The position numbers and the translations under genes are program-made. From NCBI GenBank assembly GCA_014804005.1, contig JAAVAP010000016.1, positions 106,751 through 170,750 on the forward strand: a stretch of DNA of 64,000 nucleotides, written 5' to 3'. This stretch comes from Treponema sp. GTDB taxonomy: Bacteria > Spirochaetota > Spirochaetia > Treponematales > Treponemataceae. Numbering within the stretch: position 1 is the first letter of the stretch; each line of letters starts with the position of its first letter. Of the stretch, positions 1 through 64,000 are shown one piece after another. A model generated the notes under the pieces. That model searched no databases and was not told the origin of the DNA. It worked only from the letters and a program-made list of their open reading frames with translations.

Positions 1-782
1 TGGCCATAGCGATTCATTCGATTATCGTGTACAACGATTTGATCGAGCGTTCCAACATTCAAAAAGAAAGCGAAATTGCGTCGCGAATCCGCGATTCTTT
101 CATTCCAGCGAAATTGCCGCTGCTTCCGGGAATCACGGTGGGAGCGTTTTACACAGCGACGGAATCGATTTGCAGCGACTTCTACGACCTTCTCGTTGCG
201 CGCAAAGACAGAATCGCGTTTATCCTCGGGGACGTTACTGGAAAAAATCTCACTTCAATGACGATCATTACGCAAATACGCGCGATGCTCCGTCTTGTCA
301 TCAACACGACGCAGACTCCAGCGACAATCATGAGTTGGGCAAACCGGGGCTTGAATTTCGAGGCGAGCACTGATCATTTCGCAAGCATTTCGTTGATTTT
401 TTACGACAGCGTTTCACAAAAAATTACCTATTCTTCCGGCGGAACAAATCCGATATATATGTATAAAGCGCAAGATTCGAGCTTTGCAAAGATTTCGGAC
501 GACAGCGAGCCAGTAGGAATGGAAAAGGACACTGTCTACAAGGATAAAGAAATCGAGCCAGCGAGCGGCGACATTCTTGTTACTTGCTCCGACGGTTTTA
601 TTGAAGCGCTCAACATCGATGGCGAGCAATATTCTGTCGCTCGGCTTGAGAAAATAATAAAGGCTAACGCGGCTTTGTCTGGCAAGGAAATTGCCAATAA
701 AGTTCGAGAAGATATTGAACTTTTCTGCGGAAGCGCAGTTCAGCATGATGATCAATCAATTCTAGTCATCAAGGTTAAATAG
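1..782 (+). CDS. PP2C/SpoIIE-type serine phosphatase, C-terminal part (5' end cut by window edge)
   Basis: The frame is open from nt 3 with no stop before the GTG at 27. PP2C/SpoIIE-like motifs are present (DFYD, GDVTGKN, CSDGFIEA, HDDQSILVIKV). It lies directly upstream of a STAS antagonist and an RsbW-like kinase. Confidence 0.75.
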   Translation, partial: AIAIHSIIVYNDLIERSNIQKESEIASRIRDSFIPAKLPLLPGITVGAFYTATESICSDFYDLLVARKDRIAFILGDVTGKNLTSMTIITQIRAMLRLVINTTQTPATIMSWANRGLNFEASTDHFASISLIFYDSVSQKITYSSGGTNPIYMYKAQDSSFAKISDDSEPVGMEKDTVYKDKEIEPASGDILVTCSDGFIEALNIDGEQYSVARLEKIIKANAALSGKEIANKVREDIELFCGSAVQHDDQSILVIKVK

Positions 783-798
783 GAGGCAAAACTTAAGT

Positions 799-1137
799 AT
801 GGAATTGAAAATAAGGAAAAACGACGACGTCTATATTATTGACGTGAACGGCGAAATGGATTTGTACAATTCATACAAAATCAAAGAATTGGTCATGAAA
901 ATGCTTGAAAAAAGCGTCAAATTCTTCGTGATCAATTTAGAACAGGTGGATTACATTGACTCTTCCGGAATCGGTGCGTTGATTTACATCTGTTCCACCA
1001 TCAAAAAGATGAATCTCAAACTTGCCATCGCGAGCGTTCACGGTTCGGTAAAGAAAGTCATCGAACTCACCAAGCTCACGGGATATTTCCCGATGGCAAA
1101 CAGCGTGGAAGAAGCGCTTTTGATGGTCAAGGACTAG
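799..1137 (+). CDS. STAS-domain anti-sigma-factor antagonist (SpoIIAA/RsbV-like)
   Basis: 112 aa. It has the typical STAS pattern, including the phosphorylatable-serine motif YIDSSGIGAL. AGGAGG lies upstream of the ATG. Confidence 0.85.
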   Translation: MELKIRKNDDVYIIDVNGEMDLYNSYKIKELVMKMLEKSVKFFVINLEQVDYIDSSGIGALIYICSTIKKMNLKLAIASVHGSVKKVIELTKLTGYFPMANSVEEALLMVKD

Positions 1138-1191
1138 AATGGTCAAGTCATTCTACGACTTTTATGCGAAGTATTTTGATGGAATTTAATA

Positions 1192-1200
1192 CCCCCCCCC
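1192..1200. repeat. Homopolymeric C9 tract in the STAS-kinase intergenic region
   Basis: Read directly: taat-a-ccccccccc-taag. It lies 30 nt upstream of the ATG at 1230. Confidence 0.9.
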
Positions 1201-1229
1201 TAAGCCTGTAGTTTTTTATGGAGGTTGCT

Positions 1230-1778
1230 ATGGCTGATGAATTGAAATTATTACGTTCAGATGACAACGACCCGTTGTTCGACAAAACAAATATGCTCAA
1301 AAAGGAATTCCCTTCGGATTTCCGCCAGATTAGATATTTTACGCTTCTAATCGTTCAGGCCGCGCCTATGGAAATCAAGGATACGAACTTGCTTGAGCAA
1401 CAGATTTCGGAAATCATCAAAAACGCGGTGAAGCACGGAAACAAATGCGACATCAACAAGAAAGTTACGGTGTGGTATTCGTTCAGTCCGACGCATGCCC
1501 ACATCATCGTGCAGGACGAAGGCGAAGGCTTCCAAGATTTGGAAAAATGGAACGAATTCAATAGAAATCGCGCAAAGGCTTTATACGAGCAGAATTTTGA
1601 AGAACTTTCGCAGTATGCGTCTTACCACACACAGACAAGCGACCAGCAGGACGGCGGAAACGCACTTTTTGCCGCGCTTGAATATTGGGACGGCGGATTC
1701 GTCTACAACGGAAAGAAAAATGCCGTGGCGATGCTGAAAAAATATCAGACAAAGCATCACGGCTTGAATGTGAACTAG
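1230..1778 (+). CDS. Anti-sigma regulatory factor, serine protein kinase (RsbW/SpoIIAB-like HATPase)
   Basis: N-box EIIKNAVKHGN and G1-box VQDEGEGF are present. GGAGG at 1220-1224 sits 5 nt before the ATG at 1230, so I prefer that start over the ORF-track start at 1218. Confidence 0.7.
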   Translation: MADELKLLRSDDNDPLFDKTNMLKKEFPSDFRQIRYFTLLIVQAAPMEIKDTNLLEQQISEIIKNAVKHGNKCDINKKVTVWYSFSPTHAHIIVQDEGEGFQDLEKWNEFNRNRAKALYEQNFEELSQYASYHTQTSDQQDGGNALFAALEYWDGGFVYNGKKNAVAMLKKYQTKHHGLNVN

Positions 1779-1797
1779 CATGCTTTGAATCAATTGC

Positions 1798-1836
1798 AAC
1801 GGAGCGCGGACTTTGTCCGCGCTCCGTTATTTTTTC
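1798..1836 (+). terminator. Rho-independent terminator after the kinase gene
   Basis: 13-bp perfect stem aacggagcgcgga/tccgcgctccgtt with a 5-nt loop, followed by a T-run (attttttcc). Confidence 0.7.
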
Positions 1837-1837
1837 C

Positions 1838-1866
1838 TTGACAAATTCAAAACCGAGTGTTATATT
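1838..1866 (+). promoter_or_regulatory. Sigma70-type promoter for ssrA precursor
   Basis: TTGACA (1838-1843), a 17-nt spacer, then TATATT (1861-1866). The mature tmRNA 5' end lies about 40 nt downstream, consistent with RNase P processing of a precursor. Confidence 0.5.
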
Positions 1867-1905
1867 ATAAATAGTCGCGTGATGCGCGGCAAAAGCAGAT
1901 TATTT

Positions 1906-2282
1906 GGGGGTGCACCGGTTTCGACGGTTGCGAGAAGCCCTGTGCTGCGGGCGGGAGTGAAGGATCCCTAATCTGACAAAAACTATAACTGCCAAACGTA
2001 AGGAAGACGAAGAGTCTTACAACGAACAGTTAGCTCTCGCTGCGTAAGTAGCGACTTAAAGAGCCGGAATCCGAATTGCGACGCTCTTAGCGATTTGGCA
2101 TTCTGTTACAAACAAGGGCTTGCTTGTCGTCGTTTTTGGCTGGCGGCAGGGACTTTTAGTCAAAATACGGAAAAGACGCTTGTTATGCTGCTACCTTTTC
2201 CCGACAACCACCTCGCATGACTACGCCTGTAGACGCGCTTGGTTTGCGCATTCGGACGGGGGTTCAATTCCCCCCATCTCCA
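1906..2282 (+). ncRNA. ssrA: tmRNA (SsrA)
   Basis: The 5' GGGGGUG pairs with the 3' CAUCUCC and includes a G3:U70 wobble. A T-arm gggggttcaattccccc and discriminator A are present. The internal tag ORF runs from resume codon GCC at 1991 to TAA at 2045 and encodes AKRKEDEESYNEQLALAA. Confidence 0.9.
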
Positions 2283-2343
2283 TCACTTCCTCGGACTTGC
2301 TTTTCAACAAAGGAAAATGTTGCAAAGCAAGCCCGAAGTCAAT

Positions 2344-4026
2344 TTAAAAAAGCCCCGTAATTTTTCCGTCGTCATCGATGTCGATTGCAAGCGCGGCTGG
2401 CATTTTCGGCAAGCCCGGCATCGTCATAATCTCGCCCGAAAGTGCCACGACAAATCCCGCGCCAGAATAAAGCTGCACGTCGCGCACTGGAAAAGCATAG
2501 CCGCTCGGCGCGCCGAAAAGTTTTGGATCATGGCTTATCGAATTTTGAGTTTTGGCCATACAAACCGGAAGATTTCCGTAGCCCGATTTTATGAGCACGT
2601 CGATTTTTTTCAAAGCGGCTTCAGCAAATTCCACACGTTGTGCACGATAAATTTCTTTTGCAAGCGTTTCGATTTTTTCTTTCAACGGAAGCGAATCTTC
2701 GTACAAATAATGAAAATTGTTTTCGCCGCGTTCCACGGTTTCCGCAACAACGCGAGCAAGTTCAGCAGCGCCTTCCCCGCCTTTTTCCCACGCCTCGCAC
2801 AAAACCGCGCGCGAATCATTTTGTTCGCAAAGTTTTTTCAGCGCGGAAATTTCTTCTTCGGTATCGCTGGAAAATTTGTTCACGGCGACGATTGTCTTCA
2901 CGCCGAACTTCGCAAGATTTTCCAAATGCACTTTCAGATTTTCAAAGCCGCGTTCCACCGCCGCGACATCGGGCGAAGAAAGCGCGTTTTTAGGAACGCC
3001 GCCGTGCATTTTCAACGCGCGAATCGTCGCCACGACCACAACCGCATCGGGCGCAATTTTTGCCAAACGGCATTTTATGTCCATGAATTTTTCCGCGCCT
3101 AAATCCGCGGCGAATCCCGCTTCGGTGACAACGTAGTCCGCGCTCACCAAAGCGCAAAGCGTCGCGTTTACTGAATTGCATCCATGCGCGATGTTGGCGA
3201 AAGGTCCGCCGTGCACGAACGCAGGATTTTTTTCGAGCGTCTGGACGAGGTTCGGGCGAATCGCATCTTTGAGCAAAGCGGCTACCGCGCCCACACATTT
3301 CAGTTCGCCGAATTTCACATTCTGCTTTGAAAAATTCTGCGCAATCGTAATGTTCGCAATTCGTTCTTTTAATTCCGAAATCGTTTTTGAAAGGCAGACA
3401 ATCGCCATAATTTCCGAAGCCACGGAAATCTGGAAATGGTCTTCGCGCGGAACGCCGTCGGTGCGTTTTCCCAAACCAGAAATTATGTTGCGAAGTTGGC
3501 GATCGTTCAAATCCACGCAACGTTTCCAAGAAATTGTGCGCGGATCGATTTGCAATTCGTTTCCCTGCTGAATGTGATTGTCGATGAGAGCGGCGATTAA
3601 ATTGTTGGCGGCAGTGATTGCGTGAATGTCGCCCGTAAAATGCAAATTGATGTCTTCCATCGGAACAATCTGCGCAAAGCCGCCGCCGCAAGCCCCTCCC
3701 TTCACTCCGAAGCAAGGACCGAGCGAAGGCTCGCGCAAAGCCGCCGCCGCGCGTTTTCCGATTTTGCAAAGCCCGTCAGTCAAGCCAATCGTCACGGTGG
3801 ATTTCCCCTCCCCCGCAGGTGTCGGCGTAATCGCTGTTACCAAAATCAATTTTCCGCGAGCATTTTTTTCCCGCGCCTTTTCTTGCAGTTCGCGCAATTT
3901 CGGAAAATTTATTTTCGCCTTGTGCTTGCCGTAAAGTTCGAGCGCACTTTCCTCGATGCCAATTTTTTTTGCCACTTCCGAAATCGCAATCATTTCATTT
4001 TTCTGCGCAATTTCAATATCAGTCAT
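2344..4026 (-). CDS. fhs: Formate-tetrahydrofolate ligase
   Basis: 560 aa. Full-length FTHFS pattern ([11 protein letters not shown]-loop, ...EPSLGP..G.KGGA.GGG). An SD (GGAG) precedes the ATG. Confidence 0.95.
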
Positions 4027-4067
4027 TTTTTCTACTCCTATAAAAAGTCAAAAAGAAATTTGCAACA

Positions 4068-4814
4068 TTATTTTTCGCATAAAAGCGAAACTTCGTCTGC
4101 CGTCATTTTTTTGTATTCGCCGGGCGCGAGATTTTCGTCCATCGCGAGCGCGCCAATTTGAACGCGCTTTAAATACAAAACTTCGTTTTCAAAAACGCGG
4201 AACATTCGTTTAACTTGATGAAATTTTCCTTCGCAAATCGTAAGAAAAACTTCGTTCGCATTTTCCGTGAATTCGATTTTTGCAGGAAGCGAAATGAATT
4301 CGCTTTCCGCGCCTTCCGCAGGAATTTGAAATCCGCGCGAAAATTTTTCACGCAAAACTTCGCGTTCATCGGAAGAAATATTTTTTTCCAAGCGCACGAA
4401 ATATTTTTTTTCGCACAAAGTTTTCGGCGAAATCAATTTGTGCGTGAGCGCGCCGTCAGTCGTAAAAATCAAAAGTCCTTCCGTGTCCGCATCGAGCCTG
4501 CCTACCAAATGCAAATGCGAAGCAAAATACGGCGTGCGATAATTTTCATCGAGCAGTTCGAACACGGTCTGTCTTTCCCCCTCCTTGGAAGTGCAAACAG
4601 TTCCTGCGATTTTGTTCATCATAAGATAGACATTTTTTTCGAGCGCGAGCGGATTTCCGTCCACGAGAATTTCATCGCGCTCCAAATCAATGTGCGCATC
4701 GGGCGCGTAAACAATTTCGCCATTCACGCTAACTGCGCCAGAATGCAAGATGCGTTTCACATCGCGCCGCGTTCCCAATCCAGCATGAGAAAGAATTTTG
4801 TCAAGCCGTTCCAT
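4068..4814 (-). CDS. rRNA pseudouridine synthase, RsuA/RluB family
   Basis: N-terminal S4 domain (MERLDKILSHAGLGTRRDVKRIL) and catalytic motif GRLDADTEGLL. Confidence 0.8.
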   Translation of the reverse strand: MERLDKILSHAGLGTRRDVKRILHSGAVSVNGEIVYAPDAHIDLERDEILVDGNPLALEKNVYLMMNKIAGTVCTSKEGERQTVFELLDENYRTPYFASHLHLVGRLDADTEGLLIFTTDGALTHKLISPKTLCEKKYFVRLEKNISSDEREVLREKFSRGFQIPAEGAESEFISLPAKIEFTENANEVFLTICEGKFHQVKRMFRVFENEVLYLKRVQIGALAMDENLAPGEYKKMTADEVSLLCEK

Positions 4815-4853
4815 AAACTTCCCTGATTTTCAACATTGCGCACAACATCAACT

Positions 4854-6227
4854 TTACTTTCGATTTTCCAACGGAATGTACTTGCGCTCGGGACAAATAT
4901 TTTTGTAGGCAGGACGATAGATTCGACCGCCCGCCACAACTTCTTCGATGCGGTGCGCGCTCCAGCCCGCGATTCGCGAAATGGCAAAAAGCGGAGTGTA
5001 AAGCTCGCGCGGAATGTCCAGCATCGTGTAGACGAAGCCTGAAAAAAAGTCAACGTTGGCGCAAATCTTTTTTTCCGAGCCGTGAACTTTGTAGATGACT
5101 TCGGGCGCAATCTTTTCGATTTTTTTGTAAAGCCGAAATTCCTTGAGACAATTTTTTTCCTTTGCGAGGCGTTCCGCCAATTCGTTCAAAAGCAAGGCGC
5201 GAGGATCGTTCACAGTGTAGACCGCGTGCCCCATTCCGTAGATGAGACCGGTTTTGTCGTAAGCCTGGCGCGAAGCGATTTTCGTGAGATACGCGCGAAT
5301 CTCGTCATTGTCCGCCCAATCTTTTACGTTCGCTTTGATGTCGTCCATCATTTCCATCACGCGGATATTCGCACCACCGTGCCTGCTTCCTTTGAGCGAG
5401 CCGATGGCAGCAGCAATCGTGGAATATGTGTCCGTGTCCGCAGAAGAAACGACGTGAACTGTGAGCGAGGAATTGTTTCCGCCGCCGTGCTCCGCGTGCA
5501 AAATGAGCGCGAGGTCGAGCACCTGCGCTTCAAGCGGCGTGTATTTTTTGTCGGAACGAATCAATCGCAAAAAATTTTCCGCCGTGGAAAGTTCGGGAAG
5601 CGGATTATGAATGTACATGCTTTTGTCGTCGTAGAAACGCCGCTTTGCCTGATAAGCATACGCCGCCAAAGTGGAAAGCCGCGAAGTTAGCTCAATGCAC
5701 TGCCGCATGATGTTTCCCACGCTGCGATTTTCAGGATCGTTGTCATAAGAATACAAAGCTAAAACTCCGCGCGCGATTTTGTTCATAATTTCGCAGGACG
5801 GCGCTTTCATAATCATGTCTTCCGTGAAATTTTCCGGAAGCGTCCGATAATTTCCAAGGTATTCCGAAAAACGCGCGAGCTGCTTTTTGTTGGGCAGTTG
5901 TCCGAAAATCAAAAGGTACGCCGTCTGCTCATAGCCGAATTCAACACGGCGTTCAGTGTCGTGAACCAAATCCGCCACATCGTAGCCGCGATATAAAAGG
6001 CGCCCCGGAACCGCGATTTTGTTTCCGTCCTTATCGATTTCATAGCCCACGACATCGCCAATCTGAGTCAAGCCGACAAGAACGCCCGTTCCGTTCGCAT
6101 TGCGCAAGCCGCGCTTTACATTGTATTTTTCATACAAATCGGGATTGATCGGATCGTTCTTTTGCGCCAAAATCGAAAGACGCTTTACCAAATCTTCCTC
6201 GGAATCTTTTTTCACTGCACCCTCCAC
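4854..6227 (-). CDS. gltA: Citrate synthase
   Basis: 457 aa with citrate synthase signatures (HAEHGGGNNS, GMGHAVYTVNDPRA, NVDFFSG). The start is uncertain: GTG at 6227, or GTG at 6215, which is preceded by GGAGG. Confidence 0.9.
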   Translation of the reverse strand: MEGAVKKDSEEDLVKRLSILAQKNDPINPDLYEKYNVKRGLRNANGTGVLVGLTQIGDVVGYEIDKDGNKIAVPGRLLYRGYDVADLVHDTERRVEFGYEQTAYLLIFGQLPNKKQLARFSEYLGNYRTLPENFTEDMIMKAPSCEIMNKIARGVLALYSYDNDPENRSVGNIMRQCIELTSRLSTLAAYAYQAKRRFYDDKSMYIHNPLPELSTAENFLRLIRSDKKYTPLEAQVLDLALILHAEHGGGNNSSLTVHVVSSADTDTYSTIAAAIGSLKGSRHGGANIRVMEMMDDIKANVKDWADNDEIRAYLTKIASRQAYDKTGLIYGMGHAVYTVNDPRALLLNELAERLAKEKNCLKEFRLYKKIEKIAPEVIYKVHGSEKKICANVDFFSGFVYTMLDIPRELYTPLFAISRIAGWSAHRIEEVVAGGRIYRPAYKNICPERKYIPLENRK

Positions 6228-6671
6228 TTTTTATCCTGTGTTTTTTCGAAAATATTTTATAGCACAAGCAAATCTATTTCAAGTAGCCACATCACTTCAC
6301 GACAAATGCCGTTTCACTCACGAGAATCTTTTGACATTGTATAAAATTCTTGCAAGAAATTCAAGACAAGAAGAAAAATATCAGCAATTAAAATTTTGTT
6401 GAAACTTCGCGGCAATTCAATTTTCGAGCGGAGCGATTCGAGTTTTTTACGAAAAATTTACGTCCACGCGCACACGAAATTCAGGCTTTCAAAAACTTAA
6501 TTTATAAGCAACTCATCTCTTCCAATATTTTTTAACTTGTGATAAAATAGAAACTCGCGCATTGAATGCGATTCTTCGCTGCATTGCGAAATAATTTTTT
6601 ACGGCGAATAAAATTGATTTTTCTTCGCTTGTAAAAAATTTATTAACATTTTATCCAGGAGTTTTTTGAAT

Positions 6672-7709
6672 ATGAAAAAAACACTTTCGGTTTTTGTAGC
6701 TGCTACAGCTTTGGCTTTTTCAGCGGCGGCCTACAATCCGCCTGTACAAGGCGAAAATCTTTTTTACCTTGCGCATCCGGAAATGATTTCCGGCGGAATT
6801 TCTACGGCGGGCGGCGGAATTCTTTCCGTAACGCCTGAAAGCACTATGATAAATCCCGCGCTGGGCGCATTGGAAAAACGCATCACGCTGGATTTGGGCT
6901 ATACCGCGATGTTCAATTCGGTCGGCTCCGACAAATATGGTCAGGCGTTCGGAACGGGAATCATAGTTCCTACGGACTGGGCGAATTTTACCGCCGAAAT
7001 TGAAGGCGTGTTCGTGCCGTTTTACAATATGCATTTGGGAAACAGCATAAATTTCCGGACAAGCGCGTCCAAGCGATTTATGGAAAACCTTTACATAGGA
7101 ATCGGGCTTGGCTTTGGCGGATTTTGGGGAAACGGCACGGACTGGATGCTCACGGCGGATGTTGGAGCTGTCTACAATTTTGGCGACATCGCTTTCCTCA
7201 AAAATTTCCGCGTGGGAGCGAGCGTGAACAACGTCGGAAAAACATTCAACAACACAAATACAATTGGAGTAAAGTCGCGGGCGGGAGGCGACTGGTCGGG
7301 ATTTCCGACTTTTTCCACAATCCGAGCGGGCGCAGCCGCCGAATTTGTTCGTGCTGAAAATTTCGTGCTCGGACTTTCGCTCGACGTGACCACGAATTTT
7401 TTCCAAAACATCATTTTCGACAGCGGGCTTCAAATGGAAATAGCGCATTTTCTGCGGATAAATTCTTCGTGGCAATTCAACGCGCGCGAGGCCGGCGAAG
7501 GCTGCAATTCATGGATTCCCACAGTCGGGGTCGTATTTAAATTTAACATCGGAACTGATTTTATGAAAAGGGATGATTGGGCGCGCAGCGAAATTTGTCC
7601 TTCGGTGGCATGGAAAAATGTTGACGGCGACATCAATCTGATTTCCGCGGGCGCGGTTTTGCGTTTGGGTGAATTGGACACGGAAGGTCCTGTCATCGAA
7701 ATAGAATAG
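6672..7709 (+). CDS. Secreted protein, possibly an outer-membrane beta-barrel protein
   Basis: Signal peptide MKKTLSVFVAATALAFSAAA. The protein is rich in Gly and aromatic residues with alternating beta-strand-like segments. The ATG at 6672 is preceded by AGGAG. No family was recognised. Confidence 0.5.
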   Translation: MKKTLSVFVAATALAFSAAAYNPPVQGENLFYLAHPEMISGGISTAGGGILSVTPESTMINPALGALEKRITLDLGYTAMFNSVGSDKYGQAFGTGIIVPTDWANFTAEIEGVFVPFYNMHLGNSINFRTSASKRFMENLYIGIGLGFGGFWGNGTDWMLTADVGAVYNFGDIAFLKNFRVGASVNNVGKTFNNTNTIGVKSRAGGDWSGFPTFSTIRAGAAAEFVRAENFVLGLSLDVTTNFFQNIIFDSGLQMEIAHFLRINSSWQFNAREAGEGCNSWIPTVGVVFKFNIGTDFMKRDDWARSEICPSVAWKNVDGDINLISAGAVLRLGELDTEGPVIEIE

Positions 7710-7820
7710 ATTTTCGGCGCGTGAAATCTTTGCGTGCCGAATAAATTTTTATTCGCGAATTCTTGTCGATAACATCAATGCAAACGTTATCACGGACGCG
7801 AAATTTTTATGGGAGCTTTT

Positions 7821-10800
7821 ATGAAAAAAAATTTTTTGCCAATTTTGATTTTTTCTCTCGCGTCGAATTTTTTTGCCGCAGAGACAAAATACATCTCGCC
7901 GAACAATGACGGCGTTCAAGACGAGCTTGTCGTGAATTTTCGCGTCAAAGACAAGGGAAAGATCTTCAGTTGGGCGCTTGTCGTGGAAGACGCGCGAGGA
8001 AATGTCGTTCGGACGATCGGAAACAAAGTCGCGCTGCCGACGGTTTTCAATATGAAAAATTTCCTCAAGGCGGCGAAGACAAAAAAAAGTTCGATCGAAG
8101 TGCCGCCCACGGTTTCTTGGAACGGCGCGATGGAAAACGGCGAGACCGCTCCGGACGGCGAATATTTCTATTACATCGTTGCGAGCGACGACAGCGGCAA
8201 TTCAAGCAAAACTGCAAAATCGTTAGTCATTGTTGACAACACTGCGCCGCAAGTTTCGATTTCGGTTGTGCCAGAAGGACAGCGAATTTTCGGCGAAGGC
8301 GAAAAAGTCAATTTCGCAATCGGACAAAGCGGCTCGAAAGAAGACAAATGGCTCGCGACGATTGCCGACGCGAACGGAAAAATCGTGCGAAATTATGTTT
8401 GGGAAAATTCCACGCCCGCGTCGATTGAATGGAACGGCACGGACGACAACGGAATCATCGTGCAGGACGGCGTTTACAAATATTCGATAAGCGCGACCGA
8501 CCGCGCGGGCAACACGAACGAAGATTCGGAAGTCGCGAACATAATTTTTTCCGCCGAAAAACCCGCGACGAACATCATGATTGTCGGCTCGAAATATTTT
8601 TCAGTTCCGCAAAAAAGCAAAATCAATTCTGTAACTTTGGACGTTACGATTCCCGAGCCACGGGCTGGAAGCGGAAACGCGCTCACAAATTGGAGCGTGG
8701 AAATTTTGGAAAAATCCGGAAAGCCCGTCCGAACTTATTCGGGAAAGCAAGGAAGCGAAATTCCTTCCAAAATCGTCTTTGAGGGCAAAAATGATTCGGG
8801 CGCACAAATCGCGGACGGCGAATATTTTGCCCGCGTGAACGCCGAATATTTGAACGGCTACAAAACGCCCGCCGTCAATTCTCCGATTTTCGTTTTTGAC
8901 ACGACGCAGCCATTTGCGGCCATTTCCAATTATGACGAGATTTTCAGTCCCGACGGCGACGGAAGCAAGGATGTGTTCACTTTGCGCCAAGGCGCGAAAA
9001 AAGACGACGGCGCGCCAGTGAAAAAATGGCTGGGAAAAATTTTGGCGGCTGGAACAAACGACGCGGTTTTTGAATACGATTTCGGCGCGAACTTGCCCGA
9101 GCAAATTTCTTGGAACGGAATGGACAAAGCCGGAAAAATTTGTTCCGACGGAAAATATGATTACGAAATTTCTGCCGAAGACTTGGCAGGAAATTCGTTC
9201 AGCGCGAAAACAAAAACTTCGTTCACATTGGACACTTCAAAAACCGAAGTGATGCTTTCGGCGAATCATCGCGCATTCAATCCAAACGGCGAGCGCAAAA
9301 ACGTGACTTTTTCGAGCGTCCTGAAATCGAGCGCGGTAAAATCCTACAAGTTTGAAATCAAAAATCAAAGCGGCGTTGTAGTCTACGCGCAAAATGCGAA
9401 CGGAGGCGTTCCCGCAAATTTCGTTTGGAACGGAAATTCTTCCGACGAAAAAATTTGCCCGGACGGAATGTATTTTGCTTCGATTTCAATCGTTTCGGAA
9501 AACGGCTCAAGCGCGCAGGCGCAATCTCTGCCAGTTTCAATCGACACGGTTTCGCCGTTTGTAGAAGTCTCTCTTGAAAGCGCGATTTTCTCCCCCGATG
9601 GCGACGGCCGAAAAGACACGCTGAAAATTGCCACGACGAATTCGACAAAGGAAACCGAATGGCTCGCGCAGATTTTGGAAAACGGCGAAAAAAATTCTGT
9701 CGTAAAAACTTTCGAATGGAACGGATTTTTCGCGGGAAAACAAAATTCCAATTTTGAATGGGACGGCAGCACGGACAACGGCAACAAAGCGGCGGACGGA
9801 AAATATTCGCTCGTGATAAGCGCGCAGGACGAAGCCGGAAATTCCTTTGAAAAGAAAATCGATTCGATTGTGCTCGATGCGCGCGCGACGACGGCTTACG
9901 TTACGGCGGAACGTTCGGGAATTTCGCCGATTTCAGCGACTGGACTCACATCGCAAAAATTCGCGACGCGCCTTTCTTTGAACGAAGGAATCGAATCTTG
10001 GACATTCAATGTCGAAGACGAAAAAGGAAAATCGGTGCGCTCACTTTCCAACGATTCAGCTCAAATTCCTTCGCAATTCATTTGGGACGGAAAGGATTCT
10101 AACGGAAAAGATTGCGAGGGAAAATTCACAGGGCATTTGACAGTGAATTATTCCAAAGGAAATTTCGTGGACACGAAAACCGCGCCTTTCATCTGCTCGG
10201 TTACGCCGCCTGTTTTGAGCGTAAAAACCGAGCCCGATTTTTTCAGCCCGGACAACGACGGTGTTGACGACGATTGCTTCATCACGCTCGGCGGAAAATC
10301 CACGTCGAAATTTGCAAGCTGGAGTTTCGTCATAAATTATCCTGAAAGCACGGGAAAAACTTCCGCATTCTGGAAAACTTCGGGCGGCGAAAAAATCACT
10401 CCGCAAATCACGTGGGACGGATTGAGCAACACAAGCCGCGAAAGCGACGGCACGGCTGAACGCGTCCAGTCGGCGATGGACTATCCTTACACGTTCACGG
10501 CGACGGACAGCCTTGGGATGACGACGAGCGTTTCGGGAATCATTCCTGTGGACATCCTTGTAATTCGTGACGGCAACAATTTGAAGATGGCAGTTCCTTC
10601 GATAATTTTCCGCGCGAACAATGCCGACTTCAAAACTGCCGCAGAAGCGAAAGGAAGCCAAGTGACAAAAGAGCAGGCCGCGAACAACGTGCGCGTCTTG
10701 AAACGCGTCGGCGAAATTTTGAAGAAATTCCCAGACTACACGGTAACAGTCGTGGGGCACGCGAACAGAACCGGCGCGGCGGGCGAAGACGAAATCCTGC

Positions 10801-10976
10801 TTTCCCTTTCCGACAGGCGAGCGGCGTTCGTAAAAGATTGGCTCGTGCAAAACGGCGGCATTCCGGCGGCACGGCTTTCTTCGCAAGGCAAGGGCGCGTC
10901 CGAGCCAGTGGCGGCTTTCAACGACAGCGCGAACTGGTGGAAGAACCGCCGCGTAGAATTTATCCTGCACAAGTAA
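7821..10976 (+). CDS. Large envelope protein: about eight FlgD-Ig-like repeats plus a C-terminal OmpA peptidoglycan-binding domain
   Basis: Signal peptide present. A module recurs with (F/I)SP(D/N)(G/N)DG..D... W(N/D)G.D..G....DG.Y.Y...A.D.AGN. The C-terminus reads TVVGHANRTG...LSDRRAAFV...NRRVEFIL, which is OmpA_C-like. Confidence 0.8.
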   Translation: MKKNFLPILIFSLASNFFAAETKYISPNNDGVQDELVVNFRVKDKGKIFSWALVVEDARGNVVRTIGNKVALPTVFNMKNFLKAAKTKKSSIEVPPTVSWNGAMENGETAPDGEYFYYIVASDDSGNSSKTAKSLVIVDNTAPQVSISVVPEGQRIFGEGEKVNFAIGQSGSKEDKWLATIADANGKIVRNYVWENSTPASIEWNGTDDNGIIVQDGVYKYSISATDRAGNTNEDSEVANIIFSAEKPATNIMIVGSKYFSVPQKSKINSVTLDVTIPEPRAGSGNALTNWSVEILEKSGKPVRTYSGKQGSEIPSKIVFEGKNDSGAQIADGEYFARVNAEYLNGYKTPAVNSPIFVFDTTQPFAAISNYDEIFSPDGDGSKDVFTLRQGAKKDDGAPVKKWLGKILAAGTNDAVFEYDFGANLPEQISWNGMDKAGKICSDGKYDYEISAEDLAGNSFSAKTKTSFTLDTSKTEVMLSANHRAFNPNGERKNVTFSSVLKSSAVKSYKFEIKNQSGVVVYAQNANGGVPANFVWNGNSSDEKICPDGMYFASISIVSENGSSAQAQSLPVSIDTVSPFVEVSLESAIFSPDGDGRKDTLKIATTNSTKETEWLAQILENGEKNSVVKTFEWNGFFAGKQNSNFEWDGSTDNGNKAADGKYSLVISAQDEAGNSFEKKIDSIVLDARATTAYVTAERSGISPISATGLTSQKFATRLSLNEGIESWTFNVEDEKGKSVRSLSNDSAQIPSQFIWDGKDSNGKDCEGKFTGHLTVNYSKGNFVDTKTAPFICSVTPPVLSVKTEPDFFSPDNDGVDDDCFITLGGKSTSKFASWSFVINYPESTGKTSAFWKTSGGEKITPQITWDGLSNTSRESDGTAERVQSAMDYPYTFTATDSLGMTTSVSGIIPVDILVIRDGNNLKMAVPSIIFRANNADFKTAAEAKGSQVTKEQAANNVRVLKRVGEILKKFPDYTVTVVGHANRTGAAGEDEILLSLSDRRAAFVKDWLVQNGGIPAARLSSQGKGASEPVAAFNDSANWWKNRRVEFILHK

Positions 10977-10994
10977 AATTGTAAAAGCGGACGG

Positions 10995-11043
10995 TTAAAA
11001 TTGGCGACAGAGTGCTGTCGTCAATTTTAATTTTGAGTTTTTT
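10995..11043 (+). terminator. Rho-independent terminator after the OmpA-family gene
   Basis: 16-bp stem ttaaaattggcgacag/ctgtcgtcaattttaa (one G:U pair) with a 4-nt loop, followed by ttttgagtttttt. Confidence 0.75.
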
Positions 11044-11122
11044 AGAAACTCGTTTATTCATTGCCATTTCTCACTTCGCTGCAAAACGGCTTTTTTCATC
11101 GTTGAAAACCAAGGAGCGTTTT

Positions 11123-12256
11123 ATGAAAAAACTTATTCAAATTCTTGCGGTTTTGTCGTCCGCAACACAAGTGTTCGCGTTCACGCCGCACATAAACAAA
11201 GGGCGCATCGAGGAAATCAGCGTTGCGCGGGCTTGTGCGGAAATGAAAATTCCCGAAGCGGAATTAAAGGAACTGAACAAGAATTGTTTTCTTTATTTAG
11301 ACAGTACTTTGTATTTTCCGCCAACAGAAATAGCAGCGGAAGAAAAAGTGCCTGAAATCTATAAACAGACTTTTGAGGAAACGACAGAAGTTTTGTACCG
11401 TGTCTTTATAGCCACGAAAGATGAATACGCCGCATCGACAGGAAAAAACTATTACAACAGTTTTCAAAAAATTTATTATGTAAATGGCGGCTCAAAAGGA
11501 AATCTTATATTTGCGGATTATTATCATGGTGACGTAGATCTAAAAATAAATTCCGACAGTCCTTATGTCATTCAAAGAAACCTGATGCCCATCATCAAGA
11601 ACAACAAAGTTGCAGGAATTATGTATTATGGGATGGAAACCCATTCGAGTTATGCGCATACGGATGAATATGAATCTATACTTGACTTAAAAAGCGATCA
11701 TCATACTCACCGGGCAGTGGTGTTTTGGAGCGACGACTTTTCCAAAATTGATTTGGCAGGTGGAAACGCGAAAAGTGACATACATATTGAATGTTCAAAA
11801 CCTCTGATTGATGAAAACGATGTTTTCAGATATACGATACAGAACGCGTTCGACAAGAATCCTGCGACGAGTTATGTGGAAGACACGGAAGATGACTTGA
11901 TGTATGTAAGCCTTGGTTTGTCATATAAAACTGTAAACGGAAAAACGGAGCGCATTGAAAATAAGAAAATCGCAATAATAAATGGATATGCCCAAAACAA
12001 TGATTTATACCTAAAAAACAATCGGGTAAAAGAAATCAGTGGAAATACTTATTCGAATGGAGAATTGTTGTTTGAGGATGATGACACATTGTTTTTAGCA
12101 GATTCTACTTTAAAATACCAGATTTTTGATTGGGCTCCTAGCCAAAGTTTCTCTGTGCAAAAAATTTATAAAGGTTCTGCTTTCAATGATACATGCATTG
12201 CAGAATTAGATTTCTTCAATGAAAAAATGAAATGGGTATTTGGAGGCGTGGAATGA
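11123..12256 (+). CDS. Secreted hypothetical protein in an AT-rich gene
   Basis: AAGGAG precedes the ATG at 11123. Signal peptide MKKLIQILAVLSSATQVFA. The ORF-track N-terminal extension from 11012 has no RBS and overlaps the upstream terminator. Confidence 0.6.
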   Translation: MKKLIQILAVLSSATQVFAFTPHINKGRIEEISVARACAEMKIPEAELKELNKNCFLYLDSTLYFPPTEIAAEEKVPEIYKQTFEETTEVLYRVFIATKDEYAASTGKNYYNSFQKIYYVNGGSKGNLIFADYYHGDVDLKINSDSPYVIQRNLMPIIKNNKVAGIMYYGMETHSSYAHTDEYESILDLKSDHHTHRAVVFWSDDFSKIDLAGGNAKSDIHIECSKPLIDENDVFRYTIQNAFDKNPATSYVEDTEDDLMYVSLGLSYKTVNGKTERIENKKIAIINGYAQNNDLYLKNNRVKEISGNTYSNGELLFEDDDTLFLADSTLKYQIFDWAPSQSFSVQKIYKGSAFNDTCIAELDFFNEKMKWVFGGVE

Positions 12257-12375
12257 GTTTTTACAGAATTCTTGAAGTACCATATTTTTCACAAAGAGAG
12301 AATAAAACAGTTTGGCGCAGAAGATCTACATTTGGTACAAAATGATGCACAATTCAAATCTTTCTGAAAACTCAC

Positions 12376-12424
12376 GCCCAAAATTGATGGCAACATTTTG
12401 ACATCAATTTTGGGGCATTTTTTA
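12376..12424 (+). terminator. Rho-independent terminator
   Basis: 13-bp perfect stem cccaaaattgatg/catcaattttggg with a 12-nt loop, then gcatttttt. Confidence 0.7.
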
Positions 12425-12539
12425 TAAACCAAGTTTTTGAAAAATTTGAATTTCAGATGAAACGACACGCGCCATTATAGTGCGCCAATCTTGTAAAATA
12501 TTCACTTGAGAAAAAATTCTTTGTGCCGAAAATTTCATT

Positions 12540-13139
12540 ATGTCGCAGAACAGCTACGAAAAGCCAGACTTTTGGTCAAAAAAAGCGTTCGCGGAAAATT
12601 ACCCCGCGCGTTCCGTCTACAAGCTCGCCGAAATCGACGAAAAATTCGGCATTATAAAAAAGAATTCCGTCGTCTTGGATTTGGGAAGCGCGCCCGGAAG
12701 CTGGACGCTTTTTCTCCTGCGCAATTTGGGCAGCGGCGGAAAAGTCGTTTCGTGTGATTTGAATCCGCTCAACAAAGACGTGGCCGCCGAGAATTTGATT
12801 TTTTTTCAAGGCGACTTGAACTCAAAGGAAACACGCGAAAAAATTCGGGCGCAAGGTCCGTTCGATTTGGTAGTATGCGATGCGGCCCCTCCCACGACAG
12901 GAAACCGCACCGTGGACACGGCGCGTTCTGAAAGCCTTGTGGAAATGGCGATTTGGTACGCAGAAAACATGCTCAAGCCAAGCGGGAATTTCGCGGTGAA
13001 AATTTTCCAAAGCGGCGCGGAACAAAAACTTCTTTTGAAAATGCGCCAAATTTTTTCCAGCGCGAAGGCATTCAAGCCAAAAGCATGCCGCAAGGAAAGT
13101 TTTGAAACTTATTTGATCGGAATCCAAAGGCGCGGATAG
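12540..13139 (+). CDS. rlmE: 23S rRNA 2'-O-ribose (U2552) methyltransferase, RlmE/FtsJ
   Basis: 199 aa with ARSVYKL, the SAM motif LDLGSAPGSW, and DLVVCDAAP. Confidence 0.9.
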   Translation: MSQNSYEKPDFWSKKAFAENYPARSVYKLAEIDEKFGIIKKNSVVLDLGSAPGSWTLFLLRNLGSGGKVVSCDLNPLNKDVAAENLIFFQGDLNSKETREKIRAQGPFDLVVCDAAPPTTGNRTVDTARSESLVEMAIWYAENMLKPSGNFAVKIFQSGAEQKLLLKMRQIFSSAKAFKPKACRKESFETYLIGIQRRG

Positions 13140-13232
13140 TTTTTTTCGAAAATGACTGATTTTTGAAATCGAATTTTCCGATAATAAATTTTGTCAAACC
13201 CAATTGAAAAAAAATAGAAAATGAGGTATAAT

Positions 13233-14228
13233 ATGCGTGTATCTATGTTTTTAAAGAAGAAATTTTTGCAGCTCAGCATAACATTTTGCGTGGGCGCGTT
13301 CATTGCGGGCAGCGCATTATATTTTTCGCACATTTCCGAAGACGGACGCGGCGGCCTTGAATTGCCGAGCGCGCCGAACGAAACGGTCATTCGCGAAGCA
13401 ATTTCACATGATGAAAACGCGGAAAGCCTTGTGGAACATTTGGAAAGGGCGGAAAACGCCGAATTCGCGCAAGATGAATTCCAGCCGCTCACATACATTA
13501 CCTACAGAATCCGTCCAGGCGACATGATAGGCAAAATCGCGGAGCAACATTCAGTTTCCACGGACACGCTTGTCAGCGTGAACGACATCAAATCCACTCG
13601 CACAATTCAAGTCGGCGAATACATAAAAATCCCTTCGGAAAAAGGAATCTTGTACACTGTGAAAAAGGACGGCGAAACTCCGATCGAAATCTCCGAAAAA
13701 TACGGAGTGGACGCGGCAAAATGCGCGTTCGTGAACAATTTGAATTCGGATTCGCAGTTGCATTCTGGCGATTCAATTTTCGTTCCTGGCGCGGAAATGG
13801 ATTCGATGACGCTCGCGCAAATCAACGGCGATTTGTTCCGCCGCCCTATTCACGGACGATACAGGCTCACTTCATATTTTGGCTGGCGACCGAGCCCGTT
13901 CACTGGAAAGCGTTCATGGCACGGCGGCTTGGACATGGCCTGCCCCGCATGGACTCCGATTTACGCGGGAATGGACGGAAGGGTAGCAGAAATCGGCTAC
14001 AACAACACTTACGGAAATTACGTCGTCATAAATCATTCTGCCGGATACAAAACTTTGTACGGACACATGGTCGTGCGAAGCACGGATGTGAAAGTCGGGC
14101 AATATGTCACCACCAGCACGATAATCGGGCGCGTCGGAACCACTGGAGCCAGCACCGGAAACCACGTCCACTTTACGGTCTACAAAAACGGAAGGATGAT
14201 AAATCCGCTCAACTTGATGGGAAACTGA
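13233..14228 (+). CDS. LysM-domain M23 family metallopeptidase
   Basis: An N-terminal TM segment and two LysM-like segments (YRIRPGDMIGKIAE..., YTVKKDGETPIEISEKYGV...). M23 motifs HGGLDMA and STGNHVHFTV are present. The start at 13233 is preferred (GAGGT is 5 nt upstream); 13221 is also possible. Confidence 0.85.
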   Translation: MRVSMFLKKKFLQLSITFCVGAFIAGSALYFSHISEDGRGGLELPSAPNETVIREAISHDENAESLVEHLERAENAEFAQDEFQPLTYITYRIRPGDMIGKIAEQHSVSTDTLVSVNDIKSTRTIQVGEYIKIPSEKGILYTVKKDGETPIEISEKYGVDAAKCAFVNNLNSDSQLHSGDSIFVPGAEMDSMTLAQINGDLFRRPIHGRYRLTSYFGWRPSPFTGKRSWHGGLDMACPAWTPIYAGMDGRVAEIGYNNTYGNYVVINHSAGYKTLYGHMVVRSTDVKVGQYVTTSTIIGRVGTTGASTGNHVHFTVYKNGRMINPLNLMGN

Positions 14229-14255
14229 ATTTCAAGATATTTCTGTCAAATCATC

Positions 14256-14290
14256 AAGCCTCGACGAAAATGTCGGGGCTTTTCTCTTTT
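14256..14290. terminator. Hairpin between convergent genes (possible bidirectional terminator)
   Basis: 10-bp stem aagcctcgac/gtcggggctt (one G:U pair) with a 6-nt loop, followed by a T-rich tract tttctctttt. Confidence 0.55.
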
Positions 14291-14302
14291 ATTCCGCGCG
14301 AA

Positions 14303-14788
14303 TCATTTCCAAAAAGAATCGGTCTTGCAATTTGGTTGCTTGTCGCCGATTTTCGTGTTTATCAGTTTCACGAAAAAATCGATGTTCCCGCGAATGAAAA
14401 GCGCGCAATAAATCGTGATCATCGCCGCAAATTCCATGGACACGCAAATCTTGAGCGCGGCAGATTCGATTTGACGCGAAAAAATCGCGAAGACGACGAA
14501 AAGCAGCAACATCGCGATTCCGCCGAGAATCCATTTCGGAAGCGAAATTGGATTTTCCATTGATTCGTCCGAAGCGTATATTTTTTTCATCACGGCGGAA
14601 ATAGAATCGTCGTTCACCAAAACGTCCTCGCCAAATGATTTTGTCGCCGCGCTTTCGGCCTTTTTCAAAGAGCGCACTTCGCTTCGGCAATTTTCGCACA
14701 AAAGCAAATGCAGCGTCATAAAAAGCGGCACGCTTTCGCCTTTGTCGAGTCCCAAATATTTTTCCATGACGGCAGAACATTTTTTCAT
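14303..14788 (-). CDS. Membrane anti-sigma factor (zf-HC2 type)
   Basis: The N-terminal putative zinc finger has an H...C..C pattern (HLLLCENCRSEV). A central TM segment is present. Its start overlaps the stop of the upstream ECF sigma gene. Confidence 0.7.
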   Translation of the reverse strand: MKKCSAVMEKYLGLDKGESVPLFMTLHLLLCENCRSEVRSLKKAESAATKSFGEDVLVNDDSISAVMKKIYASDESMENPISLPKWILGGIAMLLLFVVFAIFSRQIESAALKICVSMEFAAMITIYCALFIRGNIDFFVKLINTKIGDKQPNCKTDSFWK

Positions 14789-15369
14789 TAAAGCAGTCCT
14801 TTTGAAACAAGCTTATCCCGAAGGATTTTTTTTGCACGAAATATGTGTGACTTTACAGTATTTTCCGGCAACGCCATTATCTCGCTTATTTCGACATAGG
14901 AATTGTCATAGAAAAAATAAAGGTCGATGCAGACGCGATATTTTTCATCCAATTCCTTTACAGCTTCGCGAACGGCTTCTTTTGTCAGGCGGCGCAACTC
15001 GCTTTCTTCAGGAGTGAGCGCGTTGTCGGGCAGAGCAGTTTCGTCGGCAATGGAAACATATTCGGCGCGGCGATTCACCGCGTTCACCGCGGTATTGTAC
15101 GCCAGTCGAGTAAGCCAAGTGGAAAAAAGCGATTCGCCGCGAAACTGGGAAAGTTTTGTGAACGCCTTCAAAAAAACGTCCTGCACGAAATCTTCGGTGT
15201 CGGCGGCATTTTTGAAAAAACTCATTCCAAGCGCGGCAACACGATTTTTATAAAGCGACATCAGTTCGGCAAATGCCTCGGTATCGCCAAGCAAAACTTG
15301 GTTGACAAGAAGAAAGTCCCGTTTGTAAGAAGCCTCGTGCTCCTTGCTGAAGGAACGCTGTCTTTTCAT
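14788..15369 (-). CDS. ECF-type RNA polymerase sigma-70 factor
   Basis: Region 2 (DTEDFVQDVFLKAF...FSTWLTRLAYN) and region 4 HTH (YVEISEIMALPENTVKSHIFRAKKIL). Confidence 0.85.
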   Translation of the reverse strand: MKRQRSFSKEHEASYKRDFLLVNQVLLGDTEAFAELMSLYKNRVAALGMSFFKNAADTEDFVQDVFLKAFTKLSQFRGESLFSTWLTRLAYNTAVNAVNRRAEYVSIADETALPDNALTPEESELRRLTKEAVREAVKELDEKYRVCIDLYFFYDNSYVEISEIMALPENTVKSHIFRAKKILRDKLVSKGLL

Positions 15370-15710
15370 TTTTGCCTGAAATCAGGATTCACTTTGTAAA
15401 ATACTAGCAAGCCGATTCCAACGACAAGCGGAACAAGTCCGCCCAAAAGCAAATACGAAAGCCCGTCGATAAGCGCGAAAAGCGTAGTCAAAATCGCGCC
15501 TATGCCGACAAGCAGGATTCCGCCCAAAAGCGAAAAAGTTTTCAAGCCGAATTCCGTCTTATTGTACGTGCCCATGCGAATCCTGAGTTTCGTCTCATGG
15601 TGCGCCCACAAAAGATAAAAAAACAAAATCGTTCCGCCAATTGCGATTCCTACAATCGGAATCAGGGCGATTATCACTTGCGCCGAATGCGACGCAATTT
15701 CCGAATTCAT
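15366..15710 (-). CDS. Small polytopic membrane protein, first gene of the ECF operon
   Basis: 114 aa with about four hydrophobic helices. Its stop overlaps the sigma gene start by 4 nt. Confidence 0.55.
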   Translation of the reverse strand: MNSEIASHSAQVIIALIPIVGIAIGGTILFFYLLWAHHETKLRIRMGTYNKTEFGLKTFSLLGGILLVGIGAILTTLFALIDGLSYLLLGGLVPLVVGIGLLVFYKVNPDFRQK

Positions 15711-15801
15711 GTTTCACCTCGCATCAAAAGTTTCGTTTCAAACAGCGTCATAAATATGACACCGTTCGCGTAAAAAAGTTGCGTGATTTCGTGATTTGAG
15801 T

Positions 15802-16311
15802 TCAATCCAAAAAAATGTAGTCGTCAAAATAAAGCGCGTTCAGCTCTCCCAAACGCAATTCCGAATTGAACAAATCCAAGAGTTCTTCTTTGATTTTTTT
15901 TTCGCCGATCGAAAGGAGCGCGTTTTTTGTCTTGCTTGAAAAATATTCCACGAAAAACGAAGTGAAAAGCCGCTTGCGCGAAACCAATTCTTCGTAGAAT
16001 GCGCTGTCGTCGCCCTCGTAGGAAAGCCACGGGGTCACGACCAAGACCGCGCCGTTTTTGTTTTCCGCATCCGACTCGTCAGGCATGGCGATTATGCGCA
16101 ACGTCCCGAATTCCTTGAACGCCTTAAGATTTTTGTCCGCGCCTTTTATTTGCTCCACGCCCGCAGGATCGCTTTTGCGCAAATTCATTCCGGGCCGTTT
16201 TCCCAAAACAAATGCCGCCACGCTCGCAAGAAAAATCAGCGCACTCAACGCGACGATTGCCGCAACGAGAATCATGTTCGCTTCGAATTTTATTTTTTTC
16301 ATTTCGGACAT
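15802..16311 (-). CDS. Single-pass membrane protein, FliL-like (tentative)
   Basis: Start placed at MSEMKKIKF (ATG at 16311). It has an N-terminal TM segment and a C-terminal region with a FliL-like layout (....VTPWLSYEGDD..FYEEL..K....). The ORF-track extension to 16503 would overlap the ptsI start region. Confidence 0.4.
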   Translation of the reverse strand: MSEMKKIKFEANMILVAAIVALSALIFLASVAAFVLGKRPGMNLRKSDPAGVEQIKGADKNLKAFKEFGTLRIIAMPDESDAENKNGAVLVVTPWLSYEGDDSAFYEELVSRKRLFTSFFVEYFSSKTKNALLSIGEKKIKEELLDLFNSELRLGELNALYFDDYIFLD

Positions 16312-16420
16312 TTTAGCGCAAATCGAATTATAATTCAAGTGAATCGCGCTTGATTTGGAGAGGGCGGGAATTTTTAACGAATCATTTGACTTAAATATAA
16401 TTATTCTATATAATTGAAAA

Positions 16421-18139
16421 ATGGACATTCTATTCGGGACGTCGATTTCTTCCGGCATCGGAAGCGGCAAGGCGTTCGTAATTCCGGAGCCGACGCAGCG
16501 CATAATTCCTCAAACGCCGATTGCAATCGAACAGCTCGAATCAGAATGGTTGCGCTACACTTGCGCCCGCGACTCGGTTTCCGCGCAAATCAAAATCCGC
16601 CTCGAACAAATAAATTCGCAAGGCAAGGACGCGGACAAGACGCAAAAAGATATTTTCGAAACCTACGCGCTGATGCTCGCGGATCCTGTTTTCAACGGAG
16701 AAGTGGAAGACCTTTTGAAGCGCGAACTTTTCAATGTCGAGCACATTTTAAAATTGAAAATCGAAGAATATTCGAACCGTCTGCGCGAAAGCGGCAACAA
16801 TTATTTGGCGGAGCGCGGGCAAGACATCACGGACATTTTCGGGCGCGTCATAAACGAAATGCTGAATCTCCATCCGTTCAATATCGAAGAGATTCCTGAA
16901 CGTTGCGTTTTGATTGCGCATTCATTGAGCCCAGGCGATTTTTCGATTCTTGCCGAAAAAAAAATAATCGGCATCGCGCTCACGCAAGGCGGCGCTTCAA
17001 GCCACATTGCGATTCTCGCGCGAAATTATTCGATTCCAGCAGTTTCCGCAATTCCGAAAATCACGAAGAAAATCAAAAACGGCGAAACCGTGATAATCGA
17101 CGCGGACAAATCCGAAATCATAATCGAGCCGGACAGCACGACCATCGACAGTTACGTCACGAAAATAAAAAAGCAGAGCGAGCGCGGCCAAGAACTTTTG
17201 CAATTTCGTTCGCTGCCCGCAAAGACAAAGGACGGAACAAAGTTCAATCTTTATGCGAACATCGGAGCGCCGCAAGAAGCCGAACGCGCGTTGCAAGAAG
17301 GCGCGGAAGGAATCGGGCTTTTCAGGACGGAATTCCTTTTTATGAACGAGCTGAATTCCGCGAACGCAAGCGCGATTAGAACTGTTACAGAAGAAACTCA
17401 ATTCGAAGCGTACAAGCGCGTGCTCGAAACGATGAAAGGAAAGCCCGTGACAATTCGCACGCTCGATCTAGGCGGCGACAAGCTTTTGAGCCTTATGGAC
17501 GCGCCGAACATCGAAGAAAAAAATCCGCTTATGGGACTTCGCGCGATTCGCCTGAGCCTGAATTATCCGAGGCTTTTCCGAACGCAGCTTCGCGCACTTT
17601 ATCGCGCGAGCGTTTTCGGCGACCTTCGCATAATGCTTCCGCTCATCACGGATGCAAGCCAAATAAGCCAAACCAAGGCAATCATAAAGCAAGTTTGCGA
17701 CGAACTGGAATCCGAAAAAATTCCGTTCAAGAAAAATGTTCCACTTGGCATAATGATTGAAACGGCCGCCGCAGGAATTTGCGCCGCGTCGCTTGCAAAG
17801 CAGGCGGACTTTTTTTCAATCGGCACGAACGACCTCACGCAATACACAATCGGAGTTGACCGCGAAAACACGAACGTTTCTTCACTCTACGACGAGTTCC
17901 ATCCCGCCGTGCTTTTTTTGATAAAGCGCACGGTTGACGCGGCGAAAAGCGAAGGCATTCCAGTTTCGATTTGCGGAGAAATGGCATCGCGGACGGAAAG
18001 CCTTTCAGTGCTTGCCGGAATCGGAGTGCGCAGTTTGAGCATGAGTTCGAATTTGATTCCGCTCGTAAAGAAAAACCTTTCCCAAACTACGATTTCGGAA
18101 ATGAAAAGCGAAGCAAAAAAATATTGGAAAGAATTATGA
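16421..18139 (+). CDS. ptsI: Phosphoenolpyruvate-protein phosphotransferase (PTS enzyme I)
   Basis: 572 aa with the phospho-His region GGASSHIAILAR, GLFRTEFLFM, and a C-terminal PEP-utilising motif FFSIGTNDLTQY. Confidence 0.95.
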   Translation: MDILFGTSISSGIGSGKAFVIPEPTQRIIPQTPIAIEQLESEWLRYTCARDSVSAQIKIRLEQINSQGKDADKTQKDIFETYALMLADPVFNGEVEDLLKRELFNVEHILKLKIEEYSNRLRESGNNYLAERGQDITDIFGRVINEMLNLHPFNIEEIPERCVLIAHSLSPGDFSILAEKKIIGIALTQGGASSHIAILARNYSIPAVSAIPKITKKIKNGETVIIDADKSEIIIEPDSTTIDSYVTKIKKQSERGQELLQFRSLPAKTKDGTKFNLYANIGAPQEAERALQEGAEGIGLFRTEFLFMNELNSANASAIRTVTEETQFEAYKRVLETMKGKPVTIRTLDLGGDKLLSLMDAPNIEEKNPLMGLRAIRLSLNYPRLFRTQLRALYRASVFGDLRIMLPLITDASQISQTKAIIKQVCDELESEKIPFKKNVPLGIMIETAAAGICAASLAKQADFFSIGTNDLTQYTIGVDRENTNVSSLYDEFHPAVLFLIKRTVDAAKSEGIPVSICGEMASRTESLSVLAGIGVRSLSMSSNLIPLVKKNLSQTTISEMKSEAKKYWKEL

Positions 18140-19614
18140 AAAAAAATCAGGACGCGCCTTCCGCGCGAATTTCGGACGAAAAAATAAAATTCGACTCAAG
18201 CAAAAATTATGTGAACCTTCCGCTCGTCGTAATCGCAGGCCGCCCGAACGTTGGAAAGTCAACGCTGTTCAATCGCTTTATGCACAAGCGAATCGCAATC
18301 ACTGATCCGACGCCCGGCGTAACGCGAGACCCAATCGAAGGCACGGCTTTTATCGCGGGAATGCCGGTGCATTTGATGGACACAGGCGGCTTCAAACTTA
18401 CGCGCGATGAGCGCGAAGGAAAAAGCCAGGGCGCGAGCCAACGCCGAGTTCACAAAATCAGCACGAACGCTCTCGACGATCTTGTGGTGGCAAAAACCGT
18501 CGAGATGCTGCAAAAGGCGGATTTAGTTCTTTTGCTTTTGGACGCGGAGGAAACAACTCCCGAGGACGAAGAATTCGTCGCGCTGCTGCGCCCGCATTGG
18601 CACAAAGTGATCGCGGCGGTGAACAAAACCGAAGGCGGACGCAACGAGGCTTTGGCATGGAACTACGCGCGATTCGGCTTTGAAGATTTGGTTTTGATTT
18701 CCGCAGAACACGGCGACAACATCACGCCTTTGGCGCAAAAAATAGTTTCGCGCTTGGACTTTTCGAAAATAAAGGAAGGTGAAGAAGATTCGCCGCCAAT
18801 TCGAATCGCGGTGCTCGGAAAGCCGAACACAGGAAAATCAACTTTGACAAATCGCCTCACGCACACGGAATCTTCGATTGTAAGCGACTACGCAGGAACT
18901 ACGCGCGACGTGGTTGAAGGCACTTTCCGTTACAACGGGCGCGACTGCATTATTTTGGACACGGCTGGAATCAGGCGCAAGGCAAAAGTAAAAGAAAACG
19001 TTGAATATTATTCTGTGAATCGCGCGATAAAAACGCTCGACGAATGCGATGTCGTGTTCCTGCTCATTGACGCGCAAGAAGGTCTTGCCGAGCAGGACAA
19101 GAAAATCTGCGCGCTTGCATACGAGCGCGGCCGCCCGATAATTTTCATTTTGAACAAATGGGACACACAGGAAAAAGGCAGGACGGCGGCTCGCAAAGCC
19201 GAAGAGGACATACGCATAATGTTCGGGCAAATGAACTTCGCTCCAATCGTGGAAACTTCCGCATTGAACGGCGACGGAATGAAACGCCTCATGGACACCG
19301 CGCTGGAACTTTACGAGCAAGTCAACCGCAGAATCGAAACTTCGGCTTTGAACAACGCGCTCCGCGACTGGCTTCAAAAATATCCGCCGCCCGCAAGCCG
19401 AACGATGCATTTTAAAATTCGCTACATGACACAGATCGGCACAAGTCCAGTTTCGTTCGTGATTTTCGCTACGCGCCCTGAATCCGTGCCGCAAACATAC
19501 ATCGCATTTTTGAAAAACCGAATTCGCGAAGATTTGGGGCTTGACAAAATTCCGGTTCAACTGGAACTCAAAGCAAGCCGCAAAAAATGGGAAGATTTTA
19601 AGGGAAATGGCTGA
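18136..19614 (+). CDS. der: Ribosome-associated GTPase Der/EngA
   Basis: Two GTPase domains (GRPNVGKSTLFN/DTGG and GKPNTGKSTLTN/DTAG/NKWD) plus a KH-like C-terminus. The ATG at 18136 overlaps the ptsI stop (ATGA). Confidence 0.95.
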   Translation: MKKNQDAPSARISDEKIKFDSSKNYVNLPLVVIAGRPNVGKSTLFNRFMHKRIAITDPTPGVTRDPIEGTAFIAGMPVHLMDTGGFKLTRDEREGKSQGASQRRVHKISTNALDDLVVAKTVEMLQKADLVLLLLDAEETTPEDEEFVALLRPHWHKVIAAVNKTEGGRNEALAWNYARFGFEDLVLISAEHGDNITPLAQKIVSRLDFSKIKEGEEDSPPIRIAVLGKPNTGKSTLTNRLTHTESSIVSDYAGTTRDVVEGTFRYNGRDCIILDTAGIRRKAKVKENVEYYSVNRAIKTLDECDVVFLLIDAQEGLAEQDKKICALAYERGRPIIFILNKWDTQEKGRTAARKAEEDIRIMFGQMNFAPIVETSALNGDGMKRLMDTALELYEQVNRRIETSALNNALRDWLQKYPPPASRTMHFKIRYMTQIGTSPVSFVIFATRPESVPQTYIAFLKNRIREDLGLDKIPVQLELKASRKKWEDFKGNG

Positions 19615-19694
19615 AATTGCGCATTCACTTTAACACGAGTTTTGGCAATTTAAAAGCTGAAACTTTTCGCCGTTGAAAAATTGAGGGAACGAGA

Positions 19695-20045
19695 ATGACA
19701 TATTCAATCGGACAAGTCGAGGAAATTACAGGCGTGAAGCCGCATGTCCTGCGCTATTGGGAAGAAGTGATTCCCGGATTCGCGCCGCAAAAAAATTTGA
19801 GCGGAAGGCGCACTTATTCCCAAAGCGACATCGAAAAAATCCTGCGAATCAAATATCTCATTTACCAAAAAAAATTCACAATTGAAGGCGCGCGAAATCA
19901 AATCATAAGCGAAGCGGATTGTTTTTTGGACGGAAAATCCGCGCTTTCGCAAATTCAAAAAGCCAAGGCTGAACTTTTGGATTCGTTTTTCACGATAAGA
20001 AAATATCGCGAGAATTCAGATTCGAAAAATTCATCGGAAGGTTAA
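19695..20045 (+). CDS. MerR-family transcriptional regulator
   Basis: N-terminal MerR HTH (YSIGQVEEITGVKPHVLRYWEE...GRRTYSQSDIEKILRIKYL). Confidence 0.8.
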   Translation: MTYSIGQVEEITGVKPHVLRYWEEVIPGFAPQKNLSGRRTYSQSDIEKILRIKYLIYQKKFTIEGARNQIISEADCFLDGKSALSQIQKAKAELLDSFFTIRKYRENSDSKNSSEG

Positions 20046-20066
20046 AAATCCAATTCGGAAAACAAA

Positions 20067-21281
20067 ATGAGCAAAACAATTCAAAAACTTTTCGACACAA
20101 AAAAAATTCCGCAAGACGCGCTCGAAGTCCTCGAGAATTTCGACAGAATAATTCAGGACATATTTCCCGCGAATTCAAAGCAAGAAAGCGCGCTTCCAAA
20201 ACAAATCCGCGACTTGAGCCACCAAATGACCGACGAACGCGAGCGGCGCAAAAAAGGCTACATGAACGAAAAAACCGCGCTCGTGGCATACACGCGATAT
20301 TTCATGTGGTGGAATTTGGTGCGGCTCACGAGGCTTTTTTCCAATTTGGATTTTTCGTTTTTGCGCGACGGCGACATCTGCCTCGACATTGGAAGCGGGC
20401 CGCTCACAGTGATTTGCGCGCTGTGGCTTTCGCAGCCTGCGCTACGCAAAAAAAATCTCGTTTGGCACGCGATGGACATTTCTCGCCAAGCCTTGAATTT
20501 GGGAGAGGAAATTTTTCTTTCGATTGCGGCGAAAACCACCAAAGCAAAAAATTCCGAAGAAAGCAAAAACGGAAATGCGGATTTTCTTCCGTGGAAAATA
20601 ATCCGCGTAAAAGATTCGCTCGGCGCGAGCATCCGCCAAAAGGTCGCGTTGCTCACTTGCGCGAACGTCTTCAACGAAATTCTGCAAAGCGAATCCGCGC
20701 CACCCGATGCGCTCGCAAAAAAATATTCAAAGGCTCTCTTTCCATATTTGCAGGAAAACGCTTCCGTCCTGCTCATTGAGCCGGGAGTTCCGAATTCGGC
20801 ACGATTCATTTCTCTGATGCGCGACGCATTTTTGCGAAACGGATTTTTCGCCGCAGCTCCTTGCCCGCACCAAGGAAGATGCCCAATGGACGGACGCAGA
20901 GCCGGAAAAAGCGGCGCGAGCGGAAAATGGTGCAACTTCGCGTTCGAAACCGCAGACGCACCGAAAAGACTTTTGTCGCTTTCCGAAAAGTCCGGGCTTC
21001 CAAAAGAGCGCGCCGTGCTTTCATTTGTGTTCGTGCAGAAAAACGCGGGCGCGAAAAAACTTTCTGAAAAATCGGAACAAAGCGAAAGCATTCGAATTAT
21101 TTCTGACACGATTCATCTTGCGCAAAGAGGCGCGCGCGGACACTACGCCTGCGCTCGGCAAGGATTTTCACTTGCGATTTGCCCGCCGGGAAAAAAGGTG
21201 GAATCAGGCGATTTGATTTTCGACGCGAAAGAAAAAAACGAGCGCGACGAAAAAACGAACGCGCTCATTTTTGAAATCTAG
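20067..21281 (+). CDS. Rsm22-like SAM-dependent methyltransferase (tentative)
   Basis: Methyltransferase-like motif CLDIGSGPLT and a C-terminal Cys cluster (CPHQGRCPM...WCNF), as in Rsm22-family proteins. Confidence 0.55.
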   Translation: MSKTIQKLFDTKKIPQDALEVLENFDRIIQDIFPANSKQESALPKQIRDLSHQMTDERERRKKGYMNEKTALVAYTRYFMWWNLVRLTRLFSNLDFSFLRDGDICLDIGSGPLTVICALWLSQPALRKKNLVWHAMDISRQALNLGEEIFLSIAAKTTKAKNSEESKNGNADFLPWKIIRVKDSLGASIRQKVALLTCANVFNEILQSESAPPDALAKKYSKALFPYLQENASVLLIEPGVPNSARFISLMRDAFLRNGFFAAAPCPHQGRCPMDGRRAGKSGASGKWCNFAFETADAPKRLLSLSEKSGLPKERAVLSFVFVQKNAGAKKLSEKSEQSESIRIISDTIHLAQRGARGHYACARQGFSLAICPPGKKVESGDLIFDAKEKNERDEKTNALIFEI

Positions 21282-21318
21282 ATAATTAAGTCCGCAAGAA
21301 ACTATTTTGACGCAAACT

Positions 21319-23610
21319 TTAAACTTTTAGTTTTTTGTTTATGTCTTCGATTAGTTTCACGATGTCGGCATCGCTCATCGAGGAGAAGCTTCGCAAAGAA
21401 CGCAAAGGCATGCTCTTTAACATTCCCCAAAGCATCTCGTCGCTGACGGCGGCCTTGGAACTTTCGCCGCGCTCTTCGCCGCCCGACATTCCCTTGAATG
21501 CCGCGGAAACGATCGGCGTTGCGAATTCCTTGGCATCCTCGTCTTCCATCAACTCTTCGAACACAGTGTTCGGCTCCACCTTGAACGGAAGTTTTTGCGT
21601 GGAAGCGACGCTCACGCTTTTGCAAAGCCTGATGTCGCGCGAAGAAGCCGCGGCAAGGATTTCATATTCTCCGCTCGGAACAAACCAATCTTGAAGGGCT
21701 GCGCTCCACATCGCGAACGCGCGTTTTGCCAAAGTCATTTTCACGGTTTTGGATTCGCCGGGCTTGAGTGAAACTTTCGCGAACGCCTTCAATTCCTTTT
21801 GGGCGCGCATTTCACGGAACGGAGATTTCGGCGCAACGTAAATCTGCACGATTTCCTTTCCTTCGCGGCGGCCAACATTTTTGACATTGACGCTCACTTC
21901 CAAAGTTTCCTCATCGGTGATTTTCTTCGCGCTCAATTTCAAGTCCGAATACTCAAACTTTGTGTACGAAAGTCCGTGACCGAACGGGAAAAGAACTTGC
22001 ATGTTTTTCTTGTCGTAATATCGATAGCCAACGAAAATTCCTTCGGCGTAATTCACGTCTTTTCCGTTGCCAGGGAAATTCAAATATGAAGGATTGTCCT
22101 CGAGTTTGATTGGGAAAGTTTCTGCGAGTTTTCCGCAAGGATTTGCGTCGCCGAAAAGCAAGTTGAATTGCGCAGTTCCAACTCCGCCGCCAGCGAGATA
22201 GCTTTCCAAAATCGCCTTGACATTGTTCGCCCAAGGCATTTCCACGGGAGCGCCGTTGTGCAAAACAACGACAACATTTTTCTGCACCTTCGCGATTTCC
22301 TCGATGAGCAAATCCTGATTCTGCGGCATCTTCATGTGATCGCGGTCATAGCCTTCGGATTCATAACTGTCGGGAAGCCCCGCAAAAATCACAACGATTT
22401 TCGCCTTTTTCGCGGCAGCCACGGCTTCCTCCAAAAGAGCCTTGTCCTTGGACTTGTTTTCTTTGAGATCGTAGCCGGCAAGATGCTTGACGGAAAGTCC
22501 AGCCTCCTTCGCCGCGTCCAAAAACGAATCCACTTTCCAAGCGTTTATGTGGGAAGAGCCGCCCCCTTCGTAGCGAGGAGTTTTCGCAAACGCACCCACA
22601 AAAAGAATGTCGTCTGCGTCTTTCTTTTTCAAAGGCAAAAGGTTCGAATCGTTTTTCAAAAGAACCATCGATTCCTGCGCGATTTTGGCGGCCTCGACCT
22701 GATGCGCCTTTTTGTCGAAATTTCCAGCCTTGCGCGAATCAACGAATTTGAACACGATGCGCAAAATGCGCTCGACGGCTTTGTCCAAAACGCTTTCGGA
22801 AAGTTTTCCGCTTTTTACCGCCTGGACAATCTGTTTGTCCGTGCAGCCGCCCGAATACGGCATCTCAAGGTCAAGTCCTGCCTTCAAGCCCGAAACGCGA
22901 TCGTTTACCGCGCCCCAGTCCGAAACGACGTATCCTTTGAAGCCCCATTCTTTCCTGAGCAAATCCGTCAAAAGAAATTTGCTTTCCACGGCAAAAGTTC
23001 CGTTCACACGATTGTAGGAGGCCATAATCGTATCGGGCTTGCCTTCTTTCACAGTTTCTTCGAACGCGGGCAAATAGATTTCACGCAAAGCGCGCTCGTC
23101 GATATTGCTTGAGCATGACATTCTGCGGAATTCCTGATTGTTGGCGGCGAAGTGCTTGACGCTAGTGCCGACGTTTTTGGACTGAACGCCTTTGACATAC
23201 GCCGCGCCCAATTTTCCGGCAAGGAAAGGATCTTCGGAAAGATATTCAAAGTTGCGCCCGCAAAGCGGAGAACGCTTTATGTTGATCGCAGGTCCAAGAA
23301 TCACGGAAACGTCCTCCGCCTGACATTCGTCGCCGAAAATCTCTCCAAGATTTTTCAAAAGTTCCGTGTCGAACGAACACGCCGTAAGGCAGCCGCTCGG
23401 AAAGCACACCGCCTTGATGCTGTCGTTCATTCCAAGGTGGTCGCCTTCCAAGTCCTGCTTCCGCAAGCCGCTAGGACCGTCGCTCACCATCACCGAAGGA
23501 ACATCGAGACGCGGAATCGGCTTCGTGTGCCAAAAGTCCAGTCCCGAACAAAGCCCCGCCTTTTCTTCCAGAGTCATCTTTCCAACCAACTCTTTGAGAT
23601 TGCGCTTCAT
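21319..23610 (-). CDS. Glycoside hydrolase family 3 beta-glucosidase
   Basis: GH3 motifs SDGPSGLR, KHFAANNQE and GYVVSDWGA, plus a C-terminal Fn3-like domain. Start placed at MKRNLKEL (ATG at 23610), preceded by CAGGAGG. Confidence 0.9.
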   Translation of the reverse strand: MKRNLKELVGKMTLEEKAGLCSGLDFWHTKPIPRLDVPSVMVSDGPSGLRKQDLEGDHLGMNDSIKAVCFPSGCLTACSFDTELLKNLGEIFGDECQAEDVSVILGPAINIKRSPLCGRNFEYLSEDPFLAGKLGAAYVKGVQSKNVGTSVKHFAANNQEFRRMSCSSNIDERALREIYLPAFEETVKEGKPDTIMASYNRVNGTFAVESKFLLTDLLRKEWGFKGYVVSDWGAVNDRVSGLKAGLDLEMPYSGGCTDKQIVQAVKSGKLSESVLDKAVERILRIVFKFVDSRKAGNFDKKAHQVEAAKIAQESMVLLKNDSNLLPLKKKDADDILFVGAFAKTPRYEGGGSSHINAWKVDSFLDAAKEAGLSVKHLAGYDLKENKSKDKALLEEAVAAAKKAKIVVIFAGLPDSYESEGYDRDHMKMPQNQDLLIEEIAKVQKNVVVVLHNGAPVEMPWANNVKAILESYLAGGGVGTAQFNLLFGDANPCGKLAETFPIKLEDNPSYLNFPGNGKDVNYAEGIFVGYRYYDKKNMQVLFPFGHGLSYTKFEYSDLKLSAKKITDEETLEVSVNVKNVGRREGKEIVQIYVAPKSPFREMRAQKELKAFAKVSLKPGESKTVKMTLAKRAFAMWSAALQDWFVPSGEYEILAAASSRDIRLCKSVSVASTQKLPFKVEPNTVFEELMEDEDAKEFATPIVSAAFKGMSGGEERGESSKAAVSDEMLWGMLKSMPLRSLRSFSSMSDADIVKLIEDINKKLKV

Positions 23611-23774
23611 AAAATCAGCCTCCTGAAATTCTATATTAAGCCCGCAGGAAATTTCAATTTCTGCGAGTTTAATTTTATAGTTATAGCAATTCTGGGAATT
23701 TGTCAAGAGGAAACTACGATGAGAGAATGAAGATTTTTCATTATGTGAGGCGTTGTATAGATGCGAACATAAAC

Positions 23775-24224
23775 TTAGTTGAACAGAAAAAAGAAATTAT
23801 CGTTCTTTAAGTTGATTTTTTCCTTTCCGCAGACAATCTTAAAATCCCCGAGCAAAGTCAAAAAAGGCTCGCTATCATCAGGAGAAGTGATTTCTTCTAT
23901 TCCTACTGAACGCGCGGAAAATTCGATGGAATATTCTTCCGCAATTATTTTGTACTTTCCATTTGAAATTTGTATGGATTTTAATTTACTATAAAATCTT
24001 TCGCTACCAATTTTATAATCGCAAGTGATGTCCCGACCTTCAAGAATTTCATTTATTACAATTGGCATAACTTTTTTCAAAGTAATGTCTTTCTGGCTTG
24101 TTGGAAAAGGAACTGGCTTTATATTTTTCTCCTGCGCGTCAAGCGCATTAAACAGCGTTTCAATCTGCTCTTCTGACAACGAACGCAATACTTCGTTCGT
24201 TATTTTGTCGAAAGGCGTTTTCAT
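23775..24224 (-). CDS. Hypothetical protein (orphan, AT-rich gene)
   Basis: GGAGGAAACGA precedes the ATG at 24224 (MKTPFDK...). No motif was recognised. The sequence is Lys/Ile/Glu-rich. Confidence 0.5.
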   Translation of the reverse strand: MKTPFDKITNEVLRSLSEEQIETLFNALDAQEKNIKPVPFPTSQKDITLKKVMPIVINEILEGRDITCDYKIGSERFYSKLKSIQISNGKYKIIAEEYSIEFSARSVGIEEITSPDDSEPFLTLLGDFKIVCGKEKINLKNDNFFFLFN

Positions 24225-24328
24225 TCGTTTCCTCCACAAGTAATTTTACATAATCAGTATATGTCTGAAATTGTATTGTTGCTCATCAGGGCGTTCCTCC
24301 GTTGTTTTATTTTGTGCACGGCTCATAT

Positions 24329-24358
24329 ATTATAGCAGATTGCGATAAAAAAATTCAA
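24329..24358 (-). promoter_or_regulatory. Near-consensus sigma70 promoter reading towards the orphan gene
   Basis: On the minus strand: TTGAAT (24358-24353), an 18-nt spacer, then TATAAT (24334-24329). This lies about 100 nt upstream of the ATG at 24224 and about 35 nt from the edge of the tandem array. Confidence 0.4.
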
Positions 24359-24390
24359 CATCAAACAAAAAGCAAAGCCGTTTCCCCACG

Positions 24391-24628
24391 CTCTTACATG
24401 AAAGAACTCCCAACACGTACATTTAAGACAGTCTTTAATGTACATAAAAGGGTCTCCAACACGTACGTTTAAGAGTGTCTTTAATGTACATAAAAGGGTC
24501 TCCAACACGTACGTTTAAGAGTGTCTTTAATGTACGTTAAAGGGACTCCAACATGTACGTTTAAGACCGTCTTTAATGTACATAAAAGAAACTCCAACAT
24601 GTACATTTAAGAACGTCTTACATGTAAC
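24391..24628. repeat. Tandem array, 5 copies of a 46-bp unit (10 half-units of 23 bp)
   Basis: The ctccaac motif occurs at 24407, 24454, 24500, 24546 and 24592. GTAC cores occur at 24417, 24440, 24463, 24486, 24509, 24532, 24555, 24578 and 24601, a strict 23-bp spacing. Degenerate copies lie at 24394 and 24624. Confidence 0.9.
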
Positions 24629-25016
24629 AAAATAACATCAATTATTTTGTTGTCAAAGTCAATTTTTTTACAAAAATTCATATCATATTATATATAAGAC
24701 TGCTTGTCCAAAAACTAAAAAAGTCTGACAAGAAAAAAATGGAAAGCATGATTATATTTTCAGCAAAAGAGAGATATATAAAATACAGGAGGCAACGCCC
24801 ATGATATGCGAAACAAAATCGGCTTGAGCAAAACAAAACTTTCTTTAAGAAAGCAAAAGGGGCGCGCTCAGGCTGGGCGGAATTTGCCATGCAAATTTCA
24901 TAGAACAAGGTCAATCGCTTGACTGTCATTGGTCAAAGATGTTTTAAGCGATTTTCGTTTCCTTGTCTACAAAAAAAACGACCCTTAAAAAACTTTTTTC
25001 ATAACGAGGTGAAAAC

Positions 25017-25796
25017 ATGGAAAAGAAATTCGACAATTCGTTTGTCAACCTGCGCGAAGAAGCGGGCGGGCGCGTGTCCGTCAAGCTTCAGCCGAACATG
25101 CTCAACAACTCCGATCCGTCGCAGTATTACGGAAAGGTCACACGGGTGACATATTCAAACCAAAATCTTCTCGACATGGTGGCGGAGGAGCTGCCCGACA
25201 TGTCCATAGGAAAAATCACGGACGTGATGACTTCCTATACCGCCGTGTTGCGGAGGACGCTCGCCAAAGGGTGCGCATGCAAATTCGGAACGCTGGGCAC
25301 TTTCTACATCGCCTCGAGAGGCACTACGGAAAGTGCGAACGGCAAGACCGGGCTTACGATAAAGTTCACGCCGGAAAAAAACTTGCATGATGCCGTGCAA
25401 AAAATCGAAATTGCGGAATCCGGCTATGCCGCGCCCAAAATTACGGTTGACAGCATAACGGACATAGCAAGGAACGCGACCGACGGCGCGCTCAAACTGG
25501 GAACTTCGGTGAGCATACGCGGCAACAACTTGCGAATCGGAGGAACGGAGAGCGGAATTTGGTGCGTGCCCGTAGACGACGAGGGAAAATTCACGGGCGA
25601 CGATACGGATTGGAAAGAGGTGGCGAGAGACTTCTTCATCAACACTTCTAAGAATCTTGTCTTTACACTTCCCGAAGGTCTTGAATTTGGAAGAGAATAT
25701 TGCTTCGTATTCAGGACACGCCTCGTCGGATATTCCAAATATGAGCGAAAGGTCATATTGCAAGCCACAACGCCCAGCTTCAAAGTGGTGGCGTGA
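25017..25796 (+). CDS. HU-fold DNA-binding domain fused to a C-terminal Ig-like domain (DUF4469-like architecture)
   Basis: The N-terminal part resembles bacterial HU-like proteins (...IGKITDVMTSYTAVLRRTLAKGCACKFGTLGTFYI). The C-terminal 110 aa or so has a beta-rich Ig-like pattern (VSIRGNNLRIGG...LVFTLPEGLEFGREYCFVFRT). The family assignment is from memory. Confidence 0.55.
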   Translation: MEKKFDNSFVNLREEAGGRVSVKLQPNMLNNSDPSQYYGKVTRVTYSNQNLLDMVAEELPDMSIGKITDVMTSYTAVLRRTLAKGCACKFGTLGTFYIASRGTTESANGKTGLTIKFTPEKNLHDAVQKIEIAESGYAAPKITVDSITDIARNATDGALKLGTSVSIRGNNLRIGGTESGIWCVPVDDEGKFTGDDTDWKEVARDFFINTSKNLVFTLPEGLEFGREYCFVFRTRLVGYSKYERKVILQATTPSFKVVA

Positions 25797-25846
25797 TTGA
25801 CTTTGTGGAGCAAGTAAAATACCCACTTTGCGAGCCCAACGAGCTT

Positions 25847-25880
25847 TCCGTGCCGCATAGCGCGGCACGGATTTTATTTC
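25847..25880. terminator. Rho-independent terminator between convergent genes
   Basis: 10-bp perfect stem tccgtgccgc/gcggcacgga with a 5-nt loop, then ttttatttc. Confidence 0.7.
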
Positions 25881-25906
25881 TATCCTTTGTTTCGAGCGGA
25901 ATTTCC

Positions 25907-27484
25907 TTATTGAAAGACAAGAAGCGTTTTTTCTATCCTTGCGATGGCGCGTTCTTTTCCCAAAATCAAAATCGAGCCGATGAGCGGCGGACTTACGCGG
26001 CTTCCCGTGGCGGCCATTCGGATTGGCATCATAAAGTCGCCGAGTTTTATTCCCAATTCTTCGGCATGCTTTTTCGCGCGTTCCTCTGCCTCTTCATGGG
26101 AAAGATTGAAAATCTCTTCCACGAAAATTTTCGCGCGTTCAAGCACTTCGCGAGTTTTTGCCTCATCGAGCTTTTTGGGAATGATTTCGGTCTTTGGAGG
26201 AACGGAAGGTTCGGTGAACAAAAAGCGCACCATTTCCGCGGCATCCGTCAAATATTTCAAGCGTTCCTTTATGAGCGGCATCAATTTCATAAGCGAGGCC
26301 TTCACGTCTTGGCTCGTCATTTTCATCGAAGAATCAACACAGAACGGCTCGCCATTTTCGTTAAGCGCGATGCCCGAATATTCAGGGCCAACCTTCGGCT
26401 TGGGTTGCGGATTTTCGGGATTTATTTCCAAAGCCGCATCTCCCGTTCCCGTGATGAAAGGCAAAGTCCATTTGTACAATTCCTCGTCGCTCAAAAGACG
26501 AATGTACGCGCCGTTGTAATATTCCAATTTCTTGTAGTCGAATACGGCCGGGGCTTTGTTCAAATGTTCCAGCTTGAACGCCGCCGCCAATTCAGGAAGC
26601 GAATAGAATTCCTTGCCTTCTTCGTAAGAGCAGCCGAGCATCGCGACATAGTTTACGATTGCCTGCGGCAAATATCCGCGCGCGCGGAATTCGTTCAAAG
26701 AAGTAGAGCCGTGGCGTTTCGAAAGCTTTTTTCCGTCCGCTCCGTTCACCATCGGAAGGTGGCAGAATTCGGGATGCTCCCACCCGAACGCGCGATACAT
26801 CTGAACATGAAGCGGCGTGGAAGGAATCCATTCTTGAGCGCGCATCACATGGCTTATTTTCATAAAATGGTCGTCAACGATATTCGCCAAATGATACGTG
26901 GGAAATCCGTCGCTTTTTAAAAGAACTGGATCGGGTGAAATGTCCTCGTTTTTCCAAATTATGTCGCCGAGCAAATGGTCGTGGAATTTTGTCTCGCCTT
27001 CAAGCGGCACTTTCAGGCGAATCACATGCGGCTTTCCGGCATCCAAATTAGCCTTGATTTCTTCCGCAGTAAGATGCCGGCAATTGCGATCGTATCCCGG
27101 AGCCATTTTGTTTTCAGTCTGGATTTTTCGGATTCGCTCGAGGCGTTCCGCGTCGCAAAAGCAATAGTACGCCTCGCCTTTTTGTACAAGTTCTTCGGCA
27201 TATTTTTTGTAAAGTTCGAAACGCTCGCTTTGAACATAAGGTCCATACTCGCCGCCTTTTTCGCCGCCTTCATCCCATTCGATTCCAAGCCAGCTCATCG
27301 TTTCATAAAGATTTTTGACATATTCTTCGCCATAGCGCGTGCGATCCGTATCTTCAAGGCGCAGAATGAATTTTCCGCCCATGGACTTTGCAAAAAGACA
27401 ATTGAAAAGCGCGGTGCGCACGCCTCCGATGTGTTGCATTCCAGTTGGCGATGGCGCGTATCTCACTCGAACTTCGTTTGACAT
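25907..27484 (-). CDS. gltX: Glutamate-tRNA ligase
   Basis: HIGH-type motif PSPTGMQHIGG and KMSKS-type motif KLSKRHG. Start placed at MSNEVRVRYAPSPTG (ATG at 27484, with GGAGAA upstream). Confidence 0.95.
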   Translation of the reverse strand: MSNEVRVRYAPSPTGMQHIGGVRTALFNCLFAKSMGGKFILRLEDTDRTRYGEEYVKNLYETMSWLGIEWDEGGEKGGEYGPYVQSERFELYKKYAEELVQKGEAYYCFCDAERLERIRKIQTENKMAPGYDRNCRHLTAEEIKANLDAGKPHVIRLKVPLEGETKFHDHLLGDIIWKNEDISPDPVLLKSDGFPTYHLANIVDDHFMKISHVMRAQEWIPSTPLHVQMYRAFGWEHPEFCHLPMVNGADGKKLSKRHGSTSLNEFRARGYLPQAIVNYVAMLGCSYEEGKEFYSLPELAAAFKLEHLNKAPAVFDYKKLEYYNGAYIRLLSDEELYKWTLPFITGTGDAALEINPENPQPKPKVGPEYSGIALNENGEPFCVDSSMKMTSQDVKASLMKLMPLIKERLKYLTDAAEMVRFLFTEPSVPPKTEIIPKKLDEAKTREVLERAKIFVEEIFNLSHEEAEERAKKHAEELGIKLGDFMMPIRMAATGSRVSPPLIGSILILGKERAIARIEKTLLVFQ

Positions 27485-27543
27485 AATGTTCTCCAAATTT
27501 TGATTTTTGTTCAGTATAGCAGAAAGCAAGAAAAAATGCAATG

Positions 27544-28179
27544 CTAGTATTTGAAAGTAAGCCGCTGAATCGGGCTAGGACCGATACGGCGGCAGGCTTC
27601 TTTGTGCGCCTGCGTCGGATAGCCTTTGTGCTGGGCATAGCCGTATTCAGGATAGAGCGCGTCGTATTCTCGCATGAGCCTGTCGCGCCCGACTTTCGCT
27701 ATGATGCTCGCCGCCATCACTTGCGGAAATTTCGAATCGGCCTTGACTTCTGCGCGGCATTCGATTGGAACTTCGGGACAAAAATTACCGTCGGAAATTC
27801 CTTGCAAATTCTCGAACGCGAAAACGCTTTTTTCGAAGTCGCGCGAATCGCAAAAAGCGTCAAGCCGCGAAAGCATGTCGTCGAACGCAAGGCGCATAGC
27901 GAGGAGGCTTGCCTGCAAAATGTTTATCCTGTCGATTGTCGCGTGATCCACGGTGGCGAATCCCCAAAGAGCCTTTTCCTTTATGACGGCTTCCGCCTTT
28001 TCGCGGCAGGCTTCGCTCATTTTTTTTGAGTCGTTCAAAATGTCAAGTGGAAAGTCGTCTGGCAAGATAACCGCGCCCGCGCTCACAGGTCCTGCGAGTG
28101 GCCCTCTTCCAGCCTCGTCGAATCCCACGACAATTTTTGCTCGCGGCGCGCAAAAGGATTTTTCGTCCGCAAATTTCAT
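27544..28179 (-). CDS. rnhB: Ribonuclease HII
   Basis: 211 aa with GFDEAGRGPLAGPV and DSKK motifs. Confidence 0.9.
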   Translation of the reverse strand: MKFADEKSFCAPRAKIVVGFDEAGRGPLAGPVSAGAVILPDDFPLDILNDSKKMSEACREKAEAVIKEKALWGFATVDHATIDRINILQASLLAMRLAFDDMLSRLDAFCDSRDFEKSVFAFENLQGISDGNFCPEVPIECRAEVKADSKFPQVMAASIIAKVGRDRLMREYDALYPEYGYAQHKGYPTQAHKEACRRIGPSPIQRLTFKY

Positions 28180-30326
28180 TGGAAAATGTTCTCCGAATCC
28201 TTGAGAATTTTCGTTTTCGAATTTTTGTAAATCAATTCGTCATTGTTTTTTTGACGAGAGCCTTGCACGGAAAACCTGTTCTTTTCAAGCGAGACGCTCG
28301 CTCCGAGAAATTCCGCAATTCGGGCCATGCGCGCCGAAACCTGCAAGAAAGTGTCGCGAAGCTCGAACGTGCCGTCGTTTACCGAAACGCACACCGCCGT
28401 GTCCGAAACGCACAAAAATCTTGAGCCAGAAATCTTCACATTCGAACCAAGCGCATTCAACGCCGAAGAATATCCTTGCGCGGTATTCGCGACGATCGTA
28501 TTTTCAAGGCTGAGCGCGGAATGCGACAAATTGAAGGCAACTCCATCTCCCGAAAAGTCGCACACAATTTCGCAATTTTTGAAAGTGGCGGCGGAATTTT
28601 CAAAGACGAACATATTCGTCAAAGCCTTGGCGGAAGCGCGCGGAATTCTCGCCGAAGAATTTTTCAAAACTTTTTTCATCGTGATGTCGCGCGCAAAGAA
28701 TCCAGAGTTTTTCATCAATATTGCGCAAGCTTCGGAGAAAATAATTTTCGCATCATCAAATCCGATGAATTCCACGTTGGAAGCAAGACTCACTTCGCCG
28801 CTTCCCATTTGCGCCTCCCCCTTTACGCAGAAGCGGGAAAATTCATTTGAGTTCGCGATTTTCGAAATCTGCGACAAATCTTTAAAAGGCGCGAAAGGCG
28901 TTCCGTCCTCGTCGGAATTTTGCGAAGAAGCGTCCACATAAAAATTATACTTGTCCACAATCACCGTTCGCGAAACCGTGGGACTTTTCACGCCGAGCGA
29001 ATCTTCGGAATAAAATGAAATCTTGTACGCGAGAATTTTTTCCGTGTCCGCGAAAAGTGTGATTTCGCCGCCATCGTAAGGCACAAAGATTGGTTCGGGA
29101 AAATTCAATGTGTCGGGACTCGGCATTTCGAACGACAACGGAATTTCAATCGCGTCGGAAATTCCTACGAACAATTTTAGATTTTTCGCAGCACTGGCCG
29201 AGACAACTACATTTTCGCGCGAATAATAATTTTTCGTGCTGAGACGAATTGCGGGAATGTTCGGCGCGCAGCGATTCAATTCGACAAAAGCGAAAAGCGT
29301 TCCTTGGAAAACGCCGTCAAAAAAAATGTCGAAAGGAACATTGCCTTCGATTTTGTCGCCTTCAAAAACATCAATAAAAATTTCGGAATAAAGTCCATCC
29401 GCAACGACGCGCGTCTTTGCAAGCGACGAAGCGGCAAGTTGAAAATCAAAAGAAGAATTTGAGTCGGAATTTTCTCTGGATGAATTTTCGTGCGCAGAAA
29501 TTTTCAACGCGCCGCCATATTGCCGATCGACTTCAAGAACAGGCTTCGGCGGAAGCGTGATTTTCGTAATTGGATTTTCATTCGAAAAATCCGCGCTTTG
29601 AAAATAGACAGTATTCGGCACGCTCCTGTCAAGCGTAACTTCATCGCGCGAACTGTACCACCACGAGCCGTCAAGCGAATAAATCATCTTTGGATCGGTG
29701 AAAACAAGGCGCGTCCAGTCCACCACTTCGAACGGAACTTCGCGGCGTGAAAGCATTCCGATTTGCGAAGGCGAAACGTGAACGACATATCGCCATTCTT
29801 TTTGCCCGTCGCTGAAAGATATCGGCACGAAACGTTCGGCGGAGGCATCGCGCGAAATCGAAATTTCCCTGCCCCTTTCAAAAACTGCAAGAGAGCGATT
29901 CTCGCCAAATCCGTAATAAAGCGAAAACGGAATTGAAATTTTTTCTCCCGCCACATATTCGAAAACCGGCTCTTTTTCAAAAGCGGAAAAAAACGACGAA
30001 TGTTCAGGATTTTGCGTGACGAAAGGCGTTACGGAATAAGAAACTTTTATTTCGCTTTGCTCAAGACTTTTCGAAATGACGGCAACCCGCAATTCCACAT
30101 TACCAGCGACATCAATCAAAACAGGACCGTCATACGCGAAACCAGAAGAAAGCGGATCTGCGCCTGAAAAGGAATAGTAGATTTCCTCGTCGGCGTTAGA
30201 TTCAATTACCAAAGTCTGCGCGTTGGCGAAATTCCCGGGAACTGGATTCACCACCGTAACTTCTGCGAAAAGCGCGACGGCAAAAAAAGAGAAAAATAAA
30301 ATCGCGAAAAAAATATTTTTCTTCAC
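28176..30326 (-). CDS. Large secreted protein with an N-terminal chitobiase/Fn3-associated-like module and a C-terminal parallel beta-helix-like region
   Basis: Signal peptide present. EIYYSFSGADPLSSGFAYDGPVLI resembles the CHB_HEX_C-type motif. The C-terminal third has repeating short beta-strand units typical of right-handed beta-helices. Its stop overlaps the rnhB start by 4 nt. Confidence 0.55.
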   Translation of the reverse strand: MKKNIFFAILFFSFFAVALFAEVTVVNPVPGNFANAQTLVIESNADEEIYYSFSGADPLSSGFAYDGPVLIDVAGNVELRVAVISKSLEQSEIKVSYSVTPFVTQNPEHSSFFSAFEKEPVFEYVAGEKISIPFSLYYGFGENRSLAVFERGREISISRDASAERFVPISFSDGQKEWRYVVHVSPSQIGMLSRREVPFEVVDWTRLVFTDPKMIYSLDGSWWYSSRDEVTLDRSVPNTVYFQSADFSNENPITKITLPPKPVLEVDRQYGGALKISAHENSSRENSDSNSSFDFQLAASSLAKTRVVADGLYSEIFIDVFEGDKIEGNVPFDIFFDGVFQGTLFAFVELNRCAPNIPAIRLSTKNYYSRENVVVSASAAKNLKLFVGISDAIEIPLSFEMPSPDTLNFPEPIFVPYDGGEITLFADTEKILAYKISFYSEDSLGVKSPTVSRTVIVDKYNFYVDASSQNSDEDGTPFAPFKDLSQISKIANSNEFSRFCVKGEAQMGSGEVSLASNVEFIGFDDAKIIFSEACAILMKNSGFFARDITMKKVLKNSSARIPRASAKALTNMFVFENSAATFKNCEIVCDFSGDGVAFNLSHSALSLENTIVANTAQGYSSALNALGSNVKISGSRFLCVSDTAVCVSVNDGTFELRDTFLQVSARMARIAEFLGASVSLEKNRFSVQGSRQKNNDELIYKNSKTKILKDSENIFQ

Positions 30327-30346
30327 CTCACGCTTCCTGCATCACA

Positions 30347-30967
30347 TCAAAACAACGCGCTTTCCAAAACCGGGCGAAGTTCCGCGTCTTTTTTGAAATA
30401 ATGTTCTTCCAAATCTTCGCGCGAAAGCCCGACAAGTTCGTGGCTCATATAGTGAATCCACCTGTCTTCATCAGGATTCGATATTTCGAATTTGCGGCAA
30501 AAATAGTCGGGAACAATCGGCTGCTGTTCCTTGTACGTAAAATGCTTGAAATCGTGCACGACGATTTTCAAATCCTCGCGCGGCACTCCGCGATTTAAAA
30601 GAATTTCCGCGAGCGCGTTTATCGTGTTGCCAGTGTCGAAAATGTCGTCAACGAGCATCACCTTGTCGCCGGGGCGCAGGCGTTCGGGCGGATAAGTCCA
30701 GCCGTCGATGAGAACCCGGCTATTGCATTTTGAATCCTGCGAAGTGCGAACGTCGGTGTAGCTCCGCGCGACCACGGCGGCATACATCACAGGCCTTGAA
30801 CCTTTTCGCACAATTTTAAAATATTCGCTTATCACGTTCGCCATGTACGCGCCGCCCCGAAGCGAGCAATAGAGCACGTCGGGCACGAAGCCTTCCGAAT
30901 ATATTTTGTGGGCAAGCTTGAGCGCGTTGTTGCGAACTACATCATACGGCAAAAATTCTTTCGTCAT
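30347..30967 (-). CDS. Phosphoribosyltransferase (purine PRT-like)
   Basis: PRPP-binding motif KVMLVDDIFDTGNT. Confidence 0.75.
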   Translation of the reverse strand: MTKEFLPYDVVRNNALKLAHKIYSEGFVPDVLYCSLRGGAYMANVISEYFKIVRKGSRPVMYAAVVARSYTDVRTSQDSKCNSRVLIDGWTYPPERLRPGDKVMLVDDIFDTGNTINALAEILLNRGVPREDLKIVVHDFKHFTYKEQQPIVPDYFCRKFEISNPDEDRWIHYMSHELVGLSREDLEEHYFKKDAELRPVLESALF

Positions 30968-31097
30968 TCTTCAATTATAACTTTCTTGACGGATTTTTGC
31001 AATAATAAAAGAAAAGATTTGACAAATTTCCAAAACACATTTACAATGGATATGTGCGAAAGATTCGCATGAAAAATTTCTTCAGGAGGCACATGAA

Positions 31098-31511
31098 GTG
31101 AAAAAATTTTTGGCATTGTTCCTGCTCTTCGCGCTCTCGTTCGGAGTGGCGGCGGCGCAGGAATTCAAAACGGCTGGTGAATTCAAATGCACGGGAAATC
31201 CCGAGCAGTGGCTCATGCCAGCCGAAGCGAAGGCGATGGTCGGCAATGCGTCCACGCTCACGCTCAAGGCAACGGTGAACGCCGCCACAAAAGAATGGGC
31301 TTGGTTTCAGACGCTCACCGACTTCAAGAAAGGCGGCGCATGGAACGGCATCGTAAAAATCATCGACGAAAAAACCACGAGCAATGGAAAGGTCTACACT
31401 GCGACCATTTCCGCGAATTCCGCCACGCCGCTTTCCGCGTACCTTGAAAAAGGTATACTGCTTGCGGGCACGAACGGAATGAAAGTGACGCTTGAATACG
31501 CGGTAAAATAG
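31098..31511 (+). CDS. Small secreted protein consisting of one copy of the locus-specific module of about 80 aa
   Basis: GTG start with AGGAGG 8 nt upstream. Signal peptide MKKFLALFLLFALSFGVAAA. The C-terminal ...EKGILLAGTNGMKVTLEYAVK matches the tails of the next two proteins. Confidence 0.55.
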   Translation: MKKFLALFLLFALSFGVAAAQEFKTAGEFKCTGNPEQWLMPAEAKAMVGNASTLTLKATVNAATKEWAWFQTLTDFKKGGAWNGIVKIIDEKTTSNGKVYTATISANSATPLSAYLEKGILLAGTNGMKVTLEYAVK

Positions 31512-31727
31512 ACGGCCGCTCAAACCAATGCGACTGCACTACAAAGGCACTGCCCTGCAATCGCAGAAGGCACGGCGAATTGCGAAGCAAGTCTCGCCCT
31601 GCATAATTTTATTTTAAGCGCGAAGCAAAAACGCTTTGCGCGCACTCTAAAAAGCCGCTCGCGAAATTGTACTGGCAATAAAATTTATCACAAAAATCGC
31701 TCTCGCTTTTTAGAACAGGAGGCAAAT

Positions 31728-32963
31728 ATGAAAAAGAACATTGGTAAGAAATTCCATCTCATGGCGATGCTCGCATCGTTGTTGATATGCTGGTGGGGGG
31801 GGGTAACAGCCTGTAGCAACGGAAGCGATTCGGATGATGACGTGACCTCTGTAAAACTAAAAGGCAATTTTTTTGAATCAGACGATGAAAATGCCGAATG
31901 GATATATTGCACCGAGGAACTAAAAGAAACAACGGAAAGCGGAATTTGGGAGGGAGAAATAACAGCCGTAAGAGGTTGGGATAAGTTCGGACTTGAGATA
32001 AATGGTACTTGGTATGGTGCTGAAGAAGGGCTTGAAGGATCAATTACAGACGCGAAACTTGTCAAAGAGAGCGATAAAAATTTTTGGCTCGCTACTGACA
32101 AAGGCGGCAAATCTAAAGTCACAGTGAATCTTAACAAAAACACGATAACAGTCACAGATGCAAAACCAACAGTTGATATCACCCCTCCCACCACTGATGA
32201 CGACGATGACACAACATCACCAGGCAAAGATGACAATGAAACACCAGCTGATGATGAGGAAGAAGACAAGAAGGGCGGAAATGACTCCGAAAAACCTGAA
32301 GAATTTTCTTTCTCCTACGAGGCGAGCAATATTTTGGAAAACACGGCTTCCATAACGATTAAAGTTACAAATGTAACAGGCACAGCTTCGGACTGGTGGT
32401 TTTGGGCAAAGACCGACGACGGCGATGGCGATAAAATCGGATGGAATGAGACGACCAGCATATATGAAGTTACAATTACAGATGCCAATAAAATTGCATA
32501 CATCAAAAAAAATGGTCTTGCAATAACAGGCGCGGCAGGTCTTAAAGCAGAGGTAAATGTAACACAGTCTGACACCATCGACAATGATGAAAGCGGTAGT
32601 GGAGACGAAAAAAGCGTAAATTTAGTGACAGATATTTCACTTTCGGATATTACAACTACATTACCCGGAATTTTAGTCGCGCAAGGCTCTGTCTTTTCCG
32701 ATGTTGACGAATCCAAAACAATTACAGTCACAATCACTTGCAACGAATGGAATACGATTAACGATGACAAGGAATCTTGGTTTCATTGCAATTTTAATGG
32801 CGAAAATACATCTAACTGGGATAATTTAATTAAACTTGACACTTGGTCAGGTTCAAAAGTTTCCACGACCATAACGGGAGACAATATCAAAGCATTAAAA
32901 GATGGCGGACTTTATATAGTCGGAAACAATAAAGATACCACAATAACCGTAACCTACGAATAA
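31728..32963 (+). CDS. Lipoprotein with an N-terminal CBM-like domain, an acidic Thr/Asp/Glu linker and two copies of the locus-specific module
   Basis: AGGAGG RBS and a lipobox-like sequence GVTAC|SNGS. The linker reads PPTTDDDDDTTSPGKDDNETPADDEEEDKK. The two C-terminal modules end ...NGLAITGAAGLKAEVNVTQ and ...GGLYIVGNNKDTTITVTYE. Confidence 0.65.
   Translation: MKKNIGKKFHLMAMLASLLICWWGGVTACSNGSDSDDDVTSVKLKGNFFESDDENAEWIYCTEELKETTESGIWEGEITAVRGWDKFGLEINGTWYGAEEGLEGSITDAKLVKESDKNFWLATDKGGKSKVTVNLNKNTITVTDAKPTVDITPPTTDDDDDTTSPGKDDNETPADDEEEDKKGGNDSEKPEEFSFSYEASNILENTASITIKVTNVTGTASDWWFWAKTDDGDGDKIGWNETTSIYEVTITDANKIAYIKKNGLAITGAAGLKAEVNVTQSDTIDNDESGSGDEKSVNLVTDISLSDITTTLPGILVAQGSVFSDVDESKTITVTITCNEWNTINDDKESWFHCNFNGENTSNWDNLIKLDTWSGSKVSTTITGDNIKALKDGGLYIVGNNKDTTITVTYE
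31795..31803. repeat. Homopolymeric G9 tract inside the signal-peptide coding region of the lipoprotein gene
   Basis: Read directly: tggt-ggggggggg-taacagc. It encodes W-G-G-(G)V just before the lipobox Cys. Confidence 0.9.
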
Positions 32964-32969
32964 TTCCCC

Positions 32970-33005
32970 AACGCCGACGCGCCTTTGTGCGATGTCGGCG
33001 TTTTT
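32970..33005 (+). terminator. Rho-independent terminator after the lipoprotein gene
   Basis: 9-bp stem aacgccgac/gtcggcgtt with a 15-nt loop, then a T-run. Confidence 0.55.
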
Positions 33006-33205
33006 AGCTTGCCGCGACCTTCAAGTCTCGCAAGGACGCGGCGGCTTCCGTCATCGCGGGCGAAGCAAGCAACCACGCATGCACCTCGCCCGCACCATTT
33101 GTTTTATTCGTGCGCATCGCAAGCGCGCGGCAAAAGCCATTCGCGAAAGAGCAACCTTCTGCGTGCAAGGCATTTCGCACTTGGCTTTTTATGTTAGGAA
33201 AAACT

Positions 33206-34999
33206 ATGAAAAAATTCGGAAAAATAATCGCAATAGCATCGGCACTACTTTTTGCGACAAGCATATATTTCTCGTGCTCCAACAGCGCAGACGAGCCCAA
33301 AAAAGAAGAGCAACCAGGCGACGATAATTCAGGCGGAAACAACGGCGGCACAACTGATGACAAAAACGGCGACGACAACTCAGGTACATCCGATCCCATC
33401 TCTTCCACCGGCGCAATCACGGAAAGCGGAATCGACTTCGCCAAATTGGGCATAAAAATCAAGGCGAGCACGGCGACATTCCCGCAGGATTTCGTGCGCG
33501 GCTTTGACGCGAGCACAGTCTATGCGATCGAAAAAGCGGGAATGAAATATCTCGACGCGGACGGCAAAGAAAACGACATCTTCAAAGTGCTCAAGGCGAG
33601 CGGCGTGAACATGATTCGCCTGCGCATTTGGAACGATCCTTCAAAAGATGGAGACGCTTCAAAACAGGGCAACAACAACCTTGAAGTGACGAAGGCTTTG
33701 GCAAAGCGCGCAACGGAAGCCGGAATGAAATACATGCTCGACTTTCATTTTAGCGACACTTGGGCGGATCCGTCGCACCAAAAATGCCCCGACGCTTGGA
33801 AAGGAATCACCACGGCAGACGAGATGAAAACTGCGATAGCGGATTTCGTCGAAAGCACTTTGGCGGCACTAAAAAAAGAGACCGCCCTTCCCACGATGGT
33901 GCAGCTCGGAAACGAATGCGAGGGCGGCATCCTGCTTTCAAACACAGCGAACACTAGCGTCCAAGCGAAAGCCGGAAGCGAAAATTTCAAGGCGTACATC
34001 AACGCCGCCGCGGAAAAAGTTCGCGTAGCAGACGAAACCATAAAAATCGTAATGCACGCTTCGCGCGGCGGAAATGCAAGCGTCGTAAAAAATTTCATCG
34101 CAAACACAAACGGCATAGACTTCGACTACATCGGGCTTTCTTACTATCCGTTTTTCACGAGCCACGGCACGCTCGAAAATCTCAAGGCAAACATCAAGGC
34201 AATCACAGCCGCCGGCAAAAAAGCCATAATCTCGGAAACATCGTTCTGCTGGACTTGCGACTGGGATTCAAGAATCGACGATGGTGTGAATAACCAACTT
34301 TGGTATTATAGTGGCACAAATAACGCTGAAGGCCTCGTGCAGGCGGCAAAGTCGCTCGTGGATTCAAGCGGCAAACTCGTAATGGGGCTTACCACAATGA
34401 CGAAAGACGACAAAACCGTCATCGCGCCCACGGTGCAAAACCAGTACAACGCGGTGGCGGCAGTGATGGAAGCCTCGGCGGAAGCCGGCGCGGACGGCGT
34501 TATCTATTGGGGCGGCGACTGGATTACGAACAGCGCAGGAAGCGTTCCGTCCGCAATGGAAAACCAAGCCTTTTGGGATTACGACCACAAGATTTTGGAC
34601 AGCGCGGCGGTGTTCAGCTACGGAACGCAGAAAAGCAACACAGCCGCCAGCAATACGAGCACTAGCGGCGGCGGAACTTTGGTAGATAATTATGCGTATA
34701 CAGCAGATGGAAATTTAATCGAGGTTTGTTCCGCATCAAAATTTGCAGGCATTTCCCCGAAATCAATCACAGTGTCCATAGCAAATGTAGAAAAAAATGA
34801 TGCAGATGGTGATTGGTGGGCTTCTTATTATAACGGCGAAAGTGCATGGGTTTCTATGAAAGATGGTTGGGACGATTCCATAAAGGGATATAAATCGACC
34901 ATAACAGATTCGTCAACAATATCCTATTTCAAAGAAAATGGAATAAAAATCGGAATGCTAAAAGGACTTACCGCCACAGTAACCGTAAGTTACGAATAA
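33206..34999 (+). CDS. GH53 arabinogalactan endo-beta-1,4-galactanase lipoprotein with a C-terminal locus-specific module
   Basis: Lipobox YFSC|SNS. GH53 pattern: FVRGFDAST, IRLRIWNDP, DFHFSDTWADP, VQLGNE (acid/base Glu) and IISETS (nucleophile Glu). The tail ...NGIKIGMLKGLTATVTVSYE is homologous to the neighbouring proteins. Confidence 0.85.
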   Translation: MKKFGKIIAIASALLFATSIYFSCSNSADEPKKEEQPGDDNSGGNNGGTTDDKNGDDNSGTSDPISSTGAITESGIDFAKLGIKIKASTATFPQDFVRGFDASTVYAIEKAGMKYLDADGKENDIFKVLKASGVNMIRLRIWNDPSKDGDASKQGNNNLEVTKALAKRATEAGMKYMLDFHFSDTWADPSHQKCPDAWKGITTADEMKTAIADFVESTLAALKKETALPTMVQLGNECEGGILLSNTANTSVQAKAGSENFKAYINAAAEKVRVADETIKIVMHASRGGNASVVKNFIANTNGIDFDYIGLSYYPFFTSHGTLENLKANIKAITAAGKKAIISETSFCWTCDWDSRIDDGVNNQLWYYSGTNNAEGLVQAAKSLVDSSGKLVMGLTTMTKDDKTVIAPTVQNQYNAVAAVMEASAEAGADGVIYWGGDWITNSAGSVPSAMENQAFWDYDHKILDSAAVFSYGTQKSNTAASNTSTSGGGTLVDNYAYTADGNLIEVCSASKFAGISPKSITVSIANVEKNDADGDWWASYYNGESAWVSMKDGWDDSIKGYKSTITDSSTISYFKENGIKIGMLKGLTATVTVSYE

Positions 35000-35069
35000 T
35001 TTCGCAACGCTCAATGCCGCTCGCGTAGCGGCGTTGAAAAAGCGTTTCATCAAAAAAAACGGAGGAAGC

Positions 35070-36326
35070 ATGGCTACAAAAAACTTCTCGAAAATCGCGC
35101 TGCTCGTGCTCGCTTTGACTTTGGGCTGCTCCAATGCGAACGCGGAAAAGACGGACGTGTTTTCGCTCGGCTCGCAGATTTCCAAGGATTTCATGCGCGG
35201 ATTCGACGCGAGCACTGTTGACTTTTTGGAAGAAAACGGCGCGGCGTATTTCGACGAGCAAGGCCAAAAGCAGGACATCTTCAAGATTCTAAAGGCTCAC
35301 GGAGTGAGCCATGTGCGCCTCCGCATTTGGCACGATTCTTCCAAAAATGACGAAGCGGGCGACAACAATCTCGAACGCACGATCCGCGCGGCAAAGCGCG
35401 CAAAGGTGCAGGGAATGGCTTTGCTTTTGGATTTCCACTACTCCGACACTTGGGCGGATCCGGGAAATCAAAGGCGGCCTTCCGCATGGGACGGCGCGTC
35501 CACGATCGAAGAGCTTTCGAAGAACGTGCACGACTACACAAAACACGTCTTGCTCGAAATGAAAAATGCGGGCGCGTGTCCCGACATGGTTCAGCTCGGA
35601 AACGAAATAAATCCCGGATTTTGCACGACGCTTTCGGACGGCTCGAAGCCCGCGTTTTCGGTTTCATCGTGGGACAACGACGACGAAGGCAATGAAAACC
35701 TTGCCGCGCTTCTTTCGGCGGCGAGTTCCGCCGTGCGCGAAGTCAATCCCGAAATAAAGCGGATGATTCATCTTGCAAGCGCGAACGTGAACGGCTGGAC
35801 TGACCTTTCGTGGTGGTTCGACAGAATCGAATTCGACGACTACGAGCTAGTCGGCTTAAGCTGGTATCCCTTCGAAAATCACGGAACGCTCGCGGATTTG
35901 CGCTCGAACATCAGCAAGCTGAAAAAAAGCAAAAATAAGGATGTGCTCGTCGTGGAAACTTCGTGGCCGTGGACTTTCGACAAATCGGGAAAGGACAGCC
36001 AAAGCAATTATGTTTGGTACGACAAGGGCATTGAAGCCGCGTCGCGCCTTTCGGATTCGAAAAATTCCGCGCTAAAAAATGTTTCATTCACAAAATGGAA
36101 GGGCAAAAAATGCGTCGCGGCTTCCGTAGAAAACCAAGCCGCGGTCTTGGCTGCCGTGATGGAAGCCGCAGAACAGGCGGGCGGCTGCGGCGTGTTCTAT
36201 TGGGGCGGCGACTGGATTTGCGACCCCGCCGGAAAAATCGACAACAACTGGGAAAACCAAGCCTTGTTCGACCTCGAAGGAAAATGCCTTCCGAGCATGC
36301 GAGTTTTCAGCTCAGGCTCTCGCTAA
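35070..36326 (+). CDS. GH53 endo-beta-1,4-galactanase (second paralogue, catalytic domain only)
   Basis: GGAGGA precedes the ATG at 35070. Lipobox LTLGC|SN. The same GH53 motifs are present (FMRGFDAST, VRLRIWHD, DFHYSDTWADP, VQLGNE, VVETS). Confidence 0.85.
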   Translation: MATKNFSKIALLVLALTLGCSNANAEKTDVFSLGSQISKDFMRGFDASTVDFLEENGAAYFDEQGQKQDIFKILKAHGVSHVRLRIWHDSSKNDEAGDNNLERTIRAAKRAKVQGMALLLDFHYSDTWADPGNQRRPSAWDGASTIEELSKNVHDYTKHVLLEMKNAGACPDMVQLGNEINPGFCTTLSDGSKPAFSVSSWDNDDEGNENLAALLSAASSAVREVNPEIKRMIHLASANVNGWTDLSWWFDRIEFDDYELVGLSWYPFENHGTLADLRSNISKLKKSKNKDVLVVETSWPWTFDKSGKDSQSNYVWYDKGIEAASRLSDSKNSALKNVSFTKWKGKKCVAASVENQAAVLAAVMEAAEQAGGCGVFYWGGDWICDPAGKIDNNWENQALFDLEGKCLPSMRVFSSGSR

Positions 36327-38877
36327 AAATTTTTCGCGGCGATGATTTTTTCGCCTTTTTGAATTTTATCGAAACCTTGCCATCGATGCATTCGGCGGCG
36401 GCTTCTCCCGAAAGAATCTGCTTGCCTTCGAGAATCATCGTGGCAAGAGGATCTTCGATTTCCTTCTGCAAAAGCCGCCTCATCGGACGCGCCCCCATCG
36501 CAGGATCGTAGCCGTGCTCGATGAGGTACGAGCGCGCCGAAGGCTTGAGGCTGAGCGAGATTCCGTTTTCCGAAAGCCGCGCGTTCAAGTCCGCTATCTG
36601 CAAATCCAAAATCGCGCTTACCTGCTTTTTGTTCAGCGCGTCGAACACGATTATGTCGTCGATGCGATTGAGTAATTCTGGACGCATGAATTCTTTCAGA
36701 GCCTGCATTGAGTTCGACTTAATCTCGTCGTAGGAAAGAACGCCCGAAACTTGCGTGGCAAATCCCGCACGTCCTTCCATCGTGATTTCGCGCGCGCCGG
36801 CGTTGCTCGTCATCAAAATCAGGGTGTTGCGGAAATTTATCTTGTGCCCGAGCGAATCGACCACTTCGCCCTCTTCCAAAATCTGCAAAAGCAAATTGAA
36901 TACTTCGGGATGCGCCTTTTCGATTTCGTCAAAAAGCACGACGGAATAAGGATGAGTGCGAACTTGCTCGGTGAGCTGGCCGCCGCTTTCAAAACCGACA
37001 TAGCCCGGAGGCGCGCCGACCATTTTGCTCACGTTGAATTTTTCCATGTAGTCCGACATGTCAATTCGGATGAGAGCGTCCTCGCTTCCAAACAAAAATT
37101 TCGCAAGGCTTTTCGCAAGCTGCGTTTTTCCCACTCCGGTAGGACCAAGAAAAACGAAAGAGCCGAGCGGACGGCGCGAACTTGAAATGCCAGAACGTCT
37201 GCGGCGCACGGCGGAGGAAATGCTGTTCACGGCGTCTTCCTGCCCGACGACTTCCTTGTGCAGCTCGCTTTCCATTTTCAAAAGCCGCTCTTTTTCATCG
37301 CCCGAAAGCTGCTCAAGCGGAACGCCCGCCATCAAACTCACGACGCGACAAATGTCGTTTATGTCAACAATCTTTTTTTCGCCGCCGCTCCTTTGCATCC
37401 ATTCGGAGCGGAATCTTTCGAGGACGGATTTCAATTCCAAAACCTTGTCGCGCACTTCGGCGGCGCGTTCGTAGTCCTGATGCTCGACAAGCTGATTTTT
37501 TTCATTGACGAGAGAATTGATTTGCCTTTCCAAATCCGCAAGCTCAGTGGGACGCTCGCCTTCCGCGATTTTTTTCTGCGCCCCCGCCTCGTCCAAAATG
37601 TCGATCGCCTTGTCGGGCAAAAATCGTTCGGGCAAATATCTGTGCGAAAATTTTATGATCGCAGGGATCACATCGTCGGCATAAATCACGTTGTGGAATT
37701 CCTCGTACTTTGATTTCAGCCCCAAAAGAATCTGCTCGGATTCCTCGTCGCCAGGCTCTTCCACTGTGACGGTCTGGAAGCGACGCGCCAAAGCCGCGTC
37801 CTTTTCCATATAGCGGCGGTACTCGCGAATCGTGGTCGCGCCGATGATTTGGATTTCCCCTCGGCTGAGTGCGGGCTTTAAAATGTTCGAAGCGTCAAGC
37901 GCGCCTTCGGGTCCGCCCGCGCCGATTATCGTGTGGATTTCGTCGATGAACAAAATTATGTTTTTGTTTTCGCGAATCTCTTTCATAAGACGCTTCATGC
38001 GTTCTTCGAATTCGCCGCGATATTTCGTTCCGGCAATCAACGCAGTCAAGTCCAAATAGACGATTCGCTTTTTGAGCAAATTGAACGGAACTTCGCCAAA
38101 CGCGATGAACGCGGCAAGTCCCTCTGCAATCGCGGTTTTTCCCACGCCCGGATCGCCTATCAAAAGCGGATTGTTTTTCTTGCGCCGCGAAAGAATCTGC
38201 ACCACGCGCTCGATTTCCGCCTTGCGCCCGACGACGGGATCTGCCAAGCCTTTGAGCGCGATTTCCGTTATGTCGCGCGAGTATGCCTTCAAAAAACTTT
38301 CGTGTGAATTCTTTCCTTCGCGGCCGCCGACAGTCTGCCTGTCATATCCATGCTGATTGAACATTCGCTTGAAATCCGCATCCCCTCCCTTCGCTTCGGA
38401 ATCCCAAGAACTCGGAATTTTTTCCCGTGCTTCGAACGCCGCTTCGCGCACGCTTTCTAATTCCACGCCGGCCTTTTCGAAATATCTGCTCGTGACGCTC
38501 GCATTTTCGCGGATCGCCGCAAGCACGAGATGTTCCGTGCCGATATAGCTGTCTCGCATCGAACGAGACTCGAATTCCGCCGCCTCGAAAAGCGTCAAAA
38601 GCCTACGGCTCGGAGGCAGTTCCGAAAAATCGTTCGGTCGCGGAGTTCCGCCTGCGAGACTTTTCTCGAGTTCCAATTGAAACGTGAGAACATTGATATG
38701 CATTATGCGCAAAAGCATGTAGCCCACGCCTTCCGCGTTTTTCAAAAGCGCGAGCATCACATGTTCGGGAAGAAGCTGCGCGCTTCCGCTTTTTCGTCCT
38801 TCGTCTTGAGAGAGCGCAACTATAAGACGCTGCGCACGCGGTGAAAACGCTTTCATAAGATTTTCAAATTTCTCCAA
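36307..38877 (-). CDS. clpC: ATP-dependent Clp protease ATP-binding subunit ClpC
   Basis: 856 aa with Clp_N repeats, two AAA+ modules ([15 protein letters not shown] and [15 protein letters not shown]), and a UVR motif between them ([14 protein letters not shown]). Confidence 0.9.
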
Positions 38878-39020
38878 AAATAAAAAAATTCATTCGCACC
38901 GAAATGGGCGCAATTTTTACCTGCACAAAACTTTATTATCGCATTGCGATTTTTCGTTCCGTCGCAAAATCGTTTTTCAAAAATTTTGACGGTGAAAGTG
39001 AAGAAAAATCGAAATTTTCG

Positions 39021-40115
39021 TCACTTCAATTTTTCAACGAATGTCATTTTTTTCAACGCTTCCTGCATTACAATCGAGCGAAGGCGTTTTTCTTTGAGCG
39101 CGTCGTCCGAAGCAATGTCATCGTCAAAATTGAATTCCGAAGTCCGCAACAAAAATCCCAAATGCCCGCTCTGAACTTTGTACAAAAGCGAAGAAAGCTC
39201 GTAGTCTTCAACGCCGCAAATCAGTCCCAAATCCACGCCCCATTTTATCGCGGAAATCAAGTCGATGGATTCGCGCAAAGGCATCAAAAGGGAATAGCGC
39301 ATTTGGGCGAACGCGCGCAAAATCATGTCGCGCACTTCGGTGAATTTATTATCGGCAACTTCACCACGAATCTTTCGTTCGAATTCGCAAATATATTTTC
39401 CAAGCGAAGTGATTCCCGCAAGCTGATCGATTTCGTTTCCGCTCACGGATTGGCGCGAAGAAATTTGGTAGAAACCGCCGAGTGAAGAGCCGAATTGAGT
39501 CCCACTTCCGAATGAATCCCGCACGGAAAATCCGCGCTCGTCGCAGACTTTCGCCAATTCAGAAATTTTTCCCGCGAACGAAATCGAAGGCAAATGAACA
39601 CGAAGCGAAAGTTTCATTCCGCTTCCCGATTCGCAAATGTTCGAAGTAAGATAGCCGAATTCGTGACTCGCCGCGAATTGGACTTTTTCCTGCAACTGCA
39701 TGTCGATATTGTGGGAGAAAGCGTAAGCCGTGCTGCACGCAAGTCCAGGCGCAAAACTTGAAATTCGAACGTGATCCGAGCAATTCAAAAGGCAGCCGGA
39801 AACGCCATCGACACGCATCACAAGTCCAGTCCCGAAATTTTCTTCGACCAGTCCGCGTTCGCGCAAAATGTCCGCGCCGAGTTTTGGCACGGTGGAAAGT
39901 ATCATGGTTTGATACGTGTCCGCGTCGTCAAAATGATTGAACGAATCAAAGATTATGTTTTGCACCTGAAGCGCGCATTCCTCATCGAAATTTTCGGGAA
40001 AAGGAAAATTGGCCAAATTCCTCGCGAGGCGCACTCGGCTTGAGACAATCACATCGTCATTTTCGGCGGAAGCATTGTACCAAGCGTCGCCCTTGTCTTT
40101 TTGGGTGCGGCTCAT
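39021..40115 (-). CDS. mcsB: Protein arginine kinase McsB homologue (ATP:guanido phosphotransferase fold), divergent
   Basis: N-terminal SSRVRLARNLANFPFP and a central ...SGSGMKLSLRVHLPSI... align with the McsB pattern. It is positioned between mcsA and clpC. Confidence 0.75.
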   Translation of the reverse strand: MSRTQKDKGDAWYNASAENDDVIVSSRVRLARNLANFPFPENFDEECALQVQNIIFDSFNHFDDADTYQTMILSTVPKLGADILRERGLVEENFGTGLVMRVDGVSGCLLNCSDHVRISSFAPGLACSTAYAFSHNIDMQLQEKVQFAASHEFGYLTSNICESGSGMKLSLRVHLPSISFAGKISELAKVCDERGFSVRDSFGSGTQFGSSLGGFYQISSRQSVSGNEIDQLAGITSLGKYICEFERKIRGEVADNKFTEVRDMILRAFAQMRYSLLMPLRESIDLISAIKWGVDLGLICGVEDYELSSLLYKVQSGHLGFLLRTSEFNFDDDIASDDALKEKRLRSIVMQEALKKMTFVEKLK

Positions 40116-40654
40116 CGCTCGCCTTCCTCGCCGTCGGCCGTTCCTCCGTGCGAAGTCGCCACGGCCTTTTTTTCGATTGCGTGAAGATAGTCGCGATAAA
40201 AGGCGGCCTTTTCGTAATCCTCGCTTTTTACGGCAGCTTCGAGCTTTTCGCGGATTACGGCGCGGTCGGTCAAAACCGAGCGGAAATTTGAAAGGCGGCG
40301 CGGCATCGAGCCAGTATAACGCACCGTAATTTTTCGTTTGGAAAGATACTTGTCAATTTCAGATTTGAAAATTTCATAACATTCAGGACAACCGAGTTTT
40401 CCATTCGTCCAAATTTCCGAGCAAAGTTGTCCGCAAACAGGACACGCGCTGTCGGTTTTCAAAGCCTGCTCGCGCTTTAGCTGCCGAATCTGCTTGAAAA
40501 GCGAGCCGATTTGTCGTTCGATTTCCTGACTTCCTGGAGAAATCCCGCAGCTTTCCGCGCAAGATTGGCACAAGTTTATTTTTTTTATTCCGAGACGGCT
40601 GGTCTGCTCAACGTAAATCACAGCCTCGTTGCTTTTGCACATATCGCAAATCAT
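40112..40654 (-). CDS. mcsA: McsA-like activator (UvrB/UvrC-motif protein with CxxC zinc fingers)
   Basis: Four CxxC pairs (CDMCKS...CQSCAE; CPVCG...CPECYE) and a C-terminal UVR motif (SEDYEKAAFYRDYL). Its stop overlaps the mcsB start. Confidence 0.75.
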   Translation of the reverse strand: MICDMCKSNEAVIYVEQTSRLGIKKINLCQSCAESCGISPGSQEIERQIGSLFKQIRQLKREQALKTDSACPVCGQLCSEIWTNGKLGCPECYEIFKSEIDKYLSKRKITVRYTGSMPRRLSNFRSVLTDRAVIREKLEAAVKSEDYEKAAFYRDYLHAIEKKAVATSHGGTADGEEGER

Positions 40655-40666
40655 TTTCGCTCCAAA

Positions 40667-42028
40667 TTATCCTGTCGTTCGCAAAATCTCAAGCGGGCGC
40701 TGCTTTCCGGCCTTTCGCGCGGGCAAAAGCGATGCAAAAAGCGACAAGCCCAGCGTGAGGAAACCGATGAAAAACAATTCGCCGAACGGAATCTCGACGG
40801 GAATTTCCTTGAGATAATACGCCTCGTCCAAAAGGTGAATTTCCCGAAAATTCATTATATCACCTTTCGCCAAAAAATACAAACCCTGCGCAAAAAAATT
40901 TATCGCCTTTTCCGAAAAATGAATCAGGCCGTTTATGTTCACCGAAAGGAAAAGACCGAGCGGAATTCCGAGCAAAAGCCCAGCGACTCCGCACGAAAAT
41001 CCGACCAGCAAAAATGAAGCGGAAATGCCGCCGTTGCTCGCGCCTAGGCTTTTTAAAATCGCGATTTCTCGCCGCCGTTCGAGCACGAGCATTATGAGCG
41101 CGCTCGAAATGTTCACGCAAGCAACGAGCACAATCAAAAGCTGGATAAAAACCAAAAGGATTTTCGTGGAGGAAAAATTTTCGTATTGCGCGCGGTTCAG
41201 CTGATCCCAGCGGTAGACGCGGAACGCTCCGCCAAAAAGGTCCTGCACTTTTTTTTGCAGCGAAGGAAGTTCCGCAGAAAAAGCGTCCGCAGTTTCGATC
41301 ATCACGGCGTTCATAGTTTGCGCCGCGCCCATGATTTTTTTTCCGTCTTCAAAATCGATGAAAAGCCAAAGCGAATCAAGTTCCTGATAGCCGCACGAAA
41401 TCACGGCCTTTATTTTGTACGATGAAATCGAAGGTCGAATCGAAATTGAATTGCGTGAAGAATCAGAATCATTCGCATCGCTTTCTTTTCCTGGATTCGA
41501 AATAATGTTCACAACGCGAATCGTGTCGCCCGCCTTCACGCCGAGCCGCTCGGAAATTCCTTTTCCAATCAACGCGCCTTTTTCGCCCACCGCGAAATCC
41601 GCGATGCTTCCGTCCTCGGTGAAAAAAAGTTTTTTGTAGGAAGCATCTTCTTCAAAAATATTTTTCGGAATCGCGCGGAGAGTCACGCCGCATCGATTTT
41701 TTCCCGACATCGCCATCGCAGGGCAAGATATCATCGGATATGCGGCGGAAATTCCCGGAATGCTTTTCACGGCGAGAGCCGCCTCTTCCAAGACTTGCGC
41801 GTTCTTGGAATGGCAAACGGCCTCGAGATGAGACGACGAAAGCGAAACGAGGCGTTCGGTTATTCCGTTTATCATTCCGTTTGAAATCGTGATTATCGTG
41901 ACGAGCGGAACGAGCGAAATTCCGATGCACAAAACCGCGCCTGCAAGACTTTTTTTCGCGACGCTCATTCCCGACGATTTTGAAAAGAGAATCCGCCTTG
42001 AAAACAAAAACGAGGATTTAAAATTCAT
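40667..42028 (-). CDS. LolE-like lipoprotein-release ABC permease (MacB/FtsX family)
   Basis: 453 aa with an N-terminal TM segment, a large periplasmic domain, and a C-terminal FtsX 3-TM bundle (REIAILKSLGAS). Confidence 0.75.
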   Translation of the reverse strand: MNFKSSFLFSRRILFSKSSGMSVAKKSLAGAVLCIGISLVPLVTIITISNGMINGITERLVSLSSSHLEAVCHSKNAQVLEEAALAVKSIPGISAAYPMISCPAMAMSGKNRCGVTLRAIPKNIFEEDASYKKLFFTEDGSIADFAVGEKGALIGKGISERLGVKAGDTIRVVNIISNPGKESDANDSDSSRNSISIRPSISSYKIKAVISCGYQELDSLWLFIDFEDGKKIMGAAQTMNAVMIETADAFSAELPSLQKKVQDLFGGAFRVYRWDQLNRAQYENFSSTKILLVFIQLLIVLVACVNISSALIMLVLERRREIAILKSLGASNGGISASFLLVGFSCGVAGLLLGIPLGLFLSVNINGLIHFSEKAINFFAQGLYFLAKGDIMNFREIHLLDEAYYLKEIPVEIPFGELFFIGFLTLGLSLFASLLPARKAGKQRPLEILRTTG

Positions 42029-42030
42029 TT

Positions 42031-42738
42031 TTACTTTCGCGCTCCGTCGATTTCCATTTTTTTCAAAACGCCGTCCTCAAGCTTGTAAAGCGTTTCGCCG
42101 CGCGCCGCCAAATCCATATCATGAGTTACGACCAAAAGCGTCTTGCCGTAATTTTTCGCCACGTCAAAAAGCAGGCTTCCAATCATCGCGGCGTTGGCGG
42201 GATCGAGATTTCCCGTCGGCTCGTCCGCAAGGACAAGGGAGGGGTCGTTCACAAGCGCGCGCGCCACCGCCACCCGCTGACGCTCGCCGCCAGAAAGTTC
42301 CGAAGGCAGATGATTTTTCCTGTGCGAAAGTCCAACGTCTTCCAAAAGTTTTTCCGCCTTTTTCATGGCAGCGGCTTTTTGCATTCCCGCCATGTACGCC
42401 GGCAAAAAAACATTTTCGAGCGCGCTGAAATCTTTGAGAAGATAATGGAACTGGAACACAAGCCCCACAAAATGCGCGCGATATTCTGTGAGCGCATCTT
42501 CGTCCATCGATGAAATTTCATTTCCGCCGACATTCACAGTTCCACCGCTCGCCGTGTCGATACCGCCTAAAATGTTGAGCAGAGTGCTTTTTCCGTTGCC
42601 ACTTTCGCCGATGATGCAAACGCGCTCGCCATTTTTCACAGTGAGAGAAAGTCCTTTCAAAACGCGAAGAGTTTCGTTTTCGCTGGCGTAATTTTTTTCA
42701 AGCCCTTCAATTCGGACAATCACATTTTCATCATTCAT
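42031..42738 (-). CDS. lolD: LolD-like ABC transporter ATP-binding protein
   Basis: Walker A GESGNGKST, signature LSGGERQR, Walker B LVLADEPTG. Start placed at MNDENV (ATG at 42738), preceded by GGGAG. Confidence 0.85.
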   Translation of the reverse strand: MNDENVIVRIEGLEKNYASENETLRVLKGLSLTVKNGERVCIIGESGNGKSTLLNILGGIDTASGGTVNVGGNEISSMDEDALTEYRAHFVGLVFQFHYLLKDFSALENVFLPAYMAGMQKAAAMKKAEKLLEDVGLSHRKNHLPSELSGGERQRVAVARALVNDPSLVLADEPTGNLDPANAAMIGSLLFDVAKNYGKTLLVVTHDMDLAARGETLYKLEDGVLKKMEIDGARK

Positions 42739-42855
42739 TTTTTTCTCCCAAAAAACATGGAACATTTTTTTTCGTGTCAAAATTGTAGCAGCTACAATTC
42801 GCACAAATTTCACGCGACGAAAAATTCATTCGCTACAATTCATTTTTAGCCGCCG

Positions 42856-44181
42856 TCAACTTTCATGAAGTACTTCGCTAATTGAAGTGCTCAAAATTTC
42901 ACGGCTCGCAGCCCATGCCGAAAACACCGCAGAGAAAATTCCGAACAGCGTGATAAAAATAATTTCGTGCGCGTACATTCTGGCAGGAATATTTGCGTAA
43001 ACCGCGAACATCGGATTTTCAGAAAGTGCCGCCGCATTTTGCGGAGAAAAAATCAGCATGAAAAAATATTGCAAATAAAAAAGCGCGGACGACAAAATCG
43101 TAAAAACGCTTTTTATGTTGACGCAAAAAAACAGTCCGAGCACAAGCCCTGCAATTGCGCCACGCAATCCAATCAAAAATCCGCGCATTATGAAAATATT
43201 TTTCACCGAAGAAATTTTCGCGCCAAGCGCGCTCAATGTGGAAATTTCGGATCGCCGCTCAAAAACAATTCTCCGCATGGAATTGAAAATGTTTATCGCC
43301 ACCACGACGAAAATCAAAACCACGAGCAACATGAGCATATTTTTTTCAATTCGAAGCACACTGAAAAAACTTCGATTGTATTCTTTCCAAAGCGAAATTT
43401 TCGCATCGGGAAATTCAAGCTGAATTTTTTTCGCAAGCGCGGCTTCGCCCGCAGAATTTTTTGTTTTGATTCCGTAAATCAAATTTTCAATTTTTTCAAT
43501 TTGAGAAGAAAGTGCGACAAAAGCATAATTTGAATTGATGTCGGAATAGCCAGTGTGAAAAATTCCCGCGACAAAAAATTTTTGAGGGCGCGAAAAAGCT
43601 TCCAAAAGAGAATCGCCCGAATCCGTCGCATAAAAATTCACCTCGTCGCCAACGCGCACATCCAAGGAACGAGCGAGCGTTATTCCCAAAACGCACGGCG
43701 CAAGAGTCTCGCCATTTTCGGAAAACTCCATGGTACGCAAATCAAACGCGCCGCGCACAATCTTAGCTTCCCGTGCGAAACCAAAATCTTTTTCCATTAC
43801 ATCGGTTTCGATCGCGCGTACAAGTGCCGCGCTTTGCCTTCCGTCCGCGCTCACCAAAAGCGACTCGCTCTCCGTGAATGCCACCGCGCATTCGATTTCA
43901 TTTTCGTCCGCCGCGAATTTTTCAAACGATTCGCGCTCTTTCGCGCCAAGATTTTCCGCGCGGAGATTGTACGACGAAACTTCCATTATCGCGTCGATGA
44001 ATTCGCGCTGAAATCCATTCATCACGCTGATCACGATTATGAGCGTCATCACGCCGAAGCAAATTCCCAAAGTCGAAAGTTTCGAAGTGAACGACTCCGC
44101 GCCTTTTAAATCCACGAGCGAAAATCGTTTCGCCACAAAATAAATCCATCGGAAGTTCGAAGCAAAACTTGAACGTTTCAA
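42856..44181 (-). CDS. LolC-like lipoprotein-release ABC permease (MacB/FtsX family)
   Basis: 441 aa with the same architecture as 40667-42028 (RSEISTLSALGAK). Confidence 0.75.
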   Translation of the reverse strand: MKRSSFASNFRWIYFVAKRFSLVDLKGAESFTSKLSTLGICFGVMTLIIVISVMNGFQREFIDAIMEVSSYNLRAENLGAKERESFEKFAADENEIECAVAFTESESLLVSADGRQSAALVRAIETDVMEKDFGFAREAKIVRGAFDLRTMEFSENGETLAPCVLGITLARSLDVRVGDEVNFYATDSGDSLLEAFSRPQKFFVAGIFHTGYSDINSNYAFVALSSQIEKIENLIYGIKTKNSAGEAALAKKIQLEFPDAKISLWKEYNRSFFSVLRIEKNMLMLLVVLIFVVVAINIFNSMRRIVFERRSEISTLSALGAKISSVKNIFIMRGFLIGLRGAIAGLVLGLFFCVNIKSVFTILSSALFYLQYFFMLIFSPQNAAALSENPMFAVYANIPARMYAHEIIFITLFGIFSAVFSAWAASREILSTSISEVLHES

Positions 44182-45092
44182 TTTGCGCCCCTCCCCTTTC
44201 TGTTTGAAAACGTCGAAGAAATTTTCACGCCGTTTTCATAAAAATCGCGGACGACAAATCCGCCGTCAAAATAAGTTGTCTGGACATAATTTTCACTGTC
44301 CGTGTAAACCGTGCGAATTCGCAAAGCCGAATTTTCGTAAAACGAAGTGTCGGAAATTTTTTCGCCAGAATATTTGTTCACGACGCGCTGCGAAAGAACG
44401 CGCTTTTGTTTTTTTCCTTGCACTTGGAAAAGTTTCCGATCTTCCTGAAGGACGCGCCCTTCGCCGTCATATTCGTAAGTGAAAATTTCAAACGAATCAA
44501 GTTTACCGTCTCGCAAATTGTTTTTTCTGCTCGAGCGAATTTTTCCGTTTGAATTGAAGAAAGTTATCGATGAAGTTTGCGCGTCAAAATCATTTTCACG
44601 AAGTTCGCTGATTTTTCCGTCCGCGCCGAACGCGTAAGTTTTTCTGCGGCGCATTTTGCTTTGCGCGCTCGAAGATGCGATCTGCCAATATTCGATTTTT
44701 GAAAGGCGGAAATTTTCATCATAAAAACGCCGCTGAAGTTCTCCGTCCGAAATGTTTGTGAGCACGCGATTTTTTTGCGCAGACGATGACGCAGAAAAAA
44801 TGTCGGAGTTCGTTTCGAGCATGCGGATTTCTTGCGACGAAGTTTTGAAAAGCAAATATTTTTCTTCGAGCGATTTTTTTTCTTCGGCAGAATTTTTTGA
44901 AAGCGAATCATTTTCTCCGCTTTCAATGTTCAAATCATTTTCTTCAACTGCAGAATTTTCTTTCACAGAATTTTTTTCAATTTTTTTTAATTCGGAATTT
45001 TCTTGCGCTGACTTTTCATCAGAAGATTCTGCGACTTGCGCGAAAGAAAAAAAAGAGAACGTCAAAATGAAAAATGCAAAAACAAATTTCAT
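44178..45092 (-). CDS. Secreted hypothetical protein with MORN/YwqK-like repeats (tentative)
   Basis: Signal peptide MKFVFAFFILTFSFFSFAQ. The N-terminal third is acidic and low-complexity. Repeated Y.ENG/F.SNGK-type units follow. Start and stop overlap both neighbouring genes. Confidence 0.5.
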   Translation of the reverse strand: MKFVFAFFILTFSFFSFAQVAESSDEKSAQENSELKKIEKNSVKENSAVEENDLNIESGENDSLSKNSAEEKKSLEEKYLLFKTSSQEIRMLETNSDIFSASSSAQKNRVLTNISDGELQRRFYDENFRLSKIEYWQIASSSAQSKMRRRKTYAFGADGKISELRENDFDAQTSSITFFNSNGKIRSSRKNNLRDGKLDSFEIFTYEYDGEGRVLQEDRKLFQVQGKKQKRVLSQRVVNKYSGEKISDTSFYENSALRIRTVYTDSENYVQTTYFDGGFVVRDFYENGVKISSTFSNRKGRGAN

Positions 45093-45964
45093 ATTCCCAA
45101 AAATTCATCCAAATATTTTTCCGCGTCGAATTCCGCGATGTCATCGTAGCCCTCGCCCGTGCAGACGTAGCAGACAGGAAGGCCGAGTTGCTTGCCGATG
45201 GAAATCACCACCCCTCCCTTCGCGCTCGAATCGTACTTGGTGAGAATGAGCGCGTCCACGCCGACCGCCTCGTTGAAAACTTCCGCCTGGCGAAGCGCGT
45301 TCTGCCCGGTGGTCGCGTCCACGACTAGCAATTTTTTGTAGCAGCCTTCGTCGGACTTTTGACGGCAAATGCGATCGATTTTTTCAAGTTCGCGCACAAG
45401 GTTTTCCTTGTTGTGAAGCCGCCCCGCTGTGTCCGCAATGACAAGCCCGCCGCTGTGCGCCTTGAGCGATTCCGCCGCGTCGAAAACCACGGCCGCAGGA
45501 TCGCTTCCCATTTGATGTGCGACAACGCGAATCCCGAGCCGCTCGCCGTGCATGGAAATTTGATCCACCGCCGCCGCGCGGAAAGTGTCGCTCGCAGAAA
45601 GAAAGACGTTCGCGCCCGTAGCGTTTTTTTGAAGACGCGCCAATTTCGCGGCGCTCGTGGTCTTCCCCACGCCGTTCACACCAAGAAGCATCCAAATATT
45701 ATTCCTGCCTTGCTCCACGGAAAGCGCGTAACTTTTGACATAAGGAAGCAAAAGCGTTTTCAATTTTTTCAAGATTCCGTCTTGCGAAGAAATTTTTTCC
45801 TTTCGGCAAATCTCGCAAAGCGAGTCCACGATTTCCATCGCGAGCGCGGCTCCCACATCGCCTTCAATCAGCGCGTCGCCTAAATCGTCGAAAAAATCTT
45901 CGTCCAAAGGATTTTTTCCGACAAACAAATTTTTGATTTTTTGCGCAAAAGACATTTTAGCCAT
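45089..45964 (-). CDS. ftsY: Signal recognition particle receptor FtsY (short form, NG domain only)
   Basis: GVNGVGKTTSAAKLA, DTAGRLHNK and TKYDSSAKGG motifs. Confidence 0.9.
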   Translation of the reverse strand: MAKMSFAQKIKNLFVGKNPLDEDFFDDLGDALIEGDVGAALAMEIVDSLCEICRKEKISSQDGILKKLKTLLLPYVKSYALSVEQGRNNIWMLLGVNGVGKTTSAAKLARLQKNATGANVFLSASDTFRAAAVDQISMHGERLGIRVVAHQMGSDPAAVVFDAAESLKAHSGGLVIADTAGRLHNKENLVRELEKIDRICRQKSDEGCYKKLLVVDATTGQNALRQAEVFNEAVGVDALILTKYDSSAKGGVVISIGKQLGLPVCYVCTGEGYDDIAEFDAEKYLDEFLGI

Positions 45965-45996
45965 TTTTCGTCTCCTTGTTCATTCACATTTCAAAA

Positions 45997-47778
45997 TCAA
46001 TTCTCGTCCACATTTTCAAGTTCTTCAATTTCCAAATCCGTCTCATCTTGCAAAACTTCGGATTCTTCATCCAGCTGCGACACAGCCATTTCTTCGAGCG
46101 CGCGTTGCTCTTCAAGTTCGCGTTCAACTTCCATTTTTCGAAGCGTCTTGCTTTTTATTTTTTTCGCTTTCGGAGGAAGAATTTTGTCCACCGCGATCAA
46201 ATACGCCACAAGCTCGCCGAGCATCCATGCGCCGCAAGCGGAAACAAGTCCGATTCCAACGAACGAAAGATTTCGGTATCGTTCCGCATCGCCGAGAGGA
46301 ACATTTCCGTAGCCAAGCAAATAGCCATTTTGGTACGACGAAAATTTGCCATAGCAATAAAACATAAACGGCAGCGAAACCAAAAGCGCGCTATAAGAAA
46401 GATACAGCATCTTGCGTCTTTTGTCGATATTCTTGCTCACGTCGAACACGCGCAAATTCATTTCCAGCTCTGCGCCGTCCGACATCAAATTCGAAGGAAT
46501 CATCATGAACATCGTTTCGCTTCGCTCGCCTTCCTCCGCGTCCTTGTCCTTTACAGTTCCTTCGAAATATCCGAACACAGTGTTGCCGTTCACCTTGAGC
46601 GGAACTTTCACAAAGTCGCTCGCGCTAGACTCGCCTGCGAATTTTCCGTCGAAAAACATCGTGCCTGGAACAAAGCGGCTCAAAGCCAATTTTATTTCGC
46701 CTTTGGATTCTTCGCGGAAATTCACTTCCACCAAAAATTTGCTCTGCCCCGAAAAATCGTACAAAAAACTTTCCCGCGCAAAACCTTCGGCATCCAACGA
46801 AATCGAATGAAAGCCTGAGTCAAGCGAAACTTTTTTCGGAACGGGACGATAGACAACGCTGTCAATCGTGAGCGTTGCGTTTTCTGCCGCAGCCTCCGGA
46901 AAAATATTGAACTCAAGTTCCACCGGCATCGAATTCGCAATTTTCGGCAAAAGCGCGAACGCGATGTTTTTTGCGATTTGGCGAATGTCGCTCAACGCTC
47001 CCACTTCCGTAACGGAAGCAACTTTTTTCGCGCCCGGAAAAACATTGAGTTCCGCAGTCACGCTCAAATAATTTCCATAAGAAATCATCGAGCCGGAGAC
47101 AAGTCCCGAAATTTTCGCATTGGCAATTTCCTTTGCAAACGCGCGCGAATCCACGCCTTCTTTTTTGGAAGAGTCGCTCGGAGAAAAAAGTTTTTCAGGA
47201 TCCTGTCCGTAAAGCGAAACCTGCCTTGACTCAGACTCCCACAATTTTCGCATTTTCCTCGCGCTTCTTTTTTTTGCCGTCTCGGGAAAAATCGCCTCTT
47301 CCTGCGCCTTCAAATTCGCGTCAATTTTTTTTTGCACATCGTCGATTTTCTTTTCCTGCGCCTTTAGCGCGCTTTGATATTCGAACATCGTGTAGTTGTT
47401 CAAAACAAGCGCGTCGCGCGACTTTACTTCCTTGCTCAAATCCAAAAAAAGCGAAAGCCGCTCTGTCAAAAGCGAATCCAAATTTTGCGAAATCCGCTCG
47501 TCGCGCAAAATCGTGCGCTTTGTGTCAAGCGAAATCTGCTCTAAAATCAATTTCGGAATCACGGCGGCGGCGGATTCAAGAGCGGCGGAATTATTTTTGT
47601 ATTCTTCGATTTCGAATTTTTGCGCCGCAAGAATCCACGCGTCGTCAGAAGAATCTTCGCAAAAAATATTCGCGCAGAAAAAAAAGAGGATCAGCAAATT
47701 GAAAATCCATCGCGGAAAACGCAAACTCAAAGAAAGCTCCCGCAAGCCGATAAGCCGAGCGTCCGCCGATTCTAACAT
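45997..47778 (-). CDS. Hypothetical membrane protein with an acidic C-terminal tail
   Basis: 593 aa. It has an N-terminal hydrophobic segment, C-terminal TM segments, and a tail EELENVDEN. Its start overlaps the prfB stop. No family was recognised. Confidence 0.5.
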   Translation of the reverse strand: MLESADARLIGLRELSLSLRFPRWIFNLLILFFFCANIFCEDSSDDAWILAAQKFEIEEYKNNSAALESAAAVIPKLILEQISLDTKRTILRDERISQNLDSLLTERLSLFLDLSKEVKSRDALVLNNYTMFEYQSALKAQEKKIDDVQKKIDANLKAQEEAIFPETAKKRSARKMRKLWESESRQVSLYGQDPEKLFSPSDSSKKEGVDSRAFAKEIANAKISGLVSGSMISYGNYLSVTAELNVFPGAKKVASVTEVGALSDIRQIAKNIAFALLPKIANSMPVELEFNIFPEAAAENATLTIDSVVYRPVPKKVSLDSGFHSISLDAEGFARESFLYDFSGQSKFLVEVNFREESKGEIKLALSRFVPGTMFFDGKFAGESSASDFVKVPLKVNGNTVFGYFEGTVKDKDAEEGERSETMFMMIPSNLMSDGAELEMNLRVFDVSKNIDKRRKMLYLSYSALLVSLPFMFYCYGKFSSYQNGYLLGYGNVPLGDAERYRNLSFVGIGLVSACGAWMLGELVAYLIAVDKILPPKAKKIKSKTLRKMEVERELEEQRALEEMAVSQLDEESEVLQDETDLEIEELENVDEN

Positions 47779-48912
47779 TCGCCTGAATCGTCCGAATCTT
47801 CCGCATCAAGGGGAAGTCCTTTCCACATGGCGTTCAAATACGCTTCGATAAATTGGTCGATGTCGCCGTCCATCACCGCCTGAATGTTTCCAGTCTCCTC
47901 GCGCGTGCGCAAATCCTTCACCATTGTGTACGGCTGGAAAACATACGAGCGAATTTGATTGCCCCAAGAGATGTCCTTTTTTTCCGCGCCGAATTTGGCT
48001 GTCTCCTTTTCCTTTTGCTCGCGATAATATTCGTAAAGTTTGGATTTCAAAATCGACATCGCCGTGGCTCGGTTCATAAGCTGGCTACGCTCGGTCTGGC
48101 ACGCGACGACGATTCCCGTGGGCAAGTGCGTAAAGCGCACGGCCGAATCCGTCTTGTTGACATGCTGGCCGCCCTTGCCGCCCGCGCGGTAAGTGTCCAC
48201 GCGCAAATCCTCGGGACGGATGTCCACTTCAATCGTATCGTCAAGGACGGGAAAAACATAGACGCTCGCAAACGAAGTGTGCCGCCGCGCATTCGCATCG
48301 AACGGGCTTATGCGCACAAGCCGATGGATTCCGGCTTCGCCTTTGAGATAGCCATAGACGTACTCGCCTTCGATTTGGAACGTAACCGATTTGATTCCGC
48401 CTTCGGCCTCAAGAATGTCAACAGTTTCGAGTTTGAATCCGCGACGTTCCGCCCAGCGCGAATACATGCGGCTGAGCATAAACGCCCAGTCCTCCGCCTC
48501 CGTTCCGCCCGCGCCCGAATGAATCGTAAGGAACGCGGAAGAAGAATCCACTTCGCCCGAAAGAAGACTCATTCGGCTTTCATGCTCAAACTTTTTCTGC
48601 GCCTCTTCCAGCTGCTGCCTTATTTCGGATACTTCGCCCTGCTCGCCTGATTCGATGGCAAGATCATAAAGCGCTTCGATGTCGTCAATCTGCGCCTTGA
48701 GTTCCTTCCACGGCTCGACACGCCCTTTGAGAATCTTTATCCGGCTCATCACTTTTTGCGCGGCCTTCGCATCGTCCCAAAAATTCGGGCTAGAAGTCAG
48801 CTCTTCCTGTTCCGCGATTTTTTTGTAAACCGAGTCCGCGTCAAAGACGCCCCCAAACATTGAGGATGCTTTCTTTCAATTCGCCGATCGGCTGCTTCAA
48901 ATCTTCCAACAT
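47772..48912 (-). CDS. prfB: Peptide chain release factor 2, requiring a programmed +1 frameshift
   Basis: Frame 0 runs from the ATG at 48912 through 23 codons (MLEDLKQPIGELKESILNVWGRL) to TGA at 48843-48841. The +1 frame continues as DADSVYKK... into the 362-aa ORF, which carries the SPF and GGQ motifs. Confidence 0.9.
48840..48855 (-). promoter_or_regulatory. RF2 autoregulatory frameshift site
   Basis: The minus strand reads TGGGGGCGTCTTTGAC. This is an internal SD-like GGGGG, a spacer, then the slippery CTT followed by in-frame TGA and C, the canonical CUU UGA C context. Confidence 0.85.
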
Positions 48913-49196
48913 AAATTTCTCCTATAAAAATATAATTGCGATTTTTGAAATCAATCTTTCTTTTCAGTATAACGGAATGCGATGGAAATTGCAAGTTGGC
49001 TTTTTGCAAAACACAGCTCAAAATTCCTGCGAACTCATTTTAAATAAACGCAAGATTTCCTTGAAAAATTCTGCAATCCCAAAAATGAAAATCCGCACTA
49101 AAACATTTAAAAAAAATTCCGATAACTTTAAAATAAGAAAGCAAAATTTGCGTCGCAAATTAAAAAATTCGTCGAAAACCATCCGGAGGTGCAAAT

Positions 49197-49805
49197 ATGC
49201 AAGATTTTCCTGCAAAAAATTTTTCTTCCGCAGATTCAAAAAAGCCAGAAGAATTCGGCGAATTGGAAGAAATTCTTGAGTGGGAAGATGAAATCGATTT
49301 GGCAAAAGAAATCGCGGAAATCGGCAAGGACGATGAACCTTTGCAAGAAATTTCTTTGAACGAAATCAAAAGCGACGATAAAATTTCCGCCCCTCCAGCC
49401 GAAAAACGCGCGCATCCTTCCAAGGAAAAATTCGACATACGCGAAGACGTTTCGCAGGATTTTTTCGCCTTAAAGCCTTCGAAAAAAAAGGGCGGACTTT
49501 TGCAAGCGGCGACGAAACTGAGAAACATTCCGGGCTTTGACACAAGCGAACAGGAAGAAGAACTCACGCTGAATTTTTCCACCGCCGTTCCAAATTTCAG
49601 CGAAGAAAGAAATTCCGTAAACGAAAAAATTGCCGCACACAAAAAGTCGCTTTTGGCAAGGGCATCGTCCATCGCGTCCGTTTCCGACGAAGTGATTCGC
49701 CAAGGCGAGGACGGAGTTTTTTCGATAAATGAAAATCTCGAAACACGCGACGTATTTCAGGACGATTCGCTCAGGCAACTGGTGGATTCAGTTTTGAAAA
49801 ATTGA
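49197..49805 (+). CDS. Hypothetical acidic protein
   Basis: GGAGGT precedes the ATG. 202 aa, Glu/Asp/Ser-rich, with no recognised motif. Confidence 0.5.
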   Translation: MQDFPAKNFSSADSKKPEEFGELEEILEWEDEIDLAKEIAEIGKDDEPLQEISLNEIKSDDKISAPPAEKRAHPSKEKFDIREDVSQDFFALKPSKKKGGLLQAATKLRNIPGFDTSEQEEELTLNFSTAVPNFSEERNSVNEKIAAHKKSLLARASSIASVSDEVIRQGEDGVFSINENLETRDVFQDDSLRQLVDSVLKN

Positions 49806-49807
49806 AC

Positions 49808-49836
49808 TTGTCCTTCGCGTGAAATTGTGCTAAAAT
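49808..49836 (+). promoter_or_regulatory. Candidate promoter of the thioesterase gene
   Basis: TTGTCC (49808-49813), a 17-nt spacer ending in TGC (extended -10-like), then TAAAAT (49831-49836). The ATG lies only 7 nt downstream and there is no SD. Confidence 0.35.
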
Positions 49837-49842
49837 CATTTT

Positions 49843-50250
49843 ATGAAAATCACATCAAGCCTTACCGTGCGCACTTACGAATGCGATTCTTACGGACACG
49901 TGAACAACGCGGTCTACGTGAACTTCCTCGAATTCGGCAGAATGGAATTTTTGCGCGGAATAAATTTCGACTACAAAGGATTCATCCAAGCAGGATACTT
50001 TTTGTACATTTCGCACATCGACATTCATTACAAGGCGAGCGCGTATTTGGGCGACGAACTTTTTGTGGAAGTCGAGCCGATTGAAACAGGCGCAGTGCGC
50101 GGAACGCTGCGGCAAACAATTCGCAAGGCAGATGGCACGATTTGCGTAGAAGCCGAAGTGACTTGGGCAAGCGTGAACAAAGACGGTCGCCCTTCGCGCA
50201 TTCCAAAAGAATTCATCGTGGAAGGACTTCTTCCAGAAAATGCCGAATAA
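49843..50250 (+). CDS. Acyl-CoA thioesterase, 4HBT/YbgC-like hotdog fold
   Basis: 135 aa with N-terminal YECDSYGHVNNAVYVNFLE. Confidence 0.8.
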   Translation: MKITSSLTVRTYECDSYGHVNNAVYVNFLEFGRMEFLRGINFDYKGFIQAGYFLYISHIDIHYKASAYLGDELFVEVEPIETGAVRGTLRQTIRKADGTICVEAEVTWASVNKDGRPSRIPKEFIVEGLLPENAE

Positions 50251-50296
50251 ATTCCAAAACGCTTGCGAAGTTTTTTCGGCCGCAAACGCAACGCCA

Positions 50297-51823
50297 TTAG
50301 CTTGTCGCGCCGCCCAAACAACTTTGCATCAAATTCACAAAAAGATAAATGTTCTTGTAAATTCCCACGCCCAATTCCTTTATCGGATGGTCGGAAAAAC
50401 GATCAAGTTCTTTCCAATTTATGATCACTTCGCCATTGGGTCTTGCGTAATCTTCGAGAAGAGTTTTCGTAGTCTTCGCGATTACGATGAGATTTTTAGT
50501 TCCATCGACGCAAAGCTTTTTCGCCTCTTCGTTCAAATCGGCGAGAATCGTGCCTACAATGTTTCGCGCTTCCTTTCCGCGATCCACGCTCGGCATGTGA
50601 TTTTTTAGCTTCACGCCAATTTCTGCCTTTTCATCAATTTTAGCATCGAACGCCAAAAGCTTTTCGCTCGAATCGATAAGCGCGTGATAGGCGTTAGACA
50701 TCGGCGTGGAAAGCGCCTGAGTGGACCAAGTGCCGCGCACCAAAACCAAGTCAGAAAATTCGCGCACATCCTTTTTCACGAAGTCGAGCAAAAACGCCTT
50801 GTAATAATTCAGCTCGTTCACATATTCGAACGAGCCAACATTCTTGCGCTCATAAATCGCGCTGTTCGTGGCAGTGTAATTCGAAAGCCTGTCTATTGAA
50901 GTCGTGCCGAAAATTTGGTTCAACAAGTCGCCGATTTTGTTGTTCTGCTGGGTAGCCGCAATCGAGCTTATTGTCTTTTCTGCATCGCCGCGAATTTTGT
51001 CGATGAAGCCGTCAACAATCGGCTCTTCGGAAAAATTGTACTCGGGAACATAATCGGGATTTTTTGTCGCCACTTGAATCAGCATTTCAAGCACACGAGA
51101 ATTTTTCACGGAGTTCACGCGGTTCACGACTTTGTTCCAAACGTTGAGCGTAACCGGTTCCGAGCCTTTTATCGCCTTGAAAAATTTTACCAATTCGCTC
51201 CAATCTTCGCGTTCGGGAAAAACGTAAGCCACGGCTATGAAATCCTTCAAATCTTCGCCGATATATTCGCCGTTTATCTTGTGGAATTCAGGCGTGACCG
51301 AAAAATCACCTTCATGAAGCGTGGAAGCGAATTTTTTCAAGATGAAGAAAAAGTCGTAAGTGCAAAAGGTTCTGAACATAGAGATTTTTCTGTAAAGCGC
51401 CTCAAGCTGCGCGATTTTTTCCGTCGTAAAAATCTGCATCATATTTTCGATATTCTTTTGCACCTGAACTTTCACTTTTTCCACGGTGGAATTTTTCACG
51501 GCCTCGTTTATGGCCTCTTCGGAAAGCGAGTCAAGCAGCGCGTGGCTTTTTTCGTCAAGCGAATAATTTACGATCATGTACTTGAGACGATTCGGATTGT
51601 CCTGCGCCATGAACATCGCCTTGGCAGGAAAAATCGCCTTGTAAATGTCGTAGAGGAATTTTGCGAGCGCAGGCTGAGCCTCGTCGTTTCTATAAAAATG
51701 GAATTTCGACTTGGAAAGATTTTTGGAAATCAACTTGAGCCGTCGCTTTTTTTCGGCTTCGGGATCGTTCGAAGCAAAAAGCGAGGAAAACAACTTTGCG
51801 AAAAAGCTCTGTTTTTTTGCCAT
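50297..51823 (-). CDS. Conserved hypothetical cytoplasmic protein, last gene downstream of rnfB
   Basis: 508-aa uninterrupted ORF, 13 nt after the rnfB stop and on the same strand. No motif was recognised. Confidence 0.55.
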   Translation of the reverse strand: MAKKQSFFAKLFSSLFASNDPEAEKKRRLKLISKNLSKSKFHFYRNDEAQPALAKFLYDIYKAIFPAKAMFMAQDNPNRLKYMIVNYSLDEKSHALLDSLSEEAINEAVKNSTVEKVKVQVQKNIENMMQIFTTEKIAQLEALYRKISMFRTFCTYDFFFILKKFASTLHEGDFSVTPEFHKINGEYIGEDLKDFIAVAYVFPEREDWSELVKFFKAIKGSEPVTLNVWNKVVNRVNSVKNSRVLEMLIQVATKNPDYVPEYNFSEEPIVDGFIDKIRGDAEKTISSIAATQQNNKIGDLLNQIFGTTSIDRLSNYTATNSAIYERKNVGSFEYVNELNYYKAFLLDFVKKDVREFSDLVLVRGTWSTQALSTPMSNAYHALIDSSEKLLAFDAKIDEKAEIGVKLKNHMPSVDRGKEARNIVGTILADLNEEAKKLCVDGTKNLIVIAKTTKTLLEDYARPNGEVIINWKELDRFSDHPIKELGVGIYKNIYLFVNLMQSCLGGATS

Positions 51824-51836
51824 ACTTTATTATCTT

Positions 51837-52640
51837 CTAAAACGGAAAAAGTGTCAAGACGTGCGTCGGACAACCTTCAACGCATTTTCCGCATGCGGTG
51901 CATTTTTGCGCGTCAATCAAAGGAATTCCGTTTTGCAATTTGAGCGCGTCGAATTCGCAAGCCTTTTCGCACTTGCCGCATTTGATGCATCCGTTCTTGC
52001 AATTTTTCAAAATCAAAGGCTTGTTGTCGCTGCGGTTTTGGCAAAGCGCGACAGCGATTTTTTTCTGCGTTTCGAAAAACGAAATCAAATGTTTCGGACA
52101 AGCTTTGACGCACTTTCCGCATGCGACGCACAATTTTTCGTCGATTACGGGAATTCCTTCCAGCCCGATTTTTATGGCGGAAAATTTACATGCGGCCACG
52201 CAATCGCCAAAACCCGAACATCCGAACGCGCAAGTTTTCGTGCCGTTGATTGCTTGGACGGCGGCCGCGCAAGTTTCAACGCCCTTGTATTTGCCACGAA
52301 TTTGGGCGGCTGCATTCGTTCCGCGACAGCAAAGCACGGCGACTTTTTTTACGACGCTTGCTTCTTTGCCCAAAATTTTCGCGATGGAAGCAGCAACGGC
52401 AGAGCCACCCGGCGCGCACAAATTCGGCTCGGCATTTCCAGCGGCCACGGCAGTCGCATAGCCGTCGCATCCTGCGAATCCGCATCCTCCGCAATTCGCG
52501 CCTGGCAAAGCTTCGCGCACTTTGAGTTCAGTTTTATTTACAGGCACGGCAAAAATCTTTTTGAAAACGCCGAGCAAAAGTCCAAGCAAAAAAGCAAGCG
52601 CGAACGCCACCGCAATCGTAATCAAAATCATATTCATCAA
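51837..52640 (-). CDS. rnfB: Rnf electron-transport complex subunit B
   Basis: N-terminal TM segment, CGGCGFAGC cluster, and several CxxCxxCxxxCP ferredoxin motifs. Confidence 0.85.
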   Translation of the reverse strand: MMNMILITIAVAFALAFLLGLLLGVFKKIFAVPVNKTELKVREALPGANCGGCGFAGCDGYATAVAAGNAEPNLCAPGGSAVAASIAKILGKEASVVKKVAVLCCRGTNAAAQIRGKYKGVETCAAAVQAINGTKTCAFGCSGFGDCVAACKFSAIKIGLEGIPVIDEKLCVACGKCVKACPKHLISFFETQKKIAVALCQNRSDNKPLILKNCKNGCIKCGKCEKACEFDALKLQNGIPLIDAQKCTACGKCVEGCPTHVLTLFPF

Positions 52641-52685
52641 TTCACCTCGTAATCATTCCACAAAACCTTGCAAAATTTATCTAAT

Positions 52686-53264
52686 CTAATTGATAAGTCC
52701 TTTGAAACCCATGAACGAAAGCGACAAAAGCGCCGCCGTTATGAAAAGGCTCGAATTTCCTTTGAGGAATTTTGGCACGTCGGAAACTCGCATTCGCTCG
52801 CGGATTCCAGCCATTATCACCATCGAAAGCAAAAAGCCGCCCGCGCTTCCCGCCGCGTAAACAATCGACTGCGCGTAGCCATAACCTTTGGAAATGCAAT
52901 TGAGAGTTACGGCGAGCACAGCGCAGTTTGTCGTGATGAGCGCAAGGTAAACTCCCATCGCGCTGTAAAGAGACGGCGCGGATTTTTTCAAATAAAATTC
53001 CACAAGTTGCACGAGCGACGCAATCACCAAAATGAAAATCAGCGTCTGCAAGAATTTCAAATTGAGCGGAACCAAAATGCAATAGTAAATCGGATACGTA
53101 ACCGCCGTGGCAAGCAAAATCACGAACGAAGTCGCAAGTCCCATTCCAGCCGATTTTCCAGTGTCGCTCGTCATTCCCATGAACGGACACAAAGCCAAAT
53201 ATTGCACCAAAATCACATTGTCCACGAGCATCGATTTCAAAAATATTTTCAACATTTCAGGCAT
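52686..53264 (-). CDS. rnfA: Rnf complex subunit A
   Basis: 192-aa polytopic protein with the RnfA/NqrE pattern (NVILVQYLALCPFMG...). GGAGG precedes the ATG. Confidence 0.9.
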   Translation of the reverse strand: MPEMLKIFLKSMLVDNVILVQYLALCPFMGMTSDTGKSAGMGLATSFVILLATAVTYPIYYCILVPLNLKFLQTLIFILVIASLVQLVEFYLKKSAPSLYSAMGVYLALITTNCAVLAVTLNCISKGYGYAQSIVYAAGSAGGFLLSMVIMAGIRERMRVSDVPKFLKGNSSLFITAALLSLSFMGFKGLIN

Positions 53265-53276
53265 TTTTCCTCCTAA

Positions 53277-53379
53277 TAAAAAGTCAAGAAGAAAGTTTCA
53301 ACTTTATTCTTGACTTTTTACGCACATTCGCAACGCAGTGAGAATGTGCAATAAATATGCAAGTTTCCAACGGAAACTT
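53277..53379 (-). promoter_or_regulatory. Three stem-loops in the rnfE-rnfA spacer
   Basis: H1 at 53278-53319: 20-bp stem with one mismatch and a 2-nt loop. H2 at 53322-53349: 8-bp stem with a 12-nt loop. H3 at 53361-53379: 8-bp stem with a 3-nt loop. On the mRNA strand, H1 ends in UUUUU 4 nt before the rnfA SD. Confidence 0.5.
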
Positions 53380-53418
53380 GTCATGATAAGCGCCCGCGCT
53401 ATTTGTGCGGTGCATTTA

Positions 53419-54015
53419 TCATTTTTCTCCTTCTTTCGACGAAACGCAAAGAACCAAGGCAATCATGATTCCGAACACGAAAAATCCGCCGGGCGCGCCA
53501 GCGAAAAATCCTATGGCATTTTCTTCGGCGAAAATCTGAAAGCCCAAAAGTTTTCCGCTGCCCAAAAGTTCGCGCACCGCGGAAATCGCCACGAGCACCC
53601 AAGTGTAGCCCAAGCCCATTCCGAACGCATCCAAAATCGAATGCGCGACATTATTTTTTGACGCGAACGCTTCGACGCGCCCCATGATGATGCAGTTCAC
53701 GACAATGAGCGGCAGGAACACGCCGAGCGCGTCCGAAAGGTCTGGCAAATATGCGCCCAAAAGAAGCTGTACGATTGTCGTAAACGCCGCGATTACAATT
53801 ATAAAAACCGGAAGTCGAATCGCGTCAGGAATGAGCTTCCTGAAAATGCTGATGATGATTTCGCTCATCAAAAGCACGAACATCATGCTCGCGCCCATTC
53901 CGATTCCGTTGAAAACGCTCGTTGTTACGGCGAGCGACGAACAAAGCCCAAGCGAAAGAACCAAAAGCGGATTTTCCTTTACGATTCCATTCGTGAAAAT
54001 TTTCAAAGTCTTCAT
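53419..54015 (-). CDS. rnfE: Rnf complex subunit E
   Basis: 198-aa polytopic protein with the RnfE/NqrD pattern (NPLLVLSLGLCSSLAVT). Confidence 0.9.
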   Translation of the reverse strand: MKTLKIFTNGIVKENPLLVLSLGLCSSLAVTTSVFNGIGMGASMMFVLLMSEIIISIFRKLIPDAIRLPVFIIVIAAFTTIVQLLLGAYLPDLSDALGVFLPLIVVNCIIMGRVEAFASKNNVAHSILDAFGMGLGYTWVLVAISAVRELLGSGKLLGFQIFAEENAIGFFAGAPGGFFVFGIMIALVLCVSSKEGEK

Positions 54016-54596
54016 CTAGCCCCTCCGTTTTCTTCGATGTAAATTTTTACGGCTTCGGCCGCGTTTGAAATGAGCGCGCCCATCGTGCGCGAAGTGATTG
54101 TCGCGCCGCTGATCGCCTCATAATCTTCGCCCAAAACGAGCGGCTCTTTCGCACTTGTTCCTGCGAACTGTCCGTAAAAAGTCGTTCCTTTTGAATTGCG
54201 GTAATTCGCATCGGCGGCCTTTTGTCCAAAGCCAGGCGAATCCGATGTCGCCAAAATGTGAACGCCTGCGATTTGCAATTCGGGAGAAAAACCCGCAACC
54301 AAAGTCGAAGTTTCGTAAGTGGAGCCAGTGATTTTTATCGCAAAGCCCGCGACATTTCCGTCCTGAATCACTTTGTAAAAAGAATCGATTGTCGCGCCCG
54401 ACTGCGGCAAAGAAATTTTTTCGATTTTTTCAAAATTCTCCGCCTGCGGAAAAATTATTTTCAGCGCGGACTGTTCTTTTTTGAGCGCGTGAGATGCGAT
54501 TTCAGGAGCAGTAAAATTGTTCACGACGGCAAGCGCAAGACATGCCGCAGACGCATAGAGCGCTAGTTTTATTCCAAGAACAAACGCGTTTTTCAT
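54012..54596 (-). CDS. rnfG: Rnf complex subunit G (FMN-binding)
   Basis: N-terminal TM segment and the FMN attachment motif SGATITSR. Confidence 0.85.
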   Translation of the reverse strand: MKNAFVLGIKLALYASAACLALAVVNNFTAPEIASHALKKEQSALKIIFPQAENFEKIEKISLPQSGATIDSFYKVIQDGNVAGFAIKITGSTYETSTLVAGFSPELQIAGVHILATSDSPGFGQKAADANYRNSKGTTFYGQFAGTSAKEPLVLGEDYEAISGATITSRTMGALISNAAEAVKIYIEENGGAR

Positions 54597-55534
54597 TTTG
54601 CCTCCATCGCGGATTTTTTGTAGCCGTATTTTCGCCGAGTGATTTTATTCAAGAACGGCGCAAGCGAATCCATAATCAAAATCGAAAACATTACGCCTTC
54701 GGGATAGCCGCCGAATTTCCTGATCAAAAACGTGATGAGTCCGCAACCCGCGCCGTAAATAAGGCGGCCGGGCTTTGTAACCGGAGCCGTCACGTAATCC
54801 GTGATCATGAATGTCGCGCCGAAAATGAGACCGCCCGAAAGCAACGCCATCAAAATGTCTCCGCCCGAAATCCAAGTCAAAATCACGGTTGTCGCCACCA
54901 TCGCAAACGGCGCGCGCCAGTCAATCGTCCTTGTCGCCAAAAGGAAAACGAACGAAATCAAAATCAGCAAAATCGAAGTTTCGCCAATGCAGCCGGCGCG
55001 GTTTCCGAAAAAGTATTGCAGATAAATTTCGCGGCTCGGAGTGAACGCGCCGCTTTTTATTGCGGGCAAAATCGTCGCCGTGCTCACAGCGTCGGGCAAA
55101 GGCGTTATCCACGCGCTTCCCATCGCCACGGGAAAACTCACGAACAAAAACGCGCGTCCCGTCAAAGCAGGATTCCAGACATTGCTTCCAAGTCCGCCGA
55201 AAAGCGACTTCGCCACGATGATTCCGAACGCCGCGCCAAGCACAGTCTGCCAAACAGGAATCGTCGGCGGCAAGACAAGCGCGAGAAGAATTCCCGTGAT
55301 TATCGCAGAGCCATCGGAAACAGTCTGCTTTTTTTTCGCAAGCAAATTGAACAGGAATTCAAAAAGCACCGCCGAAGCCACGCTCGCCAAAATCGTAATC
55401 AGAGCGGGAATTCCGAAAATCACCACGCCGTAAACACATTCCGGAATGAGCGAAGCCACCACCGTGAACATCAAGGCTTGAGTTTTTCTTCCGCTTGAAA
55501 TGTGCGGCGAAGAAGAAAGAATCATTTTTTCCAT
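54593..55534 (-). CDS. rnfD: Rnf complex subunit D
   Basis: 313-aa polytopic protein with an SSPHI N-terminus and an RnfD/NqrB-like pattern. Confidence 0.9.
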   Translation of the reverse strand: MEKMILSSSPHISSGRKTQALMFTVVASLIPECVYGVVIFGIPALITILASVASAVLFEFLFNLLAKKKQTVSDGSAIITGILLALVLPPTIPVWQTVLGAAFGIIVAKSLFGGLGSNVWNPALTGRAFLFVSFPVAMGSAWITPLPDAVSTATILPAIKSGAFTPSREIYLQYFFGNRAGCIGETSILLILISFVFLLATRTIDWRAPFAMVATTVILTWISGGDILMALLSGGLIFGATFMITDYVTAPVTKPGRLIYGAGCGLITFLIRKFGGYPEGVMFSILIMDSLAPFLNKITRRKYGYKKSAMEAK

Positions 55535-55549
55535 ATTTATCTCACTTCC

Positions 55550-56953
55550 TTATTTTGAATTTGATTGAGACTGCTGAACGGCGGCACGCGCCTTTTCTGC
55601 GGCAAGCCGCGCACGTTCCGCATTTTTTCCAAGCCGGATTATTTGCACAAGGCGAACCGTCGCCGGGCAAATGTAGGCGCACGAACCGCATTCAAAGCAA
55701 TCCATCAGTCCGTATTTTTTCGCATCTTCAAGCGAATCGGATTTTACCGAACGAATTATCATTACGGGAGTGAGACGCATCGGACAAACATCTACGCATT
55801 TTCCGCAGCCTATGCACGGCGAACTTTCCGTCGCGTCGATTTCGGCTTCCGTCAAAAACAAAATTCCGCTCGTGCCTTTGAGAATCGGGAATTCCGCGCT
55901 TTGCATCGAAAATCCCATCATCGGCCCGCCCGACAAAATTTTCGCGACATTTTCTTGCAGCTGGATTTCGCTGCCGACCAAATCGCTCACCAAAGTTCCA
56001 ATCGGCGCAAAAAGATTTTTCGGCTCTTTTACGCCCAAGCCGCTCACCGTAAAAGCGCGTTCGATCAAAGGCTTTCCTTCGCGGAACGCTTCGCTTATGG
56101 CGCAGACCGTGCCCACATTGCAGACGACGCAACCTGAGGCGGCAGGAAGTTTTCCGGCAGGAACTTCGCGCCCAGTTGCCGCAGAAATGATGTCCTTTTC
56201 CGCGCCCTGCGGATATTTCGTCTTTACGAGAATTATTTCTATTGAAACGCCTTTTTCGTCGCGGATTTTTTTCGCAGCCTCTTCAAGTTTCGGAACGAGA
56301 TGCGCCTTGTTGCTTTCCAAAACGATTCGAACATTGATTGAACTCGCTTCGCGTTCGTTGCACAAAGCGACGATTCTTTGCACAATCAAAAGTCCGTCCA
56401 TTACTTTTTCGGGCGTTTCGTCGAGAGTCTGCTCGTCCACCGTGAGATACGGCTCGCATTCCGCCGCGTTGAGCAAAATAAAATCAATCTTGCAATCTTT
56501 CGGCGGATTCAGCTTGACATGAGTGGGAAACGACGCGCCGCCCATTCCGCAAATGCCGGCATCCTTCACACGCGCCAAAGCCTCTTCGTGCAAACACGAA
56601 AAAGGATCGAGCGGCGGCATAAAATCAACGCGATTTTCTTCATCCGCCTGAATAACGATGCACGGAACTTCGGCGTTGGCGGTGGAAAGATTCGAAACGA
56701 TTTTTTTCACCGTGCCGCTCACAGGACTGTGAACGGGCGCGCTCACGAAAGCGTCGCTTTTTGCGATGATTTGCCCGCGCGAAACTTTTTGTCCCACTTC
56801 AACGACTGGAACATTCGGCGCGCCGCCCATCGTCACAGGAACGTAAAACATTTTTGAAGCCGGAAAAACTTTCGTAATTTTTTTTCCTTGGCACAATTCC
56901 TTATGCTCGGCAGGAAAAATTCCGCCTTTGAAAGTGCGCATATCTTCTCCCAT
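55550..56953 (-). CDS. rnfC: Rnf complex subunit C
   Basis: MGGASFPTHVKL, and two 4Fe-4S motifs (CIGCGKCVDVCP, CFECGSCAYICP). The start is either 56953 or, more likely, the ATG at 56941, which is preceded by GGGAGAAG. Confidence 0.9.
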   Translation of the reverse strand: MGEDMRTFKGGIFPAEHKELCQGKKITKVFPASKMFYVPVTMGGAPNVPVVEVGQKVSRGQIIAKSDAFVSAPVHSPVSGTVKKIVSNLSTANAEVPCIVIQADEENRVDFMPPLDPFSCLHEEALARVKDAGICGMGGASFPTHVKLNPPKDCKIDFILLNAAECEPYLTVDEQTLDETPEKVMDGLLIVQRIVALCNEREASSINVRIVLESNKAHLVPKLEEAAKKIRDEKGVSIEIILVKTKYPQGAEKDIISAATGREVPAGKLPAASGCVVCNVGTVCAISEAFREGKPLIERAFTVSGLGVKEPKNLFAPIGTLVSDLVGSEIQLQENVAKILSGGPMMGFSMQSAEFPILKGTSGILFLTEAEIDATESSPCIGCGKCVDVCPMRLTPVMIIRSVKSDSLEDAKKYGLMDCFECGSCAYICPATVRLVQIIRLGKNAERARLAAEKARAAVQQSQSNSK

Positions 56954-57375
56954 AAAAAAGCCGTGAGTGATTTTTTAGAATCGCGAATGGCTTTTTTACG
57001 TGCGTTTGCAATGAAATGAAAACGCACAAATTAAAATTGTAAAGTACTGAATATTCTTTTATTATATCACACAATCGCGGAAAAGAAAAGTGCTTTGTGT
57101 GAAATTATCAATGACTTGTTATATATTCGTCATTACAGCAAAGAATGTCGCGATATTCGTTCGCGTCTCTTTGCCCTGAAGAGCGGCCGTGCGGGATATT
57201 GAAACGGGGTTCCGCACAGCCGCTCTTGTGGCGGCTTAAAAAGGGCGACCTGCGAAATTTCCCGTTTCATGCAGGCCGTCCTTTTTATTTTTTTATCATT
57301 CTCAAAGTCCGGCGGGAAGAAATCGGTTCATTGGGCGGGCGGATTGTCCCGCCGGGTTTTGCCAAAGGAAGCATT

Positions 57376-58173
57376 ATGGTCATCACATTCTCAAGCATGA
57401 AAGGCGGCGTGGGAAAGTCCACCGACGCCATCCTGCTCGCCAACAACCTCGCGGCGCGCGGGTTCAGGGTCCTGTTCTTCGACATGGACACGAACAACTC
57501 CTCCACGATCTACTACACGCTGGGCATAGCCGACGAGTTCCCGACGCGGAACGTCGCGGAGGCGCTGACCCACAGGACGACGGAGGGCTACACGGTAAAG
57601 TCAAGGATCCCGAACGTGGACATCGTGCCGTCGTCGCTGCGGCTCTTCGACATCCGCTCGATCGACTACCACGCGCTGAAAAAGACCCTGCCGGACGGCA
57701 GGTATGATTTCGTCGTCATCGACACCGCGCCCACCTACGACAACCTCGTGATGAACGCGCTGTACGCGGCGGACTGCATATTCACCCCCGTCCAGCTCGA
57801 CTTCTTCAACATCACCACAACGAAATTCCTGCGCTCGCACCTATACGACGAACTTGCGGAACAGGTCGGCAAGTGGTTCATCTACTACACCTTCTGGCAG
57901 GATAACCTCGCGCCGTTCCCGCATTCCGTCCAGTCCCAGTACGCGGCGGTATTCGAGAGCGAATTCGACAACATCCTGAAAGACATCCAAATTCCGAAAA
58001 CTCCCGCGACGGCAAAATACACGCAGACCGACGTGAAAGTGAGCGTCCGCTCCCAAATGCTCGGAAGCCAGCGCCTTGCGGCCGCGTTCAACAGGCTCGC
58101 GAACCTCGTCACGCAGACTGAGCCCCAAAAGGACGGGGACGGGAACGAGATCTTTCCTGTGGAGAAATTCTAG
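57376..58173 (+). CDS. parA: ParA/Soj-family partition ATPase
   Basis: Deviant Walker A MKGGVGKST and Walker B-like VVIDTAP. AAAGGAAG precedes the ATG at 57376. The ORF-track extension from 57145 spans structured non-coding DNA. Confidence 0.85.
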   Translation: MVITFSSMKGGVGKSTDAILLANNLAARGFRVLFFDMDTNNSSTIYYTLGIADEFPTRNVAEALTHRTTEGYTVKSRIPNVDIVPSSLRLFDIRSIDYHALKKTLPDGRYDFVVIDTAPTYDNLVMNALYAADCIFTPVQLDFFNITTTKFLRSHLYDELAEQVGKWFIYYTFWQDNLAPFPHSVQSQYAAVFESEFDNILKDIQIPKTPATAKYTQTDVKVSVRSQMLGSQRLAAAFNRLANLVTQTEPQKDGDGNEIFPVEKF

Positions 58174-58187
58174 CCGGAGGAAGCACC

Positions 58188-59222
58188 ATGGCAAAGGAAA
58201 TAACATTTACCAAGCTTGGCGGCAAGGCTCCGTTCGCGGACGGCGGACTGAAACTCTCGAAATCAATCCTGATAGACAAAATCGAGCCGCACGAGGACTT
58301 CAAGTCCTTGTTCAGGATCGGGGACGAGCTTTTGGAGCGCATCACGAATTCAATCAGGGAAAATTCCTTCGACGCATCCCAGCCCCTGCACATATGGGCG
58401 AAAGCCGAGGACGACGGCAGCATCCACAACTACCTGATTGACGGCTACACGCGGCTGGAGGCTGCGAGGAACGCCGGGCTTGATACCGTCCCGTACTTCG
58501 AGCACAAGTTCGAGACATTCGACGAAGCGTACAAGTACGCATTGAGCCTGCAAGTGAACCGCCGCAACCTTGAGGGCGGAGAACTCCTGCGCAACGTGTC
58601 GAGGCTTTTGGGAACGGACTTCATCCAAAACGCGGAGGGCAAGAAGTCCGAGGCGATCGCGGAAGTGCTCGGCGTTTCCTCAAGGACGGTGGAGGAGGCG
58701 ATTTCCGTCGCCAAAAACGCGGACGAGGAGACACTCGCGGAAATCGACTCGGGCGAGAAGTCAGTCCACAAGGCCTACAAGGAGACAAAGAAAAAGCGGG
58801 AAAAGCGCGAGGTCGCGCCCGATGAGGACGATGGCGACGACTTCAACGACGCGACTTGGAAAGACGATGACGATGACTTCGGCGACATCTCCGACGCGCT
58901 CGGAGACAGCGAGGGGAATCCGCGCCAAGTCCATGTCCACAGCCGCGACATGACGGAGCGTCTCAGTCCGCCGGAGCAGAGCGACATCGACGCGCGGCTC
59001 ATCGAACGCTTCAAGGACGGCTTCGCCAGCGGCTTCAAAAGCGGGTTTTCGGAAGGCGCGTACCAAGTCTACGACAGGATGCTTTCCATGCTGAAGGACG
59101 GAAAGTCGGCCGCGGAAATCGAGGACAGCGAAATTTTTTCGGACTTCACGTTCACCGTGGCCGCGCCAAAATTTGACGTTCCCGCCGAGGACGGGGACAT
59201 CCTCAGAAAATTCAACAAGTAG
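58188..59222 (+). CDS. ParB/Srx-fold N-terminal domain protein with an HTH and an acidic C-terminal half
   Basis: IDGYTRLEAARNAGLDTVP (ParB N-domain-like), an HTH SEAIAEVLGVSSRTVEEAISVAK, and an acidic tract DEDDGDDFNDATWKDDDDDFGD. It follows parA by 14 nt. Confidence 0.65.
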   Translation: MAKEITFTKLGGKAPFADGGLKLSKSILIDKIEPHEDFKSLFRIGDELLERITNSIRENSFDASQPLHIWAKAEDDGSIHNYLIDGYTRLEAARNAGLDTVPYFEHKFETFDEAYKYALSLQVNRRNLEGGELLRNVSRLLGTDFIQNAEGKKSEAIAEVLGVSSRTVEEAISVAKNADEETLAEIDSGEKSVHKAYKETKKKREKREVAPDEDDGDDFNDATWKDDDDDFGDISDALGDSEGNPRQVHVHSRDMTERLSPPEQSDIDARLIERFKDGFASGFKSGFSEGAYQVYDRMLSMLKDGKSAAEIEDSEIFSDFTFTVAAPKFDVPAEDGDILRKFNK

Positions 59223-59233
59223 GAGAAGCAAAA

Positions 59234-59554
59234 ATGACGACGGAAGAAATTGAAATGAGAAGGGTCATCAAAGAAATGCTTTCAGATGTCGGAATCAACC
59301 GCGAGACGCTCAAACAAGCGGTAAAGGACATCTTGGAGGAAAAAATCAACAAGGCCATTGTAGACGCAATGCACGAGACAAGCGGCGGATCGACGGTCAA
59401 GGACAAAATCAACGATTACGTGGCAAGGCACGTGCGCTCGTTCTCTTTTGACGCTGAGTTCAGAAACGAAGTCGAGAAAGCCGTGAAGAAAGAGATGCAG
59501 GATTTTCGGATTAGCGCGGAGATAAAAAGGGAGACGCAGAATGAAAAAGACTGA
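59234..59554 (+). CDS. Hypothetical protein
   Basis: AGGAGAAG precedes the ATG. 106 aa, predicted helical and charged. Codon usage matches the element. Confidence 0.45.
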   Translation: MTTEEIEMRRVIKEMLSDVGINRETLKQAVKDILEEKINKAIVDAMHETSGGSTVKDKINDYVARHVRSFSFDAEFRNEVEKAVKKEMQDFRISAEIKRETQNEKD

Positions 59555-59759
59555 CATCCATCTGCTCAACGACCTGCAAAGGCGCGAGATTAGGGAAACG
59601 GCGTACAACGAGGTGTCGAACGAACACTCGTTTTTCTGCGTCTGCGGGAAACTTTGCTCCGGCTTTCACGAAAGCAGCTGCGGAAAATTCCGCGCGAAGG
59701 TCGAGAAGCGTTTTTTGAGCAAGTGCGAGGCGGAAATACGGCGACTCGGCTTATCCTAG
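59541..59759 (+). CDS. Hypothetical Cys-rich small protein
   Basis: 72 aa. It overlaps the previous ORF by 14 nt. It contains a cysteine-rich C.C...C......C run (CVCGKLCSGFHESSC). Confidence 0.4.
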   Translation: MKKTDIHLLNDLQRREIRETAYNEVSNEHSFFCVCGKLCSGFHESSCGKFRAKVEKRFLSKCEAEIRRLGLS

Positions 59760-59826
59760 CACATGCCATAATTTTGCAATAAAGAAACTGCGACATCAAA
59801 CTCGCGTATGAACGGGAGGTAGGAAC

Positions 59827-59931
59827 ATGAACAAAAAATACGTGAAAGAACGCATCGTGTGGACAGTGTGCAGGGAAATCGGACACCAAATATCGAGGTT
59901 CCTGCGGAAACTGGTTTTGGGGAAGAAATGA
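59827..59931 (+). CDS. Unannotated 34-codon ORF (below the ORF-track cutoff)
   Basis: GGGAGG lies 7 nt upstream of the ATG at 59827. It encodes MNKKYVKERIVWTVCREIGHQISRFLRKLVLGKK. Its TGA overlaps the next ATG (ATGA at 59928-59931). Confidence 0.3.
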   Translation: MNKKYVKERIVWTVCREIGHQISRFLRKLVLGKK

Positions 59932-60089
59932 CGGACTTTGTATTTAACGCAATAGGTGGCATATTCATCGTCCTCTTCATTCTTGGCTCCGTGGCGGGCA
60001 TCGTGGAAGCCTACTTGGAAAACAAAGAAAAAGACAAAAGGAGAGAAAAATGGCTCAAGGAAAGGACGGCGAAGAACACGACAGCGTAA
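59928..60089 (+). CDS. Small single-pass membrane protein
   Basis: MTDFVFNAIGGIFIVLFILGSVAGIVEAY followed by a basic tail. The start at 59928 is preferred over the ORF-track start at 59859. Confidence 0.4.
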   Translation: MTDFVFNAIGGIFIVLFILGSVAGIVEAYLENKEKDKRREKWLKERTAKNTTA

Positions 60090-60343
60090 GCCGCCCCGCG
60101 CACTACACGCGCGAGGGCGCGATGGAATGCATCGACGAGATGCTGCTCGTTTTCGGGTCGGCGGCAGTGAAAGACTTCTGCCTGCTGAACGCGTGGAAAT
60201 ACCGCTACCGCGCCGCCAAGAAGAACGGCGACGAGGACATGAGGAAGTCGGACTGGTACATGGCGAAGTACAAGGAACTGAAAGGCAGCCCCGGCATACG
60301 CCATAAAATTTTCCGGCGCAAGGGAAAGAGGCGAAGGACGTAA
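60050..60343 (+). CDS. DUF3310-like phage/plasmid protein
   Basis: RPAHYTREG.ECID...F..LNAWKYRYRA..KNG.EDMRKSDWYM matches my recollection of the DUF3310 pattern (HY...IE.ID...KY..R...K...DL.KA.WY). Confidence 0.6.
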   Translation: MAQGKDGEEHDSVSRPAHYTREGAMECIDEMLLVFGSAAVKDFCLLNAWKYRYRAAKKNGDEDMRKSDWYMAKYKELKGSPGIRHKIFRRKGKRRRT

Positions 60344-60346
60344 GGA

Positions 60347-61537
60347 ATGCGCTACAGCATTTTCGAGTATTCACAGGAAAAGCTTCTCGCCCTTGGCCTT
60401 GACGTGACGGACGCGCTGCTCCTGAACTGGTTCGCGAATTTCTTCTGCGGCAAGATGGAAAAGCAGATGTTCAAGGATGCCGACGGAAAAACGAAAATCT
60501 ACGGCTGGATAAAGACATCGAAAGTCATCGAGGACCTGCCCGTAATCGGCATCACGAGCGAAAAAGGCATTCGGAAGCGGCTCGACACGTTCGTCGAGAA
60601 AGGCATCCTTGACAGGAGAACTTTGTCCACACACAACGGGAAAAAATCGTACTACAGGACGACCTCAATCTACGAGTCGCTCATCAACACGACCGCAATC
60701 CAAAGAAACCATGAAAAAGAAAACGCCGCCTCGGAAAAACCCCGCGCGGGAGCGAAAAGCGAAAGCGCGGACGGAAACTGGCAAAGGAACGCCAGTACCT
60801 TTGCAAACTCCGAAAATGTCCGAAACGACCCGCAAAGGAACTCCAGTACCTATGGGCAAAGGAACGGCAGTACCCTTGCGCAAGGGAACTCCGGTTCCCT
60901 TGCTTTAAACGATTCCTTGACCAATGATAAATTCGTTAAGGATATTGCTGCTGCCGCCGAAAGGCATTTCGGCAAGAACGCTTTTGACCAGGGCTTCGCC
61001 CAAAAAGCGGCGGCGTTTCTTTCCTCACAGAACGTCTCCGACATCGACTTTTATTTCGCATTCATCAAGAACAAGGTGTCCGAAAAAATCTCGCTGTCAA
61101 AAAGCCCGGTCTCAAGCCCCCGCGGACTGGCGTACACGCTCTTCTTCCAGACCGACATAGCGCAAGAAGCAAATGACTGGCAGCAGCAGCTTTTTCTTGA
61201 AAGGCAGAGAGAGGCTGAACGGAAAGCCGCGGAGGAAAAGCGCAAGGTCGGCTGCCCCGTCTGCGGAACGCGCTTTATTCCAAAGCAGGACGGCTCCTGC
61301 CCCAAATGCGAATTCAGCGTGTCGCGCTTCCAAGACGAGGCGGAAATCCAAATCCACTCGCGGTTCGTAAGGCTTCCCGAAAAGTCAAAACAAGACTATG
61401 AGAGACGGCTCCGGCAAATTTATAAATTTGACATCGCAAAATTCATGGCGATGAGCAAGGAGGAAAAAGACGATTTTAGGTCGAAACAAAAAACTGACAA
61501 GAGCGTCCTTGACAGGGAGTTCGGACTGATTACGTAA
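60347..61537 (+). CDS. Putative replication initiator/organiser: N-terminal winged-helix-like domain, 8-aa repeat linker, C-terminal CxxC...CxxC zinc ribbon
   Basis: The N-terminal 110 aa or so resemble DnaD/phage replisome-organiser wHTH domains (tentative). The repeats are QRNASTFA/QRNSSTYG/QRNGSTLA/QGNSGSLA. The zinc ribbon is CPVCG...CPKCE. Confidence 0.45.
   Translation: MRYSIFEYSQEKLLALGLDVTDALLLNWFANFFCGKMEKQMFKDADGKTKIYGWIKTSKVIEDLPVIGITSEKGIRKRLDTFVEKGILDRRTLSTHNGKKSYYRTTSIYESLINTTAIQRNHEKENAASEKPRAGAKSESADGNWQRNASTFANSENVRNDPQRNSSTYGQRNGSTLAQGNSGSLALNDSLTNDKFVKDIAAAAERHFGKNAFDQGFAQKAAAFLSSQNVSDIDFYFAFIKNKVSEKISLSKSPVSSPRGLAYTLFFQTDIAQEANDWQQQLFLERQREAERKAAEEKRKVGCPVCGTRFIPKQDGSCPKCEFSVSRFQDEAEIQIHSRFVRLPEKSKQDYERRLRQIYKFDIAKFMAMSKEEKDDFRSKQKTDKSVLDREFGLIT
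60781..60903. repeat. Four 24-bp imperfect-palindrome repeats (one isolated, three in tandem)
   Basis: R1 60781-60804 gcaaaggaacgccagtacctttgc. R2 60832-60855 gcaaaggaactccagtacctatgg. R3 60856-60879 gcaaaggaacggcagtacccttgc. R4 60880-60903 gcaagggaactccggttcccttgc, which has 10-bp perfect arms. Confidence 0.85.
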
Positions 61538-61590
61538 GAAAAGCAATGCTCAAAGCATTGCGAAAAAATACCAACATTGGAGGCAAAGGA

Positions 61591-62046
61591 ATGTCGGATT
61601 TGAACACACTCACACTACAGGGAAGAATCGCGCGGGACGCGGTTGTTCAAACAACAAAAGCCGGAAAGCGGGTCGCGCTGTTCACGCTCGCCGTGAACCG
61701 GACGACAAAAAACGAGGGCGGAGATTATGTCGAACACGCGAACTTTTTTCCCGTGTCGGTTTTCGCCCAGTCGGACAAATTCGTCTCGTACCTCAAAAAA
61801 GGGCAGCCGCTCGTTTTGGAAGGCTACCTTAAGCAGGTGACAAAAAACCTCGGTCAAGGCGCGGACGGCAAACCGAAGTACGAGTCAAGGCTTTACATCT
61901 GCACCTCAAGAGTCCATTTTATTTGGACAGGCAAAAAAGACAACGCTCCGGCCGAGCCTCCCGAAAATTTCGACGAGGACATCATCCTCGACACGGAGGA
62001 TCCGTGCGAGGACGTGTTCCTGGGCGACGATGGCGGCATTTATTAG
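61591..62046 (+). CDS. ssb: Single-stranded DNA-binding protein
   Basis: GGAGG precedes the ATG at 61591. OB-fold pattern (LTLQGRIARDAVV...FFPVSVFAQ...LKKGQPLVLEGYL) and an acidic C-terminal tip DVFLGDDGGIY. Confidence 0.8.
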   Translation: MSDLNTLTLQGRIARDAVVQTTKAGKRVALFTLAVNRTTKNEGGDYVEHANFFPVSVFAQSDKFVSYLKKGQPLVLEGYLKQVTKNLGQGADGKPKYESRLYICTSRVHFIWTGKKDNAPAEPPENFDEDIILDTEDPCEDVFLGDDGGIY

Positions 62047-62314
62047 ATCCGCCTTGGCAGGCGGTCTCAGGCATGTTCTCGGTACGGTTCTCGGAAAACT
62101 GGCGGGGCTGCTGTATTTCTGCGACAGCCATTTTACCTATCTTGCAATATCGCTTTTTTGCGCGACAGGGAGCGCGTTGATTTTCCTGACGTGCTATTTG
62201 GGAAGATACGGCAAATATGACTGGTGGAACTGGAAAGGCAGGGCTTTGGGCAAAAGCATAAGGCTCTGCCTGCTCTTGCTTCTGCTGAAAAAAATTTTGG
62301 AGGTTGCAATATGA
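62030..62314 (+). CDS. Possible small membrane protein between the two SSB genes
   Basis: 94 aa with 2-3 hydrophobic segments. It overlaps the ssb 3' end by 17 nt, and its stop overlaps the next ATG. Coding status is uncertain. Confidence 0.3.
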   Translation: MAAFIRSALAGGLRHVLGTVLGKLAGLLYFCDSHFTYLAISLFCATGSALIFLTCYLGRYGKYDWWNWKGRALGKSIRLCLLLLLLKKILEVAI

Positions 62315-62661
62315 ATTCAATCACACTGCACGGAAGGCTGGCGAAAGACGCGACGGTCACTTTGGTAAATTCATGCGGCGTTGAGACTCCGCTCGTGACA
62401 TTCTCATTCATTGACGGAGGGCTTCCCTACCAAAAAAGCGAGCCGATGTTCATAGACGTTCACTTCATGAAGGAAGCGGCAATGCGCATTTTCGACTTCC
62501 TTAAAAAGGGAAAGGAAGTCGTGGTGTCGGGATGCCTGCGGAGCAAGAACTATGTGACGCAAGCCGGGGAGAAGAAACAAAAGTATTATGTTTCGGCTGA
62601 CTACGTAATGTTCACTGGAAAAGGAAGCGACGACGGGACTTCCCGTTCGGCCCATAATTAA
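62311..62661 (+). CDS. Second, divergent SSB-like OB-fold protein lacking the acidic tip
   Basis: GGAGGT precedes the ATG at 62311. The sequence ITLHGRLAKDATV...FIDVHFMKEAA...LKKGKEVVVSGCL follows the SSB OB-fold layout. Confidence 0.55.
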   Translation: MNSITLHGRLAKDATVTLVNSCGVETPLVTFSFIDGGLPYQKSEPMFIDVHFMKEAAMRIFDFLKKGKEVVVSGCLRSKNYVTQAGEKKQKYYVSADYVMFTGKGSDDGTSRSAHN

Positions 62662-62706
62662 CGCATTATTGTGTTTGGGCAAAACAAAATATGAGGAGCA
62701 AAAGCT

Positions 62707-63000
62707 ATGAAAGACTTCAGGGATTTTCAGAATGTCCGTATCATTACGCAGGAAGGGACGATCGCGAACGGCGACTACATTATGGACGATGTTGTCATCA
62801 GGTGCAGGAACGGTCTGCTCTGCGATCTGCCAGGAGAGGACGGCAACCTTATGCCCGCGATAGAGACGCGTGACGGCAACCACCGGGAGCACTGGAAAAA
62901 CGGTGTGCTTCACTGTGAGAACGCACCCGCCGTCGTGGACAACGCCGACGGCTACGAGCTTTGGTTTTTGGACGGAAAGGAATGTCCGCCGCAGAAATGA
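62707..63000 (+). CDS. Hypothetical protein
   Basis: 97-aa ORF with GAGGAG upstream and element-like codon usage. No family was recognised. Confidence 0.4.
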   Translation: MKDFRDFQNVRIITQEGTIANGDYIMDDVVIRCRNGLLCDLPGEDGNLMPAIETRDGNHREHWKNGVLHCENAPAVVDNADGYELWFLDGKECPPQK

Positions 63001-63037
63001 TTTTTTGAGAACCTTAATTTTCTAATGGAGAAAGAAT

Positions 63038-63883
63038 ATGGTCAACGAAGAAAACGCCGTTCAGCCGGAAGAAGAATATGAAAGAAATTTGCCCGCGCAA
63101 AAGGAAATGGCGAAATTGCAGGCAAGCGCGCGCCAGCCGAACATTCAGTTTCCCGTCAAGGAAAAACAAGAGATTGTGCCTTCCAATAAAGAAACTCAGT
63201 CCGCGCTTGAAAAGGCTGTCATCGCGCTTTCGGAAGAACTCGCGAACGTGTCGGAACTCAAGGACGCATTGGAACAGTCGCTCAACGACAAGAACGTCGC
63301 CGATGACGAATTCCAGTCGGAAGTGACCGCCTATTTCAATTCGCTGCGGAAGCAGTTTGACGAATTCAACGAAAAGTTTTCAAGGGAAATCGACTATGCC
63401 CGCGAACTCGATTTGAAGATTCAGAACAACGAATACAGGGGGCAGATTTACCTTTTGGAAAAAGCGCTGGACGCGGAAAGGGCGAAAATCACCATCGCGT
63501 TGGACGACATCACGAAAACCGTCAAGGAAAAATTGCTGCTTGTTTCCGACAAGTGCCTTGAGCTGAAGTCTGCGGACAATCTCATCGAGGAGTCGATAAT
63601 GAAGTTCCGTTCGGATTCGATGTCCGCCTCCGAAAACGAATACAGAGCGTTGAGACAGAATTGCGAGGCAGGTCTCAGGCTTTTTACGGAGAACGCGCAA
63701 AAGACATTGGAAACGGTAAAGAAACGCTCCGTCGATTTCATCACGCAATGCGAGAAAGAAAACAAGGCGCTCATAAAGAACGTCCCATCAGTAAAAGGAA
63801 AGCTCACGGCGGAAAACTGGATTGTCGTTGTGTTCGGCTGTGTCGGAATCGCGAGCCTCATCGTGCGGCTGTTCATGGGGTAA
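63038..63883 (+). CDS. Coiled-coil protein with a C-terminal transmembrane anchor
   Basis: GGAGAAAG precedes the ATG. Long heptad-like helical segments rich in E/K/L are followed by a C-terminal WIVVVFGCVGIASLIVRLFMG. Confidence 0.5.
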   Translation: MVNEENAVQPEEEYERNLPAQKEMAKLQASARQPNIQFPVKEKQEIVPSNKETQSALEKAVIALSEELANVSELKDALEQSLNDKNVADDEFQSEVTAYFNSLRKQFDEFNEKFSREIDYARELDLKIQNNEYRGQIYLLEKALDAERAKITIALDDITKTVKEKLLLVSDKCLELKSADNLIEESIMKFRSDSMSASENEYRALRQNCEAGLRLFTENAQKTLETVKKRSVDFITQCEKENKALIKNVPSVKGKLTAENWIVVVFGCVGIASLIVRLFMG

Positions 63884-63888
63884 TATTT

Positions 63889-64000
63889 ATGGAAGACATC
63901 GAAACCGTAAAGCGCAGGGTGAGGAAACTGCTCGCCCTGTCAAAATCCCCGAACGAGAACGAGGCGGTGTCCGCCCTGCAAAAGGCGAACGCGCTCATGG
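63889..64000 (+). CDS. DUF2786-like protein, N-terminal fragment (3' end cut by window edge)
   Basis: MEDIETVKRRVRKLLALSKSPNENEAVSALQKANALM matches the DUF2786 N-terminal pattern (..KLLAL..S.NENEA..AL.KA..LM). Confidence 0.5.
   Translation, partial: MEDIETVKRRVRKLLALSKSPNENEAVSALQKANALM

Follow-up and report, generated by a model that had tools for sequence, protein, structure and literature searches.

A 23-bp-phased lattice of candidate protein sites linked to HU-Ig genes in relocatable cassettes of gut Treponema

Introduction

Phased operator arrays between divergent promoters are already known, as are CapH/CapP cassettes beside defence genes. In the OR and OL regions of phage lambda, 17-bp dyads lie 6-7 bp apart between divergent promoters, with centres spaced by 23-24 bp, and are bound cooperatively. 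At the R6K and P1 iterons and at parC of R1 and pSK41, repeats phased at roughly one or two turns of the helix likewise nucleate protein filaments. HU proteins usually show no sequence specificity. The HU-HIG clade with its Ig-fused subclade (BVU_2165, PDB 4FMR) was described in Bacteroidetes and was reported to lack conserved operon partners and to be unlikely to act as a sequence-specific factor; from the 4FMR structure it was argued that the clasp of HU is made narrower by the Ig domain and that classical DNA binding is therefore unlikely (Burroughs et al. 2017, PMC5499826). In Treponema denticola, the mRNA of TDE_2259 was down by log2 5.2 (about 36-fold) upon deletion of the XRE-family regulator TrtA (PMC12724145). 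In the CapH/CapP immune systems, which are related to ImmR/ImmA and DdrO/IrrE, E. coli CapH forms tetramers and binds 22 bp ahead of the -35 element, in the region that the divergent promoters share (bioRxiv 10.1101/2022.04.27.489752).

Here we describe an array of phased repeats in a 64-kb stretch of Treponema DNA (the window), upstream of a gene for an HU-fold/Ig-like protein (HU-Ig). The locus resembles CapH/CapP promoter regions in that relatives carry a similar gene pair, in some of them apparently divergent from defence genes across a common promoter region, and its 23-bp units compare with the 22-bp CapH site. It differs in having 4-12 phased sites per cassette instead of one, in an array that is independent of the repressor type and outlives deletion of the repressor, in the HU-Ig gene that is always appended as a third gene and, in the window, in a cassette without capH and capP. 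The lambda operators share with it dyad sites of about 17 bp at 23-bp spacing between divergent promoters. Unlike them, the window has ten sites rather than three; these do not overlap the promoters but fill the space between them and alternate between a symmetric and a hybrid type, and the cassette of the window contains no helix-turn-helix (HTH) gene. In contrast to iterons and parC, the array is part of a chromosomal cassette without Rep or Par genes and without plasmid or phage relatives. The linked protein carries the HU-HIG and DUF4469 domains of the BVU_2165/4FMR clade, but the Treponema members come with a conserved partner pair and a phased DNA array, which sets them apart from the clade as described (PMC5499826). 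TDE_2259 is similarly an HU (PF14848) plus PF14734 protein, from a cultured relative suitable as a model, Treponema denticola, with the difference that the TrtA gene is not adjacent. New features are the 23/46-bp multi-site lattice, its independence of the repressor and its constant linkage to HU-HIG/DUF4469 genes.

Results

Periodicity of the array

Tandem Repeats Finder recovered both periods of the array, 46 bp at 24395-24626 (5.0 copies, 88% matches, score 308) and a nested 23 bp at 24417-24626 (9.1 copies), bearing out a preliminary description of five contiguous 46-bp repeats made of two 23-bp halves each. The nine GTAC cores reported there at strict 23-bp spacing were found again by direct listing (24417, 24440, 24463, 24486, 24509, 24532, 24555, 24578 and 24601; step exactly 23 bp) and represent 9 of the 82 GTAC in the 64-kb window. 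Degenerate copies are indeed present at both ends, at 24393 (CTTACA...) on the left and at 24600 (...GTCTTACA followed by TGTAAC) on the right. The autocorrelation at lag 46 was 0.70 (z = 15 versus shuffles). A second imperfect palindrome had been noted in each unit: TTTAAGAnnGTCTTTAA occurs exactly in four units and with two mismatches in the fifth, at 0.25 matches expected from shuffles, and was not found outside the array within the 64-kb window. The 27-bp palindrome GTACrTTTAAGAsnGTCTTTAATGTAC (GTACrTTTAAGAC-n-GTCTTTAATGTAC) is restricted to the array as well; 100 shuffles yielded no match. Units 2 and 3 have the same sequence. Since one unit directly adjoins the next and the sequence between the palindromes is repeated too, the unique spacers of similar length that characterise CRISPR loci are missing, and a CRISPR reading was rejected here as it had been before.

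The window is chromosomal, with tmRNA, gltX, rnhB, der, ptsI and a GH3 glycosidase gene present. The tmRNA was the only Rfam match above threshold in the window, matches within the array being sub-threshold noise. No tRNA was found near the array, and the idea of an att site has no support.

Structure of the sites

We chose the register with maximal dyad symmetry. In this register, each 23-bp unit opens with a 6-bp spacer (yGTACr; CGTACG or TGTACA) and continues with a site of 17 bp (8+1+8). GTAC thus lies in the spacer rather than, as had been assumed previously, in the core of the site. GTAC is also the least constrained part in relatives, where it is swapped for CAACTG, CTGCTG or TTGCAA with the 17-bp sites kept. 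The 46-bp super-period arises because the sites switch between a symmetric (TTTAAGAC-n-GTCTTTAA) and a hybrid type (TAAAAGGG-n-CTCCAACA) from one unit to the next; both end sites of the ten are degenerate (Table 1). No further copies of either site type were found beyond the array within the 64-kb window.

Comparison among three groups of HU-Ig proteins (A, B and C, pairwise 52-62% identical) indicates how this grammar varies. The hybrid pattern TTAwAGAC-n-ATymAAAA with a cGTACr spacer is common to groups A and C, as exemplified by the counterparts of the hybrid site with their spacers at loci L005 and L012 (TTAAAGAC-c-ATCCAAAA-CGTACG versus TTATAGAC-t-ATTAAAAA-CGTACA, respectively). Group A half-sites read TkwAAGAC, and groups B and C share the palindrome TTTTAAT-s-ATTAAAA. 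The two arms of the symmetric sites co-vary, with TGAAAG/CTTTCA in L013 and L025 versus TTTAAGAC/GTCTTTAA in the window.

Table 1. Features of the array and its cassette in the window; all promoters are consensus predictions
Feature	Position	Strand	Basis
Orphan gene, 149 aa, downstream of P_left, outside the cassette	23775..24224	-	homologue contexts
P_left, sigma-70-type, TTGAAT-18-TGcTATAAT	24329..24358	-	consensus scan, 10/12 matches with TG
Array, ten 23-bp units / five 46-bp super-units	24393..24628	+	repeat finding, autocorrelation
Symmetric 17-bp site, TTTAAGAC-a-GTCTTTAA	24422..24438	.	dyad matches at 6-7/8 positions
Other symmetric copies	24468-24484, 24514-24530, 24560-24576, 24606-24622 (degenerate)	.	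pattern unique to array
Hybrid 17-bp site, TAAAAGGG-t-CTCCAACA	24445..24461	+	corresponds to L005 and L012 sites
Other hybrid copies	24399-24415, 24491-24507, 24537-24553, 24583-24599	+	
P_right relic, CTGACA ... TGGAAAG (24740-24746) ... TATATT	24725..24758	+	aligns to relatives' promoters
Peptidase 3' remnant, 15 codons, IQEATPMICETKSA*	24783..24827	+	blastn to L013, translation
Conserved leader with conserved hairpins	24828..25016	+	11-sequence alignment, consensus fold
HU-Ig gene, 259 aa, HU-HIG + DUF4469	25017..25796	+	Pfam, PDB comparison
Terminator hairpin + T-run, probably right cassette end	25848..25880	+	L013 match

Promoters, leader and cassette edges

The near-consensus promoter that had been placed about 35 nt from the array, reading into the orphan gene, was recovered as P_left. 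It also marks where the cassette starts on the left: the alignment to L013 sets in at window position 24328, at the -10 element of P_left, and extended -10 promoters are predicted to the left of the arrays in L005, L012, L018, L019 and L031 as well. On the other side, the P_right relic aligns to TTGACA-N4-TGGAAAG-N7-TATATT of L013, L025, L021 and L031, with a spacer that is longer by about 5 nt in the window than in intact cassettes. The distance to the HU-Ig gene, previously given as about 390 nt, is 389 nt from the end of the array to the ATG. The conserved leader directly precedes the gene, and compensatory changes among the 11 aligned sequences are seen in one of its hairpins (alignment columns 55-79). 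At the right end, the terminator region (25840-25878) matches L013 2553-2592 at 90%, and homology between cassettes ends at P_left and at this terminator. The promoter scan also returned a second leftward promoter-like site (24656-24629), which is specific to the window and could transcribe the array. Two open reading frames were set aside: an 83-aa ORF (24678-24929, minus strand), taken as non-coding because of frame-breaking indels in relatives, and a 375-aa ORF (25793-26920), taken as spurious because it is domain-less and runs antisense over gltX.

The array travels with the HU-Ig gene

Judged from alignments among loci, the array is the left part of a relocatable cassette of gut Treponema of about 1.55 kb (window about 24328-25880). 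The full cassette has the order P_left, array, P_right, CapH-like HTH repressor, CapP/ImmA-like metallopeptidase and HU-Ig gene. For each of the 14 independent HU-Ig loci that include upstream DNA, which together span the three protein groups, the best autocorrelation lag was 23 or 46 (z = 4-18); the loci were collected via HU-Ig, repressor or orphan proteins, and therefore arrays without an HU-Ig gene could exist. Phasing, alternating site types and orientation are kept in the 14 loci, the orientation of the array relative to the HU-Ig gene being constant.

The preliminary description had proposed a check for length polymorphism among relatives, and such variation was found. Proteins identical to both the orphan and the HU-Ig protein are encoded on a 164-kb contig (L001) with the same layout and four units versus five in the window; the difference of one unit may be real or an assembly effect. 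Other contigs end inside the array. HU-Ig homologues with 82-83% identity lie between a PLD/Snf2 helicase gene to the left and clpB to the right, and the array is still present: it consists of 5.7 or 3.7 46-bp units about 390 nt upstream of the gene, and everything from the array through to the gene can be aligned. Since copy number thus varies among close relatives (5 versus 4; 5.7 versus 3.7), the length of the array does not appear to be tightly constrained. More distant homologues (52-59% identical) follow 23-bp-period arrays, an XRE-type HTH gene and a small HExxH gene, in this order.

The neighbours of the cassette change from locus to locus, but those on the left, into which P_left would read, are frequently defence genes. 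They include an HKD+Snf2 helicase (L005), MmeI-like type IIG enzymes (L019, L032), HsdM+Fic (L012) and PbeA (L031; E = 8e-162), so that defence genes are found there in all five of these loci, and the leftward gene of the window is an uncharacterised orphan. On the right, gltX, clpB, AIPR and moxR are among the neighbours. Two genomes carry two cassettes each, CAMWIU (L013, L019) and JAFLSR (L015, L018).

The orphan gene, whose protein had been named earlier beside the HU-fold protein as one to test for binding, was rejected as a partner of the array. Its protein has no match in Pfam, PADLOC or NCBIfam. Its homologues adjoin GH3, with other genes upstream, or follow a gene for an MNT-type nucleotidyltransferase, and neither an array nor an HU gene lies beside them; homology of the orphan block stops at about 24261. 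An orphan homologue from the same cluster, with at least 90% identity, is listed for a 249,473-bp contig, and the contig of the L005 cassette is likewise 249,473 bp long. If both are one contig, orphan and cassette are apart in that genome. The association of the HU-fold gene with the array, suggested earlier, is by comparison supported, as array and leader of about 390 nt travel with this gene into other contexts. Taken together, the locus comparisons support the view that the array follows the HU-Ig gene and neither the orphan nor the repressor.

Loss of the regulator genes

The intact cassette of the window's own protein group is found in L013, with the array at 360-474, the HTH gene at 704-1015, the HExxH peptidase gene at 1020-1481 and the HU-Ig gene from 1668. 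Matches between window and L013 flank a gap of about 850 bp (blastn; 24539-24758 = 372-576, and 24780-25014 = 1434-1665, the latter at 82%). The peptidase of L013 ends in ...KIKEVLPMIRETKSA, and a mini-ORF of the window, MICETKSA, corresponds to the last eight of the 15 peptidase codons that are left. By this alignment, the window has lost the genes for both repressor and peptidase, and no homologue of either was found across its 64 kb. The statement in the preliminary description that no neighbouring gene explains the array thus holds for the window, but only because the usual CapH-like and CapP-like genes have been deleted here.

In relatives, the HTH protein of about 103 aa has capH as its top PADLOC match (8.5e-14), and the HExxH peptidase gives weak matches to Peptidase_M78 or capP. 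This pair is present in L013, L025, L031, L010, L016, L032, L012, L018 and L023. The regulators are lost in the window, L005-9 and L014 with a right junction common to all, separately in L019 of group C, where a 50-aa peptidase remnant is left, and in L034 for the peptidase alone; the array is kept in L019 and L034 as well. The dyad symmetry of the arrays in all these loci equals that of intact cassettes. Cassettes with the deletion are spread over no fewer than four species-level lineages, whose HU-Ig proteins are 81-88% identical. A single ancient deletion was not upheld by a neighbour-joining tree of HU-Ig, in which the intact L013 is nested in the deletion-bearing group; the deletion may go back to one event with recombination or to several events.

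The arrays also fail to follow the repressor where it is present. The repressors of groups A and B are of one type and do not differ in the recognition helix, and their arrays are nonetheless different. Conversely, the repressors of groups B and C are unrelated (18-30% identity), as is the peptidase of group C, and the array palindrome is nonetheless shared. On these sequence grounds, the array persists through at least two deletions of the regulators and one replacement by an unrelated pair. A different motif accompanies the type-1 repressor: TGGWAAG repeats occur within and just 3' of the P_right core (TTGACA-N17-TATAyT) at every type-1 locus of groups A and B. The motif is also found in L036, a Firmicute element without an HU gene and with a repressor of 55% identity, which is the one HU-less control element examined and has no 23-bp array. 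We consider the TGGWAAG repeats a candidate for the distinct operator of the type-1 repressor.

The HU-Ig protein

HU-Ig is a member of the HU-HIG/DUF4469 family. It passes the Pfam thresholds for PF14734 (53 bits, cut-off 22.6) and PF18291 (27.7, cut-off 26.2), scores 27.5 with PF00216, and finds its closest PDB entry, in sequence as well as in fold, in 4FMR (Foldseek E = 1e-8, with the HU half of the model at low confidence). In the structure prediction (mean pLDDT 59), the Ig half alone is confident. By eye, the proline with which HU/IHF arms intercalate seems to be absent from the predicted arm. DUF4469 was not mentioned in the literature searched.

Discussion

The geometry of the array, with 17-bp dyads, 6-bp spacers and a 23-bp period, suits cooperative binding of dimers side by side or of dimers of dimers. 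Among the three options of the preliminary description, a cooperative operator array fits best, and iterons or partition centromeres have little support. The anatomy and phasing of the array, its conservation, its linkage to the HU-Ig gene, the loss of the regulators and the separate operator candidate of the repressor are read from the sequences; we infer protein binding, the identity of the binder and an effect on transcription. HU-Ig would be the likeliest binder because it is the sole cassette protein always found with the array, which is circumstantial. The proposal that an HU-Ig filament on the array tunes or insulates P_left (here for the orphan gene) and P_right (for its own operon) is our best reading and seems to us plausible and about evenly poised between right and wrong. 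Weighing against HU-Ig as the binder are the published doubts about classical DNA binding by the 4FMR subclade (PMC5499826), the apparent lack of the arm proline and the usual lack of sequence specificity in HU proteins. The array would then be a lattice of ten phased candidate protein sites between two divergent promoters, and since both promoters point away from it, we treat it as a DNA-level element, the intervening spacer being predicted to remain untranscribed. A dimeric protein may occupy each 17-bp site and contact adjacent dimers across the 6-bp spacers; strong symmetric and weaker hybrid sites would pair into the 46-bp units, and the outcome would be a cooperative nucleoprotein filament of about 230 bp, which could set or insulate the activities of P_left (cargo) and P_right (cassette operon). 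In intact cassettes, HU-Ig would be downstream of a DNA-damage-sensing CapH/CapP switch, from which it would be uncoupled in the window.

An operator for the repressor itself is the foremost alternative to such an HU-Ig filament. The array could be a multi-site operator of a CapH-like repressor that is supplied in trans by a paralogous cassette and whose tetramers bridge pairs of sites. HTH dimers typically bind dyads of 17 bp at such 6-bp distances, the ancestral cassette encodes the repressor right beside the array, and some genomes (CAMWIU, JAFLSR) carry two cassettes. Moreover, CapH forms tetramers, and its 22-bp site precedes the -35 element (bioRxiv 10.1101/2022.04.27.489752), and TGGAAGAC-like half-sites of some arrays loosely resemble the TGGAAAG motif. 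We nevertheless regard this explanation as unlikely: the array sequence is independent of the repressor type and outlasts the loss of the regulators, on two or more independent occasions, as well as their replacement in one case, the motif that is linked to the repressor is a different one in the P_right core, also in the array-less and HU-less L036, and a repressor homologue is absent from the 64-kb window.

Rather improbable, too, is that the window array is a functionless relic, a neutral minisatellite homogenised by unequal crossing-over. The loss of the regulators, the degraded P_right (CTGACA, spacer longer by about 5 nt), the identity of units 2 and 3 and the different copy numbers of near-identical strains (window 5, L001 4) would all fit a relic, as would the faster divergence of the units compared with the leader (about 67% between window and L005, from a comparison of consensus units by hand, versus about 82% between the leaders of window and L013). 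However, at least four deletion-bearing lineages keep phasing, alternation and 6-7/8 dyad matches as in intact cassettes, and the array is retained after the independent deletion in group C (L019). The preliminary description had named absence or high variability in relatives as the mark of a neutral minisatellite; absence or lack of conservation did not apply, as 14 loci keep the grammar, and copy number does vary (5 versus 4).

The layout of arm, spacer and arm in ATTAAAAA-CGTACG-TTTTTAAT or GTCTTTAA-TGTACA-TAAAAGGG is that of dif or lox-type sites. The units might thus be core-type recombination sites, with inverted arms of 8-9 bp around a 6-bp overlap and a recombinase acting in trans, and both the different locations of the cassette in related genomes and the variable number of units would agree with this. 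We consider it very unlikely, since no recombinase gene lies in or beside the cassette at any locus examined and array-like sites do not flank the cassette ends; furthermore, we know of no precedent for ten core recombination sites in tandem.

Still less probable is an RNA with tandem hairpins transcribed from the array, or hairpins or cruciforms of single-stranded DNA. The predicted fold of -79.4 kcal/mol is far better than that of shuffled sequences (z = -7.9), the arms show compensatory changes, and the leftward site at 24656-24629 could drive transcription. This site is unconserved, though, and the promoters that are conserved in relatives flank the array and point outward. Moreover, every stem has a T·T mismatch in its middle, hybrid units and those of groups B and C are not hairpins in the equal register, and no Rfam family reached threshold. 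Finally, repeats phased at about two turns of the helix and numbering 8-12 recall iterons or a partition centromere (parC/parS-like) of an integrated or extinct replicon, but such elements can hardly explain a chromosomal setting near tmRNA, gltX, rnhB, der and ptsI, with no Rep, ParA, ParB or ParR among the domain-scanned neighbours in the window and related loci and 0 matches in 72,556 plasmids, 50,697 phages and viral contigs (two viral-contig scans).

Returning to the HU-Ig filament, a broader version would have Ig-fused HU-HIG (DUF4469) proteins as sequence-specific filament formers, with the array as their cognate lattice. The protein would then serve as the output stage of a DNA-damage-sensing CapH/CapP module and switch defence genes via P_left. 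We offer this only tentatively and think it more probably wrong than right. If true, a large protein family of gut bacteria, so far uncharacterised, would gain its first function, and CapH/CapP regulation would have a third tier. Members of the HU-HIG/DUF4469 family, which has no known function, are found in Treponema and in abundance in gut Bacteroidetes. Our comparison provides the family with a conserved CapH/CapP-like partner pair, a setting among defence genes (restriction, Snf2-helicase, Pbe) and a defined DNA element, and a 230-bp probe would make the function of HU-Ig directly testable. It further suggests that cassettes of the CapH/CapP type can bear a second, repressor-independent layer of cis-elements, and that such cassettes repeatedly shed the sensor pair and retain the array and the HU-Ig gene. 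The relatives of HU-Ig in the genome collection all come from metagenome-assembled genomes of uncultured Treponema, and the metagenomic samples that contain them include one labelled pocket-mouse.

Variants of the cassette and its leftward genes

Comparison with related loci revealed a third variant of the cassette (L034 and L035), in which the HTH repressor is kept, the peptidase gene has been lost with a 363-nt gap in its place ahead of the HU-Ig gene, and the 23-bp array is still present. In relatives, the predicted leftward promoter mostly reads into defence genes: PbeA together with an SMC-like gene (L031), an HKD+Snf2 helicase (L005), MmeI-like type IIG enzymes (L019 and L032), and HsdM with Fic (L012).

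In the window, it is the orphan gene that is read from the cassette's predicted leftward promoter. Because its homologues in relatives (L027-L030) lie immediately 3′ of a 106-aa NTP_transf_2 (MNT-type) gene, the 149-aa orphan may be the HEPN-like partner in a toxin-antitoxin pair; the MNT gene is missing beside it in the window. In a further related Treponema locus (L026), the orphan is preceded not by the cassette but by Fic, DUF3791 and HAD-like genes, and the GH3-gltX interval as a whole looks like a variable island. At its right-hand side, a 375-aa ORF overlaps gltX on the opposite strand; it has no domain match and is probably a shadow ORF rather than a gene.

Sequences between the array and the HU-Ig gene

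Directly to the right of the array, a promoter-like site (TTGACA-16-TATTTT with a TG element) is aimed into the repeats. This site is specific to the window, with no conserved counterpart in relatives; were it active, the array would be transcribed on the minus strand. Further downstream, the short ORF MICETKSA* is preceded by a strong AGGAGG. We rejected its reading as a leader peptide, since the ORF is the leftover 3′ end of the deleted CapP/ImmA-like peptidase gene, and the ribosome-binding-site-like AGGAGG is one-time coding sequence.

The leader of about 190 nt that precedes the HU-Ig gene is strongly conserved across 11 loci. One hairpin in it, GGAATTTGC-cat-GCAAATTTC, is altered on both sides in relatives and cleanly deleted in two loci (L025 and L031), and an 8-nt inverted repeat, AATCGCTT/AAGCGATT, is invariant. 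A structured mRNA leader and an internal promoter/operator are both possible readings of this stretch.

Coordinates of features in the window and in related loci
Feature	Sequence	Position	Strand
GH3-gltX interval	window	about 23700-25900	
Orphan gene	window	23775-24224	-
Array	window	24393-24628	
Promoter-like site	window	24656-24629	-
MICETKSA* ORF	window	24783-24827	
Leader	window	24828-25016	
375-aa ORF	window	25793-26920	+
gltX	window	25907-27541	-
24-bp tandem repeat	window	60831-60903	
Third cassette variant	L034	4001-5460	
Leftward genes	L031	1-3221	-
Leftward genes	L005	1-3229	-
Leftward genes	L019	1455-3245	-
Leftward genes	L032	990-3234	-
Leftward genes	L012	201-2308	-

Tetranucleotide depletion

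Relative to a first-order Markov expectation, TTAA (0.30x) and GATC (0.33x) are strongly depleted in the whole window and GGCC (0.40x) and CTAG (0.47x) more weakly, which suggests restriction avoidance. The array holds 10 of the 89 TTAA copies. The window also holds a separate tandem repeat (24 bp x 3, 77% matches, TRF score 83) at its far end.

Follow-up and report, generated by a model that had tools for sequence, protein, structure and literature searches.

The right-hand end of the window, the 64,000-nt stretch of Treponema sp. DNA analysed here, is foreign DNA and part of a mobile element, which is probably a further example of a familiar kind, the integrated conjugative element. Quite probably, the block is the left-hand module, for maintenance and establishment, of a conjugative element that has integrated upstream of rnfC, its left end lying 153–165 bp from the start codon of that gene. 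We favor this reading because the same gene order is linked to a T4SS in relatives and on plasmid pTRESU01. The host of the window copy is a gut Treponema sp. whose genome was assembled from a metagenome. A preliminary description of this DNA had proposed a foreign, mobile, replicon-like module, a view borne out by partition genes, an initiator with a probable origin, SSBs and three insertion contexts.

The foreign character of the block is seen in its codon usage. GC at third codon positions (GC3) reaches 0.715 for ten module genes pooled, whereas 45 long ORFs of the chromosome are at 0.530±0.072 (maximum 0.654), and eight of the ten exceed the chromosomal maximum (e.g. ParA, 0.861; ParB-like, 0.783; DUF3310, 0.796). 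The shift to G/C-ending codons reported earlier is therefore clear. As for the GC richness claimed with it, bulk GC is clearly raised only over parA/parB (0.55–0.61 at 57.4–59.2 kb), while the remaining module is at ∼0.50 and the chromosome at 0.44–0.51. The long antisense ORFs that had been described are present in the module and measure 156–192 aa.

Mobility is deduced from near-identical copies. The window and the loci L080 and L081 share 98.2–98.6% DNA identity over the 6.9 kb right of the junction, but their left flanks are unrelated and represent three chromosomal contexts. Since this near-identical element sits in three unrelated contexts with its junction at one base, the block is part of a mobile element. 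Identity starts at position 57106 (+ strand, TATCAATGACTTGTTATATATTCG...), which marks the element's true left end and precedes the 57170 given in the preliminary description by 64 bp. Two further chromosomal contexts are provided by L076 and L077 from the same sub-family and at least five by a more distant sub-family, and certain other relatives adjoin the 3' halves of tRNA-Met or of an orphan tRNA-Pro. In the sub-family of the window element, integration is of low site specificity and occurs at non-tRNA sites; no recombinase of this sub-family was seen. The search for an empty site at the rnfC-proximal junction, suggested at the outset, yielded none; the remaining contigs carrying this rnfC stop at or near the junction. 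These stops in contigs from other samples, together with contigs of several relatives that terminate at the left terminus, would fit an assembly artefact in which a free plasmid was wrongly joined to the chromosome. We consider this highly improbable: the same terminal base is attached to three different chromosomal flanks in independent assemblies, relatives lie inside contigs as long as 611 kb, and an element with several insertion sites is expected to cause contig breaks where it ends.

The module is a co-oriented operon in the order leader, parA, parB-like, small ORFs, DUF3310, rep, two ssb, orf97, coiled-coil and DUF2786, which converges on giant polyvalent-protein genes. Thirteen same-strand genes, all intact, are called within the window and 18 in total up to 5 kb past it, close to the 'at least 14' first counted. 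Those of the window lie on the + strand. parA (57376..58173) encodes a 265-aa ParA/Soj-type deviant Walker ATPase matching Pfam AAA_31 (2e-26), CbiA, MipZ and VirC1 (weak) as well as PHROG ParA-like (8e-38); its match to NCBIfam ParA_partition (1.6e-18) is below the family cut-off. The following ParB-fold protein (58188..59222, 344 aa) combines an HTH with an acidic C-terminal half and matches PHROG ParB-like (1.5e-12), TIGR00180 (1e-6, below the family cut-off) and, weakly among PDB sequences, the pNOB8 ParB domain protein 5k5d. By analogy with Soj, the precedent from PAPI-1 (PMC2704930), ParA and the ParB-fold protein would prevent loss of a low-copy circular form. Four small ORFs (59234..60089; 106, 72, 34 and 53 aa in the source-contig gene calls) matched no Pfam or PHROG family except a weak PHROG of unknown function. 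They are followed by the 97-aa DUF3310 protein (60050..60343; Pfam DUF3310, 3e-13), which also matches PHROG families labelled nucleotide kinase (C-terminal part). Downstream of rep, ssb1 (61591..62046, 151 aa; Pfam SSB, 2.4e-16; TIGR00621 above cut-off) and ssb2 (62311..62661, 116 aa; Pfam SSB, 5e-10), the latter devoid of a C-terminal tail, encode SSBs that would coat the transferred single-stranded DNA. The conserved orf97 (62707..63000), a 97-aa protein of unknown function, is a hallmark of the family and its exact sequence is present on 23 contigs. The 281-aa coiled-coil protein (63038..63883) keeps its position in all relatives and matched no family in the profile search; its proposed tail anchor corresponds to a 21-residue hydrophobic C-terminal end read from the sequence. 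Finally, the DUF2786+DUF7168 gene starts at 63889 and runs past the window end at 64000; in full on the source contig it encodes 220 aa and matches Pfam DUF7168 (8e-15), DUF2786 (1.6e-12) and PHROG 421. Altogether, the earlier assignments of ParA, the ParB-fold protein, DUF3310, an initiator with internal repeats, two SSBs and DUF2786 were confirmed by Pfam, PHROG and NCBIfam profile matches and by 24-nt repeats. DUF3310, DUF2786, the N-terminal domain of Rep and MuF_C are commoner in phages, which counts against the conjugative reading.

The visible 6.8 kb carries no integrase, capsid or conjugation gene, as had been correctly noticed, and the 16.4 kb of source contig showed no T4SS, relaxase, oriT, recombinase or right end before the contig stops in a polyvalent gene. 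The link to conjugation comes from relatives. In L074 and L075 (ParA 78–80% identical), the same block runs on into genes for a NikA-like protein, VirB11, VirB3, VirB4 and TrbL/VirB6, while related polyvalent genes immediately follow VirB4/VirB6 in L023 and L024 and lie beside a relaxase, VirB8 and VirB9 in L027. The same block is also carried by pTRESU01 (NC_015386.1), a closed 165.6-kb plasmid of Treponema succinifaciens DSM 2489, where it converges on a complete T4SS (VirB2/3/4/6/8/9/10/11, coupling protein and topoisomerase) typed as VirB/MPF_T-like (PLSDB); we found no paper describing this conjugation region. The order ParA, ParB-like, Rep-like, SSB, orf97 (57% identical) and coiled-coil (27% identical) is shared, the 'ParB N-terminal domain-containing protein' is 51% identical to the ParB-fold protein, and a homologue of the 807-aa protein lies next to SNF2, LPD16 and ArdC polyvalent genes. 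However, the pTRESU01 block is on a plasmid with a separate RepA_C replicon rather than chromosomal, its Rep is only 22% identical, and its parA leader is devoid of the kissing-loop structure.

An integrative mobilizable element that would consist of no more than the replication/partition block plus the polyvalent genes (about 25–30 kb in all) and would borrow a T4SS from co-resident conjugative elements is an unlikely alternative to which three observations lend weight: many Rep-bearing contigs cluster at 24–30 kb, L021 has no T4SS gene in the 5 kb upstream of its related giant gene, and no T4SS gene occurs on any contig of the exact element in the parts read. However, the repetitive polyvalent genes are where contigs systematically break (both the source contig and its NCBI twin terminate within one), and contig size is therefore not element size. 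Moreover, L080 and L081 extend 32–37 kb past the part read, and a single element includes the T4SS as well, both in the close relatives with 78–80% identical ParA and in pTRESU01. A prophage or phage-plasmid, with the block as its early (replication) region, is very doubtful and largely refuted. PHROG matches for most module genes, the resemblance of the Rep N-terminal domain to Clostridium phage initiators and phage-plasmid proteins, and the naming of MuF_C after a phage head protein speak for it. Against it, capsid, terminase, portal and tail genes are absent from the 16.4 kb of source contig and about 80 related loci, the latter also lacking any structural or lysis gene, no relative is found in IMG/VR, and no DNA match exists among 50,697 phage records. 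In addition, relatives and pTRESU01 link the block to a T4SS, and MuF_C/PBECR domains occur in T4SS elements too (PMC5512222). Among the three options of the preliminary description, 'integrated plasmid' thus comes closest, whereas phage-plasmid and prophage are disfavored by the T4SS linkage and the lack of phage structural genes.

The conjugative reading extends to the giant polyvalent proteins encoded beyond the window, with Eco57I-type methylase, SNF2 helicase, LPD16 and MuF_C domains; the anti-defence-type cargo suspected there is present as anti-restriction polyvalent proteins. They resemble the polyvalent proteins known from phages and from conjugative elements (Iyer et al. 2017, PMC5512222) by their size (1,100–3,700 aa) and by MuF_C/PBECR, Eco57I-type methylase, SNF2 helicase, LPD16/25/29, YodL and RadC/JAB domains, although here the genes are outside the window and one is split in the window copy (807 + at least 326 aa versus 1436–1447 aa in L080 and L081). 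In a recipient, such proteins (methylase, SNF2 helicase, MuF_C/PBECR and LPD16, with RadC/JAB in relatives) may blunt restriction. Because of the split gene, the window copy may be partly decayed. The reading of the block as a decaying remnant, left behind by an element that no longer moves, has very little plausibility, since 13 of 13 window genes are intact and near-identical copies exist at other sites, with 23 contigs carrying them.

Two known types of element invite comparison. As in PAPI-1/pKLC102-type ICEs, a ParA-type gene (soj there) adjoins one attachment end, and certain relatives are also located at tRNA genes. Here, by contrast, the T4SS is VirB/MPF_T-like (typed on pTRESU01), the window sub-family is found at non-tRNA sites, and the sequence relationship is limited to ParA. 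Leading-region anti-defence islands of conjugative plasmids consist of one-strand small ORFs with SSB genes and methylase/anti-restriction functions (PMC11541004), all of which recur here. Yet the 'leading' position is only a candidate one, no oriT being located for this element, rep and parAB share one operon, and the leader is terminator-type RNA-like and not a Frpo hairpin with -35/-10 boxes.

The rep gene (60347..61537, +) encodes a 396-aa replication initiator/replisome-organiser-like protein, supported by homologues and fold matches. It comprises a winged-helix N-terminal domain (1–115), a disordered linker (117–189) and a helical C-terminal part that includes a zinc ribbon (CxxC...CxxC), a layout supported by an AlphaFold model. 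Among its 117 homologues, all those with a named organism are from Treponema. The N-terminal domain resembles phage replication initiators, including those of Clostridium phage, DnaD-like loaders and Clostridium phage-plasmid proteins; the best Foldseek matches are the N-terminal domains of pSK41/pTZ2162 RepA and DnaD (4pql, 5kbj, 2v79), albeit weak (E about 0.05). Within rep, four iteron-like dyad-symmetric repeats (GCAAAGGAAC-N5-TACCTTTGC; 60780..60903, no strand assigned) are spaced by 51, 24 and 24 bp. Three to five repeats occur at the same gene position in all six relatives examined, phased by 24 bp or multiples in five of them (L032 is irregular); their sequences are specific to each element, and they encode the disordered, poorly conserved linker of Rep. 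The four repeats are probably the origin of replication. Upon excision, or once inside a new host, the winged-helix domain would bind these iterons and the C-terminal part would recruit the host primosome, on the pattern of pSK41 RepA_N. In pSK41 RepA, a ∼120-aa N-terminal domain binds four repeats located in the centre of the rep gene, the middle part that the ori encodes is a dispensable linker and the C-terminal domain is conserved within the host group only; RepA_N replicons display a DnaD-like fold and are carried by conjugative plasmids (PMC5703833). Rep matches this scheme by its N-terminal domain, four repeats, linker and RepA/DnaD fold matches. It differs by the absence of any Pfam family, RepA_N included, across 26 members, by the zinc ribbon in its C-terminal half, by dyad symmetry and 24-bp phasing of the repeats, and by the lack of an identified antisense RNA upstream of rep. 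Phage lambda O and SPP1 G38P also harbor the origin inside the initiator gene, with dyad-symmetric iterons encoding a flexible linker. Rep shares with them dyad iterons in its own gene and N-terminal-domain relatives annotated as phage replication initiators, but its context is conjugative and no partner helicase-loader gene is recognised beside rep.

Upstream of parA, a structured leader (57179..57296, +) is kept in nine relatives with covarying stems and matched no Rfam family. It is composed of a P1 hairpin (57189–57217; extended form 57179–57227) with boxA UGAAACGGG in its loop (57200–57208), a P2 hairpin (57219–57235), a terminator-like P3 hairpin (57243–57281) with boxA' CCCGUUUCA in its loop (57261–57269), and a T-run (57282–57296), all on the + strand. 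The boxA and boxA' loops are complementary over 7–11 bp in nine of nine relatives, in five covarying sequence versions, and the observed length is reached by only 0–460 of 20,000 shuffles. This predicted loop-loop helix would lock the terminator-like hairpin to the upstream one, and the leader most probably gates transcription into parA. Directly 5' of the parA ribosome-binding site, a further hairpin, P4 (57309..57355, +), has a stem that covaries between relatives and a loop displaying the conserved 12-mer TGGGCGGGCGGA (57332–57343), which is present as a single copy per element on the + strand, always 35–55 nt upstream of parA.

We consider it quite likely that the block running from position 57106 to the right edge of the window belongs to an integrated conjugative element. 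The preliminary description had seen in it a plasmid- or phage-like replicon; its reading as a foreign replicon module stands, whereas a phage nature gives way to a conjugative one. In two of the closer relatives, L074 (ParA 78% identical; a 148-kb contig) and L075, the block, all of it on one strand, leads directly into type IV secretion system (T4SS) genes, and the continuation encodes a NikA-like ribbon-helix-helix protein, VirB11, VirB3, VirB4, a 345-aa protein and TrbL/VirB6. A comparable arrangement is found in pTRESU01, a closed plasmid of T. succinifaciens DSM 2489, where genes for ParA, a ParB-like protein (51%), a Rep-like protein, an SSB, orf97 (57%) and the coiled-coil protein form a block that converges on a T4SS (VirB2/3/4/6/8/9/10/11, coupling protein and topoisomerase). 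On the same plasmid, a homologue of the 807-aa protein encoded right of the window adjoins SNF2, LPD16 and ArdC polyvalent genes, and PLSDB typing recognised no relaxase. In other Treponema genomes, the genes for VirB4 and VirB6 are directly followed downstream by related polyvalent genes (loci L023 and L024), or such a gene neighbours those for a MobA/VirD2 relaxase, VirB8, VirB9 and topoisomerase III (locus L027). The visible part of the present element holds neither a relaxase nor an oriT, and the reported absence of integrase, capsid and conjugation genes from the visible part of the module was borne out; we infer that this copy has a T4SS, a relaxase and a recombinase of its own. As for phages, Pfam and PHROGs searches found no capsid, terminase, portal or tail gene in the readable element or its relatives, Rep, a distant Rep and the ParB-like protein, used as queries against IMG/VR, retrieved no relatives, and blastn against 50,697 phage records gave no DNA match. 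A Mu-like transposable phage was considered because of the MuF_C domain and the many insertion sites, and was rejected since neither transposase nor virion genes were encountered, and T4SS genes were. Literature searches retrieved no paper on integrative conjugative elements of Treponema and none on the transfer region of pTRESU01. A second replicon, composed of a ParA-like ATPase, a 123-aa protein and a RepA_C-domain protein, occupies positions 150337-152494 of the pTRESU01 record; since it directly adjoins the block, the conjugation region may have entered the plasmid as an element in its own right.

The compositional foreignness claimed for the block holds at the codon level, GC3 reaching 0.715 over ten module genes versus 0.530 +/- 0.072 (maximum 0.654) over 45 long chromosomal ORFs, with 0.861 for parA and eight of the ten genes above the chromosomal maximum. 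It shows up only faintly in raw GC, which is clearly raised over parA and the parB-like gene alone (0.55-0.61, against 0.44-0.51 for the chromosome and ~0.50 for the rest of the module). At least 14 same-strand ORFs had been counted by eye, where gene calling gives 13 inside the window and 18 in all. The assignments to ParA, a ParB-fold protein, DUF3310, two SSBs and DUF2786 were confirmed by Pfam and PHROGs searches, the last product being a DUF2786+DUF7168 protein. ParA carries the deviant Walker-A motif KGGVGKS and matches Pfam AAA_31, CbiA and MipZ above their cut-offs, while NCBIfam equivalog models score under theirs. The ParB-fold protein matches a ParB-like PHROG (1.5e-12) and, below its cut-off, TIGR00180 (1e-6); it has no match to Pfam ParB_N and shows DGYTRLEAAR where GERRxRA is expected. 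No candidate for parS centromere repeats was identified.

The left end of the element could be placed to the base. The exact 97-aa ORF orf97 is found on 23 contigs, and at two of these loci, which come from other samples (L080 and L081), the element recurs with its gene order unchanged but in unrelated chromosomal neighbourhoods: one copy adjoins a DUF6261 gene, the other ctpB, rsmE and wecG. Identity between these copies and the window (98.2-98.6% over 6.9 kb) starts at one shared base, TATCAATGACTTG..., which is window position 57106, 153-165 bp upstream of the rnfC start codon. The same element is thus known from three different chromosomal sites; two relatives of its sub-family (L076 and L077; ParA 79-87% identical) show a similar terminus in two further contexts, and a distant sub-family (Rep 43% identical) occurs in at least five. 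Other relatives adjoin an intact tRNA-Met, a tRNA 3' half or orphan tRNA-Pro(UGG) 3' halves, which together with the unrelated contexts argues for several integration specificities in the family and for low site specificity in the sub-family of the window. For the annotation of this genome, all DNA between 57106 and the end of the contig counts as mobile and does not belong to the rnf locus. An empty rnfC site was not found: only two other contigs carry an identical RnfC, ending at window positions 57208 and 57029, and neither represents such a site, as the former still includes 100 bp of the element. The sole promoter-like match placed to drive rnfC (ATGACG-18-GATAAT, window 57104-57133, minus strand) lies almost wholly within the first 28 bp of the element, so rnfC may have lost its own promoter to the insertion or have received one from it. 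In L081, the divergent gene ctpB faces the left end of the element from a distance of 69 bp.

The right end was not found, the source contig stopping 6.4 kb past the window inside a large minus-strand gene; among the homologues of this giant gene and of the MuF_C proteins, the contigs are interrupted within these same genes or are unrelated remnants. Neither the readable 16.4 kb of element on the source contig nor the readable 20-kb loci L080 and L081 contain an integrase or transposase. An inverted copy of the left-end 18-mer of the distant sub-family, as expected of a terminal inverted repeat, was found nowhere, and one copy in direct orientation occurs after a polyvalent gene in L024. A 79-bp segment that forms the extreme left end of this sub-family (GGTAGATTGTAATATCAAGTTGAAACAAG...; L008-L011, L067 and L072) recurs at L024 11998-12076 with 94% identity and in the same orientation, where it directly follows a polyvalent gene that lies, in a different Treponema genome, downstream of VirB4/VirB6. 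The segment marks a module boundary and is possibly an attachment site, an oriT or a promoter. The orphan tRNA-Pro(UGG) 3' halves in L032 (~19620-19670, minus-strand coordinates) and L069 (~4650-4700) are cut at the same position, directly after ...CTGGTCCCAAACC; these loci belong to two different sub-families, and the shared cut implies a tRNA-Pro-specific integration module in those elements, and an intact tRNA-Pro is expected at their far end.

The 396-aa Rep protein has 117 homologues, and each one that bears an organism name comes from Treponema. No Pfam family is found in any of 26 members. Residues 1-115 resemble phage replication initiators, DnaD-like loaders and proteins of Clostridium phage-plasmids; in an exhaustive search, this N-terminal domain was common to more than 1,000 cluster representatives and the full-length architecture was rare. 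Relatives that share only the N-terminal domain have no Pfam name for it, and one of them carries Phg_2220_C. In the AlphaFold model, the N-terminal domain is confident, residues 117-189 are disordered and the C-terminal part is helical. The top Foldseek matches are the N-terminal domains of pSK41/pTZ2162 RepA (4pql, 5kbj and 4pt7) and of DnaD (2v79), all of them weak (E 0.05-0.2; TM-scores of 0.36-0.51 on the target), and the Rep homologue of pTRESU01 has a weak DnaD_N match (0.0016). Within rep, four dyad-symmetric repeats occupy positions 60780-60903 at spacings of 51, 24 and 24 bp. Three to five repeats lie at the same place in all six relatives examined, with a phasing of 24 bp or its multiples in five of them and an irregular one in L032, and the repeat sequence varies from element to element. 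This part of the gene encodes a variable, poorly conserved linker in the protein alignment, with pLDDT below 50. Since DNA dyad symmetry is not expected from selection at the protein level, the repeats are best read as iterons and are the probable origin of replication. In pSK41, the ~120-residue N-terminal domain of RepA_N, whose fold is DnaD-like, binds four Rep boxes located centrally in rep, and the origin encodes the linker (residues 121-199; PMC5703833). Rep shares this layout of central repeats in a gene segment encoding a linker, but the RepA_N sequence match is missing: the Rep of the window has no match to RepA_N (PF06970) at E<=1, and the family is absent among the 25 most frequent of the 62 reported for 26 Rep family members. 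By analogy of layout, Rep probably works like a RepA_N initiator. The same organisation as in pSK41 is known from lambda O and SPP1 G38P.

The stretch that separates the left end from parA is non-coding and conserved, and a promoter-like site (57099-57127) spans the end itself. On the plus strand, this leader can be folded into the hairpin P1 (57189-57217; loop UGAAACGGG), a small hairpin P2 whose U.G pairs work on this strand only, the long hairpin P3 (57243-57281; loop CCCGUUUCA) with a T-run directly after it, and the hairpin P4 (57309-57355) just before the ribosome-binding site. The P4 loop sequence is invariant (GGGCRGGCRGA) and carries TGGGCGGGCGGA once per element at a constant position; the conserved TGGGCRGGCRGA motif upstream of parA is present in one copy per element. 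A further TGGGCRGGCRGA match in L027 lies within the virB8 coding sequence and was taken as chance. The leader stems covary among relatives, and in each of the nine relatives examined the loops of P1 and P3 show complementarity of 7-11 bp. This loop-loop pairing exists in five sequence versions (GAAACGGG, AACGGGU, GAAUGGGA, UAUCCUGG and GUUGGGU), each with a matching partner, and shuffled loops equalled the observed length of complementarity in 0-460 of 20,000 trials per sequence. A pairing of the P1 loop (boxA) with the P2 region, as proposed by RNAalifold, was ruled out by the lack of covariation in L074, L076 and L069. The leader has no match in Rfam 15, either at E<=1 or at gathering score. 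These features suggest a transcription attenuator, whose terminator would be stabilised or sensed through the loop-loop helix; alternatively, the region could act as an independent small RNA or, in single-stranded DNA, as a signal after transfer. More tentatively, and as less likely than not, the ~120-nt leader (P1, P2, the terminator-like P3 and the T-run, followed by P4) would stand for a new class of cis-regulatory RNA gating the maintenance operon of spirochaete conjugative elements; one possibility is that it confines the expression of parA, rep and ssb to the excised or newly transferred state. A second reading, held with the same reserve, is that the sub-family of the window inserts precisely at many unrelated sites by means of an unseen and maybe unusual recombinase. 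Three palindromes (GGTGCAA-N-GTTGCACC) that look like operator sites are inserted between P3 and P4 in L075 (~160-330), and L074 has one.

Taken as a whole, the module most likely sustains the excised or newly arrived element. Rep would fire the origin within its own gene and bring in the primosome of the host, ParA and the ParB-fold protein would guard the circular form against loss, the SSBs would coat the transferred strand, and the polyvalent proteins would act against restriction. The leading regions of plasmids have a one-strand layout with SSB genes (PMC11541004). The module is alike in both respects; since oriT has not been located, this likeness is only a lead. Right of the window, five small ORFs are followed on the opposite strand by a MuF_C polyvalent gene, whose product has 1436-1447 aa in L080/L081 and is represented here by 807 plus at least 326 aa. 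The gene is split into overlapping ORFs at positions 15474-15511 of the source contig locus (~window 68511-68548), so that this copy has suffered a frameshift or was assembled incorrectly there. The next gene encodes a giant protein (more than 2,000 aa) that combines Eco57I-type methylase, LPD16 and SNF2 domains. The MuF_C domain is of the PBECR type, which occurs in phages as well as in T4SS elements (PMC5512222). Otherwise syntenic elements carry variable cargo at two hot spots, before rep and after DUF2786 (L013 7358-9114, L086 5208-5990, L019 6172-7434 and L074 2743-3129), including an AAA_15/AAA_21 ATPase with a small partner, a PAPS-reductase-like protein, a C-5 cytosine methylase and DUF4406.

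Hardly any conjugative elements have been described from spirochaetes; as an integrated conjugative element, the present one would be of a known kind with few descriptions from this phylum. The family defined here occurs widely among the Treponema that inhabit the guts of mice, humans, ruminants, horses and birds. Its core comprises the leader, ParA, the ParB-fold protein, Rep with gene-internal iterons, two SSBs, orf97 and the coiled-coil protein, to which giant anti-restriction proteins and an exchangeable integration behaviour are added. Two features are noteworthy: the probable origin located within rep, and the kissing-loop leader with its covarying pairing, which is a candidate for a new regulatory RNA. 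Besides, rep and its internal repeats offer a compact candidate replicon for genetic tools in Treponema, which is notoriously hard to manipulate genetically.

The window matches a 176-kb contig that is available both as ENA ERZ27267594 k119_18286 and, at NCBI, in a metagenome-assembled Treponema sp. genome (locus tags HDR35_). Its chromosomal part has a tmRNA gene (1906-2285, plus strand; 133 bits; tag peptide AKRKEDEESYNEQLALAA) and the rnf operon. TD-1 is an RNA motif known from Treponema denticola, and weak matches to it agree with the assignment to this genus. Its Rfam model gives a sub-threshold match at 53274-53391 (minus strand; 52.5 bits versus a gathering score of 64.5), in the gap between two Rnf-Nqr-family genes, and a second one at 56948-57068 (minus strand; 26.8 bits), just upstream of rnfC in the 5' UTR. 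These matches suggest a putative TD-1-like cis-regulatory RNA in the rnf operon.
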